Source of the DNA: Alphaproteobacteria bacterium
GTDB lineage: Bacteria; Pseudomonadota; Alphaproteobacteria; JAUHZC01
Direction of reading: 5' to 3'
NCBI GenBank assembly: GCA_023898725.1
Contig: CP060236.1
Span: forward strand, 342,804-406,803
DNA: 64,000 bases
How positions within the stretch are numbered: position 1 is the first letter of the stretch; each line of letters begins with the position of its first letter. The notes under the pieces were generated by a model. The model did not search any database, was not told where the DNA came from, and saw nothing but the letters and a program-made list of their open reading frames with translations. Position numbers and translations under genes: made by a program. Positions 1-64,000 of this stretch are shown here, piece by piece.

Positions 1-395
1 TGGGACAATAAGCCCCGACAGGAAAAATCTTCTTTTTTTACACCCGCAACATCCTTTACATGAAGGCAACCGAGGATGTTATCCATACTTTCGCTGTAAA
101 CCGGAAAGCGGGCAAATTTGGCTTTTGATACAAGCTCTGCGAGAGCATCATAGGAGATATTTACATCAATACCCTTAATGTCTACCCGAGGCGTCATGAT
201 GTCTTCTGCCGTTTGGTCCCGCAACCGCAGAATGTTTTTCATGAGGATAATTTCTTCAGGCTCTAACGAGGGATCTTTATCGGAATTAGGGCTAGCTATA
301 ATTTCCCCAATAGTCTGGCGAGCAGAAGATTCTGCTCCTTTTTTGGCAATAATTCCGCGAATTTGCGTACTAATTTTTTTAATTTTATCTATCAT
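1..395 (-). CDS. corC: CorC/TlyC-family CBS-domain protein, N-terminal part; the gene runs off the window start
   Basis: Minus-strand ORF starts at the ATG at 395-393 and has no stop before position 1. Translation MIDKIKKISTQ...EEIILMKNILRLRDQTAEDIMTPRVDIKGID...FARFPVYSES is typical of CBS-pair CorC/TlyC proteins. It follows the conserved miaB-phoH-ybeY-corC order. Confidence 0.7.
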   Translation of the reverse strand, partial: MIDKIKKISTQIRGIIAKKGAESSARQTIGEIIASPNSDKDPSLEPEEIILMKNILRLRDQTAEDIMTPRVDIKGIDVNISYDALAELVSKAKFARFPVYSESMDNILGCLHVKDVAGVKKEDFSCRGLLS

Positions 396-427
396 GGGGT
401 GACGTATTCCAAAGTTATGGGCAATTT

Positions 428-943
428 TTAGATGTACGGATTAGAAACATTGAATTGCTGAAGCGCACGAATCTCAACCGCTTCCATAGCAGAAGCGTCA
501 TTATCTGTTTCATGATCAAATCCCAAAAGATGTAAAAAACCATGCACACACAGATGCATCACGTGATGAGCAAAAGGCTTCCTGTCCCGTATTGCCTCAC
601 TATCAATCGTTTCAAAGCTAAGAATTATATCCCCAAGATATACGACAGCAGCCCCCTCTGTAAAGAGGGCTTTTGGGACAGGAAACGAGAGAACATTTGT
701 TGGTGTATTTTTCTGACGATAATGATGGTTAAGTGCGCGCACATGCGCATCATTACTCCAAAGAATGCTCACCTCAGTCTCTTGAAACACCTGCGGTACA
801 TGCGTTAACGTTGCAGCAAACCATGCCTCCAGGTCAAAGGAGTCCAGATGATTGTCCCAGCGACGATCCTCAACGGCCTGTGTAACATTAACGCTCAGGG
901 GGTGTTTCTCCGTCTTTGTCTTCGTAAGGATTATGGGGCTCAT
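428..943 (-). CDS. ybeY: Endoribonuclease YbeY (rRNA maturation factor)
   Basis: Metal-binding motif HLCVHGFLHLLGFDHETD (HxxxHxxxxxH). It sits between phoH and corC. The ORF track extends to 997, but that overlaps phoH by 110 nt, so an internal Met (MSPIIL) was chosen. The start is uncertain. Confidence 0.8.
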   Translation of the reverse strand: MSPIILTKTKTEKHPLSVNVTQAVEDRRWDNHLDSFDLEAWFAATLTHVPQVFQETEVSILWSNDAHVRALNHHYRQKNTPTNVLSFPVPKALFTEGAAVVYLGDIILSFETIDSEAIRDRKPFAHHVMHLCVHGFLHLLGFDHETDNDASAMEAVEIRALQQFNVSNPYI

Positions 944-1907
944 GAGCGTCATATGCATTAACAATAGCAGCGACCAGAGGATGACGCACAACATCATCGG
1001 TGGTCATAGAGCAAAACTTAATAGAAGGAACATCCTTCAAGATGGTATGCGCCTCCCGCAACCCTGAAAGCTTCCCCCGAGGAAGGTCAACTTGACTCAA
1101 GTCTCCCGTTACCACCATGCGCGCACCCTCTCCCAAGCGAGTCAGAATCATTTTCATTTGGGAGGAAAGCGTATTTTGAGCTTCATCTAAAATAACGTAG
1201 GCATTTCCAAGGGTACGACCCCGCATATAAGCAAGAGGGGCAATTTCGATCTCTCCGTTTTTCAGCTTTGCTTCTACTTGATCGCGCGGGATCATATCAT
1301 GGAGAGCGTCATACAAGGGGCGTAAATAAGGATCTATTTTTTCGCGCAGATCACCGGGCAAGAACCCTAGCTGCTCTCCTGCTTCCACAGCTGGTCGTGA
1401 GAGAATAAGGCGCTCGATGCGCTTTTCCAGAAGGAGAGATACCCCCATCGCAACAGCTAAATAGGTCTTTCCCGTTCCCGCAGGTCCCATACCAAATACC
1501 AAATCATAATCACGTAAGGCTTGGAGGTATTCTGCTTGCCCAGGAGTCCTTGGGCGCACCAATCCCTTGCGCGTAGGAATGCCGTCTCCCATTCCCTTCG
1601 ATTGGTTATTCGGTAGCGGCTTATTTTCACCCACCCCCCCCGAAGTACGCAGAAAGCCCCGCACATCCGACAACCCTACATCGTGCCCGGCCTTGAGCGT
1701 GGCCACTGTTTGCTCAAGAACACTCTGTGCCTGAAGGATCTTTGTTTGATCGCCAGATAACAAAACTTTGTTGCCCTTTGATAAAACCTTAAGCTCCAGG
1801 ATCTTGGCAATTTCTTTCAAATTTTGATCATCGTCACCAAAAAGGCTCGCAAGATACTTCGTCTCAAAAACCAACTCAAGAACGTCGGATTGTTTTTTTT
1901 CGCTCAT
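888..1907 (-). CDS. ybeZ: PhoH-like ATPase (YbeZ)
   Basis: Walker A motif GPAGTGKTYLAVA, plus ILDEAQN and the GDLSQVDLP PhoH signature. Conserved position downstream of miaB. Confidence 0.9.
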   Translation of the reverse strand: MSEKKQSDVLELVFETKYLASLFGDDDQNLKEIAKILELKVLSKGNKVLLSGDQTKILQAQSVLEQTVATLKAGHDVGLSDVRGFLRTSGGVGENKPLPNNQSKGMGDGIPTRKGLVRPRTPGQAEYLQALRDYDLVFGMGPAGTGKTYLAVAMGVSLLLEKRIERLILSRPAVEAGEQLGFLPGDLREKIDPYLRPLYDALHDMIPRDQVEAKLKNGEIEIAPLAYMRGRTLGNAYVILDEAQNTLSSQMKMILTRLGEGARMVVTGDLSQVDLPRGKLSGLREAHTILKDVPSIKFCSMTTDDVVRHPLVAAIVNAYDAHEPHNPYEDKDGETPPER

Positions 1908-1934
1908 AACTGTCTACTTTACTCCCTAAATATG

Positions 1935-3314
1935 CTACGCCACTCGCATAATATCGCCATCAACACCCACAATATCACCAAGTAAGCTTTTCAGCGTACA
2001 CTCTTTAATTTTTACAGGAATTACCTGACCAATCAAGCGGGGATTTGCCTCTACAAGAACATTCTGCCAATAAGCGGATCGTCCGATTACCTGTCCCCCA
2101 TGACGCGCTGTTTTTTCTAAAAGCACAGGAATTTCTTTACCAACAAACGATTGATTAAAGGCGAGTTGCTGTGCATGCAAAACGGTTTGCAAAATCTCAA
2201 GTCGATGGTGCTTCTCAGATGCAGGCAGTTGATCCTCATAGGCAGCTGCAGGTGTTCCAGGACGAGGACTGTACACAAAAGAAAAGGCCTGTGCAAAATT
2301 TACAGCCTTCACGAGCGCCAGTGTATCCGCAAAGTCTTCATCCGTTTCTCCGGGATATCCAACGATAAAATCCGAGGAAAAAGCCAAATTAGGCTGTGCA
2401 TCCCGAAGCTTTGCTATAATTTCACGATAGAATGCCGCAGTATGGCGACGATTCATCGCCTTTAGCATGCGATCGGATCCGGATTGGACCGGCAGATGTA
2501 AAAACGGCATAAGGGTATCAATATCACGATGCGCTTCTATCAACCGATCATCAACATCACGCGGGTGTGATGTCATGTAACGAATACGGGAAAGACCCTT
2601 GAGATCAGCTAAGGCAAAGAGTAAATCTCCCAATCCCCACTCACCGCTTTTCACTCCCATCCCGTGGTAAGCATTAACATTTTGACCCAACAATGTAATT
2701 TCCCGCGCACCACGGTCCACTAACGCCCGCGCTTCGGTCAGAATATCCTCCGCAGGACGCGAATACTCTGCTCCACGCGTGTAGGGTACACAACAAAAAT
2801 GACAGAACTTGTCACAGCCCTCCTGAATGGTGAGAAACTGTGAGGGATTATCAACTGCAGCGGTTGATTCTGGAAGGGCGTCAAACTTAGATTCTTCAGG
2901 AAAATCAATCGCTAAGATACCACGACCTGGGCCATCACCTGACCCCGCACGATTACGAGCAACCTGCGCAAGAAGCTTCGGAAGATCATGGTAGTTTTGA
3001 GGACCAACAACCATATCCACAAAAGGTTCGCGCGCCATAATGGCTTCACCCTCCGCTTGCGCAACGCACCCAGCAACAATCATAACTGGTTTGGTTGTTT
3101 TGTGTGCGCTGATATCACGATAGCGACCCAAGTCCGAGAAGACTTTTTCTGTTGCTTTCTCACGGATATGGCACGTATTCATAAGAATTGCATCCGCAGA
3201 AATCACATCTTCCACGATTTCGTACCCCAGGGGCAGCAGAATATCTGCCATTTTTTGCGAATCATAGATATTCATCTGACATCCGAATGTCTTAATATAG
3301 AGGCCTTTCGGCAT
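1935..3314 (-). CDS. miaB: tRNA-2-methylthio-N6-dimethylallyladenosine synthase MiaB (radical SAM)
   Basis: N-terminal TFGCQMNIYDS, radical-SAM cluster motif CDKFCHFCCVPYTRG, and a C-terminal TRAM-like region. 459 aa. Confidence 0.92.
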   Translation of the reverse strand: MPKGLYIKTFGCQMNIYDSQKMADILLPLGYEIVEDVISADAILMNTCHIREKATEKVFSDLGRYRDISAHKTTKPVMIVAGCVAQAEGEAIMAREPFVDMVVGPQNYHDLPKLLAQVARNRAGSGDGPGRGILAIDFPEESKFDALPESTAAVDNPSQFLTIQEGCDKFCHFCCVPYTRGAEYSRPAEDILTEARALVDRGAREITLLGQNVNAYHGMGVKSGEWGLGDLLFALADLKGLSRIRYMTSHPRDVDDRLIEAHRDIDTLMPFLHLPVQSGSDRMLKAMNRRHTAAFYREIIAKLRDAQPNLAFSSDFIVGYPGETDEDFADTLALVKAVNFAQAFSFVYSPRPGTPAAAYEDQLPASEKHHRLEILQTVLHAQQLAFNQSFVGKEIPVLLEKTARHGGQVIGRSAYWQNVLVEANPRLIGQVIPVKIKECTLKSLLGDIVGVDGDIMRVA

Positions 3315-3415
3315 TTTTCACACTCATTACTTATAAACTGTGTATTTCTAACACACTCCACTCTTGCGTCAAACAAACAGAAAGGGAATTACAGCAGGAG
3401 AAAGAGAGTAAACAT

Positions 3416-3447
3416 AAAAAAGCCACTGCTTGATCAAAAGCAGTGGT
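3416..3447 (-). terminator. Rho-independent terminator downstream of the mucR-like gene
   Basis: Plus strand reads aaaaaaGCCACTGCTTgatcaaAAGCAGTGGt. On the minus strand this is a 9-bp perfect stem (plus a G-U pair), a 6-nt loop and then a T6 run. It lies 28 nt after the stop at 3475. Confidence 0.6.
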
Positions 3448-3474
3448 CCCTTAATCACAACAATGACACAGCAA

Positions 3475-3909
3475 CTATGCTGCTTTCTTATTGTGCTTTC
3501 CAAGTCCAATTTGCATGGCCAAAGAACTACGCCGGCGCGCATAATTTGGCGCAACCATAGGATAATCACTCGGCAGGCCCCACCGATCACGATACTGTTC
3601 AGGTGTCATGTTGTATGCTGAACGCAAATGACGTTTGAGCATCTTCAACTTTCGGCCATCCTCAAGACAGACAATATAATCTTCAGAGATTGACTCTTCG
3701 ACAGGAACAGCAGGCTGAAGATCTGTGCGTGCTTTGGGCGCACCGTTGTTAATACCTAGCAGCGTCCGGTACACACTCTGAATAATATCAGGTAATGCAC
3801 TTGACTCCACTTCTGTGTTCGATGTGTGAGCCGCTACAATCTCAGCTGTTAAATTAAGTAACTCTGAAGTATTGCAACGCTCAAACTTTTCTTCATTAAT
3901 ATCTTGCAT
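3475..3909 (-). CDS. mucR: Ros/MucR-family zinc-finger transcriptional regulator
   Basis: C-terminal DYIVCLEDGRKLKMLKRHLRSAYNMTPEQYRDRWGLPSDYPMVAPNYARRRS is the characteristic Ros/MucR domain. The start was set at MQDINEE, which has an AAGGGTGG SD-like sequence upstream. The ORF track start at 3942 is also possible. Confidence 0.85.
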   Translation of the reverse strand: MQDINEEKFERCNTSELLNLTAEIVAAHTSNTEVESSALPDIIQSVYRTLLGINNGAPKARTDLQPAVPVEESISEDYIVCLEDGRKLKMLKRHLRSAYNMTPEQYRDRWGLPSDYPMVAPNYARRRSSLAMQIGLGKHNKKAA

Positions 3910-4184
3910 TTTGATTCCACCCTTTGAGTAATAAATCTTCATATCACAATAAAACCTGCTGTCAAATAAATATTATTTTTGAGGCCTCAAGCTTTCTATT
4001 GATGAATTAATAACAGAATAGTCATGAAGTTATCAAGACATATTTAATGGATTTTAATAAAAATTTTAGAACCTTAGCTGTTTGTTCTTATATTAGGCGC
4101 ACAATAACAAGGCCTCTTTATCGGCGCTAACCAGTTCGTAACTTTCTTCATCTATTCTGGAATATAAATTTATCGCATAATCGA

Positions 4185-4637
4185 TTGACACACTCATACC
4201 AGGAAACCAAACCCCTGACTGTGGCCCTTCCCTTAGGATTGTTTGGTTTTGAGACAATACGTGCGGGGGGAATTTCTGCGAATCGACATTTTTGCAAACA
4301 CAACATCCCTATTTTTACGCTTCACTCCGAAGATACCTTATTTACACTTGATATCCTTGAGACAAATTTTCACTACTATGGGGAAGATATCCGTCATTTC
4401 ATTAACCAGCTATATCCCAAGGCAGAAACAGACGTGACAATTTTTATTCCTCTTTGTATACAAAGGACAAGTTCTGGTGCAAGAATTATGGGGAACCTAC
4501 GCTGCCCGCTTATCCTAAACAATCAGACGCTCTGCACGCACCAACTAGTCCTCAGCGCCAGCAACCTAACAATGCATGGTCACCTATTTACAGTTCATGA
4601 GCCCACACTCATCCAGCCTGACATGTATGATGCCTAA
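4185..4637 (+). CDS. FliW-like protein (flagellar assembly factor / CsrA-antagonist family), orphan
   Basis: 150-aa ORF with a TTG start. The pattern LPLGLFGFE...PIFTLHSED..F.L....F..YGEDI...VTIFIPL......MGNLRCPLILNNQTLCTHQLVL parallels FliW (GxPGFe..., ..NLxAPIviN....gxQvvL). No database search was run. Confidence 0.45.
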   Translation: MTHSYQETKPLTVALPLGLFGFETIRAGGISANRHFCKHNIPIFTLHSEDTLFTLDILETNFHYYGEDIRHFINQLYPKAETDVTIFIPLCIQRTSSGARIMGNLRCPLILNNQTLCTHQLVLSASNLTMHGHLFTVHEPTLIQPDMYDA

Positions 4638-6423
4638 AAATATTTTTACCCTATTCATCCTTATAGCGAGCACCATTCCTTGTCATGGGGCACAAATCTC
4701 TACACTTTCTGATTTTTATAACTTCCTTTTACAGCGTAAAAGTGATCGGAAAAGCAACATTCAAAAAACCCTTGCACGCATTCATAAATCGAACCTCACA
4801 GACAGAGTGCTAGGAGAGGTGGTAAAATTCTATGAACAGCGCAACTTTGAACCCTTTTGGTTTGTTGAGGGACGACTATCACTGCGTGGAAGTTATGCGC
4901 TTGAGGCATTAAAAAACGCAGAGTCCGAGGGGCTAAACCCCCTTAATTACGCACAAGCCCTAGGGTTATTTCCCCAAAAAAAGAGGCAAAAAAAAGGAAA
5001 ACCACAAAAGAGCCTCCCTCCCGTAAAAGGAGAAAAAGATGAGGCACTTAGAGAGATTTATTTTTGTACCTGTGTTTTTCGCTACATGATCGATGTTACA
5101 GGAGGACGCATTCCTCACACACTTATGATGCCGATTACAACAGAAAAAACAATCCACAAAAGCCCAGCGGATGTTACCCTAACCATGAACGAGCGGGATG
5201 AAACCGGCGAATGGATAAAACGCTTTGGTCCCCGAAATTCTCATTACGCACTGTTAAAGAGACTACTTCAGAAATTACAGGAACAAAAAGAAAACGGTGA
5301 GGCTTGGCCCCCTTTTCAATCAAGCCAGGTATTGAAACTTGGGGATTCAGGAAATGCTGTCAAAGATCTATGCAGTGTTCTGATAAAACAAGGATATCTC
5401 GAACCAGAAGCATCCACACAAACATATGATTTTGCTGTTGAAAGTGCTTTACGCACGTTTCAGATCAGAAACCACCTGCCTGTTACAGGAGTGGTAAGCG
5501 CCGAAACCCAAAAAGCTCTCAACGTTTCGCTTGATCAACGCATTCGCCAAGTTGTCTTAAACATGGAGCGCGCCCGTTGGATCCCTGACACACTACCCGA
5601 GACACGGGTATGGGTTAACATCCCATCCTATGAGCTTGAGTTTTATCGCGACAATATCCTCATGGGGAAGTTTAAAACTTGTGTGGGTGAAGCAACATCA
5701 CCTACTCCACAAATGCACACGACGATGTATGCTGTACGGTTCAACCCTTCGTGGACAATTCCGCGCAGGATTGTTCGTAAAAAATTTATTCCCCTTATTC
5801 AGAAAGATCCAGACTATCTAAAAAACAACGGGTATCTTCTTCTAGATATCAAAACACGAGTTATAGTCGATCGTGATAGCCTTGATATGGCTGATATTAA
5901 CCTTGCAACGTTTCCCTTCATCATACGCCAACCCCCCGGGCGCAAAAATGCCTTGGGTCAGATTCGCTTTTCACTGCACAACAAAAGGCACATTCACATC
6001 CATGATACACAGCACAAGAGTCTTTTCGCAAAAAACACCCGAACCTTCTCAGCAGGGTGTATCCGGGTACAAAACCCCGAAAAACTTGCCTACTTAGTTT
6101 TGAATACTCCTGATCGGTGGTCCCCCTCTGTAATCGCAAAGCTTATTGACACGGACCTTTTACAAGATGTCACGCTTCCCCAACCCGTGCCCGTTTATGT
6201 TGTGTATCATACGATTTGGTTTGATGACAAAGGGATGGAAAAGTTTACCTCAGATGTTTACAAAAATGACGAGAAACTTGATTTCGCCCTTCATACTTAT
6301 GAGTCACACTCTCATAATATAGATATTCGAACGTTGGGCACACACAAAAACTCTCAAGAAGTTGCAGAAAAAATCTTGGAACAAGGCATCCCCTCAAACA
6401 TTACGGAAACGGCTGCAAAATAA
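4627..6423 (+). CDS. L,D-transpeptidase with peptidoglycan-binding domain (YcbB/LdtD-like)
   Basis: Signal-like N-terminus MMPKNIFTLFILIASTIPCHGA. PG_binding_1-like segment ALRTFQIRNHLPVTGVVSAETQKAL. YkuD catalytic motif IHIHDTQHKSLFAKNTRTFSAGCIRV. The start was chosen at the internal MM; the ORF track start is 4576. Confidence 0.85.
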   Translation: MMPKNIFTLFILIASTIPCHGAQISTLSDFYNFLLQRKSDRKSNIQKTLARIHKSNLTDRVLGEVVKFYEQRNFEPFWFVEGRLSLRGSYALEALKNAESEGLNPLNYAQALGLFPQKKRQKKGKPQKSLPPVKGEKDEALREIYFCTCVFRYMIDVTGGRIPHTLMMPITTEKTIHKSPADVTLTMNERDETGEWIKRFGPRNSHYALLKRLLQKLQEQKENGEAWPPFQSSQVLKLGDSGNAVKDLCSVLIKQGYLEPEASTQTYDFAVESALRTFQIRNHLPVTGVVSAETQKALNVSLDQRIRQVVLNMERARWIPDTLPETRVWVNIPSYELEFYRDNILMGKFKTCVGEATSPTPQMHTTMYAVRFNPSWTIPRRIVRKKFIPLIQKDPDYLKNNGYLLLDIKTRVIVDRDSLDMADINLATFPFIIRQPPGRKNALGQIRFSLHNKRHIHIHDTQHKSLFAKNTRTFSAGCIRVQNPEKLAYLVLNTPDRWSPSVIAKLIDTDLLQDVTLPQPVPVYVVYHTIWFDDKGMEKFTSDVYKNDEKLDFALHTYESHSHNIDIRTLGTHKNSQEVAEKILEQGIPSNITETAAK

Positions 6424-6904
6424 CATCATCTCCTGGAGACAACTCGCGACATAAGCGCAACATATTTTCCCGAGACATCGCAATACACCCCTGTGTTGGA
6501 CTGCCAGCGCTCCGCCATATGTGAAAAAAAATCGCACTTCCCTTGCCTACAACAGAAGGACCCGTATTATGAGAAATTACAAGCAAAATATCATAAAGAT
6601 TATCCTCCCTCCACAGTTTCTCATGACGGCACGATGTGGGTAGCTGTACGAGACGATTGTATGCCAAAGATAAGGGGTCATCACACCAACCCATATCCGG
6701 GGTAATAGAAATATGAGGTAATTGCGTAAGAGGTTCCGCAACTCTATCAGCACGATAATAGAGCTTTTGAAAGGAAAAAATCCCCTGAGGGGTGCAAAAG
6801 TCTCCCTCATTCTTATCAACCGTATACCCATTTGATCCACACATGACGGGGAATGAGAATGATCCTGTGTACAGGCGATTCCCCAGCACATAAACACGTG
6901 ACAC
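6401..6904 (-). CDS. Small L,D-transpeptidase-fold (YkuD-like) protein
   Basis: GSAIFFHIWRSAGSPTQGCIAMS contains the His...GC(I/V) catalytic signature. GTG start overlaps the mrcA stop (TAGTG). The 3' end overlaps the convergent ldt gene by 23 nt. Confidence 0.65.
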   Translation of the reverse strand: MSRVYVLGNRLYTGSFSFPVMCGSNGYTVDKNEGDFCTPQGIFSFQKLYYRADRVAEPLTQLPHISITPDMGWCDDPLSLAYNRLVQLPTSCRHEKLWREDNLYDILLVISHNTGPSVVGKGSAIFFHIWRSAGSPTQGCIAMSRENMLRLCRELSPGDDVILQPFP

Positions 6905-9366
6905 TAGTACAGCCCTCCGGTCCCAAAACTGGTATGGTCAGGGCTTTCTGATTCGATGGCCTCTTCGGGGATAACCTCCTCATCATCACACAAGGGGGTT
7001 TTAGGATCAAAAACTTCAGAAATGACATCAGGTCCCTTTTGCTGTGTACGCTTGCCGGTTCGGTAATCTACACGAACAAATTGCGCTCCCTTAGGGATAC
7101 GAAAAGGAACAGCATGCAGTTCATTTTTGGTACGCATCATAAACTCCTTAACGATAGGAGCAGCGACACGTGCGCCACTTTGATGATTCCCAAGACTGGT
7201 GGGGCCATCATAGCCAACATACACACCCACAACCACATCTGGTGTAAACCCAACAAACCATGCGTCATGAAAATCGTTACTTGTTCCTGTTTTTCCTCCC
7301 ATAGTCAGTCCCGGGACTTTTGCGTTGCGACTTGTTCCGCGCATCACCGATCCCTCGAGAATGGATAAAATTTGGTACGCATTAATTGGGTTAGTAATAA
7401 GTGTTCTCTTATCTCCCAATATTGGTGGTTCTTGATGGGCCCAATCAATCGCTGTAATATCAGAGTCCACCGTGTGCTGCATATCATTCAACACATTAAA
7501 CCCTCTGCGATCTTGGGCGCGAATGATCAGTGTTGGTTGAATACGATACCCCCCATTTACGAGCATTGCATAGGCTGTTGTAAGTTTCAAAAGGGTTACA
7601 ACTTCGGCGCCAAGGGTGGTGGAGTAGTGCAGGGGCATACGCTCATAAATACCAAACCGCTCCGTTATCTCCGCAAACCCACCAAGCGTTACACTTTCAT
7701 ATACCAAGCGCACAGGCGGAATATTCAAGGATTTTTCAAGAGCCCACCGCAACGTTACAGGGCCATAAAATTTCCCCGTGTAATTGTGAGGTGTGTACAC
7801 ACCTTGGTCAGGACCCAAATCAATCGCAAGAGGAGAGTCATCAACAATCGTCGTCGGAAGTAAACCATTTTCAAGCGCTTTTAAATAAATAAACGGCTTC
7901 AACGCAGAACCAGGCTGGCGCTTGGCTTGTGTGACACGATTGAACTGGCTATTTTCAAAGCTAAACCCCCCACTGATGGCAAAGACACGCCCTGTATGAG
8001 GATCCAAAACTACAAGCCCCCCCGAAACTTTAGGCACCTGGCAAAGCTCAAACGTTCCCTTATGATTTTTACGTTTCCCCTCATGAGGTTTGACATACAC
8101 AACATCTGACTTTTTCAAAACCTGGGAAATATGTGTCACAGGGGGGCCTTGCGAATTCACCGTAATATATTTTCGCGCCCATTTCACATGCGCAAGAGGG
8201 ATCTTGCCCACCGATCCATCATCAAAGCCAACAATAGCCTTATCTTGTGAAACCTCCAACACAAGACCCACCTTCCACGACGCTGGTACACCTTTGCGTC
8301 GGGGAAATCCTTTTGTAGAGAAAACACCTAGCCACCCTGCATCTTTTATAGCCGCGTGGTGCTGAGAAACATTTGCCAGAGGGCCGCGCCAACCCTTCTG
8401 GCGATCGTAGGCGATCAACCCTTCTTGCAAAACACTATCAGCTGTCTTTTGCCATTCAGGATTAAGCGTTGTACGAATAGCAAGCCCCCCTTTATACAAA
8501 GCTGTTTCACCAAAAAGGGTTATCATTTCTCGGCGCACCTCATCCGCAAAGTATCCTGCAGAAACAAGGTTTGATGTGTTACGATCTCGGAGCTTTAGGG
8601 GCTCATGTGTCGCCTGAAGAGCCTCCTCATGAGTAATATACTTGGCTTTGAGCATCTGGCTAATCACCCAATTCCGTCGATCAAGCGCCCTCTTTTTACG
8701 TCGACGAGGGTTATAATAACTAGGCCCCTTGGGCAAAGCTGCCAGCAAGGCCATTTCAGCAACTGTAAGATCTTCAAGGCTCTTGTTAAAGTAGTTTAAA
8801 GCAGCAGAGGCTACCCCAAAGGAGTTATTACCCAGAGATATTTCGTTAAGGTAGAGCTCAAAAATGTGATCTTTTGTATAAGCAGATTCGATGCGGAACG
8901 TTAAAATAGCTTCCTTAATTTTGCGACTTAGGGAAATCTCTCGTGAAATTGAGTTAAGCAAGAAATTGCGCGCGACTTGTTGTGTAATTGTTGAAGCGCC
9001 AATTGGGCGTTTACCACTGTTGCGCGACAAAAAGTTTTTAAATCCCGCCCGGATAATACTGACAAAGTTTAATCCTCCATGCGTGTAAAAACTTTTGTCT
9101 TCCGCCGCCATAAAAGCCTGCCGTACCCGCAGAGGAATTCCCTTCAGGGGAACAAACAGTCTTTTTTCATGGGCATACTCAGCAAACATACGACCATCAT
9201 TGGCATAAAATCGTGTCGTTACAGGGGGTTCATAATCTTTAAGCTGTTTATAGTCCTGAAGTCCTGATCCAAAAAAATAAAACACGCCACCAAGTATGAT
9301 AAATCCCAGAACCCCAAGAAAGATCAGTGCTGTAAAAACAAATCCCAAAGATCGTGAAAGGCGCAT
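6904..9366 (-). CDS. mrcA: Penicillin-binding protein 1A (bifunctional glycosyltransferase/transpeptidase)
   Basis: N-terminal TM segment. GT51 motifs RQAFMAAEDKSFYTHGG and GASTITQQVARN. Transpeptidase motifs SALKPF (SxxK) and KTGTSND (KTG). 820 aa. Confidence 0.92.
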   Translation of the reverse strand: MRLSRSLGFVFTALIFLGVLGFIILGGVFYFFGSGLQDYKQLKDYEPPVTTRFYANDGRMFAEYAHEKRLFVPLKGIPLRVRQAFMAAEDKSFYTHGGLNFVSIIRAGFKNFLSRNSGKRPIGASTITQQVARNFLLNSISREISLSRKIKEAILTFRIESAYTKDHIFELYLNEISLGNNSFGVASAALNYFNKSLEDLTVAEMALLAALPKGPSYYNPRRRKKRALDRRNWVISQMLKAKYITHEEALQATHEPLKLRDRNTSNLVSAGYFADEVRREMITLFGETALYKGGLAIRTTLNPEWQKTADSVLQEGLIAYDRQKGWRGPLANVSQHHAAIKDAGWLGVFSTKGFPRRKGVPASWKVGLVLEVSQDKAIVGFDDGSVGKIPLAHVKWARKYITVNSQGPPVTHISQVLKKSDVVYVKPHEGKRKNHKGTFELCQVPKVSGGLVVLDPHTGRVFAISGGFSFENSQFNRVTQAKRQPGSALKPFIYLKALENGLLPTTIVDDSPLAIDLGPDQGVYTPHNYTGKFYGPVTLRWALEKSLNIPPVRLVYESVTLGGFAEITERFGIYERMPLHYSTTLGAEVVTLLKLTTAYAMLVNGGYRIQPTLIIRAQDRRGFNVLNDMQHTVDSDITAIDWAHQEPPILGDKRTLITNPINAYQILSILEGSVMRGTSRNAKVPGLTMGGKTGTSNDFHDAWFVGFTPDVVVGVYVGYDGPTSLGNHQSGARVAAPIVKEFMMRTKNELHAVPFRIPKGAQFVRVDYRTGKRTQQKGPDVISEVFDPKTPLCDDEEVIPEEAIESESPDHTSFGTGGLY

Positions 9367-9560
9367 GTACCGGAAAACATTCTGTCAAATTAGAGGAGAT
9401 TGTACCCAATATTCACTCCGGTGAACAGACGTATCTCGACGAACGTAGGGACGGGGTTGCCCAGGACACACCCACAGCCGATCATATTTATGAGAAACTG
9501 TGATTTTATGACTTGCCAAGAATTCGTATTTTAGCTAGTTTTGCCTCTGGTTGATTGTAT

Positions 9561-9637
9561 GCGCCCGTAGCTCAATTGGATAGAGCACCTGACTACGGAT
9601 CAGGAGGTTAGGAGTTCGAATCTTCTCGGGCGCACCA
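9561..9637 (+). tRNA. tRNA-Arg (anticodon ACG)
   Basis: Cloverleaf read by eye: acceptor GCGCCCG/CGGGCGC, D arm GCTC-AATTGGATA-GAGC, anticodon stem CCTGA/TCAGG with loop CTACGGA, T arm AGGAG-TTCGAAT-CTTCT, and an encoded CCA. Confidence 0.9.
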
Positions 9638-9895
9638 CATCTTTGTAAGGGCGGTATATGTAGGCCCATCCACATTTTTTCCCGTTTCCAATCGCTAAAA
9701 AATCAATACCTCCGCAAGCCCTTTCTTCAAAACACTCTACGTGCATACTGATGAACCGTTTAGAGTTCTTAATTTGACGGATTCTGGCGAACAATAGAGG
9801 TGGATAGAAATTCCGCTGTGTTTTTTGAATATAGTGTGGTCCCTGTGCGCCAACAGGGAAAAGATTATTTCTATAAAAGTATAGTGATAAAAAAA

Positions 9896-9970
9896 TGGCT
9901 CCCCGGGCCGGATTCGAACCAGCGACCAAACGATTAACAGTCGTTTGCTCTACCACTGAGCTACCGAGGA
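9896..9970 (-). tRNA. tRNA-Asn (anticodon GTT)
   Basis: The reverse complement TCCTCGGTAGCTCAGTGGTAGAGCAAACGACTGTTAATCGTTTGGTCGCTGGTTCGAATCCGGCCCGGGGAGCCA folds as a cloverleaf. Anticodon loop is CTGTTAA. Confidence 0.9.
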
Positions 9971-10030
9971 ACAACAATACGCAAAGAGGTATAACACGCA
10001 AAAATGTGAAATTCCACCTCTTTTTCGATA

Positions 10031-10104
10031 TGGAGGCCGGGACCGGAATCGAACCGACATACAAGGATTTGCAGTCCTCTGCATAACCATTCTGCCACCC
10101 GGCC
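10031..10104 (-). tRNA. tRNA-Cys (anticodon GCA)
   Basis: The reverse complement GGCCGGGTGGCAGAATGGTTATGCAGAGGACTGCAAATCCTTGTATGTCGGTTCGATTCCGGTCCCGGCCTCCA folds as a cloverleaf. Anticodon loop is CTGCAAA. Confidence 0.9.
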
Positions 10105-10233
10105 TTTGCCTTGTTATAGCGTTCTTTATCTCTTTTGGTCAAGATTCTTCTCATGATTCGGTTAGTGAATCAGTGGATATGTTTGCTCCAATTGAAAAAA
10201 ATGCTATAAGGAGAAAAAGGTCAGGAATACTCT

Positions 10234-11421
10234 ATGCATCGGATACTAAATGTTTCTGCTTTTCACGTCATTGTAACACTGCCTGTTGTTTTGTTGGGCT
10301 TACTGGTTGTCCACACGCAGTGGCTAGGCTTTCACTTGGGTTACATTGGGTACACAGTCCTTGCCTTTTATGGTTATCAAATTGCTGTGTGCGTGGGACT
10401 GCACCGCCTCTGGGCACATCAGTCGTTTAAGGCGCATGCTGCCGTTGAATGGGTTCTGGCGTGGGTCGCTGCGGGCTCCCTACAGGGTCCTATTCTCGCC
10501 TGGGCTTCTGATCATTACAAACATCACGCCTTCACAGATACGCCGAATGACCCTCACTCGCCCTTAAAATATAAATCCCGCTTGGCTGGATTCGTTTGGT
10601 CGCACGTAGGATGGATGCTCTACGAACCAACACCCAAAAAAATTGAACGCATTGCCTTGGTGAAACTCGGTCGCAACAAGCCTGTGATGTGGCAGATGAA
10701 ACACTATTGGTCTTTGGCTGTGTTCATGAATGTAATAGTCCCTAGTCTTGTAGGATTATTCATCGAGCAAACCTGGACTGGAGCCTTTACGGGGGTTGTA
10801 TTTATGGGACTGGGCCGTGTTCTGCAGCAACACGCTACGTTTACCGTCAATTCATTGTGTCATTTCTTCGGACGACGGCCGTATACCCCAGGAACTGCTC
10901 GTGACTTATGGTGGGGAGTTTTTCTGCTGTTAGGAGAGAATTGGCATAATTTTCATCACGCCTTTCCACGAGACTATCGCAATGGTCACAAATGGTATCA
11001 TGTGGATATTAACAAGTGGATTATTAATGGCTTAAGGTGCGTGGGTTTAGCATGGGAACTGGAAAAAACCCCACGGGCACGCATCACAGCAAAAACACAA
11101 ATGACACTGGATACCTTTGCAGAAAGATACGTAACGCTTCTTGGGGCATTAAAAACTGAGTGTCGCAAGATCCACACAAAAGTATATGATGGATACACAA
11201 CACTGTGCAAAACTATAGGCACGACGGAAACCCACACAAAAATTCCACGTACCTACGGGAAACTCCTTCTCAAGTCTGAAAAAGCCCTCGCGCACCTTGC
11301 GACGCTTCGGGTAAGTATGGATACTAAAAAGCTTGAAAAATCCTTACACAAGTTACAAAAACGCCTCACAAAAATTGAATTGCGCTTTCAGCGGATCTTG
11401 CAAGAACATCACGTGCAATAA
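10234..11421 (+). CDS. Membrane acyl-lipid/acyl-CoA delta-9-type fatty acid desaturase with a C-terminal extension
   Basis: Three histidine boxes: HRLWAH, HYKHHAFTD (with PHSP) and NWHNFHHAFP. About 100 extra Lys-rich, helical-looking residues at the C-terminus. Confidence 0.85.
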   Translation: MHRILNVSAFHVIVTLPVVLLGLLVVHTQWLGFHLGYIGYTVLAFYGYQIAVCVGLHRLWAHQSFKAHAAVEWVLAWVAAGSLQGPILAWASDHYKHHAFTDTPNDPHSPLKYKSRLAGFVWSHVGWMLYEPTPKKIERIALVKLGRNKPVMWQMKHYWSLAVFMNVIVPSLVGLFIEQTWTGAFTGVVFMGLGRVLQQHATFTVNSLCHFFGRRPYTPGTARDLWWGVFLLLGENWHNFHHAFPRDYRNGHKWYHVDINKWIINGLRCVGLAWELEKTPRARITAKTQMTLDTFAERYVTLLGALKTECRKIHTKVYDGYTTLCKTIGTTETHTKIPRTYGKLLLKSEKALAHLATLRVSMDTKKLEKSLHKLQKRLTKIELRFQRILQEHHVQ

Positions 11422-11564
11422 CGAGAACCTTACTAACAGCAAGGATTTTTCTAATTTTATAAAGAACAGGGACATTGTCAGGTCGTAAATTACACTCCCT
11501 TGATCACTCCATCAAGATAAAGGCTCCTCCCTATCAACCCAAGCAGACCTTAGGCTTTGATTCT

Positions 11565-12146
11565 TTAGTCCTTGTGTGTCCGCCAGTGCCATACAAACAA
11601 ACCGCTAAACCCAACCAACAAGCCTAGGCCAATAATATATGTGAACCACTTTTGAGCCAATGCCAGCCCTGCTTCAATTTCCCCAGAAAAATAATACCCA
11701 ATTGCATAGCCAGCACCACAACTCAGAACCGACCAAATCAATGCTGCTATAAGATTAATTAGACTAAAGCGCATAATAGATATACCACTAGCACCAATCA
11801 TCAACGGGCTTACCGTGCGGATACCATAGACAAAACGAAAAAAGAAAATAAACGAGGTTTTATAGCGGTGCAACATTTTAAACGCCCGATCTCCCGCTGG
11901 TTTCAAGTGAGGCCAACGCAAAAATAAGCCTGGCCCGTACTTACGTCCCACAAAAAAGAGTATTTGGTCCGCAATAAGAGACCCCAAGAAAGCAATCAAA
12001 ACAATAACAGGAAAACTCAGGTACTTTTTATAGGCTAGATACCCCGCGGTCAGAACAAAGCTTTCCCCCTCAACCAAGGAACCCAGAAAAAGAATGGCAT
12101 ACGCCACTTCAGGGCCATACGCCACAAACCGCTCTAATAAACTCAC
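11565..12146 (-). CDS. dedA: DedA-family inner membrane protein
   Basis: SLVEGESFVLTAGYLA and FFFRFVYGIRTVSPLMIGASG are typical SNARE-associated/DedA motifs. 193 aa, multi-TM. Confidence 0.8.
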   Translation of the reverse strand: MSLLERFVAYGPEVAYAILFLGSLVEGESFVLTAGYLAYKKYLSFPVIVLIAFLGSLIADQILFFVGRKYGPGLFLRWPHLKPAGDRAFKMLHRYKTSFIFFFRFVYGIRTVSPLMIGASGISIMRFSLINLIAALIWSVLSCGAGYAIGYYFSGEIEAGLALAQKWFTYIIGLGLLVGFSGLFVWHWRTHKD

Positions 12147-12157
12147 AGGAGAACCTC

Positions 12158-14020
12158 CTAACGCCTTCCAAATAATTTTTCTATATCATACTTGTGGAGT
12201 TTTACATAGGTGGGGCGCCCATGGTTACACTGCCCAGAGTAAGGAACTTCTTCCATTTGGCGCAAGAGAGCTTCCATTTCTTGTAAAGATAACCGCCTTC
12301 CGGCCCGGATACTCCCGTGGCAGGCAAAGGTACTGCATAAATCTTCGATTTTTTCTTTCAGTGCTAAAGGAGATCCATGAGCATCAATCTCATCACAAAT
12401 ATCTTTAATTAGTTGCTCTATCGATGCATCACGCAAAATACTAGGGATCTCTAGCACACGCACGTGCGTCGCATCTTCAACCCGAAAAATAAGCCCAAAA
12501 CTTTCAAGGTCTTTTTGAAGAGCTTGAATATGACCACATGCCCGTTCATCGAGCTGTACAAGAATGGGTAAAAGCAAGAGCTGACGTTGCAACCCTTCTT
12601 TCTGATGACGCATTTTCATGCGCTCATAGACAAGCCTTTCATGAGCAGCATGCTGATCTACCATAATCAAATGATCAGGGGTTGCACTGATCACATATGT
12701 ATCAAATATTTGCGCAATTGGTTTCCCAAGATACGAAACTTCCGACTGGCTGGCTGCTTCAGGCGTGTTTTGAGACTCTCGGCTGGATGGGGAACCTTCA
12801 AGCGGGCGATAGATAAATGTTTGCGCATCTCGAAGTGTTTCTGAAGAAACAGGAGATGCCGCAAACGTGTATGCTCCAGACGATGAGCGCACATTCGTGA
12901 AAGTTCGGGACTGGGGCAAAAAAGAAGATTGCATCATGGTGGTTGATGTTGGGTTTTCATCCACAGCTGAAAAAGCCCTTAACGCTTGATCCGCAACAAC
13001 CGTTGATGCCCTATGGGCCCCTTGATCCAAAGCGCCCTGAACGCCCTTAAATAATATCTTTCGCACCAAGTTACTATCACGAAACCGCACTTCCGTTTTA
13101 GCTGGGTGCACATTCACGTCGACATCTTCTGCTGGGGCACACATAAATAAAACAGCAACAGGAAAGCGATTTCGCGCAAGATAGTCTTGATACGCCACGC
13201 GCAAAACGGATGGAAGCATTTTATCTTTTACAGGTCTTTTGTTGACAAAGAGATACTGCAGGTTTCCATTTGCACGATTAAAAGTCGGTAGACCAACAAC
13301 ACCTGTCAGTTTATAACCCGGACTTTCGTGCAAGACCGAAACGGCATTCTCCTGGAACTCACTTCCTAGAACATCAAACATACGGCCAATAGAAGCTTCT
13401 TCGGGATCTGAAAGATCAGAGGCTAAATACCGACACACTGTGCGTTTATCATCGATAAACGTAAAGGACACTCCCGGGTTACACAGAGCATACTTCTTCA
13501 CCCCATCAACAATATGTTGGGTTTCTGTAACTGGTGTACGGAGAAATTTTAGGCGTGCCGGAACAGCAAAAAACAAGTCCCGCATAGTAACGACCGTTCC
13601 TACCGGCATCACCATAGGTGTAACTTCTGTCATTGCTCCGCCATCACACGTGGTTGTATACCCGGAATCACTATTGGCTGTGCGTGAAGATAGCTGAAGA
13701 CGACTCACCGCCCCCATAGATGCAAGTGCCTCTCCGCGAAAACCAAAGCTATTAACAGCAAATAAATCGGCGTTCTCAAGTTTTGACGTTGCATGGCGTT
13801 CCAAAGCAAGCCCTAGCTGATCGTGAGGAATCCCTGCACCATTATCTTTCACTTGAATAAAGGCTTGTCCACCCTGGCGAATCATTATTTCAATAGCTGT
13901 TGCCCCTGCATCAAGACTGTTTTCAATCAATTCTTTAATTGCAGAAGCAGGGCGTTCAACAACCTCACCTGCGGCAATTTGGTTGACGAGATTTGTGGGT
14001 AAACGACGAATTATAGACAT
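12158..14020 (-). CDS. mutL: DNA mismatch repair protein MutL
   Basis: N-terminal GHKL ATPase motifs IAAGEVVERPASAIKELIENSLDAGA and DNGAGI. C-terminal endonuclease motifs DQHAAHERL, ACHGSIRAG and CNHGRPT. Confidence 0.93.
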   Translation of the reverse strand: MSIIRRLPTNLVNQIAAGEVVERPASAIKELIENSLDAGATAIEIMIRQGGQAFIQVKDNGAGIPHDQLGLALERHATSKLENADLFAVNSFGFRGEALASMGAVSRLQLSSRTANSDSGYTTTCDGGAMTEVTPMVMPVGTVVTMRDLFFAVPARLKFLRTPVTETQHIVDGVKKYALCNPGVSFTFIDDKRTVCRYLASDLSDPEEASIGRMFDVLGSEFQENAVSVLHESPGYKLTGVVGLPTFNRANGNLQYLFVNKRPVKDKMLPSVLRVAYQDYLARNRFPVAVLFMCAPAEDVDVNVHPAKTEVRFRDSNLVRKILFKGVQGALDQGAHRASTVVADQALRAFSAVDENPTSTTMMQSSFLPQSRTFTNVRSSSGAYTFAASPVSSETLRDAQTFIYRPLEGSPSSRESQNTPEAASQSEVSYLGKPIAQIFDTYVISATPDHLIMVDQHAAHERLVYERMKMRHQKEGLQRQLLLLPILVQLDERACGHIQALQKDLESFGLIFRVEDATHVRVLEIPSILRDASIEQLIKDICDEIDAHGSPLALKEKIEDLCSTFACHGSIRAGRRLSLQEMEALLRQMEEVPYSGQCNHGRPTYVKLHKYDIEKLFGRR

Positions 14021-15180
14021 TAGCGTGCTTCCAGAATATTCCGCGTACGAATCTTAGCACCCTCAACAGCAGGTTGGTTATAGGGATTCACCCCTAAGTT
14101 TTTGGCTATCAAGACTACCTCCGCCATAAGTAATCCACACAGACGCCCCCACATAAAAGGGGTATCCTCCAGTGTCACGACACGTATAGGAAATCCTTTT
14201 TTTTCAAGTTCTTGAATAGTAGCCTCTTTCTCCGCATGAAACAATTCAGCAAGAGTTTTTTGCGACAAAAAAGCCAACTCCGGGTCATCCGACATCATAA
14301 CTGGAAGATCCTGTTTTTGCTCTTCAGAACAAAAAAATGTAAAGTAGTTGACACGTGGCCCATCTAAATAAAGCTGTATTTGACTGTGTTGATCAACGAT
14401 CCCACGCGATATACTTAGCTCGGTTCCCTTACCATCTTTACCGAGACTTTCTGACCACAGCTGCCGATACCAATAAGCCAAACTCCGGAGGCGATCTCCA
14501 TAATACATACACACATGGTTGCTAATCGTGGCTTGCGCGGCTTGCAAAAAATGATGGGCCCCTGGAAGGTCATGAACGTTTACAAGGACCTCTTGGGCAC
14601 CGGCACGAAATTGCGCCATGTCAAAATCTAATAATGCAGCAACAATGGCCCCCGTTGATGAGAAAAGGCTAAATCTCCCCCCAATCTCAGGATCGTGGGG
14701 AATAAAGTGGCACCCGTGTTTATGGGAAAACCGGCGAAGCGGTGTATCCACGTCTGTAGATAAAACGACGATATCTGCAACACCTTCGGGGTATCCCCTT
14801 TCATAATAAAGAGGAACGATACTCAAAAGTTGAGCGATTGTTTCGGGCGTATAGCCTGATTTGGATATTACCACAACACCCATGGATCGCGGATCAAAAT
14901 CACGCAAAAAGCCCATCATTTGATCAGGATCGATGTTTTCAATAAATTGGATTGTCTCTTGAGCACTGCATGCTTGAATCACTTGACCACCAAGACTTGA
15001 TCCGCCAACACCAAATATGATAAAGCGGCCATATTTTTCTTTTAAAGTATAGGCTGCCTCACGCACACAAGGATCAAAAGCGGCCAGTCTCTTGGCGCTC
15101 AGCATGATCAAATCCTCGGCACAAATAATATACGCAGGGTCGTTGTTTGTCACAACGCTCGCTGGGGAAAAACGGTGCAT
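14020..15180 (-). CDS. pgi: Glucose-6-phosphate isomerase (short bacterial type)
   Basis: SIS/PGI motifs FGVGGSSLG, SKSGYTPET, IGGRFSLFS, WSESLGK and VDQHSQIQLYLDGP. The start was set at MHRFSP to avoid a 119-nt overlap with the upstream gene. Confidence 0.8.
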   Translation of the reverse strand: MHRFSPASVVTNNDPAYIICAEDLIMLSAKRLAAFDPCVREAAYTLKEKYGRFIIFGVGGSSLGGQVIQACSAQETIQFIENIDPDQMMGFLRDFDPRSMGVVVISKSGYTPETIAQLLSIVPLYYERGYPEGVADIVVLSTDVDTPLRRFSHKHGCHFIPHDPEIGGRFSLFSSTGAIVAALLDFDMAQFRAGAQEVLVNVHDLPGAHHFLQAAQATISNHVCMYYGDRLRSLAYWYRQLWSESLGKDGKGTELSISRGIVDQHSQIQLYLDGPRVNYFTFFCSEEQKQDLPVMMSDDPELAFLSQKTLAELFHAEKEATIQELEKKGFPIRVVTLEDTPFMWGRLCGLLMAEVVLIAKNLGVNPYNQPAVEGAKIRTRNILEAR

Positions 15181-15193
15181 GCTGTGTGGTTTC

Positions 15194-16579
15194 TTATTCA
15201 CCGGTCTTCGTTCCAGGAGAACCATGGATAAACACATGCATGCGGTCGGGGTGAATATATTTTTTTGACAACTCTTGCAGGGTACCAAGATCCAGTGTTT
15301 CAAGTTTATCATGACGATGATTCACATATGATTTGGATTTTCCCTGCAACCTATAGCCGTGCAAAACTCTTGCTGTATCATATGTGGTCGTAAAACCCAT
15401 TACATGAGAATCTTGGGCTCTGCGAACACCTTCTAATAACTCGTCCGGCGTAATGCCCTGGGTATGAACCTGATGCAGAACATCCTTCACCACTTGCAAA
15501 GCTTCATAAACCTGATGGTTTGCTGTACTAAAAAGAACCCGTATATTGCCCGATTTTTCTTGGCGCACCGTGTAAGCATTGACAACATAAGCCAACCCCC
15601 GTCTTTCGCGAACCTCTTTCCACAGGCGTTTTTCTAAAATTCCCATAAGAATTTGAAGCCCAAGAGCATCTTTGTGTTTCAAGGGAATGCCAGGCATCAC
15701 ACCTACCACCGTACATTGAGGAACTTCTTCTGGTATAATATAAGGATCGCTTCCTACTGCCTCAGGGATCACCCAAGCATCACAAGCACTCACACTGCTT
15801 CGCTTGTGTGCAAAAGGAACCATGCGATCGAGATACTCTCCTGCTTTCTCAGCAGAAAGATTCCCCACAATAGTTGCGACCACGTTTGTTTGGGATAGGC
15901 TGTGCAGTTTTTCGACCAAATCCTGAGACGTAATGCGATGAATATCCTCTGGTGTATCAAAAACAAGACGTCCATAAGGATGGTCAGCATACAGTGTCTT
16001 CCGGATTAATTTACCCAATTGATACTGGGAGGAAGCTCTTTTCATAGCAATTTGGGCAAGTTCACGTTCCTTGATGATTGCCAAGTCATCCGCACCCAAT
16101 CGTGGATTTTTCAATAAATCCTCTGCCACAAGAACAAGATCAGGAAAATCCTCCGCAAGAGCCGTTACAAACATTTCGTAGGTATCCAAACCCGCTGCAA
16201 AAGCAATTGATGCCCCCCGATCATCAAGAAATTCCCGTAACTGTTTTTCGTTACGTTTGTGCGAACCCTTCAGCAGCATACGCGCAAGAATATCACCTAC
16301 CCCTACGTGTGAGGCAGGGTCATAGGCCACACCCCCTTGTTTAAAGGAAAGCACCACAGAAACAACAGGTGCCTTAGGATCATTCACATGCCAAAAAACT
16401 ATTCCCTTTGGAGAAACATGCTTTTTTACATTAAGGTTAATGGTGCTTTTAGTATGGGCCTTATTATCTTCGCTATCCTGTGTCGATGCAAATGACGATC
16501 CTTGTTTCTCAAGGGGTTTATCATCAGAACACCCACCGAAAAGGAGGATAAAAATAAATAGCACAAGGTTTTGAATCAT
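15194..16579 (-). CDS. M16-family peptidase, non-catalytic (beta-like) subunit, lipoprotein
   Basis: Lipobox LLFGGC. M16 fold-like sequence, but no HxxEH motif. 4-nt ATGA overlap with the upstream catalytic M16 gene. Confidence 0.75.
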   Translation of the reverse strand: MIQNLVLFIFILLFGGCSDDKPLEKQGSSFASTQDSEDNKAHTKSTINLNVKKHVSPKGIVFWHVNDPKAPVVSVVLSFKQGGVAYDPASHVGVGDILARMLLKGSHKRNEKQLREFLDDRGASIAFAAGLDTYEMFVTALAEDFPDLVLVAEDLLKNPRLGADDLAIIKERELAQIAMKRASSQYQLGKLIRKTLYADHPYGRLVFDTPEDIHRITSQDLVEKLHSLSQTNVVATIVGNLSAEKAGEYLDRMVPFAHKRSSVSACDAWVIPEAVGSDPYIIPEEVPQCTVVGVMPGIPLKHKDALGLQILMGILEKRLWKEVRERRGLAYVVNAYTVRQEKSGNIRVLFSTANHQVYEALQVVKDVLHQVHTQGITPDELLEGVRRAQDSHVMGFTTTYDTARVLHGYRLQGKSKSYVNHRHDKLETLDLGTLQELSKKYIHPDRMHVFIHGSPGTKTGE

Positions 16580-18015
16580 TGCGTAAGGCCTTTCACAAGA
16601 GTCCCCACTGGCACAAATGCAGGCAAGGGTTTGTTTTGTCTGGGTTCACGAGAAATACTCGGCCCTTCCTCACAAGGAAGGGCTTCGGCCGTCACAACGG
16701 CATGACGTGACCGCACAAACGTTTGAGCCAGGGCTTGAATATCTTCTATAGTCAGCGCTTGCAATACTTCAGGCCATGCATTAGCTTCTTCAAAGCTATA
16801 CCCCAAAACCATGGCAGATCCCAGTTCCTCCGCACCATAAAAAGCACTGTCACTCTTTAAGCGCTGGGCGCGCAACAAGCGCCTCTTTGCTTCTTCAATG
16901 TTTTCTGCCTTTATTTTAGAGGGAAGTTCTTCAAAAAACATATCCCAAGCATGGGCTATTGCCTCACGAGTAATCTTTTCTTTGGGAGAAACACTACACA
17001 ACACAGCGGGCTGAAGTTTAGTCGGAGACATCATTGCAATACTGACATGGGTGGCTATTTCTTTCTCACGGACAAAATACTCATAAGCATATCCAAGCGT
17101 ATCGTGTGAAAGAAGATAGTCTAGCAACTCAAGACCAACAGCATCTTTAAAAGAGATTGTCTCATGTTTACCCATATCTAACAAAAATGCATAATAACAA
17201 GAACGCTTTTTGATGCGCGCATGGCAATTCACAAGGTGTGTTTTCAGTCCATGATGAGGGGGTTCAACAAGAGGAGCCAAGGAAATGTCTTCTTGGGGCA
17301 CAAGGGAAGCATAGTACTGATCCACCAGATTTCGTGCATCCTTAAGCGTAATGTCACCAGCAAGAACGAGTATCATACGTTGCGGTGTATAAAACTGAGT
17401 ATAAAAAGCCTGAGCATCCTCTAACGAAAGAGACTCCATCTCATGGCGCCAGCCAATTGTAGGACGACCATAGGGATGGTTCCAATAGAGAGAGGCAAAA
17501 ATTCCTTCCAACAGCTGCTTCTCAGGGATATTATCCGTGCGCATGCTCCGTTCTTCAAGAATTACCTTGCGCTCTGAGGTCACGATAGGAAGAGTCAGGC
17601 GCAACCCTTGAAGGCGCGGAGCAATTAAGGACATTGCTCGCGGCAAATGGTGGCGGGGCAAGCGTTGATAATAAACTGTAAGATCAAAACCTGTAGCAGC
17701 ATTGTGTTCAGCACCAAGAACGTCCATTTCTTTCATCACGGTATCTTCGGCCATCGTGAGACTCGCCCCTTTAAGCATAAGGTGCTCAAGAAAGTGGGCG
17801 ATTCCAGACCTTCCTGGGGGGTCATCTTTTGTGCCCGCTTTTACCCAAAGAGCGCAGCTAACAACAGGTGCCTTGTGATTGGGAATTACTACAACTTGCA
17901 AACCATTAGGGAGGGTAAAACTCTGACCTTCGACCAGCTTGGCATTAACCGAAAAGGAACATAGAATAATCCAAAAAAAGGGTACTACTTTATGCAAATG
18001 GCCCAACAACATCAT
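16576..18015 (-). CDS. M16-family zinc peptidase (pitrilysin-like), catalytic subunit
   Basis: Inverted zinc motif HFLEHLMLKG (HxxEH). Signal-like MMLLGHLHKVVPFFWIILCSFSVNA. The start was set at the internal MM; the ORF track start is 18093. Confidence 0.85.
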   Translation of the reverse strand: MMLLGHLHKVVPFFWIILCSFSVNAKLVEGQSFTLPNGLQVVVIPNHKAPVVSCALWVKAGTKDDPPGRSGIAHFLEHLMLKGASLTMAEDTVMKEMDVLGAEHNAATGFDLTVYYQRLPRHHLPRAMSLIAPRLQGLRLTLPIVTSERKVILEERSMRTDNIPEKQLLEGIFASLYWNHPYGRPTIGWRHEMESLSLEDAQAFYTQFYTPQRMILVLAGDITLKDARNLVDQYYASLVPQEDISLAPLVEPPHHGLKTHLVNCHARIKKRSCYYAFLLDMGKHETISFKDAVGLELLDYLLSHDTLGYAYEYFVREKEIATHVSIAMMSPTKLQPAVLCSVSPKEKITREAIAHAWDMFFEELPSKIKAENIEEAKRRLLRAQRLKSDSAFYGAEELGSAMVLGYSFEEANAWPEVLQALTIEDIQALAQTFVRSRHAVVTAEALPCEEGPSISREPRQNKPLPAFVPVGTLVKGLTQ

Positions 18016-18037
18016 AATACACTCACAACCGTACGTG

Positions 18038-18388
18038 TTACTTAACAGAGTCCCCAAGTTTCTTGCGAACGTCTGGGTCTCTTGCGGAAGCATCTGCCTG
18101 ATTTAGGAGATTTTTTTCAGACACAGAAAGTGTTGATGGAAGAGAACGCTTTTTCTCACCTCCATCTGCGCGCAACGTACGATAAGAAGCTTCCGGGTCT
18201 CCCGTTTTAGGAGGGTACAGCGTGTACAAATCTTTGGGTGTTGTTAGTGGTGGGCGCTCCATAAGCGTATGTTCGTCCGGAATGACTTTTTGGAGGCCAA
18301 GGGCTTTTTTCGTGCTGTCACACCCACCCAAGACACAAAGAGCCACAAGGGTATAAAAAATTGACGAAGATAGAGGCAAGTTTTTCAT
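18038..18388 (-). CDS. Small lipoprotein (DUF3035-like), downstream of lspA
   Basis: Lipobox LCVLGGCDS. Pro-rich PDEHTLMERPPLTTP. The position after lspA is common in alphaproteobacteria. The family assignment is tentative. Confidence 0.55.
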   Translation of the reverse strand: MKNLPLSSSIFYTLVALCVLGGCDSTKKALGLQKVIPDEHTLMERPPLTTPKDLYTLYPPKTGDPEASYRTLRADGGEKKRSLPSTLSVSEKNLLNQADASARDPDVRKKLGDSVK

Positions 18389-18409
18389 GAAATAATCGTA
18401 TTTAACTCT

Positions 18410-18877
18410 TCACCTTTTACGAGATTTTGGACAAAAACGCAAGCTATCTATAAGGAGGCCAACGGCTCCAAGCGTAATCAGTGCATCCGCTACATTAAAC
18501 GTCGGAAAGTGGTATCCCCCTAAATGGAAATCAAAAAAATCAAAAACTCCTCCCATTCGGACGCGATCCGCTATGTTTGAAAGCGCGCCACTCAAAACAC
18601 AGACGTATGACCAGGCCGATAGAGAGCGCGTTTCTCGCCAAAAAATAAAAGCAAAAACCACCACAATGCAGGACGTCAATACCACGAGAGTCAGGGGTGA
18701 AAAATCAGCAAACATTCCAAAACTCACCCCCGCATTAACGACTCCCTTAATCGCGAAAAAAGGTGTTATCTGGAGAGTAGCAATTTCCATCTTCTGTACC
18801 ACATATTTCGTATATTGATCGATCCCGAAGCCAATAAAAAGGGTTACAATCATCGCAATACGCATTGGTATGCTCAT
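18410..18877 (-). CDS. lspA: Lipoprotein signal peptidase II
   Basis: VNAGVSFG and FPTFNVAD motifs, four TM segments, 155 aa. 4-nt overlap with the ileS stop. Confidence 0.9.
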   Translation of the reverse strand: MSIPMRIAMIVTLFIGFGIDQYTKYVVQKMEIATLQITPFFAIKGVVNAGVSFGMFADFSPLTLVVLTSCIVVVFAFIFWRETRSLSAWSYVCVLSGALSNIADRVRMGGVFDFFDFHLGGYHFPTFNVADALITLGAVGLLIDSLRFCPKSRKR

Positions 18878-21678
18878 TCATCAATGTCCTTTAAAACATC
18901 TCGACATCGCTCACAAACAGGCCCAAGATCTGAAACAATAACGACCTCATCGAGCACCCGCCAACACCGCTCACACTTTCCACCCCGCGCACTATGGACA
19001 ACAACCCCAATATCGCTAAATTCCCCCAAAGAAAAAGCTTCCGGAGGAATAGTTCCCTGCATTAAACCAACAGAAGAAACAATGGCTAACTCCGCCCAGA
19101 GGTTCTCCTTCAACGACACACTCCCCTTTGGTACGTAAAGATCCACATGGGCTTGTAAACTAGAGCCAATGGTTCCCTCACCGCGTGCCTTTTCAAGGGC
19201 ACCCGTCATCACACGGCGAATCTCACGAATGGTCGCGATGCGTTTATCCAGACGAGGATTCTGCCAACCCTCACAAAGAGCATGCAATTCCTCCAGATGG
19301 ATACTGGGTGCCCCTGGGTACAGGTGCCCCCACGCTTCTTGAGTTGTGGACACAAGAACAGGAGCAAGCCACCGCAAAAGATTATCAAGCACGTGATGCA
19401 TTACATAGCGACACGCACGACGCTTGGGCGATGATTGCTTATCGCAGTACAAACTATCTTTGCGCACATCAAAGTAAAACGACGATAAGTCCGTTGTACA
19501 AAAGTTATGTATCGCAGCATAAAGATTCAGAAAATCAAAAGTCTCAAACCCTTTTTTGGCTTCTTCATTAAGTGTCCACACCCTATGCAGGACCCACTTT
19601 TCTAAATCGGGAAGATCATCGTACGCCACACTATCTTCGGGTGAATACGCATGCAAGGCACCCAGCAGATATCGAATTGTATTCCGGAAGCGTCGATAGA
19701 TATCTTTTTGATGGTTCAAAATCTCACGACCAAAAGTCACATCATCGGAAACGTCACTCCCAACAACCCATAACCGCACCATCTCAATACCCATTTCATC
19801 TGCTATACCAAGGGGAGACAGGGCATTTTTATCAGACTTAGACATTTTTTGATGCTTTTCATCCAAAATAAATCCATGGGTCAGCACAGACCGATAGGGA
19901 GCTTGACCTTTGGTTGCCACACCAATAAGGAGCGAAGATTGAAACCATCCACGATGCTGATCAGAACCCTCAACATAGAGGTCTGCAGGCCACGCAAGGT
20001 CCTTGCGTGCCTGTAAAACATAGGCATGACTTGAACCCGATTCAAACCACACATCCAAAATATCATAGACAGGCTCATAATCTGCGTGGTCATAGTCCGT
20101 TCCCAGAAAACGACGTGCATCACCTGAAAACCAAACACCACAACCCTTTTGGGCTACCTCTTTCACAATGCGTGCATGAACCTTTTTGTCCCGCAAAACC
20201 TCTCCTGTGTGAGTATTCACAAAAACAGTAAGGGGAACTCCCCACATCCGCTGGCGCGTGATACACCAGTCTGGTCGTCCCGACACCATACTTCCAATGC
20301 GCTTTTCACCGCTTTCGGGGATCCAGGAAACAGTCTTAATGGTCTGAAGAGCTTCCTGGCGTATTCCTGAACGATCAAGCTCAATAAACCACTGAGGAGT
20401 CGCTCGATAAATAAGAGGAGCCTTTGAGCGCCATGAGTGCGGGTAACTGTGGACAACTTTTGACGCTCCCAACAGGGTATTTTTGTCACGCAGGAAGGTG
20501 ATAATTTCTGAATCAACCTTAAAAATATGCTTGCCCGCAAAAATAGGAACCTGATCTGTGTATATGCCATCCTCAGTCACTGTCTCTGGGACATCCAAAC
20601 CATGGGCCCGCCCCAGCTGAAAATCATCCGGCCCATGGCTAGGGGCTGTATGGACAAAACCAGTGCCTGCTTCTGTGGTCACATACGTAGCCGGCAAAAG
20701 CGGCACATTAAAGGCATATCGGTCATCACAAAAAGGGTGCTGACAGATAGATGCCGCAAATGCTGATCCCTTAAGATGTTTTATTGTCTCATATTTTTCA
20801 ATACCAACTTGTGTGCAAAAAGACGCACATAAATCCGCCGCAATCAAAAATTCCGTATTTAACGGGACAATACTCCGCTCGCCCACAACCTGTGCGCGAA
20901 TACACACATATTTGATGTCTGCATTGTAAGCAATCGCTCTATTAGCCGGTATGGTCCAGGGAGTTGTGGTCCAAATAACGACGTTTTTTCCAACAAGATT
21001 TGCATCAGGGGCTTGCGTAATAGGAAAGCTCACATAAATAGAAGACGATGTGCGTTCATGATATTCCACTTCAGCCTCAGCCAACGCCGTTTTTTCCACA
21101 ACCGACCACATGACCGGGCGAAAACCCCGATAAAGGCTTCCCTTCAAAAGAAAGTCACCCAAGTTTTCGAGAATAGCCGCCTCACTTTGGGGGTTCATTG
21201 TTGTGTAGGCGTTTCCCCAGTCCGCCATGAGCCCTAAGCGCTTGAGTTCGTCACGCTGTACATCGATCCAATGCTGAGCAAACGCCGCACACTCTTTGCG
21301 AAAATCTTCTGGAGAAACCTCGGCTTTGTCTTTTCCAGCCTCCCTGTATTTCTCCTCAATTTTCCACTCAATGGGAAGGCCGTGACAGTCCCAACCAGGC
21401 ACAACAGGAACATCCTTGCCAAGTAATGATTGGCCCCGCACGATCACATCTTTTAAAATACGATTGAGCGCATGCCCCATATGAATATGACCATTTGCAA
21501 AAGGGGGGCCCTCATGCAGAATGTATTTTTTTCGTCCCTTGCGTAGTTTGCGCAATTTTTCATAGACATGGGTATTTTCAAGTTCCGCAAAAATTTCACG
21601 CTCCCGTGTCGGAAGACTCCCGCGCATAGGGAAATCTGTTTTAGGAAGAAACACTGTATCTTTAAGAAGTTTTGTCAT
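18874..21678 (-). CDS. ileS: Isoleucine--tRNA ligase
   Basis: HIGH motif PPFANGHIHMGHALN, KMSKS motif, and a C-terminal Zn-finger CERCWRV...CERC. The start was set at MTKLLKDTVFLPKTDFPMRG (ATG at 21678). The longer ORF would overlap the upstream gene. Confidence 0.93.
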   Translation of the reverse strand: MTKLLKDTVFLPKTDFPMRGSLPTREREIFAELENTHVYEKLRKLRKGRKKYILHEGPPFANGHIHMGHALNRILKDVIVRGQSLLGKDVPVVPGWDCHGLPIEWKIEEKYREAGKDKAEVSPEDFRKECAAFAQHWIDVQRDELKRLGLMADWGNAYTTMNPQSEAAILENLGDFLLKGSLYRGFRPVMWSVVEKTALAEAEVEYHERTSSSIYVSFPITQAPDANLVGKNVVIWTTTPWTIPANRAIAYNADIKYVCIRAQVVGERSIVPLNTEFLIAADLCASFCTQVGIEKYETIKHLKGSAFAASICQHPFCDDRYAFNVPLLPATYVTTEAGTGFVHTAPSHGPDDFQLGRAHGLDVPETVTEDGIYTDQVPIFAGKHIFKVDSEIITFLRDKNTLLGASKVVHSYPHSWRSKAPLIYRATPQWFIELDRSGIRQEALQTIKTVSWIPESGEKRIGSMVSGRPDWCITRQRMWGVPLTVFVNTHTGEVLRDKKVHARIVKEVAQKGCGVWFSGDARRFLGTDYDHADYEPVYDILDVWFESGSSHAYVLQARKDLAWPADLYVEGSDQHRGWFQSSLLIGVATKGQAPYRSVLTHGFILDEKHQKMSKSDKNALSPLGIADEMGIEMVRLWVVGSDVSDDVTFGREILNHQKDIYRRFRNTIRYLLGALHAYSPEDSVAYDDLPDLEKWVLHRVWTLNEEAKKGFETFDFLNLYAAIHNFCTTDLSSFYFDVRKDSLYCDKQSSPKRRACRYVMHHVLDNLLRWLAPVLVSTTQEAWGHLYPGAPSIHLEELHALCEGWQNPRLDKRIATIREIRRVMTGALEKARGEGTIGSSLQAHVDLYVPKGSVSLKENLWAELAIVSSVGLMQGTIPPEAFSLGEFSDIGVVVHSARGGKCERCWRVLDEVVIVSDLGPVCERCRDVLKDIDE

Positions 21679-21748
21679 ATTTTTGTTCTGAACCTTATTC
21701 ACAAAGTTACCGCAGTCTACTCTTTTTTGACACCAATCAACAGGAGGG

Positions 21749-22804
21749 TCAACGAGGTGTCTCTTGATTGTGTTTGCCAACAAAGGAAGCCACAGCCATC
21801 GCCCCTGACCAACGCAAGTTGTCAAGCGCCACCCACAACTGAAGTCGATTGGGGTAGTTGGGATTCATGCGGCGACGCCCCACGTAAATAAAATCATCAC
21901 CCGCAACATCCATATGCGTTGCAAAATCGGCGTGGGCACTATCATGCCCAGCAACAACACACACACCCTGGGTGCGCGCCGCCCCAAGAATACTTTTGGT
22001 CAGTGGTTCCGCAAAGGTCACATGTAAGCTAATACCCACCCCCACAAACGCAGGAACAAGAACCCGTGTAATATCAATTGGAATTTGGCGCTTATAAAAC
22101 TTACACAGCTGAAGGCGCACAAGCTCCTCCAGGGATGTTTCGGCACCAGCACGGTGGAGATTTCCCACACAAGGAAGCGTATTAAACGCCATTGTTTTTG
22201 GGAAGTGCACCACAGGTGATGGCGCATTCATCAACGCATCTTTGGTTTGTTGCATAAGCTCAGCCATACCCTTATGTCCCTCAACAGAAACACCCTCATA
22301 GCTAGAAAGAGTGATACTTGTTAGCGTATGTGTTTTATTCAGATAACGCAGGGCATGCACAACACCCGAAACAAGTGGATTAGCAACCGCAGTGATCTTT
22401 TTGGTCTGCCATTCTTTTTCTTCTGATACATAAGGAACAAGAAGAGGAACATTAGGATCCAAAGAAAAGTAACCACTTGTGTCCAAAATTCTCCCACTGA
22501 ATCTTGCAAGATATGGCTTGGCAATGACCGTTTTACCCTCAGACAAGCAGTTGATTATTGTAGACACGCGACCAAAGTCTACCTTATCAAGGGTCACACA
22601 ACCGATATCAGCCTCTTCCCCATAGGTTACACGGGCTTGAGAGCGCCTACCAGAGTGTATCGCCACGATCTGTGACACAGGAACACCCGCATCACAAAGA
22701 CTTTGGAGAACAGCTTTTCCAACACTGCCGCTTGCCCCTAAAACGGCAATTTGCGCCACAGCCGACATGAGGGAGTCCGGGTTTTCTGAGGGACCTTTAG
22801 GCAT
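21749..22804 (-). CDS. Aspartate-semialdehyde dehydrogenase-like protein lacking the canonical catalytic Cys/His
   Basis: Rossmann motif IAVLGASGSVGK. ASD-like blocks SSYEGVSVEG, AFNTLPCV, YVGRRR and LWVALDNL. The active-site blocks read ANPLVS (not NPNCS) and FVGVGIS (not GHS). A GGAGG SD lies 8 nt before the ATG at 22804. Confidence 0.7.
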   Translation of the reverse strand: MPKGPSENPDSLMSAVAQIAVLGASGSVGKAVLQSLCDAGVPVSQIVAIHSGRRSQARVTYGEEADIGCVTLDKVDFGRVSTIINCLSEGKTVIAKPYLARFSGRILDTSGYFSLDPNVPLLVPYVSEEKEWQTKKITAVANPLVSGVVHALRYLNKTHTLTSITLSSYEGVSVEGHKGMAELMQQTKDALMNAPSPVVHFPKTMAFNTLPCVGNLHRAGAETSLEELVRLQLCKFYKRQIPIDITRVLVPAFVGVGISLHVTFAEPLTKSILGAARTQGVCVVAGHDSAHADFATHMDVAGDDFIYVGRRRMNPNYPNRLQLWVALDNLRWSGAMAVASFVGKHNQETPR

Positions 22805-23035
22805 CACTTGCCTCCACTGGATATGTGTTGGGATATGAATCAGGTTCTGGGGGTCGCAACACACCCACTTTTCCGCAACCAGAAAACAGGAGATTCACAA
22901 AAACAAGAGATATGAAAAAAAACAATCGACACATAAAAGGATAGCTACTCAATTCTGTTTGCTGTGATAGTGTTATATGTTACCTACGGTTATAGACATT
23001 CTATGAAAATATTCAAGCTCAAGAGAGGGCAGCAT

Positions 23036-23665
23036 ATGATATACAATTCCTGCACGCACCTGCACAAGAAAGCAATCCTTGTGATCTTCACGCTATGCCT
23101 AAGCCCTTTGATGGCCTTAAGCCCCATCGATCGTTTCCAGCTCAGTGATCAAGGAAAAGCCGCCGATGCCACGATGCATAAGCTCGATGGAAAGAAAACA
23201 CAACTCTCGCACTACAAAGGGAAATATGTTCTGCTGACATTTTGGGCTACGTGGTGCCGGGCGTGCGTTTTTGAAATGCCCTCACTTGAAAAGCTGGCAC
23301 AACAATTTAAACATGATAATATTGCTTTTGTGGCAATAACACGTCCCTATCCCTCACAGACCACCCAAATGGTGCAAGCATACCGCCGCACCAATGGGCT
23401 CATGTCCCTTGATTTTACAGAAGATAGCAGCACTAAAGAAACGCCTGCCCGCCTTCATGCTGCTTTCAATATCACAAGTTTACCAACAGCGATTCTTCTT
23501 GATCCCCGAGGACACATTATTGGCCGTCTTGATGGGGCTGTTCAGTGGGACCACAAAGACTTTATCCGTTTTTTTCAGGAGCTTATTGATGGAAAAGTAA
23601 AACCAAACCATTCGCCGTCCAAAAGTCCATCCCTATGGGACTCTTTTGTCGGTTTTTTTCGTTAA
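23036..23665 (+). CDS. TlpA/ResA-like periplasmic thiol:disulfide oxidoreductase (thioredoxin fold)
   Basis: FWATWCRACVFEMP CxxC motif, and the signal-like sequence KKAILVIFTLCLSPLMALSP. The start is uncertain (23003 or 23036). 23036 has an AGAGGG sequence upstream. Confidence 0.8.
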   Translation: MIYNSCTHLHKKAILVIFTLCLSPLMALSPIDRFQLSDQGKAADATMHKLDGKKTQLSHYKGKYVLLTFWATWCRACVFEMPSLEKLAQQFKHDNIAFVAITRPYPSQTTQMVQAYRRTNGLMSLDFTEDSSTKETPARLHAAFNITSLPTAILLDPRGHIIGRLDGAVQWDHKDFIRFFQELIDGKVKPNHSPSKSPSLWDSFVGFFR

Positions 23666-23692
23666 AAAAAGACAATTACTGAGGAAAAAAAT

Positions 23693-24634
23693 ATGGCCCC
23701 CACGCATACAAAAGTTTTAATCATTGGATCCGGTCCAGCAGGATATACAGCAGCTATTTATGCGGCGCGGGCTGCGCTTGATCCTATTCTTGTTCAAGGC
23801 ATGGAGCCTGGTGGACAACTTACTGTCACCACTGACGTGGAGAACTATCCAGGATTTGCGGAGGTCATTCAAGGCCCCTGGCTTATGGAGCAAATGGAAA
23901 AGCAGGCCCGACATGTGGGGGTTGTCCCTCTTTTTGATCGCATTAAAAAAGTTGATTTTTCGCGCCGCCCCTTTACCGCCGAATCTGAGTTTGGCGAACT
24001 ATTTACCGCTGACACTGTTATTATTTGCACAGGTGCGCAAGCTAAGTGGTTGGGAATTCCCAGTGAAGAAAAGTTTCGTGGGCACGGTGTATCAGGCTGT
24101 GCAACATGTGATGGATTTTTCTTTAAAGAGAAGCACGTGGCCGTTATCGGCGGTGGGAACACAGCAGTAGAAGAGGCACTTTATTTAACAAACCACGCCG
24201 CCAAAGTCACCCTCATTCACCGACGTGATACGCTGCGCGCGGAAAAGGTGTTGCAAGACCGCCTTTTTGCGCATGAGAAAATTACTGTTCTTTGGAATCA
24301 CCATGTTAAGGAATTTCAAGGAGAGGAGTCGCCACGCAAACTCAAAACGCTTGTTTTAGAATCAACAAACGATAAAAGCACCCAGAAGCTTTCTGTAAGT
24401 GGTGCCTTTGTGGCCATTGGCCATGCACCCCAGACGACAATTTTCGCTGATCAACTGCAGACAGATGAACAAGGTTATTTGATCTGCGCACCGGGTAGTA
24501 CAAAAACCGCCATTCCGGGTGTTTTTGCAGCCGGTGATGTGCAAGACAAGGTCTTCCGTCAAGCAGTGACGGCTGCGGGGCAAGGGTGCATGGCTGCGCT
24601 GGAGGCATCTCATTACCTTGCATCACAGAAATAG
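23693..24634 (+). CDS. trxB: Thioredoxin-disulfide reductase
   Basis: FAD motif IIGSGPAGYTAAIYAARA, redox-active CATCDG, and NADPH motif VIGGGNTAVEEA. Confidence 0.93.
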   Translation: MAPTHTKVLIIGSGPAGYTAAIYAARAALDPILVQGMEPGGQLTVTTDVENYPGFAEVIQGPWLMEQMEKQARHVGVVPLFDRIKKVDFSRRPFTAESEFGELFTADTVIICTGAQAKWLGIPSEEKFRGHGVSGCATCDGFFFKEKHVAVIGGGNTAVEEALYLTNHAAKVTLIHRRDTLRAEKVLQDRLFAHEKITVLWNHHVKEFQGEESPRKLKTLVLESTNDKSTQKLSVSGAFVAIGHAPQTTIFADQLQTDEQGYLICAPGSTKTAIPGVFAAGDVQDKVFRQAVTAAGQGCMAALEASHYLASQK

Positions 24635-24650
24635 AGGTTTTGTTCTCTAC

Positions 24651-26084
24651 CTAAAGAATGCCCAGATAACGCCACCAGACAGAGCCTACAACCCCCCAAA
24701 CAACAATATGGGCTAAGCTCATAACGAAACCATTTTTCCACCATTCGGTTACTGTCACGTAACGTGAGCCAAAAAACGCCGCCGCACTACCGCTTCCGTA
24801 ATGGGTTAAGCACCCTGACAAACAGGAAAAAAAGGCCAAAATAAGCGCAGAGGCTACTGGTGGAAGCCCACTGGCTAAAATAACAAGCAAGAAAGTTGCA
24901 TAAAATGCACTGACATGTGCCGTAATACTTGCAAAGAAGTAGTGAATATAAAAATAGAATCCCAGAAGCGCTGCAATTGCCAATGTTTGTGGAAGAAAGG
25001 CAACGGTTATTTGCGCCTGCCCACCCAACCATTTCATCATGCCAAATTTGTCAAGATACTCAGCCATCGTAAGAAGCACAGAAAACCAGATCAAGGTATT
25101 CCAGGCCCCTTTCTCATTTAAAATATCCTCCCATTGGAGAACCCCAACAAGCAAGAGGATCGAAAGACCAAGCAGTGCTGTGGTCGTTGCATCCACACCA
25201 ATATATTCTCCCAGTATCCACAAGGTGATCAGGAAGCAAAAAATACCCAACATAATTCCTTGGGCAAAATTAAGAGAGCCCATTTCTTTCAGGCGCTGGC
25301 GTGCCTGCTCCGGAGCTTGAGGAGTATCGCGAAGATCGGGAGGATAGATAAACGCCAAAATGAGAGGAATACAGATAAGCGAAATGATCCCCGGCACAAT
25401 GGCTGCTTGAAACCAGAGCATCCAGGTAATGTCAATGCCTGCACTTTTTGCAAACTCTACCATTAGGGGATTTCCAGCCATTGCCGTCAGAAACATGGCG
25501 CTAGTCACAACATTGGCATGATACCCCACTTGTATCAAATACGCTCCAATGCGTCTGCGCGTGGAAGCGTCTGGTTGACTCTGAAAGTTTAACGCAAGTG
25601 GTTGAATAATGGGATATGTAATGCCACCGCCGCGTGCTGTGTTAGATGGGATGACCGGCGCAAGAAAAAATTCTGTGAGCACAACACCATATCCCAAACC
25701 AAGGTAGTTTTTCCCAAGAAGAGCAATAAATAGATAGGCAAGGCGATCACCTAAGGTAGATTTGATAAACGCACGGGCGATAAGAAACGCAGAAACAGTG
25801 AGCCATACCGTTGGTGATGAAAACTTCGAAAGCGCCTGATCCATGCTCAGAACGTCCGCCGTTACAGCAACCACTAAGCCGATAAGAGCCGTTGCACCCA
25901 TTGGCAAGGGAGATGTTACAATACCTACAATTGTTGAGACAAAAATTGTAAAAAGACGCCACGTTTGGGGGGTCAGCCCTCCTGGAATAGGAACATTCCA
26001 CAGGATGAAACCCACAATAAGAACCCACACAAAGGGAACGAGCTTAACCCCCGACCATTGGCGGACACGTGGATGGCTTGACAT
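24651..26084 (-). CDS. DASS-family anion:cation symporter (2-oxoglutarate/malate- or dicarboxylate-translocator-like)
   Basis: About 13 TM segments. The N-terminal WRLFTIFVSTIVGIVTSPLPMGATALIGL pattern is typical of SLC13/DASS transporters. The start was set at the ATG at 26084 with AGGAA upstream; the ORF track has a GTG at 26120. Confidence 0.75.
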   Translation of the reverse strand: MSSHPRVRQWSGVKLVPFVWVLIVGFILWNVPIPGGLTPQTWRLFTIFVSTIVGIVTSPLPMGATALIGLVVAVTADVLSMDQALSKFSSPTVWLTVSAFLIARAFIKSTLGDRLAYLFIALLGKNYLGLGYGVVLTEFFLAPVIPSNTARGGGITYPIIQPLALNFQSQPDASTRRRIGAYLIQVGYHANVVTSAMFLTAMAGNPLMVEFAKSAGIDITWMLWFQAAIVPGIISLICIPLILAFIYPPDLRDTPQAPEQARQRLKEMGSLNFAQGIMLGIFCFLITLWILGEYIGVDATTTALLGLSILLLVGVLQWEDILNEKGAWNTLIWFSVLLTMAEYLDKFGMMKWLGGQAQITVAFLPQTLAIAALLGFYFYIHYFFASITAHVSAFYATFLLVILASGLPPVASALILAFFSCLSGCLTHYGSGSAAAFFGSRYVTVTEWWKNGFVMSLAHIVVWGVVGSVWWRYLGIL

Positions 26085-26579
26085 AGCGGGATTCCTAAAA
26101 ATTATGCGAAAGTTCTCCACATCCTACACAATAGATATTTTTCTGACTACCTATTTTTTTTCTGAAATAATAACTCTATTGAAGAGTAGGTTTTGACAAA
26201 TCTATCGCATTTCTCCCTTTCTTGATCCAGAAAAATCCCCCCATAAGTGATAATTTTTTCATCACCATTACTCATGTGAATTAGGAAGTTTTTTTGTATC
26301 AAAGTTGATTGACGTGTCCAGAAGATGTGTTTAAATTAGAAAGTGTTAGTTCCTGTAAGCCCTGTTTTTAAAGGGTTTTCCAGATGGTTGGTGGTATTAA
26401 TAAGGTGGGGCTTCTTTGTAACTTTTTGTTGCAAAGATCACTACTTAGGTGTGCATAGTCCGTTATTTTTGCGCGCTCCGCACACCCCTCTGAATTTCAT
26501 GATACGGGGTCATTGTGATTACGTATTTTCATTATTTGGCAAAACGCCTTAAACATAAAATTAAAGGGTATTACGTACG

Positions 26580-28418
26580 ATGCAATCAACGGCTTCAGCT
26601 TCTATCACACATAATCATGTAAGTACTAATCAGCCTTGCGAATCTGTGCATGCGATTCCCGAACGTGATGCACTGCTCACCGACTTTGGGAAAGCCGTGT
26701 TAACTGATCGGTATCTTCTTCCTGGCGAAACGTATCAAGATCTTTTTCTGCGTGTGGCAACTTACTATGGTGATAATACAGCCCATGCCCAACGCTTGTA
26801 TGATTACATTTCAAAACTCTGGTTTATGCCAGCGACACCCATTCTTTCCAATGGGGGCACCACGCGGGGCTTACCTGTTTCGTGTTTTTTGAACGAGGCC
26901 ACAGATAGTCTGTCAGGGATTGTTGGTTTATGGAATGAGAATGTCTGGTTGGCGTCTCGTGGGGGGGGCATCGGAAGCTATTGGGGAAATCTACGGTCCC
27001 TTGGTGAAAAAGTGGGGCGTAATGGGAAAACCTCGGGTGTGGTTCCTTTTATGAAAGTCATGGACAGCATGACGCTGGCTATTTCTCAAGGTTCATTACG
27101 GCGAGGATCTGCGGCTATCTACCTCCCCGTAGACCATCCCGAAATTGAAGAGTTTGTCGAAATTCGCAAGCCTACTGGTGGTGATTACAACCGCAAAACC
27201 CTCAATACACATCATGGGATTCTCATTCCTGACGCTTTTATGCAAGCCGTGGAAGACGATGGGATTTGGCAACTCAAAAGCCCGAAAGATGGGGAAGTTA
27301 TCCGCGAAATTTCTGCACGAGGGTTATGGATTCGCATTCTGACCACCCGTATTGAAACAGGTGAGCCTTATCTCATTTTCATCGATACTGTTAATAAGTC
27401 GATACCAGAACATCACAAGCGCCTTAATATGTTTGTAAAAATGTCAAACCTGTGTAGTGAAATTACACTCCCTACGGGCAAGGACCATCTTGGTAATGAC
27501 CGTACGGCGGTATGTTGCTTGTCATCGATCAACCTTGAAACCTACGATGCCTGGAAGGACGAACCGCAGTTCATCGAAGATATCATGCGGATGTTAGATA
27601 ATGTTCTTACCGATTATATTAATAACGCCACTTCTGATATGGCCAAGGCAAAGTATTCTGCTATGCGAGAGCGCTCAGTGGGTCTTGGGGTTATGGGTTT
27701 CCACTCATTCTTGCAATCAAAAATGATCCCATTTGAAAGTGTTACAGCAAAAAGCTGGAACAAACGGATATTCACCTATATCAAGGAGCAAGCGGACAAG
27801 GCTTCTATCGCCCTGGCCAAAGAAAGAGGCGCATGCCCCGACGCCATTGATGGTGGAAGTATGGAACGTTTTTCAAACAAAACAGCTATTGCACCTACGG
27901 CATCTATCTCCATAATTTGCGGAGGCACCTCTCCTGGAGTTGAACCAAATGCAGCCAATGCCTTTACGCATAAAACGCTTTCGGGGTCGTTTGCTGTACG
28001 CAACAAACACCTTAAAGACCTTCTTGCTGAAAAAGGGCATGACAATCCTGATATTTGGTCCTCCATTACAACAAATGAGGGGTCTGTTCAGCATCTAGAC
28101 TTTCTGAGTGCCCACGAAAAAGCCGTTTTCAAAACTGCTTTCGAGCTTGATCAGCGCTGGATTATTGAACATGCCGCTGATCGGCAGCCCTCTATCAGCC
28201 AATCACAGTCCTTGAATATTTTCTTGCCCAGCAACGTGCATAAAAAAACACTTCACGATGTCCATATGATAGCCTGGAAAAAGGGGGTGAAAAGTTTGTA
28301 TTACGCACGATCAAAATCTATTCAGCGGGCAGAAAGTTCCGTCTCTAGTGATCTTTCCCATCACAACACACCAGCTCCTGTCACAAATAACTATGAAGAA
28401 TGTTTATCCTGTCAATAA
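26580..28418 (+). CDS. nrdA: Ribonucleoside-diphosphate reductase alpha subunit (class I, no ATP-cone)
   Basis: 612 aa. LSNGG, CFL, NLCSEI, the active-site region CCLSSINL, and the C-terminal redox tail YEECLSCQ. Confidence 0.92.
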   Translation: MQSTASASITHNHVSTNQPCESVHAIPERDALLTDFGKAVLTDRYLLPGETYQDLFLRVATYYGDNTAHAQRLYDYISKLWFMPATPILSNGGTTRGLPVSCFLNEATDSLSGIVGLWNENVWLASRGGGIGSYWGNLRSLGEKVGRNGKTSGVVPFMKVMDSMTLAISQGSLRRGSAAIYLPVDHPEIEEFVEIRKPTGGDYNRKTLNTHHGILIPDAFMQAVEDDGIWQLKSPKDGEVIREISARGLWIRILTTRIETGEPYLIFIDTVNKSIPEHHKRLNMFVKMSNLCSEITLPTGKDHLGNDRTAVCCLSSINLETYDAWKDEPQFIEDIMRMLDNVLTDYINNATSDMAKAKYSAMRERSVGLGVMGFHSFLQSKMIPFESVTAKSWNKRIFTYIKEQADKASIALAKERGACPDAIDGGSMERFSNKTAIAPTASISIICGGTSPGVEPNAANAFTHKTLSGSFAVRNKHLKDLLAEKGHDNPDIWSSITTNEGSVQHLDFLSAHEKAVFKTAFELDQRWIIEHAADRQPSISQSQSLNIFLPSNVHKKTLHDVHMIAWKKGVKSLYYARSKSIQRAESSVSSDLSHHNTPAPVTNNYEECLSCQ

Positions 28419-28436
28419 GTAAATCCCGAGGCCACC

Positions 28437-29420
28437 ATGTCAACACGCACACCGAATCTTCTTACACCAAACCCTCTTTACAAGCCCTTTAATTATCCAT
28501 GGGCCTACGAAGCATGGCTTACACAGCAGCGCATCCATTGGCTTCCCGAAGAGGTTCCCTTATCCGATGATGTGCGTGATTGGAATAAAAGCCTCACTCC
28601 GTCAGAACGTAATCTTCTCACGCATATTTTTCGCTTTTTTACACAAGCGGACGTGGAGGTCAATAACTGCTATATGGAACATTATAGCCGCATTTTCCAG
28701 CCTACAGAGGTTAAAATGATGTTGGCCGCATTCTCAAATATTGAAACTGTTCATATCGCTGCATACTCCTATCTTTTAGACACGATTGGAATGCCCGAAA
28801 CAGAATATCAAGCATTTCTCAAATATGCGGAAATGAAAGACAAATGGGAGTACATGCAGTCATTTGGAGGGGATTCTCCTGAAGATATCGCCATGACTAT
28901 GGCTGTTTTTGGGGCATTTACAGAGGGCTTACAACTATTTGGATCATTTGCCATCCTTATGAATTTTCCGCGCTTCAATAAAATGAAGGGGATGGGGCAG
29001 ATTGTTTCATGGTCCGTGCGCGATGAAACACTTCACACGCACTCCATCATCCGCCTCTTTAAAACTTTTATTTCTGAAAATCCTCAGGTATGGACTTCTG
29101 CATTCATTCAGAAGCTTCAGGATACGTGTCAAAAAGTCGTAGAGCTGGAAGATGCTTTTATTGATCTTGCCTTTGAGCTCGGTGGTGTTGAGGGACTTGA
29201 GGGACAGGACGTCAAACAATACATCCGCTATATCGCCGATCGACGTTTGCGTCAGCTTGGTTGTAAGGCAATTTTTGGTGTTTCTCAAAACCCACTTCCG
29301 TGGATGGATGAAATGCTCAACGGGGTGGAGCACACAAATTTCTTTGAAAACCGAGCGACAGAATACTCCAAGGCCGCCACTCAAGGAACATGGGAAGATG
29401 TCTTTAACAAAGCTTCGTAA
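28437..29420 (+). CDS. nrdB: Ribonucleoside-diphosphate reductase beta subunit
   Basis: Di-iron/tyrosyl motif SNIETVHIAAYSY (ExxHxxxY) and a second ExxH in VRDETLHTHS. 327 aa, directly after nrdA. Confidence 0.92.
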   Translation: MSTRTPNLLTPNPLYKPFNYPWAYEAWLTQQRIHWLPEEVPLSDDVRDWNKSLTPSERNLLTHIFRFFTQADVEVNNCYMEHYSRIFQPTEVKMMLAAFSNIETVHIAAYSYLLDTIGMPETEYQAFLKYAEMKDKWEYMQSFGGDSPEDIAMTMAVFGAFTEGLQLFGSFAILMNFPRFNKMKGMGQIVSWSVRDETLHTHSIIRLFKTFISENPQVWTSAFIQKLQDTCQKVVELEDAFIDLAFELGGVEGLEGQDVKQYIRYIADRRLRQLGCKAIFGVSQNPLPWMDEMLNGVEHTNFFENRATEYSKAATQGTWEDVFNKAS

Positions 29421-30060
29421 GGAGCGCCAGGAGTCATGAATGTTCCTCATTTCACATGGGGTATCTTGGGTGTATGCTATCTATCGCTTTGCATGCACCA
29501 CATCTTTTTTTCGCTACGGAATGTATCTTTTTAGGTGATACTCTTGCTTATTCTTACAGGGCTATAGGATAATCCTTCCTGTAGAAAGATCTAACAGGTA
29601 GCAAAAATCCAGGCTTGAGTGTTTCTTTCTGAATTGCCCCAATTACAAGCGGGTAGTGTTGCATTAGCTACGAACATCCAGCTTTGCCGTGATGCCCACA
29701 CTCATAGCTCTTTGCAATAAAGACTTTCCCTTGAGAATATACGATAGCGCGATGGTATCCACCACCGAGACTATAACCCCCTTGCGCGATGGGGTTATGT
29801 TCGCTTGCGCCTGCCCAAATTGTATGTGTTGAATTATTTTTCTTCGGATAAAAACCCAACAATAAAACCGCTCACACATCATCTTTTAGGGCTTCACAGA
29901 CGCAATAGATTTTCTTGCACCATAAAATAAAGATAAATTAATTTAAAAAAATACCTAATTATTTAACTTATTTTTAACAAAAAACATCTTTAATGATCTT
30001 AGATAATTAAATTACCAATGATCCATGCAGGATGTGTGGTGAAGGTAAGGAGTAAAAAAT

Positions 30061-30603
30061 ATGGCAGAAAGCACCCAGCATATTCTCGATCGCGTACGTC
30101 GGCCACGTGTTCACATCACGTATGACGTTGAGATCGGTGATGCAATTCAGCTGAAAGAGCTTCCTTTTGTGATGGGCATATTAGCTGACCTTAGTGGCGT
30201 GCCAGCGGAGAAACCTCCACGTATCGCTGATCGGAAGTTCGTCGAGATTGATCTTGAAAACTTCGATTCTGTCTTTGCTTCATATAAACCCCGCCTTCAA
30301 TTTGTTGTTGACAACAAACTTCCTGGAGATTCCGAGCGCATAAATATCGAATTGGAGCTTCGGTGCTTGGATGACTTTAATCCCTTAAGAGTTATTCGGC
30401 AGATTCCTGAAATGAAAGCTCTCCACGACTCACGTACACTGTTGAATGATCTCATTGGAAAACTTGATGGAAACGAGGTTCTTGAGGGAATGCTTGGTCA
30501 AATTATTGAAGACAAAGCTCTGCGGGATGGCATTCTTGCTGAGATTGAGAAAATTGCACCCGCACCCGCACCTGAAGGCGATGCACCAAAAAGCAAAGCT
30601 TAA
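30061..30603 (+). CDS. tssB: Type VI secretion system contractile sheath small subunit TssB (VipA/ImpB)
   Basis: RPRVHITYDVEIGDAIQLKELPFVMGILADLSG...DRKFVEIDLENFD...DDFNP closely parallels canonical TssB (for example the P. aeruginosa TssB1 pattern). Strong AAGGAG SD 8 nt upstream. Confidence 0.9.
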   Translation: MAESTQHILDRVRRPRVHITYDVEIGDAIQLKELPFVMGILADLSGVPAEKPPRIADRKFVEIDLENFDSVFASYKPRLQFVVDNKLPGDSERINIELELRCLDDFNPLRVIRQIPEMKALHDSRTLLNDLIGKLDGNEVLEGMLGQIIEDKALRDGILAEIEKIAPAPAPEGDAPKSKA

Positions 30604-30624
30604 GGATAACTAGGAGATTTTGAA

Positions 30625-32073
30625 ATGGCGGACGTAGAGAATAAAATTACTTTAGAAGATATCCTTGTAAAAGGACGCTTGGCGAAAGATGAAGACAAGC
30701 GCCCAGCAGGACTTGAGCAGCTTCGTGAGTTAATTTCACAAATAAACAACACAGAGGACAATCAAATCAAGCATGTTGGCCCCTTTATGTCACACCGCAT
30801 TCAGCAAATTGATACCGCGCTTAGTGAACAACTAGATGTCATTATTCATGATCCCATCTTTCAGAAACTAGAAGGATCATGGCGTGGGTTACATTACCTT
30901 GTCAATAAAAGTCATACGAGCTCTACCCTCAAACTTCGGTTAATGAATATCTCCAAGCCAGAGCTTCTGCAAGATCTTGAAAAGGCGGTTGAGTTCGATC
31001 AAAGTCAGCTATTCAAAAAAGTCTACGAAGAGGAGTACGGAACCTTTGGTGGTGCGCCCTATTCATGTCTTGTAGGTGATTATGAGTTTGGTAGTCATCC
31101 CCTTGATATGGCACTCATACGCAAAATAGCACAGGTAGCTTCGGCCGCGCACACACCTTTTATATCTGGTGCAGCACCATCACTTTTCAATCTTGAAAGT
31201 TTTTCTGATCTTGGTGTCCCACGGGATCTTGCACGCACCTTTGAGAGCACCGAGCTTCTGAAATGGCGATCCTTTCGGGAAAGTGAAGATTCTCGATACG
31301 TTGCTCTGACTTTACCGCATGTGCTAACACGTCTGCCCTACGGTCCCGATACAAACCCTGTTGAAGACCTTAATTATACCGAAAAAGTTGAAGGAACGGA
31401 TAACAGTAAGTTCTGCTGGGGAAATGCTTCATATGTCCTTGGGGAGCGCATTACAAATGCCGCTTTCCTTTACAACTGGACAACTGCCATACGCGGGGTT
31501 GAAGGGGGGGGGCTCGTAGAGGACTTGCCGACCTATACATTCAAAACCACGGATGGTGATGTGGCACTGAAATGTCCCACAGAAGTTGCCATTACCGACC
31601 GCCGTGAGAAAGAACTGTCTGATCTTGGATTTATATCACTATGTCACTGCAAGGGTTCGGACTATGCGGCGTTTTTCGGTGGCCAAACAGCCCAACGCCC
31701 CAAAAAGTTCAGCACCGCAGATGCAAATGCTAATGCACAATTATCGGCACGCTTAACATACATGCTGGCTGCATCACGATTCGCCCACTACATCAAGGCA
31801 ATCATTCGGGATAAAATCGGTAGCTTTCTGTCAAAGGATGACGTCGCAAACTATCTGAATAAGTGGATTGCAAACTACGTTTTGCTCTCTGATGAGGCAA
31901 CACAAAGCACAAAAGCACGCTTTCCTCTTCGCGAAGCACGTATCGATGTGTTTGACATTCCAGGAAAACCGGGCTCATACCGGGCAACCGTTTTCTTAAG
32001 GCCGCATTTTCAGTTGGAAGAGCTTACAGCGTCGATTCGTCTGGTTGCAACTCTTCCTGCTCCTGCCGCGTAA
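30625..32073 (+). CDS. tssC: Type VI secretion system contractile sheath large subunit TssC (VipB/ImpC)
   Basis: 482 aa. [39 protein letters not shown] and [16 protein letters not shown] are typical TssC blocks. Follows tssB by 21 nt, with a TAGGAG SD. Confidence 0.9.
31504..31512 (+). repeat. G9 homopolymer inside tssC (encodes Gly-Gly-Gly)
   Basis: Direct read: gaaGGGGGGGGGctc. In-frame as GAA GGG GGG GGG CTC (VEGGGLVE). Confidence 0.95.
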
Positions 32074-32107
32074 AAACCCTTAAAGTACATCACGAAAGGA
32101 ATAAGCC

Positions 32108-32674
32108 ATGCCACTCGATTATGCAGCAGAAACAACCGCCGCCTCAACGATGAATGAGCGTAACCCTGTTACGAGCCAACATTCAAATTATTCACAACGC
32201 ACACAAACCCCTGAGTGGATTATTCGTGTAGGAGAAAACCTTGTGAGCTCATACATTGAAGGATTCACAGAACACACAGAGTGCTTTAGCTGGGGATTCA
32301 AACTTTCAAAGCCTACAAACCCCTCTTCCACAGGCCCCTTGTATTCATCTGCTGTGGTAACCATTAGTGATATTCAGGTTGTGATCTCAAACACGGACTC
32401 ATCCACAACACTGGAATACCGTATGATGATTGGTGAAGCACTATCATCCATTTCTTTGAAGCGTATTGCTAATATTAATGGTGTTAATGTGGTTGCTTTG
32501 GATATGGAGTTTACAAATTGCTTTACGCAATCGATCGAACCATATGGTGATATGCTAAAAATGACGTTTAAGTGCACGCATTACAAAAAAACAGCATTCC
32601 GCTTTGATCAAAATGGGGACGCAAAGGGTCAAACAGAGGTTTCCTTCTGTTTCGAAACCGGAGTGGCGAAATAA
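32108..32674 (+). CDS. hcp: Divergent Hcp (TssD)-like tube protein with a polar N-terminal extension
   Basis: Position immediately after tssC. By-eye alignment to Hcp1: EWIIRVGENLVSS..TEHTECFSWGFKLSKP vs DMFIKIGDVKGES..HAEEIDVLAWSWGMSQS, and a C-terminal DMLKMTFKCTHYKKTAFRFDQNGDAKGQTEVSF vs ENVTLNFAQVQVDYQPQ..DG. AGGAA SD upstream. Confidence 0.55.
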   Translation: MPLDYAAETTAASTMNERNPVTSQHSNYSQRTQTPEWIIRVGENLVSSYIEGFTEHTECFSWGFKLSKPTNPSSTGPLYSSAVVTISDIQVVISNTDSSTTLEYRMMIGEALSSISLKRIANINGVNVVALDMEFTNCFTQSIEPYGDMLKMTFKCTHYKKTAFRFDQNGDAKGQTEVSFCFETGVAK

Positions 32675-32701
32675 GAGCCACGCCTTACTACTGGCTAGCA
32701 A

Positions 32702-32735
32702 AAACCTGCTTTGGTTATACCCTTGCGGGTTTTTC
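32702..32735 (+). terminator. Putative rho-independent terminator after the hcp-like gene
   Basis: AAACCTGC-(15 nt loop)-GCGGGTTT followed by TTTCC. 8-bp stem with one G-U pair. The large loop lowers confidence. Confidence 0.4.
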
Positions 32736-32858
32736 CAAAAAACCGCCATACAAACAGTCCATGGCCCTATTTAGGTAATTTTTATGCACCCCTACCGAAA
32801 CATTGTTGCGTAGGTGTATATTTATCTGTATGTATAAAGTGTTCTTTTGAGAACAATT

Positions 32859-32935
32859 CGGGGTGTAGCGCAGCCTGGTAGCGCGCCTGCTTTGGGAGCA
32901 GGATGTCGGGAGTTCGAATCTCTCCACCCCGACCA
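32859..32935 (+). tRNA. tRNA-Pro (anticodon TGG)
   Basis: Acceptor CGGGGTG/CACCCCG, D arm GCGC-AGCCTGGTA-GCGC, anticodon stem CCTGC/GCAGG with loop TTTGGGA, T loop TTCGAAT, and an encoded CCA. Confidence 0.9.
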
Positions 32936-32971
32936 TTTCTTTTCTTCTGAAAATTCTTCAAAAAAATTTGC

Positions 32972-34255
32972 TTACATAAGCATCATCGTAGGATTTTCCA
33001 AATTATCTTTAATCGCATTGAGAAAACGAGCTGCCACTGCCCCATCAAGTGCCCGATGATCTACCGACAGGGTACAGTTCATGACCGTTGCGACAGCAAG
33101 CGAACCATCGTCAGCAACAACTGGCTTTCTAACGGCCATTCCAACGGCAAGAATACTTGCCTGAGGAGGATTTAAAATGGCGCTAAAGGTATCAATCCCC
33201 AACATACCAAGATTTGACAGGGTAAATGTTCCTCCCTGATAGTCACAGGGCAATAATTTTCCCGCGCGTGCACGTTCTGCAAGATCTTTAATGGTTGCAG
33301 AAATATCAGCCAACGAGCATCTCCCCGCATCAAAAACAAGGGGTGTAATAAGTCCTCCATCAACAGCCACAGCCACAGCCACATCCGCACGATGGTGCTG
33401 CATAAGATGGTCATTCTCCCATGTTACATTGGCCTCAGGAACACGCAGCAGCGCCACAGCACAAGCTTTTACGATGCAATCATTCACAGATATTTTCACA
33501 CCCTGCTTTTCAAGCCGTTTATTGATATCGGCACGCGCCTCTAATAAAACATCACACCGCACGTCTATACTAAGATAAAAATGCGGGACAGTTTGTTTGG
33601 ATTCGGTAAGACGCGCAGCAATCGTTTTACGCATCCCTGAAAGAGGCATGCGCGTGGTCTGGGTATTCTCATCGCTCACAACAGATGGAGACAACGCAGG
33701 GGGTGTCGTAGACCCAGAAACAAGGGGAGTGTCTGACACAAAAAGAGCTTCTAAAATATCTGCCTTCACAATCCGTCCATGAGGACCCGATCCGCTTACA
33801 GAGGCAAGGGAAATCTTTTTCTCCGCAGCAAGGCGCCTAGCCACAGGGGTGGCAAAGACCCGCACGGGGGCATTCTCCAAGGGTGGTGTTTTTTCTGTTT
33901 CCGAAGATAACCCTGATGGTTGGGTGTTTGATGCGGCGCTATGTGCTTCATCTGGTCTTCCAAGGCCCGGCATGGTTTCAGGTATATAAGTGTCTAATGT
34001 GGTGAGATCCTCGCCCTCAGCGAGCATAACTGCAATAGGAGTATTGACAGAAACACCTTCCGTTCCAGCAGCAATAAGAATTTTTCCTATGCGGCCTTCA
34101 TCGACAGCCTCAACTTCCATCGTAGCTTTATCCGTTTCAATCTCGGCAAGCACATCGCCAGGGGCCACAACATCCCCTTCTTTTTTTTGCCAGGAAATCA
34201 AGGTTCCTTCAGTCATAGTAGGTGATAGGGCTGGCATAAGAACCGAAAAAGGCAT
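32972..34255 (-). CDS. pdhC: Pyruvate dehydrogenase complex E2, dihydrolipoyllysine-residue acetyltransferase
   Basis: Lipoyl domain MPALSPTMTEG...EIETDKATMEVEA, E3-binding domain ATPVARRLAAEKKISL..GSGPHGRIVKADI, and the catalytic motif DHRALDGAVAARF. Confidence 0.9.
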   Translation of the reverse strand: MPFSVLMPALSPTMTEGTLISWQKKEGDVVAPGDVLAEIETDKATMEVEAVDEGRIGKILIAAGTEGVSVNTPIAVMLAEGEDLTTLDTYIPETMPGLGRPDEAHSAASNTQPSGLSSETEKTPPLENAPVRVFATPVARRLAAEKKISLASVSGSGPHGRIVKADILEALFVSDTPLVSGSTTPPALSPSVVSDENTQTTRMPLSGMRKTIAARLTESKQTVPHFYLSIDVRCDVLLEARADINKRLEKQGVKISVNDCIVKACAVALLRVPEANVTWENDHLMQHHRADVAVAVAVDGGLITPLVFDAGRCSLADISATIKDLAERARAGKLLPCDYQGGTFTLSNLGMLGIDTFSAILNPPQASILAVGMAVRKPVVADDGSLAVATVMNCTLSVDHRALDGAVAARFLNAIKDNLENPTMMLM

Positions 34256-34315
34256 GATGACTTAGAATTTTTTCTGTATGTAAGCTAGCATGACTTGGGG
34301 GAAAAACGAATACCC

Positions 34316-36466
34316 TTATTTGGATACAAGTGTCCATGATCCGTCCCACCCCTCTAAAGGAGGCTTCTTGATAAACACTTCACACCTTTCAATAAATTCT
34401 TCGATGATTGCTTGCTGTGTTTCTGATAGGTTTTGGAGCCCTTGAACGGTTTTTATAGCCTGTTTGAAGTTCAAATTAAGGTAGAAATCAAAAGCCCTAT
34501 TGAACCCCGTCACATACGCCATCATATTCTTATCGGGAACCCCTAGATTATGATCAGCCTGATGGCCAACCAGTTCATAGGTATGCACGCCCTTTGTCCT
34601 GCCTTTGACGACAATCACATCAACACTCCTGCACACAAACTCATCTTTGACGAGAGCATAAAGAGACTCACTGATAAGAATGTGTGTGCGATAAAATTTG
34701 TTTGCACCCTCAAGGCGGGCAGCAAGGTTTACATTATCTCCCATAACAGTGTAATTCATGCGATCAGAAGACCCTATGTTTCCAACAACAACCTCACCGT
34801 GGTGGAGACCAAAACGTGTTTTAAGAACCGGTTTGTTTGCCTTTTCCCACTGGGCGTTATAGTCACGCAGCGCATTAAAACAAGCTAGGGTTGCTCTGCA
34901 AGCATTTTTGCCTTGGGTCTTATCATCATCAGGCGCACCCCAAAAAGCCATAATAGCATCACCAATGTACTTATCGATGAGTCCCTCGTGACGCATAATA
35001 ATTTGGGATAATCCTTCAAAATAGACAGAAATATGCTTCATGAGATCTTCGGGGGAAAGCCCTTCAGATACCGTTGAGAACCCCTCAATATCAGTAAAAA
35101 GAAGAGTGAGTGGTTTTCTTTCACCCCCGATTTCTATTTCTTTTTCTGTTCCCACAAGTTTGCGTACAAGTTGTGAGGGCATATATTTTGTAAAAATACG
35201 CAAACTATGACGTGTATTCTGGAGCGTTCGCGCTAACGTTCCCACTTCGCTGATCTTTGATGTTATTTTTTCACGATCTGTGAGATCAAATTTTCCAATT
35301 TGTTCCGCGTGCGCTGTGAGATCTTGAATGGGATAAGCAATTCGTCGCGCTAACAAAATAATCTGTAAGCACGCTATAAACAAAATAAAAACATAAAGGC
35401 TATAATTGTGGTTTTCTATTTGTGCTTGTGAATAAACATACTCTTCGTAATTTGTAACACTGACAATTATCCATTCAAGATTTTCCACATCAAACATACG
35501 CAACACATTAACAAGGTATTTTTTTTCTTGGATAGTGATAAAAAACGTATTTTCTTTGCTCTGTGCAAATGTATCCATAGCTAAGCGCAAATGGCCACTG
35601 CTCAGTTGATTGATATGGATCAGCCCCTGCGCTTCGCTGTGGGTGGAATTATTCAGAATCTCAGATTGAGCAACAATCTTGTTTTCAGCATTCAAAATGC
35701 AAACAAACGAATCCGGGGAAATCTTTCTTTCGCGCAGTTCACGAGAGAGACTGGTGATGTCAAAATCAACACCAATTACTGCAGGAACACCTGAGTCTTG
35801 CCTACGAAGAGGAATTGATACAGTAACCACAGGCTTCGCAATCGAACCAAAAACATAGGCATCAATGATTGATAGGCGCCTGTTTGTAACAGCCTCCTTG
35901 AACCAGGGGCGTTGAGTCGGATCATATCGGGTGCGTGCGATATATTCTTTTTCAACCACGGTGCGGGCACTGTCCGTATAAAACCATGTTTCTCCAAGAA
36001 GTGGCGCGGAGATGATCCGATACCGAAATCGTACATTATCGGGAATACGGGTTTGCTCATCAAACACAAGGCTGTCTTGGGGAGAGGTCCTGCTGATTTG
36101 AAAAAATGCTTTATCTGGATACCCAACATATAGGCTCCAAATATCCTGATTCTGATCCATCAGAAAGCTTAAGTATTGGGCCTGTTGATCCTCGATACTC
36201 CCAATGAGAGGAGAAACAAGAACGCGGGTGGTTGTTTCAGCAACCTTGCGTGTCGTTTCTAACTTCTGCAAAACCAGGGATTCAATGCTTTCATTGTATT
36301 TTTGAATGTTATTTTTTACAAAGGTTTCTTCGCGTGAGCGCACACGCATATTGGTAAAATACCCAAGAACAAGGAGCGTGATAACTAAAAGAGAGATAAC
36401 CTGAAAGAGAACATAAAGCTCAAGAGTGAACTGATTAAATAACTTTTTGTATCGACGCGTAATCAT
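34316..36466 (-). CDS. Membrane sensor class III adenylate/guanylate cyclase (TM - dCache-like periplasmic domain - TM - HAMP - cyclase)
   Basis: Two TM segments flank a periplasmic region of about 300 aa. A HAMP-like linker follows. Cyclase motifs are LTLLFTDIEGFSTVSE, IGDAIMAFWGAP and GLHHGEVVVGNIGS..RMNYTVMGDNVNLAARLEG. Confidence 0.85.
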   Translation of the reverse strand: MITRRYKKLFNQFTLELYVLFQVISLLVITLLVLGYFTNMRVRSREETFVKNNIQKYNESIESLVLQKLETTRKVAETTTRVLVSPLIGSIEDQQAQYLSFLMDQNQDIWSLYVGYPDKAFFQISRTSPQDSLVFDEQTRIPDNVRFRYRIISAPLLGETWFYTDSARTVVEKEYIARTRYDPTQRPWFKEAVTNRRLSIIDAYVFGSIAKPVVTVSIPLRRQDSGVPAVIGVDFDITSLSRELRERKISPDSFVCILNAENKIVAQSEILNNSTHSEAQGLIHINQLSSGHLRLAMDTFAQSKENTFFITIQEKKYLVNVLRMFDVENLEWIIVSVTNYEEYVYSQAQIENHNYSLYVFILFIACLQIILLARRIAYPIQDLTAHAEQIGKFDLTDREKITSKISEVGTLARTLQNTRHSLRIFTKYMPSQLVRKLVGTEKEIEIGGERKPLTLLFTDIEGFSTVSEGLSPEDLMKHISVYFEGLSQIIMRHEGLIDKYIGDAIMAFWGAPDDDKTQGKNACRATLACFNALRDYNAQWEKANKPVLKTRFGLHHGEVVVGNIGSSDRMNYTVMGDNVNLAARLEGANKFYRTHILISESLYALVKDEFVCRSVDVIVVKGRTKGVHTYELVGHQADHNLGVPDKNMMAYVTGFNRAFDFYLNLNFKQAIKTVQGLQNLSETQQAIIEEFIERCEVFIKKPPLEGWDGSWTLVSK

Positions 36467-36482
36467 AGATATACATCCACAT

Positions 36483-37535
36483 TTACCTGTAGTGTTTCTT
36501 GGTTACGCGTGCAAACGCATCATAAATATCAGGAAGCTCAATGTTCATTTTTTCCACAATGGAATCACGGATACACACAATAAACTGCTCTGTTCGAACG
36601 ATTGGGATATCCTTAGCGGTTTTTCCCCCAATCACAATTTGCTGTGCTGCAAGACCCGCTGATGACCCTTGCTCGTAAGGAGATGTGGCAATCGCAAGAC
36701 CGCCTCCCTCCTCAACAAAGAACGCATTAACGCCAATTGCTGGAATTGTGGCATTTTGCATCGTCCACTCAAGAACCTCTTTTGGTGACATGAACTCCTT
36801 GTCATTTGGATTCCTACGAATAGAGCGATAGTTTGAAATAGTAATGAAGTCCAAGGTCTTATTGGCCTCAAGAACGGCCTTTTTCCACTCATCGAATGTT
36901 CCCACAAGTTTGGAATCTTCAAGCTTCACACGTCCCCACTCAGAAAATTGACGCATGTATTTATCATCATTTTGAACAGTAGGAGAATTATCACTAATGT
37001 GAGCTGTGCGAATCTGCACATTCTCCGCAAGACCCCGCTGTCGGGCAAGCAAGTAAAATGTATCCCGCAATCCCCCCAACGGGAGTCTTTCCAAAATACC
37101 TGTTACATTCTTTGCTTTGTCGTAACCATACGTTTCTTGAGAAGCATTTACACCGGAAAAAATAACGCTAATATTGGGATCATTAATATAGTATTGGCCA
37201 ACAAGACGCTGCGCATCATCATCGACACAAATAATCACTTGCGGACGAATAGCACCGATTAATCGTCGCGTAATCAAGCCAGCATTGCGAAGGTATGTAG
37301 GCCAAGTATGCCTCTTTGTGTCCATATAATGATAGCGAACATTGTAGCGTTTTTCATTCGCAAAAATGTTTTTTAGGCCACTATTTACATCACGCACCCA
37401 ACTATAGTCTGTTTGATAGCTGTGCACCACAAGCACTTCTTTGCGTCCAGAATTATGGATAATAAAAAATGTAAACGCAAAAAGAAGAAGAAGTGAAGGT
37501 ATGATGTAATCAAAACGAATTTTCGATGTGAACAT
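36483..37535 (-). CDS. Membrane-anchored periplasmic substrate-binding protein (ABC_sub_bind / COG2984-like)
   Basis: N-terminal TM segment IIPSLLLLFAFTFFII, then KEVLVVHSYQTDYSWVRDVNSGL, typical of the 'ABC transporter substrate-binding' PBP family. No ABC permease or ATPase genes nearby. Confidence 0.6.
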   Translation of the reverse strand: MFTSKIRFDYIIPSLLLLFAFTFFIIHNSGRKEVLVVHSYQTDYSWVRDVNSGLKNIFANEKRYNVRYHYMDTKRHTWPTYLRNAGLITRRLIGAIRPQVIICVDDDAQRLVGQYYINDPNISVIFSGVNASQETYGYDKAKNVTGILERLPLGGLRDTFYLLARQRGLAENVQIRTAHISDNSPTVQNDDKYMRQFSEWGRVKLEDSKLVGTFDEWKKAVLEANKTLDFITISNYRSIRRNPNDKEFMSPKEVLEWTMQNATIPAIGVNAFFVEEGGGLAIATSPYEQGSSAGLAAQQIVIGGKTAKDIPIVRTEQFIVCIRDSIVEKMNIELPDIYDAFARVTKKHYR

Positions 37536-37557
37536 GTTTTGTAATCCTACGTAGATA

Positions 37558-39381
37558 CTAATTAAACATAAGGCCTAGGCTCTTCCAAAAAGGAAGAGAT
37601 AGGTATATTGCCGCAATACGTCCTATATTCATAAGCGCATTAAATAGAAGGAAAGAACTCTCTTTATACGGAAGCGCTTTTGAAAATGATTCTGTAAACT
37701 TTGTGTAGAAAGGAGATTGATACGGAAACCACCAAATATCAGCTGACATCAGCAAAACAAAACCAAGAACCCACAAACTCAAACCGAATGATTCCGAAAC
37801 AGGAACCATGATAGCCGAAAGAAGAGCAATTGCCGGTCCAATAGGAAGAATAAGCCGCACGACAACCATTATTCCCACAAGCACCATAATAAGCTTCCCA
37901 AGATCCTGCTCAGAAATAAAGGCCTTAAGCAGGGGAAGAATGTAAGAGAGAAACATATTATCCACACCAAGGAACTGCATACATTTATTGATGCCGATGA
38001 TCGTTGCCAGAAATACGAGAAAAGACCAATCCGTATCTTTTTGCCATTTCTCTGTACCAATAAGATTCATGGAGAGAATAGCAAAAAGAAGGAAGAGACT
38101 GACCCACTCAATAGGGATACGATGATACTGGGTAGTAAAAAGCGATATAACAAAAAAGATCACACATCCCAAAGCCATTACTTCTTGTGATGACATAGAA
38201 GCACGGGCTTTGATCTGAAGATCAATCATTGGCTTTGACACGTTAATTTTTGTGCGCGTCGCAAAGAAAATTGAGGAGGTTACAAGGTAGAAAACACTCA
38301 GTACCCCCCCTACGACACCCGCACTATAAAACCAACCAATGGTTATAATGTTTTGCTGCTCTTGAAGAGGCAGCAAACCAAATACAACAAAGTTCATAAC
38401 GGATCCTGTGAAAAACACACTACTCAGTATTGTTATGCCAAAAAAGATAGATGCACTAATTTTTGTACTCAAAGTCGTTCCATGAGGAATTCCCAGAATG
38501 TCAAGAGTCTCCTCAACCATCGGAGCTCCCACTTTTGCACGGTTGACTATTGAAGGAATAGCAGGCGTCATGAGGCCCCCAAGAAAAAAAAGCGCAACGT
38601 TATAAAATCCAGATCCTGATGGCAGATACCGAATCAGATAAAGCAAAATTCGTTGGATTAATCCTGATTGGATCAAAAGAAGCCCAATTCCCCACAGCGA
38701 CATCACAAGAATGAAAGGACTTGAAGAAAATCCCGCCAGCACCTCAGCGGGAGGAACAAGCCCCAGAATAAGTGATGCCGCAATAATGATGAGTCCTGGT
38801 ATTGACTCGTGGAAAGTACCAAATACCCAAAAAATAACGCCTGACGACAAAATACTTATGAACAAACGTGTTTCACTAGCAATACCATCATCAAGAAGAG
38901 CATGAATAAAAACAGGCACAATAAAGGCAAATACCCAGCTAATAAGGGCGGAAATTTTTGTTCCCTCATCAACAACAGGCACTGTTTCAATTACTGATTT
39001 TGTCTGCGTAAACGATGAAAATAGAATACTTGAGATATCTTCGTTGTGAGCTTTGATTTTATCAAGAGCACTCACAGGAATGCGAATAATCGTTGATTCC
39101 TCTTTTGCAAGCGCATCTGAACCAAAAAATCGGGATTTGAAATAAGACTCTTCCCCAAAAAATGTTCCCTTATCACATAGCTCCTCTTTGCCATCAATTT
39201 TTATACTGCCTGAGCAGACAAAGTAAATCGCATCCGCCTCTTGTTTCGCTAAGTATACTTTTTTCCCTTTTGCAACAGAAATGACCTCAAGTAAGGGTAT
39301 AATTCGCGCCTTTACCATTGCGGGAAGATCTTTAAATAGTCGATGACTTTTAACAACGTGCAGAATTTCGTTCATATACAT
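37558..39381 (-). CDS. Cyclic-nucleotide-binding domain fused to an SLC13/ArsB-NhaD-type anion permease
   Basis: N-terminal cNMP-binding-like fold of about 125 aa (LFKDLP...GKKVYLAKQEADAIYFVCSGSIKI...GTFFGEESYF...IIRIP), followed by about 12 TM segments with permease-like repeats. Confidence 0.7.
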   Translation of the reverse strand: MYMNEILHVVKSHRLFKDLPAMVKARIIPLLEVISVAKGKKVYLAKQEADAIYFVCSGSIKIDGKEELCDKGTFFGEESYFKSRFFGSDALAKEESTIIRIPVSALDKIKAHNEDISSILFSSFTQTKSVIETVPVVDEGTKISALISWVFAFIVPVFIHALLDDGIASETRLFISILSSGVIFWVFGTFHESIPGLIIIAASLILGLVPPAEVLAGFSSSPFILVMSLWGIGLLLIQSGLIQRILLYLIRYLPSGSGFYNVALFFLGGLMTPAIPSIVNRAKVGAPMVEETLDILGIPHGTTLSTKISASIFFGITILSSVFFTGSVMNFVVFGLLPLQEQQNIITIGWFYSAGVVGGVLSVFYLVTSSIFFATRTKINVSKPMIDLQIKARASMSSQEVMALGCVIFFVISLFTTQYHRIPIEWVSLFLLFAILSMNLIGTEKWQKDTDWSFLVFLATIIGINKCMQFLGVDNMFLSYILPLLKAFISEQDLGKLIMVLVGIMVVVRLILPIGPAIALLSAIMVPVSESFGLSLWVLGFVLLMSADIWWFPYQSPFYTKFTESFSKALPYKESSFLLFNALMNIGRIAAIYLSLPFWKSLGLMFN

Positions 39382-39398
39382 ACCGCCCTAAATTACAT

Positions 39399-39422
39399 AT
39401 GTGATAAAATCATACATCACAT
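39399..39422. promoter_or_regulatory. 7-bp perfect inverted repeat ATGTGAT-N10-ATCACAT (TGTGA/TCACA half-sites) in the divergent promoter region
   Basis: Direct read: catATGTGATaaaatcatacATCACATta. It lies 18-41 nt upstream of the ATG of the cNMP-permease gene. Confidence 0.3.
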
Positions 39423-39489
39423 TACGATATTTGTTATTAATTTTTTATTAAATTTTAAAGGTTATGGTTAGGAACGTTTATTTTACGTT

Positions 39490-40350
39490 ATGTATATGCA
39501 CAATGAAAACCCTCATGCGGCTGAAAATCTTGCTGAGATTATAGCAAAATATAGCCTTCTCCTTATTGATTCGTGGGGCGTTTTGCAAAATGGTGATGAC
39601 ATATTACCGCCTGGTAAAATGCTTGTGGATTACATCCAAAACTACAGCGCAAACGTGGTTGTTCTGACGAACTCTCCTGAAAGAAACAGCCGTGTCCGCA
39701 CAAATATTCTTACACTTGGTCTGGACATCTCTCCCGATATTGCTGTTATTTCAGCAGGAGAGATTGCCTATCAAGACATGTACGCACATAAAAAGTACCG
39801 GGGTAAAAAGGCTTACATCATTGATTATGATAACTATAGCCCCTATTTTGAGGGATTACCCCTGGTGTTTGTTAACCGCATTGAGGAAGCTGAACTTTTA
39901 ATTGTACGCAGTATAAATCCTGATATTTCCAAAGTGAGCTCATACGCCGACACCATCCAGAAAGCCTGTGCGCAGGGAATTCCCATTGTGATTATAAACC
40001 CCGATGAAGCTGTTCAAAGTGGCACACAAACATTCGCGCGGCCGGGATCTATACTTCCATACTGCACCACAAATACAGATATTCTTTATTATGGGAAACC
40101 CTGGCCTCGCATATATTCACACATTGAAGTCATAAATCCTACAATAGAGCCATCAAAAATACTGGTTATTGGAGATTCACTTTATACGGATGTGTTAGGT
40201 GCAAATCTGAATGGGTACGACTCTCTTCACCTAATCCCTATCAATCATAGTGGTCATGATGTAAACACAGGAATTTTTGACTATATGTCCGAAGACATAC
40301 GGAACAATCGATCCACATTATTAACCCCCACATATACCGTACGTTACTGA
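39490..40350 (+). CDS. HAD-superfamily hydrolase, subfamily IIA-like
   Basis: LLLIDSWGVLQNG (DxxG motif I), VVLTNSP (motif II) and a C-terminal VIGDSLYTDVLGA (motif IV). Confidence 0.7.
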   Translation: MYMHNENPHAAENLAEIIAKYSLLLIDSWGVLQNGDDILPPGKMLVDYIQNYSANVVVLTNSPERNSRVRTNILTLGLDISPDIAVISAGEIAYQDMYAHKKYRGKKAYIIDYDNYSPYFEGLPLVFVNRIEEAELLIVRSINPDISKVSSYADTIQKACAQGIPIVIINPDEAVQSGTQTFARPGSILPYCTTNTDILYYGKPWPRIYSHIEVINPTIEPSKILVIGDSLYTDVLGANLNGYDSLHLIPINHSGHDVNTGIFDYMSEDIRNNRSTLLTPTYTVRY

Positions 40351-41687
40351 GGCAAAGAAGAAGTCTCCTGTTTCCATTGATAGGAGCTCTTTTTTGTTTG
40401 GCGTGCCCAAACGTAAAAAGGCACCCCCATCAACGTGAAAAGGGTTCCCGAAAAAACGATATCCCTGCCATTCCCATAAATAGCCCCTAGCGCATATAAA
40501 AAAGCCCCAGCTGAAATAAGGCTTGCACGAAAAATCTCTCGTTTTCGGGCATTTTTACGGGATTCTATCAGTAAAATAACATCTGCAACACTGGTGTAAA
40601 GATAAGGAAGAAGCACTGTAAATGTAGTGAGGTTAACAATGAACGTGAACTGACTCACAAAATCCAAGGTGTAGTTTACGCTCAAAAGAATACTTGCCAG
40701 CGTACTGGACAAAACAAGGCTAAACCATGGAACCCCTTGCCCATTTTTAGTTGCAAAAATTTGGGGCAAAAGATTTTCTTGCGCAGCTGCCATGGGGATT
40801 TGCCCCTGCAGAAGAATCCACCCATTCAGTGTTGCAAAGGCAGCAAAAGCACCAAACCCCGCCACAATCAATCCCATGTTTTGTCCATAAAGCTGTTCTG
40901 CAATCTGCGCAAAAGGAGCCTGCGCTTGGGCAAGAGCGTCCGCCCCCAGAATACCAAGGGCAACAATGTTAATCCAAATATAAATTACAGCCGCAAGAAG
41001 TGTTCCAAAGATTGTTGCACGGGAGATCGTTTTTTCCGGATTTTTCACATCTTGAGCAGGAATAGTAGCAGCCTCAAGCCCCATAAACGAGAAAAGTGTT
41101 AATGAAATTCCATGTGAGATAACATAGAGAAAATCCTTCCCTGGAGCCGGCGTCAACGGAAAAATATTGGACGATTTAATCTCAGGCAAACCAACAATTG
41201 CAATAAACCCCAGCGGTGTTAGCTTCAGCAGTGTGATAAAGATTTGAACACGTCCAAATGTTTGCGTCCCACGCAAATTAAGGACTGTGAGTATCCAAAT
41301 AGCCCCCAACCCAAGCATAAGCGATACAAGTGGCTGTGTGGCTACCTGCGGATAGATAATAGACAAATAGCTAACAAACGCAATCGCAACGGCTGCATTA
41401 CTGACCCAGTTTGCTGTCCAGTACATCCACGCCATTTGAAAACCCACAAAGTCACCAAAGGCATATTGTGTATAGGCAAAAGGCCCTCCTGTTTTTGGGA
41501 AGCGCCGGGATAATCGTGCAAATACCAGCGCCAGAAATAAAGCACCAATTGTTGTGCCAAACCAGCCCAGTATGCCAGCTGTTCCCAAGGCAGCAAGAGA
41601 ACTGGGAAGCATAAGAATCCCCGTTCCTACAATATTTCCAACCACAAGTGCTGTAGTTGCCCAAATGCCAAGCGTTGGTTTTGTCAT
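40344..41687 (-). CDS. APC-superfamily amino acid/polyamine antiporter (APA family-like)
   Basis: 12 TM segments. N-terminal LGIWATTALVVGNIVGTGILMLPSSLA resembles the AdiC/PotE/ArcD-type signature. Confidence 0.8.
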   Translation of the reverse strand: MTKPTLGIWATTALVVGNIVGTGILMLPSSLAALGTAGILGWFGTTIGALFLALVFARLSRRFPKTGGPFAYTQYAFGDFVGFQMAWMYWTANWVSNAAVAIAFVSYLSIIYPQVATQPLVSLMLGLGAIWILTVLNLRGTQTFGRVQIFITLLKLTPLGFIAIVGLPEIKSSNIFPLTPAPGKDFLYVISHGISLTLFSFMGLEAATIPAQDVKNPEKTISRATIFGTLLAAVIYIWINIVALGILGADALAQAQAPFAQIAEQLYGQNMGLIVAGFGAFAAFATLNGWILLQGQIPMAAAQENLLPQIFATKNGQGVPWFSLVLSSTLASILLSVNYTLDFVSQFTFIVNLTTFTVLLPYLYTSVADVILLIESRKNARKREIFRASLISAGAFLYALGAIYGNGRDIVFSGTLFTLMGVPFYVWARQTKKSSYQWKQETSSLPQ

Positions 41688-41708
41688 AGACGTACCATTT
41701 CCTTCTTA

Positions 41709-42917
41709 TTATGTATGTTTGTCAATGTAGGGTGTGATTTGTTGTGGTTCATAGTAATGCCAAATACCCAGTGCGACAATATGCAAAAGCATCATAAAAA
41801 TAACAATTGTGAACGCACGCGCATTGTACATTTTTCCCACAATTTCTACAGCAATGGCGGGAAAAAGCAGTTCAGCTGTGGTATAAGCAGCTGAAGCATA
41901 CCCCTTAGCGTGTGTCGCCACTTCGATTGCACGTAAGCCGATATTGGGAAATAGCACTCCAAGACACGCACAAATTGGGATCATGCATGTAATAATTGTC
42001 AGCGGATGATCCGGCAATATCACTGTGACCAACACAAACGCAAAACAGCTAATAGTACTAAGGCTGAGTGTTTTTTCAATAAGTGCATCTGGTGAACGTG
42101 TGTTTGTCAAAAACCGATTGACAACGGTGCCCCCTATAAACACACACACGAGAACCAGTTGATAGTAGGGGTACTCATGCTCGGATATTTTAAAATGATC
42201 CAAAAACAAAAATGTCATACCAGAAAGAAAACTCCAATAGATACTGGACACACACCCAACAATCATGGCGTATTTCATGAAGATACGCTGGCGAAATAAC
42301 TGCCTGTAACTTTCCGTCATTCGGGAAAAACAAAAGGGTTTACGATAACGAGCATCCAGTGTTTCTGGTTGTAGCAGAAGGATAAGAATAACCAACATTG
42401 CAGCAACCGCAACACTGATAAACGTCCAATGCCAGCTCACAAATGAAACGAGGTATCCCCCAAGCACAGGTCCTAAAGCAGGAGCAGCTGCACAAACGAC
42501 ACTCATAGTTGCCCGCGCTTTAGCAAACTGTCGTCCCGAATAAATGTCTTTTTGGACAGCCACCCCCACAGGATAGGTTACCCCAGCCCCTATTCCTTGG
42601 ATAAGACGCAAGAATACAAGCATCTCAAGGGAGTTCGCATATGCACACGCAAAAGACATGAGGGCAAAAACCCCCAAACCAAGCAGAACAGTTGGCTTAC
42701 GCCCGATACTATCCGATAGCGCGCCATAAAAAGGCGCTGAAAGCGCAAGCCCTGCGAAATTGCTACTCAGAGTCAGTGCAACCATTTTCTGCGTGGAATG
42801 AAACTCAAGCATTAAACATCGCGTACTCGGCAAATAGATGTCTGTCGCAATTTCGGTAATAAAGACACTGAGAATCGTCACGCAATTGATAAATCTCGGG
42901 GTTGTAAAAAAACGCAT
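41709..42917 (-). CDS. MFS transporter (Bcr/CflA drug-efflux-like)
   Basis: 12 TM segments. TDIYLPS, GALSDSIGRKP (MFS motif A) and LRLIQGIGAG. Confidence 0.8.
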   Translation of the reverse strand: MRFFTTPRFINCVTILSVFITEIATDIYLPSTRCLMLEFHSTQKMVALTLSSNFAGLALSAPFYGALSDSIGRKPTVLLGLGVFALMSFACAYANSLEMLVFLRLIQGIGAGVTYPVGVAVQKDIYSGRQFAKARATMSVVCAAAPALGPVLGGYLVSFVSWHWTFISVAVAAMLVILILLLQPETLDARYRKPFCFSRMTESYRQLFRQRIFMKYAMIVGCVSSIYWSFLSGMTFLFLDHFKISEHEYPYYQLVLVCVFIGGTVVNRFLTNTRSPDALIEKTLSLSTISCFAFVLVTVILPDHPLTIITCMIPICACLGVLFPNIGLRAIEVATHAKGYASAAYTTAELLFPAIAVEIVGKMYNARAFTIVIFMMLLHIVALGIWHYYEPQQITPYIDKHT

Positions 42918-43037
42918 GTGTGGCAGTAACCCAATAGTTAAGGTGAAGGGAATGAAGGCGTTTAATGCAACCTTGACTCTTCTGATGAAGCATAACAGTA
43001 TGTTGCCTTACTATAACGAAATGCGAACAGAAGTTCT

Positions 43038-43994
43038 ATGGTTGTTTTTGTGTTTCCAGGACAGGGGTCTCAGAAAGTGGGTATGGGGAAAACCCTATCC
43101 GATACATTCTCTGCCGCTCGTGAAACATTTGATGAAATTGATGATGCCTTGAGTGACAATCTTTCAAAGATTTGCTTTGACGGATCTCCTGAAGATTTAC
43201 AGGCAACATCCAACACCCAGCCAGCCCTCTTCGCAGCAAGCATGGCTATCTTGGCTGTTCTTGAAAAACACTACGGGTTTTGCCTGCACACGCATGTGCA
43301 CGCACTCGCGGGACACTCGTTGGGGGAGTACACTGCCCTTGCAGCAGCTGGCTGTTTTAGTGTGCGCGATGGTGCCAAACTTCTACGTACGCGCGGAAAG
43401 GCAATGGAAAAAGCTGTTCCAGGAGGAAAAGGAACGATGGCTGCCATTCTTGGTCTTGATTACAAGGCGATCACAGAAATTTGTGATCAAGGACAATCCG
43501 AAGGTACATGTGTACTTGCTAATGACAACTGTGTGGGACAAGTGGTGATCTCTGGTGAAACGGCAGCAATTGCCTATGCCACAACGATAGCCCTGGAAAG
43601 AGGGGCTAAACGTGTCATTCCCCTGAATGTTAGTGGGCCTTTTCACAGTCCTCTCATGCAACCTGCTGCAGAGACTATGGCACGTGCGCTTGAGGGTGTT
43701 ACCCTTTCCACACCCCGCATACCAGTGATTGCTAATGTTAGCGCTAAACCCATTGAAAAACCTGATGATATACGCATAAATCTGGTCAAGCAGCTAACAG
43801 GGACCGTACGCTGGAGAGAGTCTATGGAATACATATGCACCAACTATAAGCACACTGATTGCACCTCTATGGTTGTTGAGTTGGGCGCAGGTCGGGTACT
43901 AACTGGCTTAATGGGACGTATCAATAAAGAAATTATGGCGTGTAGTTTGGAAACACCCAGTGATCTTGACACATTTATGAAAAATATTACATAA
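43038..43994 (+). CDS. fabD: Malonyl-CoA:ACP transacylase
   Basis: FVFPGQGSQ and the active-site GHSLGEYTAL. First gene of fabD-fabG-acpP-fabF. Confidence 0.93.
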   Translation: MVVFVFPGQGSQKVGMGKTLSDTFSAARETFDEIDDALSDNLSKICFDGSPEDLQATSNTQPALFAASMAILAVLEKHYGFCLHTHVHALAGHSLGEYTALAAAGCFSVRDGAKLLRTRGKAMEKAVPGGKGTMAAILGLDYKAITEICDQGQSEGTCVLANDNCVGQVVISGETAAIAYATTIALERGAKRVIPLNVSGPFHSPLMQPAAETMARALEGVTLSTPRIPVIANVSAKPIEKPDDIRINLVKQLTGTVRWRESMEYICTNYKHTDCTSMVVELGAGRVLTGLMGRINKEIMACSLETPSDLDTFMKNIT

Positions 43995-44017
43995 AACTAG
44001 GTATAAAGGATATAATA

Positions 44018-44755
44018 ATGTTTGATTTAAAGGGAAAACGGGCACTTGTAACAGGGGCCACCGGAAACATTGGGTCAGCCATCGCACGCACTCTTCACAA
44101 CCAGGGCGCCCATGTGGTGATTTCTGGTACACGCGACGAAAAACTGGATACCCTTGCGAGGGAATTAGGATCACGAACCACAGTCATATCATGCGATTTA
44201 AGTGATCGCTCTGCTGTCACAGCACTGATACCATCAGCCATAGAAGCCATGAGTGGTCTCGACATTGTCGTAAATAACGCAGGGATCACACGTGACATGT
44301 TGGCCATGCGCATGAAAGACGAAGACTGGGACACCGTCATCAATGTCAACTTGAGTGCCGCTTTTGTTATTTCTCGCGAAGCCATCAAAACGTTAATGCG
44401 CAATCGGTGGGGGCGAATTATTAATATTGCATCTATTGTCGGTGTCATGGGTAATCCTGGGCAAGCCAACTACTGTGCATCGAAAGCGGGGCTTATAGGA
44501 ATGACAAAGGCGTTGGCCCAGGAAGTCGCCGTACGCGGGGTTACCTTAAATTGTGTTGCTCCCGGCTTCATTGAAAGCGACATGACAGCAAAACTAAACG
44601 ACACACAAAAAGGCGCTATCATGGGTAAAATACCTGCAGGGTCCATAGGAAGCCCTGATGATGTGGCAGCGGCGGTTGCTTTTTTAGCAAGTAACGAAGC
44701 AAAATACATTACCGGACAAACGCTTCACATCAATGGTGGTATGGCGATGGTTTAG
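44018..44755 (+). CDS. fabG: 3-oxoacyl-ACP reductase
   Basis: SDR motifs VTGATGNIGSAI, NNAG and YCASKAG. 245 aa. Confidence 0.93.
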   Translation: MFDLKGKRALVTGATGNIGSAIARTLHNQGAHVVISGTRDEKLDTLARELGSRTTVISCDLSDRSAVTALIPSAIEAMSGLDIVVNNAGITRDMLAMRMKDEDWDTVINVNLSAAFVISREAIKTLMRNRWGRIINIASIVGVMGNPGQANYCASKAGLIGMTKALAQEVAVRGVTLNCVAPGFIESDMTAKLNDTQKGAIMGKIPAGSIGSPDDVAAAVAFLASNEAKYITGQTLHINGGMAMV

Positions 44756-44886
44756 TAGTCTTATTGTTGGGCACTATTTTTCCATACTGGTGTTTCGAAT
44801 TGAAGTATGATAGGAAACAAACACAGGCTCATCAAGCCATACACTGTAACTCTCGTTGATGATACGAACATAAGGAAAGATTTATC

Positions 44887-45126
44887 ATGGCAGATATCAC
44901 AAAAAAAGTAACTGAAGTTATTGCAAAAACCCTTGAGGTTGACTTTGATAAGGTCACAGCTGAGTCCCATTTCGTCAATGATTTTAATGCTGATAGTCTT
45001 CAACAAATTGAACTTGTCATGGCTCTTGAAAACGAGTTTGGTATCCAAATTCCCGAAGAAGAAGCAAACAATATTCAAACAGTTCAAGACGCGATTGATC
45101 GCGTTATGAAAATTAACACAGCCTAG
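44887..45126 (+). CDS. acpP: Acyl carrier protein
   Basis: 79 aa. Phosphopantetheine site DFNADSLQQIELVMALE (DSL). Confidence 0.93.
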   Translation: MADITKKVTEVIAKTLEVDFDKVTAESHFVNDFNADSLQQIELVMALENEFGIQIPEEEANNIQTVQDAIDRVMKINTA

Positions 45127-45138
45127 TAGTCTGTTTTT

Positions 45139-46413
45139 ATGCGTCGGGTTGTTGTTACGGGTCTAGGGGCCGTTACTCCTTTGGGGGGGACCATTTCTGC
45201 GTCCTGGGATTCCTTGATTGCCGGAAAATCCGGCATTCGTACAGTTACAGAATTTCCTGTAGATGATCTTCCCTGCCACATTGCCGGTATGGTTCCCCAC
45301 GGAGACTCTGCCATAGGGTTGTTTAATCCTGATGATTGGATGACAGCAGGAGAACGCAAACGCACAGATCCCTTTATCGTTTACGCCATCGCAGCCGCAA
45401 CGCAAGCCATTGAAGACTCTGGATGGAAACCAACAGACACGCAACAATGCGAGCGCACAGGGGTGTTGATTGGATCTGGAATAGGGGGATTGCAACGACT
45501 TTATGATACCTCTGTGGATCTTCATGAAAAAGGCCCCCGATACGTTAGTCCGTTTTTTCTCCCTGCGATCTTAATTAATTTGGCATCGGGTCAAGTTTCT
45601 ATTAAGTACGGTTTTAAGGGCCCCAACCACGCGGTGGGGACGGCATGTGCGACAGGCACCCATGCTATCGGTGATGCCGCACGGCTCATTGCTTATGGCG
45701 ATGCCGACGTCATGGTCGCCGGTGGAGCAGAAGCAGCCGTATGCCGCATTGGACTAGCAGGATTTTCTGCATGCCGTGCCCTCAGTACCACATACAATAA
45801 TACCCCGACAGAAGCATCTCGTCCGTGGGATAAAGGGCGCGATGGTTTTGTGATGGGAGAAGGTGCAGGCATTCTTGTTCTCGAAGAATATGACCATGCC
45901 AAAAAGCGGGGAGCAAAAATTTATGGCGAAGTTGTTGGTTATGGGTTGTCCGGTGACGCTCACCACATTACAGCACCCGCTTCCGATGGAGACGGTGGAT
46001 ACCGTGCAATGAAAGCAGCCCTTAAGAGTATCAAGAACCATACAGCCCTCCCGGCACAAGACATTGACTATATTAATGCACATGGGACATCCACCCCTTT
46101 AGGGGATGTTATCGAAGCCCTTGCCATTACGCGCCTGTTAGGGGCTTCGGCCCCTCAGACGTCTATCTCATCCACCAAGTCCGCCGTGGGTCATTTATTA
46201 GGGGGAGCAGGTGGCGTTGAAGCCGTATTCACAGTCATGGCACTTTATACCAATGTATGCCCTCCAACGCTTAACTTGCACACCCCTGCTGATGAATGTG
46301 CTCACCTGGATCTCACCCCACACACTGCTAAAGACAGGGGTATTTCTCTTGCGATGTCAAACTCATTTGGGTTTGGCGGCACTAATGCCTCCCTCGTATT
46401 TGCTAAGGTATAA
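45139..46413 (+). CDS. fabF: 3-oxoacyl-ACP synthase II
   Basis: RRVVVTGLG, active-site Cys in GTACATGTHAIGDA, INAHGTSTP and NSFGFGGTNASLVF. Confidence 0.93.
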   Translation: MRRVVVTGLGAVTPLGGTISASWDSLIAGKSGIRTVTEFPVDDLPCHIAGMVPHGDSAIGLFNPDDWMTAGERKRTDPFIVYAIAAATQAIEDSGWKPTDTQQCERTGVLIGSGIGGLQRLYDTSVDLHEKGPRYVSPFFLPAILINLASGQVSIKYGFKGPNHAVGTACATGTHAIGDAARLIAYGDADVMVAGGAEAAVCRIGLAGFSACRALSTTYNNTPTEASRPWDKGRDGFVMGEGAGILVLEEYDHAKKRGAKIYGEVVGYGLSGDAHHITAPASDGDGGYRAMKAALKSIKNHTALPAQDIDYINAHGTSTPLGDVIEALAITRLLGASAPQTSISSTKSAVGHLLGGAGGVEAVFTVMALYTNVCPPTLNLHTPADECAHLDLTPHTAKDRGISLAMSNSFGFGGTNASLVFAKV

Positions 46414-46574
46414 TTTTTTCCTTCTTCAGAGTTTTTTGTGAGCAACCCCTACGCTGTATTTATTGCAAAAAGCTAATGATCTTCTTGGAATCCCTCTTGA
46501 AGACCCTGTATTCCCTGTCGGTTTTCTGGTCGTCTTCCTTAGGAAAATCCTGCGACCCGACAGCCTTTGCTTTC

Positions 46575-64000: not shown

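Follow-up and report, generated by a model that had tools for sequence, protein, structure and literature searches.

The T6SS is the literature's main candidate for the host-interaction device of Holosporales symbionts. In Bodocaedibacteraceae, Paracaedibacteraceae, and Caedimonadaceae, its core genes are distributed over at least four sites in a layout that is conserved and comprises a tssB-tssC-hcp module, and genomes of the same clade encode further tssK-L-M-A, tssF-G, and vgrG modules, while clpV goes unmentioned (Midha et al, 2021, PMC8163844). Each of these relatives possesses one dispersed T6SS set, and RNA-seq demonstrated transcription of the dispersed genes in a related symbiont (PMC8163844). 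Reviews and comparative papers describe the T6SS as conserved in nearly all Holosporales and as "reduced but potentially functional". A 2025 review considers the system "probably non-standard", with two components apparently lacking, and still gives the tube component as apparently absent.

Two other types of system are relevant for comparison. Free-living Rhodospirillales (Niveispirillum irakense, Azospirillum spp.) carry a T6SS-i that shares the internal order tssB-tssC-hcp-tssE with the P. aeruginosa H1-T6SS, and the contiguous reference cluster of Niveispirillum reads K-L-M-A-B-C-hcp-E-F-G-clpV. The T6SS-ii of the intracellular bacterium Francisella is built with an IglA/IglB sheath and has no ClpV.

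We analyzed a 64-kb stretch of DNA, hereafter the window, in which tssB, tssC, and hcp form three ORFs on one strand, exactly where the original prediction had put them (Table 1). The assignment of both sheath subunits to the canonical T6SS-i type, made at the same time, is confirmed by the respective equivalog models. TssB scores 162 bits against TIGR03358 (cutoff 97.25), spanning model positions 1-158 of 160, and TssC reaches 665 bits against TIGR03355 (cutoff 271.5). In Pfam, TssB matches PF05591 (1.7e-49), while both VipB domains of TssC are complete end to end (PF05943, 1e-128; PF18945, 3e-43). Among solved structures, TssB comes closest to small subunits of the sheath, namely 9n4v_B at 2e-46, HsiB1 of P. 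aeruginosa at 1e-34, and TssB1 of P. aeruginosa at 1e-30; for TssC, the matches are the sheath protein 9n4v_A at 2e-199 and TssC1 of P. aeruginosa at 7e-146 (5n8n_B). Hundreds of TssC proteins share 65-85% identity with the TssC of the window, and its closest named relatives come from Ca. Finniella, Paracaedibacter, and Holosporaceae/Holosporales MAGs. Together with synteny, these neighbors suggest that the organism is an alphaproteobacterium of the Holosporales type whose genome is small (contig ~1.1 Mb), which agrees with the earlier impression of a dispersed T6SS in a host-associated alphaproteobacterium.

Table 1. Features of the sheath-tube locus and of the displaced tssE region (positions within the window).
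Feature	Position	Strand	Size	Description
Spacer, nrdB to tssB	29421-30060		640 bp	Non-coding; GC 18% at 29900-29999
tssB (vipA)	30061-30603	+	180 aa	Small subunit of the T6SS contractile sheath
tssC (vipB)	30625-32073	+	482 aa	Large subunit of the T6SS contractile sheath
hcp (tssD)	32108-32674	+	188 aa	Divergent tube protein by predicted structure; N-terminal extension of ~35 aa, predicted to be disordered
Hairpin	32700-32734	+		Terminator-like; ends in U5; 26 nt past the hcp stop codon
tRNA-Pro(tgg)	32859-32935			Downstream of hcp
miaA	61402-62304	-		Adjoins tssE
tssE	62310-62810	-	166 aa from ATG	gp25-like baseplate subunit; ORF continues to TTG at 62864

The third ORF, previously described as divergent and Hcp-like, is, as judged from its predicted structure, a divergent yet genuine Hcp tube protein with the Hcp β-barrel fold. 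As a single sequence, it scores 23.4 bits against PF05638 (E 8e-5), where the gathering score is 23.5, and it has no match to NCBIfam TIGR03344. A word-indexed homologue search gave only five relatives, and an exhaustive profile search supplied more. Of the resulting subfamily of 89 sequences, 30 match PF05638 individually, and the profile built from all 89 retrieves the solved Hcps 7fcf (5e-9), 5xeu (6e-7), 9qpe, 4w64, 5mxn, and 3eaa, with matches ranging from 5e-9 to 6e-4. The AF2 model based on this alignment reaches a pLDDT of 84.7 and a pTM of 0.75 and supersedes an unusable model from a shallow six-sequence alignment (pLDDT 46). Its best Foldseek matches in the PDB are Hcp structures or Hcp1-containing chimeras (4w64, E 1.4e-11; 1y12; 3eaa), with target-normalized TM-scores of 0.77-0.89 among these best matches. 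The sequence divergence is nonetheless strong: identity to solved Hcps is 17% or less, and the subfamily profile yields at most 53 bits on canonical Hcps versus 62-230 bits inside the subfamily. The gene begins 34 nt past tssC on the same strand and occupies the equal position in the reference cluster L071 and at 23 of the 24 related loci described below. The predicted structure identifies the contested third gene as a true Hcp, the very component listed as apparently missing in 2025. We counted the N-terminal extension and the strong divergence of this Hcp against a canonical reading.

The organization of the locus is that of an operon. The intergenic gaps amount to 21 nt (tssB-tssC) and 34 nt (tssC-hcp), and Shine-Dalgarno motifs precede all three genes (AAGGAG 8 nt before tssB, AGGAG 8 nt before tssC, AAGGA 7 nt before hcp), those of tssB and tssC being the strong sequences noted originally. 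Both boundaries described at that stage were also recovered, namely the AT-rich spacer beside nrdA and nrdB (Pfam) on the upstream side and tRNA-Pro on the downstream side, where a 2-oxoacid dehydrogenase E2 gene is also located. Thus, tssB-tssC-hcp is flanked by non-T6SS genes as a stand-alone module. The spacer is the presumed promoter/regulatory region, from which all three genes are probably transcribed as one unit. Consensus scans for promoters and terminators returned sites no more frequently than shuffled expectation, the small ORFs within the spacer have no Pfam match, and Rfam reported nothing besides the tRNA. Relatives carry an ABC-ATPase gene and a gene of ~215-217 aa in place of the spacer, and tblastn of this pair against the 640 bp detected no trace of it. 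The hairpin downstream of hcp likely marks the operon end. It folds with -19.9 kcal/mol (z = -2.7 versus shuffles) and was missed by the consensus terminator scanner because its loop is long. In a 93%-identical relative (L089), the corresponding position has a canonical hairpin that is stronger and carries a T-run.

The window had been reported to hold no other T6SS core genes near the islet. This is incorrect for tssE, which is located in the same window on the opposite strand, 29.6 kb from hcp, and matches PF04965 (8.2e-12) as well as the equivalog TIGR03357 (74.2 bits, cutoff 53.2). For tssA/F/G/K/L/M, vgrG, and clpV, the statement stands, as Pfam/NCBIfam scans of ~50 ORFs from all over the window detected none of them and its intergenic gaps contain no further T6SS candidates. 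In the closest relatives (L002, L004, and L007), tssB-tssC-hcp-tssE-miaA is contiguous, and their tssE directly after hcp is 53-70% identical to that of the window. The linkage of hcp to tssE-miaA is absent from the window and from the 93% relative, in which hcp is followed by another gene and the tRNA is missing. Since the other relatives keep the five genes together, the break between hcp and tssE is an additional, recent event in the lineage of the window.

To place the locus among other genomes, we compared the neighborhoods (±10 kb of tssC) of 80 species-level genomes or loci, all from species other than that of the window. Twenty-four loci, all alphaproteobacterial/Holosporales and including Holosporaceae, Holosporales, and Paracaedibacteraceae MAGs, contain only tssBC-hcp(-tssE) and no other core gene within this range. 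The other 56 loci are contiguous, the free-living bacteria in the set carrying the K-L-M-A-B-C-hcp-E-F-G-clpV cluster. The divergent Hcp subfamily is present at 23 of these 24 islet loci (the exception being L087) and was seen only at fragmented loci among the 80. No clpV was seen within ±10 kb of tssC at islet-type loci. Further, the genomes of at least nine related species encode TssB and TssC as a single, naturally fused polypeptide. Divergent Hcp, cluster fragmentation, and TssB-TssC fusions thus co-occur in many uncultured protist-associated alphaproteobacteria, which merits a dedicated comparative study.

Among the described systems, the locus most resembles the dispersed T6SS of Ca. Bodocaedibacter vickermanii, Paracaedibacteraceae, and Caedimonadaceae, with which it shares the stand-alone module among housekeeping genes, the divergent "Hcp-like" third gene, the host-associated, reduced-genome setting, and the nearest named TssC relatives (PMC8163844). 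The dispersal that had appeared unusual in the original prediction is therefore ordinary for this lineage, given the published modules (PMC8163844) and the 24 islet loci; the stand-alone tssB-tssC-hcp module is already known for the Holosporales group and is not novel. Compared with the contiguous T6SS-i, whose TssC in Azospirillum and Niveispirillum is 61-64% identical to that of the window, the window lacks the flanking tssK-L-M-A and tssF-G-clpV blocks, and its Hcp belongs to a different, divergent subfamily. The resemblance to the Francisella T6SS-ii concerns lifestyle only and, by sequence comparison, does not extend to membership. With TssC, IglB scores 1e-66 and the best T6SS-i sheath 2e-199; with TssB, IglA scores 4e-9 as opposed to 2e-46. 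The lack of a dedicated ClpV, as in Francisella, may hold here too.

All four genes of the window (tssB, tssC, hcp, and tssE) are full length, with neither frameshifts nor internal stops, and hcp is under strong purifying selection. Its dN/dS is 0.039 versus the 93%-identical relative and 0.035 versus a second one, these two being the relatives compared. For tssB, tssC, and tssE, dS has reached saturation in the comparison with every available relative, and dN/dS is given for hcp alone; in tssC, dN is 0.12, and the protein is 85% identical to relatives although synonymous sites are saturated. The GC content of the islet (43-48%) equals that of the surroundings, and the window contains no mobility genes (integrase or transposase).

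From these data, we consider it probable that the islet is the sheath-tube operon of a dispersed canonical T6SS-i in a Holosporales-type alphaproteobacterium, i.e. a working part rather than a remnant or a mobile islet. Points against this reading are the promoter scan at chance level, the 2025 verdict of a "probably non-standard" system, and the lack of clpV near the islet-type loci. Of the three options initially raised, a functional machine is best supported, by the intact ORFs, the hcp dN/dS of about 0.04, and the 24 genomes; a decaying remnant and a repurposed sheath/tube received no positive support. The closest relatives keep tssB-C-hcp-tssE-miaA contiguous with nrdAB nearby, which argues for vertical inheritance plus local rearrangement. 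In the proposed course of events, an ancestral cluster of the contiguous kind that free-living Rhodospirillales have (tssK-L-M-A-B-C-hcp-E-F-G-...-clpV) would have been split by genome rearrangement into modules scattered among housekeeping genes, B-C-hcp(-E) being one of them. A further rearrangement in the genome of the window would have shifted tssE-miaA by 29.6 kb and inverted its orientation. The three remaining genes would be transcribed together from the AT-rich spacer, stopping at the hairpin after hcp. TssB, TssC, and Hcp may then join baseplate and membrane-complex proteins whose genes would lie elsewhere in this genome, and the assembled machine would fire Hcp/VgrG-borne effectors, probably at the protist host. 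The islet is thus the expected sheath-tube module of the host-interaction device proposed for these symbionts.

We regard it as rather unlikely that the Holosporales-type system, instead of being a canonical T6SS in scattered pieces, is a streamlined variant with a mechanism of its own. Three traits point in this direction: the divergent Hcp with its disordered N-terminal extension, the TssB-TssC fusions, and the fact that no dedicated ClpV was seen. The outer-membrane TssJ may also be absent, which would be a fourth. As no clpV was found near the islet loci and none is mentioned in PMC8163844, sheath recycling may be non-canonical. Should these traits form one set, a new subtype of T6SS, adapted to living within protists, would be defined by them.

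Decay of the system is improbable. A T6SS lost in a reduced genome could have left tssBC-hcp and tssE behind on their way to pseudogenization, and the small genome, the fragmentation of the cluster with tssE split off in this lineage, and the traceless loss of the upstream ABC gene pair found in relatives fit such a course. Against it stand the integrity of the four genes, the end-to-end domain coverage, the low hcp dN/dS versus two relatives, the conservation of TssC despite saturated synonymous sites, the retention of the module in 24 species-level genomes, and the transcription observed in the related symbiont (PMC8163844). We give equally little weight to a repurposed sheath/tube, in which TssB, TssC, Hcp, and TssE would work without a classical membrane complex, e.g. 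as a contractile device in the cytoplasm or outside the cell. The restriction of the divergent, N-terminally extended Hcp subfamily to fragmented loci, the TssB-TssC fusions in some relatives, and the lack of clpV near any islet locus would be compatible with this, but the tssK-L-M-A, tssF-G, and vgrG modules are present in genomes published for the same clade (PMC8163844), TssB and TssC are strongly conserved with canonical T6SS-i sheaths, and the window yielded no genes of an eCIS or a phage tail (tape measure, tail fibre, non-T6SS spike).

Large genomes are known to carry orphan hcp/vgrG islands and sometimes additional copies of tssBC, and two free-living loci of our set (L047 and L058) have a second tssBC within 10 kb. 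It is nevertheless highly improbable that the islet is such an orphan copy and that a complete, contiguous T6SS cluster elsewhere includes another tssBC, since a second full system is unlikely in a ~1.1 Mb genome and the published relatives each carry one dispersed set (PMC8163844). Moreover, close relatives retain tssBC-hcp together with tssE in the order of the ancestral cluster, which identifies the islet as the original copy. Horizontal acquisition by integration beside tRNA-Pro, suggested by the adjacent tRNA gene and the AT-rich boundary, was rejected as scarcely credible, because the GC content does not deviate, integrase and transposase genes are absent, flanking direct repeats occur at chance level only, the nrdAB-tssBC-hcp linkage is common to L004 and L007, which have no tRNA there, and the 93% relative likewise lacks the tRNA.

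The displacement of tssE-miaA was also considered as a single simple inversion of 30 kb relative to L004. The gene orientations do not fit, as an MFS gene lies on the plus strand and tssE-miaA on the minus strand, and a search of the tssE and hcp/tRNA-Pro boundaries for direct or inverted repeats gave chance-level matches only. We therefore speak of one or more rearrangements. The 166-aa form of TssE corresponds to the gene called in a public assembly of the same strain.

The tssB-tssC-hcp genes probably form a working operon for the sheath and tube of a canonical T6SS whose genes are dispersed. The three ORFs of the original prediction were recovered on the plus strand (see table), each preceded by a Shine-Dalgarno motif and separated by gaps of 21 and 34 nt. 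TssB and TssC are canonical T6SS-i proteins, as proposed: both score above the equivalog cutoffs, and among solved structures they match T6SS-i sheaths best (9n4v, P. aeruginosa TssB1/TssC1), whereas Francisella IglA/IglB score far below. The predicted flanks were also found, with tRNA-Pro downstream and, upstream of tssB, a 640-bp spacer that contains an 18%-GC stretch, with nrdAB upstream of it.

Features of the tssB-tssC-hcp region, of tssE, and of other loci in the window
Feature	Position	Strand	Details
FliW-like ORF	4185-4637	+	PF02623, 4e-7
Spacer upstream of tssB	29421-30060		non-coding
tssB	30061-30603	+	180 aa; PF05591 1.7e-49; TIGR03358 162 bits (cutoff 97)
tssC	30625-32073	+	482 aa; PF05943 and PF18945; TIGR03355 665 bits (cutoff 272)
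hcp (third ORF)	32108-32674	+	188 aa
N-terminal extension of Hcp	32108-32215	+	residues 1-35
Hairpin 3' of hcp	32700-32734		ends in U5; -19.9 kcal/mol, z = -2.7
tRNA-Pro(tgg)	32859-32935		downstream of hcp
Possible cNMP-controlled transport module	34316-39381	-	
Autotransporter β-domain protein	48802-50049	+	followed by ORFs of 298, 402, and 170 aa, to 52832
Two ORFs adjoining miaA	60195-61332	+	174 and 203 aa
tssE	62310-62864	-	gp25-like baseplate subunit; ATG at 62810 gives 166 aa; PF04965 8e-12; TIGR03357 74 bits (cutoff 53)
Gene upstream of tssE	62922-64000	-	runs past the window

The third ORF, predicted to be divergent and Hcp-like, scores just below the gathering score of Pfam Hcp (23.4 versus 23.5 bits) and matches no NCBIfam Hcp model. 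An exhaustive profile search retrieved 175 relatives, 78 of them at E <= 1e-10 and most 175–205 aa long. The profile from 89 relatives, 30 of which match Pfam Hcp singly, matches solved Hcps (7fcf, 5e-9; 5xeu, 6e-7; then 9qpe, 4w64, 5mxn, and EvpC 3eaa). On this 89-sequence alignment, AlphaFold2 models a β-barrel with one helix (pLDDT 84.7, pTM 0.75), and the top Foldseek matches in the PDB are Hcp structures or Hcp1-containing chimeras (E down to 1.4e-11; target-normalised TM-score of the best matches 0.77–0.89). Judged by the profile matches, the predicted fold, and these structural neighbors, the third gene is a true Hcp, divergent in sequence with at most 17% identity to solved Hcps. In the model, ~35 disordered N-terminal residues lie ahead of the barrel. 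The divergent subfamily (alignment A2) likewise carries a sequence-variable extension of ~30–35 aa, predicted to be disordered, while canonical Hcp begins straight at the first β-strand.

The claimed absence of other core genes nearby held only in part. Comparison of ~50 ORFs across the whole window with Pfam and/or NCBIfam, which left small and empty gaps, revealed no tssA/F/G/K/L/M, vgrG, or clpV, and almost all content is housekeeping (ybeY, phoH, miaB-like, PBP1, mutL, ileS, asd, trxB, nrdAB, a 2-oxoacid dehydrogenase E2 gene, fabD/G/F, aspS, secA, and others). However, tssE, overlooked in the original prediction, is present directly upstream of miaA, 29.6 kb from tssBC-hcp. Two T6SS loci at this distance thus already show dispersal rather than an orphan fragment. 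The gene upstream of tssE, complete in L091 (760-5295), is an ORF of 1511 aa whose N-terminus resembles a signal peptide and which matches no Pfam or NCBIfam model. Its product is a candidate for a large effector or other secreted protein, and a SpoU methylase gene lies beyond it.

The window TssC is encoded on a 1,107,460-bp contig, and its closest named relatives belong to Ca. Finniella inopinata, Ca. Paracaedibacter, and Holosporaceae/Holosporales MAGs. In the nearest relatives, L002 (an NCBI MAG, Hcp 82% identical) and L004–L006 and L007 (TssC 85% identical), tssB-tssC-hcp-tssE-miaA are contiguous on one strand, whereas tssE-miaA is displaced and inverted in the window. In L089, the relative at 93% identity, hcp is likewise not followed by tssE, but the gene in that place is another one and no tRNA is found there. 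Consequently, the hcp/tssE break is recent, postdating the divergence from L002, and rearrangement at the site has continued. In relatives, an ABC-ATPase gene and a ~215-aa gene stand between tssB and nrdB or a Na/sulfate symporter gene; L004 and L007 carry this pair directly upstream of tssB, with nrdAB close by. The pair has been lost from the window, and the spacer in its place holds no detectable remnant. Horizontal acquisition of the islet is argued against by boundaries free of repeats, IS elements, and integrases, and by a GC content that is not deviant.

A TssC alignment was searched against one genome per species, yielding 80 loci with ±10 kb flanks, all classified with the proteins of the annotated Niveispirillum irakense cluster (L071; tssK-L-M-A-B-C-hcp-E-F-G-x-x-clpV) and an HMM of the divergent Hcp subfamily. 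At 56 loci, from Azospirillum, Desulfobacterales, Nitrospira, Acidobacteriota, and other groups, further core genes lie beside tssBC, mostly as a contiguous typical cluster, and Hcp is canonical (subfamily HMM <= 53 bits or no match). The remaining 24 lack any further core gene within 10 kb and come from entries titled Holosporaceae, Holosporales, Paracaedibacteraceae (including UBA6184), uncultured Alphaproteobacteria, and rumen RUG bins. Here, divergent Hcp (62–230 bits) directly follows tssC in all except L087, and tssE follows hcp in 13; in L087, tssE lies ~10 kb upstream on the opposite strand, and L010, L014, L015, L032, L037, and L066 have none within 10 kb. No clpV was seen in the ±10 kb flanks of any islet locus. 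The genes that flank the 24 show no conservation from locus to locus. Thus, the B-C-hcp(-E) module is a piece of the cluster in its ancestral order, which rearrangements have scattered in a clade of host-associated bacteria.

The original prediction of an unusual, dispersed T6SS is therefore right about dispersal but not about rarity, as these 24 loci and the literature make it the norm for the lineage. The stand-alone sheath-tube arrangement is already published and is re-discovered here. Midha et al (PMC8163844) place the T6SS core genes of Bodocaedibacteraceae, Paracaedibacteraceae, and Caedimonadaceae in at least four separate locations, with [tssB-tssC-hcp] as part of the conserved arrangement. 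They also reported transcribed T6SS genes and mention an “Hcp-like superfamily protein”, without mention of ClpV/TssH. A 2025 review (PMC11909080) describes the T6SS as conserved in nearly all Holosporales genomes except Holospora and as “probably non-standard”, with tube and outer-membrane components apparently absent; other papers call it “reduced but potentially functional” and “conserved throughout Holosporales”. Candidates for a separate comparative study are the association of the divergent Hcp subfamily with cluster fragmentation, natural TssB-TssC fusions, and the apparent lack of ClpV.

A decaying remnant, one of the three options raised originally, is hard to reconcile with four full-length genes (tssB, tssC, hcp, tssE) and with the substitution patterns of hcp and tssC. 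For hcp, dN/dS is 0.039 against L089 (dN 0.041, dS 1.06) and 0.035 against L002, and for tssC dN is just 0.12 against relatives with saturated synonymous sites, which indicates strong purifying selection.

In nine related species genomes (L013, L015, L016, L018, L031, L037, L055, L066, L087), tssB reads through in frame into tssC without an intervening stop codon, giving 641–694-aa fusion proteins (P0005, P0008, P0009, P0074, P0120, and others); P0074 from Holosporaceae retains a complete TssB (residues 1–168). A search of the literature returned no publication on naturally fused sheath subunits. One member of the P0008 cluster stems from the EukProt set of the chrysophyte Dinobryon pediforme, which probably includes a member of this bacterial clade, present as symbiont or contaminant.

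Elsewhere in the window, the FliW-like ORF adjoins a MucR/Ros regulator gene, and no other flagellar genes were seen. The three ORFs after the autotransporter gene have no confident family match, and the two adjoining miaA, of unassigned family, have signal-peptide-like N-termini; all of these possibly encode lineage-specific secreted proteins. Further, the gene for a membrane adenylate/guanylate cyclase that has dCache and HAMP domains neighbors a substrate-binding-protein-like gene and one for a Na/sulfate-family transporter that carries a fused cyclic-nucleotide-binding domain, which suggests a local module for cNMP-controlled transport.

Follow-up and report, generated by a model that had tools for sequence, protein, structure and literature searches.

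A DASS-fold permease and a membrane-anchored binding protein as a candidate binding-protein-dependent transporter encoded beside a predicted adenylate cyclase

The window, a 64,000-nucleotide stretch of alphaproteobacterial DNA, contains three minus-strand open reading frames separated by gaps of 22 and 16 nt. An earlier reading made from the letters alone (the sequence-only reading) had described them as three tightly spaced genes for a transporter, a binding protein and a cyclase, and the coordinates and spacing agree with that description. The genes and features concerned, with the evidence used for each, are as follows.

34316..36466, minus strand: predicted membrane adenylate cyclase, 716 aa (Pfam, hydropathy, alignment to CyaB 3R5G)
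36483..37535, minus strand: binding protein (SBP), 350 aa (Pfam, AlphaFold2, Foldseek, pairing statistics)
37558..39381, minus strand: permease, 607 aa (Pfam, AlphaFold2, Foldseek)
39106..39156, minus strand: non-canonical 'phosphate-binding cassette' (PBC), aa 76-92 of the permease (column counts, HMMER, MAFFT)
39490..40350, plus strand: HAD-IIA hydrolase of the TIGR01459 family, divergent from the other genes (NCBIfam)

The domains expected of the three proteins (cNMP_binding, Na_sulph_symp/CitMHS, ABC_sub_bind, dCache_1, HAMP and Guanylate_cyc) were all found by Pfam. The genes around the trio encode PDH E2, the HAD-IIA hydrolase, an APC antiporter and an MFS transporter. The SBP had been said to lack an ABC partner, and Pfam and NCBIfam searches of the window indeed located no ABC permease or ATPase gene near the trio; at 123 non-redundant loci, too, no ABC partner was a recurrent operon-like neighbour. 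Across several phyla the gene set turns up in genomic surroundings that are unrelated to one another, and the arrangement is therefore not due to chance.

The permease is laid out as a cytoplasmic N-terminal domain homologous to cyclic-nucleotide-binding (CNB) domains (approximately aa 1-125), a disordered linker (aa 124-137) and a membrane domain with a predicted DASS fold (approximately aa 140-607). Over aa 150-556 it matches Na_sulph_symp (45 bits, cut-off 27) and CitMHS (32.5 bits) in Pfam. It scores 69 bits against the NCBIfam 'dass' model (TIGR00785), which is under the cut-off of 198.6; by comparison, the canonical DASS gene at 24651-26120 of the window reaches 488 bits with Na_sulph_symp (PF00939). 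Foldseek matched the AlphaFold2 model of the permease (pLDDT 81.5) to AtDiT2.1, NaCT and VcINDY with target-normalised TM values of 0.79-0.83, to Pho90 with 0.74 at best, and also to SiaQM. The matched membrane fold consists of scaffold and transport domains with two helical hairpins, and the model points to a DASS elevator fold common to the permease, the DASS/SLC13 carriers (VcINDY, NaCT, AtDiT) and Pho90. Sequence identity to these carriers is 12-17%, and the earlier label 'SLC13-like' is best limited to the modelled fold, the sequence passing the Pfam cut-off but not the NCBIfam one.

Two permease motifs that are invariant in the family, T-P-x-I-P-S (aa 270-275) and L-P-I-G (aa 510-513), are each flanked by paired helices and are taken to be the tips of the two helical hairpins. 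In DASS carriers the hairpin tips bear Ser-Asn-Thr motifs, which form the Na+ and substrate site, whereas the presumed tips of the permease family carry the two motifs above. Yeast Pho90 is a DASS-fold carrier with an N-terminal cytoplasmic regulatory SPX domain, and the permease would resemble it in carrying a regulatory domain at this position. To our knowledge, DASS carriers have no binding-protein partner and none is known to need one, whereas the permease described here has an SBP partner gene.

The SBP had been described as a binding protein of the ABC_sub_bind family held by a single transmembrane segment (TM), and this proved correct. Hydropathy places one N-terminal TM, a signal-anchor helix, at aa 8-26, and ABC_sub_bind (PF04392) matches aa 252-336 only (32 bits, cut-off 25.9). 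Positive-inside analysis gave an N>C topology for 55 of 70 homologues, and the SBP is predicted to face outward. Its gene has an AGGA ribosome-binding site 9 nt ahead of the ATG. In the AlphaFold2 model (pLDDT 95.7) the two-lobe type I periplasmic-binding-protein fold is kept whole, and its best structural matches are solved PF04392 binding proteins, including CD0873, which Foldseek aligned over the full length (E 1.9e-14 to 1.4e-13 for 6HNI, 3LFT and 3LKV). Conserved residues at strand ends (HSY, DTK, DDDAQ, GVN, ER, SNYR and SPYEQG) may line the inter-lobe cleft, which is the ligand site of type I binding proteins. The ligand of the solved PF04392 members is L-Trp, L-Tyr or L-Phe (PMC10443332), and the partners of PF04392 (COG2984) proteins are an ABC permease and an ATPase (COG4120/COG1101; PMC5615194). 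The SBP family described here thus shares its fold with TrpX, CD0873 and 3LKV but adjoins a DASS-fold permease in place of ABC partner genes.

Among 72 genome loci, the gene immediately after that of the permease is the SBP gene wherever the flanking DNA sufficed, the sole full-length exception being the most divergent homologue (L067). The reciprocal test was made on metagenome loci that were found with an SBP profile and had at least 600 nt of upstream sequence, and a permease lay upstream of the SBP in 64 of 64. The two genes overlap by 4 nt at L004, L081 and L082, and the pairing is also present in a distant subfamily (L163). Because the reciprocal test was without exception and the genes can overlap, the SBP is tied to the permease and not to the cyclase. 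Pairwise identities of the permease and the SBP are correlated over 94 loci (r = 0.82), partly through shared descent; in the 27-locus subset that includes a cyclase, the correlation is 0.90 between permease and SBP and 0.72 and 0.69 between either protein and the cyclase. The invariant unit is permease plus SBP, with the cyclase optional. The pair falls into about 500 clusters at 50% identity, and its cultured carriers include Massilia, Duganella, Rhodoferax, Limnothrix and Legionella.

A 2025 paper names TRAP, TTT and, newly, TAXI-GltS as the only secondary transporters known to depend on an SBP, and the membrane subunits of TRAP have a DASS-like fold (PMC12344293). The pair resembles TRAP (DctPQM), TTT (TctABC) and TAXI-GltS in that a secondary permease, here predicted to be of the elevator type, is coupled to a dedicated SBP both genetically and in translation. 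It differs from all three in that its SBP has the type I PF04392 fold, rather than being a DctP, TAXI or TctC protein, and is anchored by a TM, and in that its putative permease represents a distinct family of predicted DASS fold with an N-terminal CNB-like domain and no Q-type subunit. A TRAP transporter proper was ruled out by the PF04392 SBP and the lack of a Q subunit; weak DctM matches occur in some permease relatives. A literature search found no published description of the permease-SBP pair.

The reading favoured here, with a probability of about 0.5, is that the pair is a candidate for an undescribed SBP-dependent elevator-type secondary transporter that has a cytoplasmic regulatory domain and is co-transcribed with a periplasm-sensing adenylate cyclase. 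Its core would be a transport unit of two genes, an elevator-type DASS-fold permease and a dedicated, membrane-anchored SBP of the PF04392 fold. Like its counterparts in TRAP, TTT and TAXI-GltS, the SBP would capture a ligand in the periplasm and deliver this to the permease, and the CNB-homology domain, facing the cytoplasm, would tune transport allosterically. In the window genome this unit would share a transcript with a dCache-HAMP class IIIb adenylate cyclase. The cAMP made by the cyclase would signal what its periplasmic sensor detects, whether that same ligand, the loaded SBP or the state of the transporter. Both the hand-over of ligand from SBP to permease and the co-sensing by the cyclase are steps that we infer, and the obligate linkage of the pair would also fit an SBP that serves as a regulatory or structural subunit.

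The third protein is predicted to be a class IIIb adenylate cyclase. It consists of TM1 (aa 17-35), an extracytoplasmic dCache_1 domain (aa 167-337), TM2 (aa 355-373), HAMP (aa 371-423), the catalytic domain (Guanylate_cyc, aa 452-632) and a C-terminal helical tail of about 80 aa; the domains were located by Pfam and the TMs by hydropathy. Class III cyclases use two metal-binding Asp residues, a transition-state Asn and Arg, and a Lys and Thr that specify the substrate. All six (D, D, K, T, N, R) are present, and FTDIEGF, DKYIGD and YTVMGDNVNLAARLE are conserved in the alignment to Pseudomonas aeruginosa CyaB (3R5G), the best solved relative (E 3.6e-34). The catalytic residues are conserved in both proteins; however, CyaB carries a membrane MASE2 module, whereas the cyclase described here has the extracytoplasmic dCache domain, HAMP and the helical tail. 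The proposal of a membrane class III cyclase with a large extracytoplasmic sensor was thus well founded.

A cyclase is the commonest transducer partner of the pair, and the full trio was found in Alpha- and Betaproteobacteria and in cyanobacteria, in keeping with the earlier expectation that the genes would co-occur elsewhere. As a cyclase lies near the pair in about a third of loci, its role in the window genome is extrapolated from gene order. The transducers encoded next to the pair are interchangeable: they comprise dCache-HAMP cyclases, ABC_sub_bind-cyclases, ABC_sub_bind-kinases and a dCache-SpoIIE-HATPase_c_2 protein, and the dCache-HAMP sensors of a cyclase and a SpoIIE protein are 34% identical over 420 aa.

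Such repeated recruitment of different periplasm-sensing transducers is also what would be seen if the SBP, the permease or both reported ligand occupancy to the adjacent membrane transducer, net uptake being secondary. The transducers at L062, L081 and L117, whose own sensor is a paralogous ABC_sub_bind domain, and the resemblance of the SBP model to LuxP, TorT and XylFII in Foldseek are consistent with this alternative. Carriers or SBPs are likewise encoded beside a periplasm-sensing transducer in the co-sensing pairs DctA-DctB, DcuB/DctA-DcuS, LuxP-LuxQ and TorT-TorS, although the output of those systems is phosphotransfer, whereas for the putative co-sensor described here it is predicted to be cAMP. 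However, at about two thirds of loci no transducer gene lies close to the pair, and the free SBP stays with the permease even where a transducer with an SBP domain exists. The membrane domain of the permease and its presumed hairpin-tip motifs are also strongly conserved, as expected of an active carrier, and a chiefly sensory role for the pair is considered unlikely.

The N-terminal domain of the permease had been claimed to have a cNMP-binding fold, and this was confirmed by a Pfam match at aa 35-110 (PF00027, 39.3 bits, cut-off 27.5) and by Foldseek matches of the AlphaFold2 model to the EAG1 CNBHD and the MloK1 CNBD. The CNB fold is thus fused to a membrane transport protein, as it is in channels. 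In a canonical cassette an Arg neutralises the cyclic phosphate (CAP R82, PKA RI-alpha R209) and a Glu at the cassette start contacts the ribose 2'-OH. The cassette of the window permease reads G-E-E-S-Y-F-K-S-R-F-F-G-S-D-A-L-A, with F86 at the canonical Arg position. Pocket columns were counted over 145 family domains, and at this position 124 have Tyr, 9 His, 5 Phe and 2 Arg. In an HMMER profile alignment to PKG CNB domains, the Tyr of the family falls on the canonical Arg; the cassette was also aligned with CAP by MAFFT. The Gly-Glu at the cassette start (G76-E77 in the window) is largely retained (Gly in 139/145, Glu in 98/145), and the extra Glu of G-E-E is nearly invariant (140/145).

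As the pocket is altered in this way, the ligand of the CNB-like domain is, we infer, probably neither cAMP nor cGMP. MloK1 and SthK retain the cassette Arg, whereas it is mostly absent in the permease family, and the EAG CNBHD is not known to bind cNMP. In kinetoplastid PKA regulatory subunits, loss of the Arg together with gain of a Glu abolished the cAMP response, and the ligands are nucleosides (PMC10959531).

These substitutions bear directly on the sequence-only reading, which had proposed a self-contained cNMP loop, with the periplasmic sensor or the SBP activating the cyclase and cAMP binding the CNB domain to gate transport directly. The trio and its domains are real: a CNB fold above the Pfam threshold is fused to the permease, a cyclase that appears catalytically complete is encoded in the same operon, the trio recurs across several phyla and no transducer accompanies the pair more often than a cyclase. 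Distant permease relatives also have canonical PBCs (GEIALLTGQRRTA and GEMALLTHDARRSA), so cNMP control of such permeases plausibly exists or existed. However, the Arg is missing from 143 of the 145 domains, the extra Glu is the kind of change that accompanied loss of the cAMP response in the kinetoplastid proteins, and CNB-bearing permeases can also have a kinase or a PP2C-type phosphatase as their neighbour, or lack a transducer altogether. Nor is a CNB domain associated with a cyclase neighbour, which was present for 17/45 CNB-bearing and 6/13 CNB-less permeases (Fisher p = 0.75). Given the pocket, this lack of association, the varied transducers and the tie between SBP and permease, a cNMP loop is one possible layer of the system rather than its core logic, and direct gating by cAMP is rated as quite improbable.

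It is less probable still that the SBP is a ligandless structural or assembly subunit, like the TRAP Q subunit or a scaffold. It is conserved more strongly than is usual for a binding protein (mean column identity 47% across phyla), is permanently anchored in the membrane and is only remotely related in sequence to the PF04392 proteins that bind ligands (E 6.5e-4), all of which would fit such a role, but the complete two-lobe fold is kept and the conserved strand-end residues appear to face the cleft.

The SBP-dependent transport reading can be extended, more tentatively and with some doubt, to a transporter class that ranges from Alphaproteobacteria to cyanobacteria, Nitrospirota and Leptospiraceae, whose CNB domain would have been repurposed for a ligand other than a cyclic nucleotide and which would have been wired repeatedly to periplasm-sensing cyclases, kinases and phosphatases. 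If this were so, uptake and second-messenger output would answer the same external ligand. Further SBP-dependent classes are wanted to test whether the elevator mechanism permits SBP docking (PMC12344293), and the permease-SBP pair is a ready candidate for one. CNB-fold domains on a single carrier family, canonical in few members and without the Arg in most, offer a natural series for studying a change of ligand. The gene order also links a carrier physically, and repeatedly, to predicted cAMP synthesis. In the window organism, an alphaproteobacterium with a small genome, it suggests one route by which the environment may feed into cAMP signalling.

The HAD-IIA hydrolase gene is a recurrent neighbour of these genes within the alphaproteobacterial clade. 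In the window its product scores 110 bits against the NCBIfam model (cut-off 103.75) and has D-S-W, not D-x-D, as motif I. Homologues are encoded either divergently or between the SBP and the cyclase at L006, L008, L011, L041, L046, L085, L090, L109, L122 and L160.

The operon occupies positions 34316-39381 and comprises three genes, for a permease, an anchored substrate-binding-type protein (SBP) and a cyclase:

39381..37558, minus strand: permease gene, 607 aa, with Pfam cNMP_binding at aa 35-110 and Na_sulph_symp/CitMHS at aa 150-556
37535..36483, minus strand: SBP gene, 350 aa, with a Pfam ABC_sub_bind match limited to aa 252-336
36466..34316, minus strand: cyclase gene, 716 aa, with Pfam dCache_1, HAMP and Guanylate_cyc

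The open reading frames and the gaps between them (22 and 16 nt) were reproduced, and every domain called in the sequence-only reading was recovered by Pfam, so that its observation is confirmed. Its interpretation, a self-contained circuit in which the product of the cyclase gates the permease directly, is partly supported. An AGGA ribosome-binding site lies ahead of the SBP gene, and the operon is flanked by genes for PDH E2, a divergent HAD-IIA hydrolase, an APC antiporter and an MFS pump. Neither the promoter scan nor the terminator scan rose above shuffled sequence; an Rfam search returned four tRNAs only, none of them inside or immediately upstream of the operon, and no paralogues of the three genes were found in the rest of the window. 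The surroundings look like ordinary chromosome (~44% GC) and include housekeeping genes as well as a gene for the type VI secretion sheath.

The linkage between permease and SBP was examined across genomes. A first protein search returned 13 permease relatives, the contexts of which already showed the pattern. A scan of GTDB species genomes seeded with an alignment yielded 72 loci (a single-sequence scan gave no relatives) from Alpha-, Beta- and Gammaproteobacteria, cyanobacteria, Magnetococcales, Desulfuromonadaceae, Leptospiraceae and Verrucomicrobia. At every locus with the flank present, the SBP gene lay immediately 3' of the permease gene, with one full-length exception, the most divergent homologue (L067; the prefix L denotes loci carrying permease or SBP homologues). 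The reciprocal test, a metagenome scan with an SBP profile, gave 79 loci, and a permease gene was upstream of the SBP gene in every one of the 64 with 600 nt or more of upstream sequence. In L004, L081 and L082 the two gene calls share 4 nt. Pairwise identities of permease and SBP were correlated across 94 loci (r = 0.82); in the 27-locus subset with a cyclase this value was 0.90, compared with 0.72 and 0.69 for the permease or the SBP against the cyclase. The permease has 514 matches at E <= 1e-30 (HMMER, 1.84 billion cluster representatives), and the SBP family has more than 687.

Genes of the module were also seen duplicated in tandem: L113 and L136 carry two permease genes, L154 carries two SBP genes, and L157 has two of each. 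Recurrent neighbours of the pair include a ~1050-aa WD40/caspase (Peptidase_C14) protein (L036, L097, L132, L138, L112 and, divergently, L142), a secretin-TPR protein with a pentapeptide-repeat protein upstream of the pair in 6-7 other loci, and an AMP-binding enzyme, which was downstream in five of six loci.

The cyclase is a less constant partner. Its catalytic domain is closest, among solved structures, to Pseudomonas aeruginosa CyaB (3R5G, E 3.6e-34), and it retains the metal-binding Asp pair (FTDIEGF, DKYIGD), the Lys and Thr that specify the substrate and, within YTVMGDNVNLAARLE, the Asn and Arg; the protein is a predicted class IIIb adenylate cyclase. With two hydropathy-predicted helices on either side of a ~320-aa segment, the proposed membrane class III cyclase with an extracytoplasmic sensor was borne out. 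Of ~75 genome loci screened, 28 have a cyclase-type gene no more than a few kb away. Such a gene also appears in 8 of the 25 metagenome loci that have sufficient flank, and in an operon-like position in ~30 of 123 non-redundant loci; it is placed downstream, upstream or divergently. Unrelated neighbours adjoin the pair in two thirds of loci. The expectation that the trio would be conserved across genomes thus held in that it recurs in several phyla, but the cyclase is present in about a third of loci and the constant part is permease plus SBP. The third gene took the following forms:

dCache-HAMP-cyclase: Alpha- and Betaproteobacteria, cyanobacteria
ABC_sub_bind-cyclase: Leptospiraceae, L117
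ABC_sub_bind-histidine kinase: one Nitrospirota genome
dCache-SpoIIE-HATPase_c_2: Magnetococcales (L014, L043, L048)

The Magnetococcales SpoIIE protein and a betaproteobacterial cyclase share 34% identity over 420 aa in their dCache-HAMP sensors; the sensor thus stays with the pair, and the output is swapped. With such partners beside it, the pair might itself be mainly a signalling 'transceptor', a reading that we consider unlikely. In L117, the ABC_sub_bind-cyclase-TPR gene is immediately followed by a different CNB-bearing transporter (10092-13400), a 1102-aa MFS/TLC-like protein with HEAT repeats and a strong cNMP_binding match (67 bits).

The cyclic-nucleotide-binding (CNB)-like domain at the permease N-terminus bears on whether cAMP gates the carrier directly. 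The fold itself stands, being matched by Pfam cNMP_binding and, structurally, by the EAG1 CNB-homology domain and the MloK1 CNBD, but the phosphate-neutralising Arg is replaced (F86 in the window protein). Cassette residues were counted by hmmalign columns against the family profile in 145 members; apparently canonical cassettes from a regular-expression search were false, as those matches lay in other domains. The family cassette, F-G-E-E-A-A-x-x-x-x-x-Y-L-[STA]-[DTS]-A-x-A, is equal in length to that of PKA. The Arg position holds Tyr in 124 members, His in 9, Phe in 5 (including the window's) and Arg in 2, and the third cassette position is Glu in 140. In an independent HMMER alignment, the family's Tyr falls on the Arg of the PKG CNB domain. 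Kinetoplastid PKA regulatory subunits that have lost this Arg and gained a Glu do not respond to cAMP and bind nucleosides, and a cyclic-nucleotide response was regained when the Arg was put back (PMC10959531). Judged by these residues, the pocket of the window's subfamily is derived.

The CNB-like domain was present in 47 of 52 permeases of the metagenome set and absent from some alphaproteobacterial, Legionella and Verrucomicrobiales permeases, with no upstream room for a missed exon. Its presence showed no association with a cyclase neighbour (17 of 45 CNB-bearing and 6 of 13 CNB-less permeases; Fisher p = 0.75). Two distant permease relatives have canonical cassettes (GEIALLTGQRRTA and GEMALLTHDARRSA), one of them adjoining an ABC_sub_bind gene, which makes it plausible that cyclic nucleotides control this type of carrier in those relatives. 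For the window's permease, the substituted Arg position and the lack of association with cyclases make direct gating by cAMP distinctly improbable.

L163 (1107-9890) contains two more pairs, of a distant subfamily: a 1380-aa CstA-CNB-permease fusion with a canonical R-T-A cassette adjoining an ABC_sub_bind gene and, on the opposite strand, a 790-aa permease with a non-canonical CNB plus ABC_sub_bind. In two permease homologues an extra sensor domain precedes the CNB-like domain: P0156 has a GAF domain and P0174 a four-helix bundle of the 4HB_MCP type.

The permease was modelled with AlphaFold2 (pLDDT 81.5) from 13 sequences, a number limited by a third, alignment-seeded homologue search that gave only 6 proteins (word prefilter). 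The model resembles the DASS transporters AtDiT2.1, NaCT and VcINDY (target-normalised TM 0.79-0.83, 12-17% identity), with ArsB and TRAP SiaQM ranked lower. The 'SLC13-like' label is thus upheld by the modelled fold, but the match to NCBIfam 'dass' (69 bits) is under the cut-off of 198.6. An internal contrast is provided 11 kb from the operon:

24651-26120, minus strand: canonical DASS transporter, Pfam Na_sulph_symp 488 bits

The permease scores 45 bits on the same family and is, by sequence, only a distant DASS relative. The invariant motifs T-P-x-I-P-S and L-P-I-G of its family are located between paired helices and are taken to be hairpin tips, where DASS carriers have Ser-Asn-Thr motifs instead.

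The SBP has one N-terminal hydrophobic helix by hydropathy, and the Pfam and NCBIfam searches of its window neighbours found no ABC permease or ATPase gene, in agreement with an anchored binding protein lacking ABC partners. Of 70 homologues, 55 have more Lys and Arg on the N-terminal flank of this helix and 3 have more on the C-terminal flank, which places the domain on a signal anchor, facing the periplasm. Its AlphaFold2 model (70 homologues, pLDDT 95.7) is closest to CD0873, 3LFT and 3LKV, all solved PF04392 proteins, and sugar-binding proteins, LuxP, TorT and XylFII come next; the sequence relation to the PF04392 structures is remote (E 6.5e-4). Conservation is unusually high (mean column identity 47%), and the invariant motifs HSY, DTK, DDDAQ, GVN, ER, SNYR and SPYEQG, at strand ends, would line the inter-lobe cleft of the model. 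A purely structural SBP-like protein that binds no ligand is very improbable.

The best-supported reading of these observations is that the pair is an as yet undescribed kind of SBP-dependent secondary transporter, co-transcribed in this genome with a periplasm-sensing adenylate cyclase; the ligand of the permease's cytoplasmic regulatory domain is probably something other than a cyclic nucleotide. Gene linkage, fold and topology together suggest that the transported ligand would pass from SBP to permease and that the cyclase would co-sense. In the literature searched, TRAP, TTT and, since 2025, TAXI-GltS are named as the only SBP-dependent secondary systems, all elevator-type (PMC12344293). 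No earlier description of a PF04392/COG2984 pair, a CNB-DASS fusion or an SBP-dependent DASS system was found in the open-access literature. The more interesting result is the obligate pair, in which a CNB-fold domain has apparently been repurposed and which is linked to signalling enzymes in a modular way.

Aromatic amino acids are the ligands of solved PF04392 proteins (PMC10443332), but they were not adopted as the substrate because the relation is remote and the ligand residues could not be mapped. Phosphate-related genes are operon-like neighbours of the pair in ~15% of non-redundant loci, a raw share uncorrected for background:

HAD-IIA hydrolases, beside the pair: alphaproteobacterial clade including the window
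Alkaline phosphatase: two loci (L045/L075)
PF04185 phosphoesterase: two loci (L092/L093)
Metallophos: two loci (L081/L118)
PAP2: one locus (L029)
Tandem PstS-like PBP_like_2 and NMT1_3 protein: four loci (L017/L031/L120/L137)

A phosphate or phosphoester substrate is a lead from these neighbours, not a finding. The window's own representative is:

39490-40350, plus strand: HAD-IIA hydrolase (TIGR01459), motif I D-S-W-G

This motif lacks the second Asp, the general acid/base of HAD phosphatases; motifs II-IV are apparently intact. Across the alphaproteobacterial clade the gene is again found next to the module, at either of two positions.

Elsewhere in the window, a 723-aa ORF (46575-48746, minus strand) matched no Pfam family at E <= 1e-5. 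The type VI secretion gene lies within 30061-32674:

30625-32073, plus strand: VipB, type VI secretion sheath

The small plus-strand ORFs on either side of it (30061-30603 and 32108-32674) may encode VipA and an Hcp-like protein.
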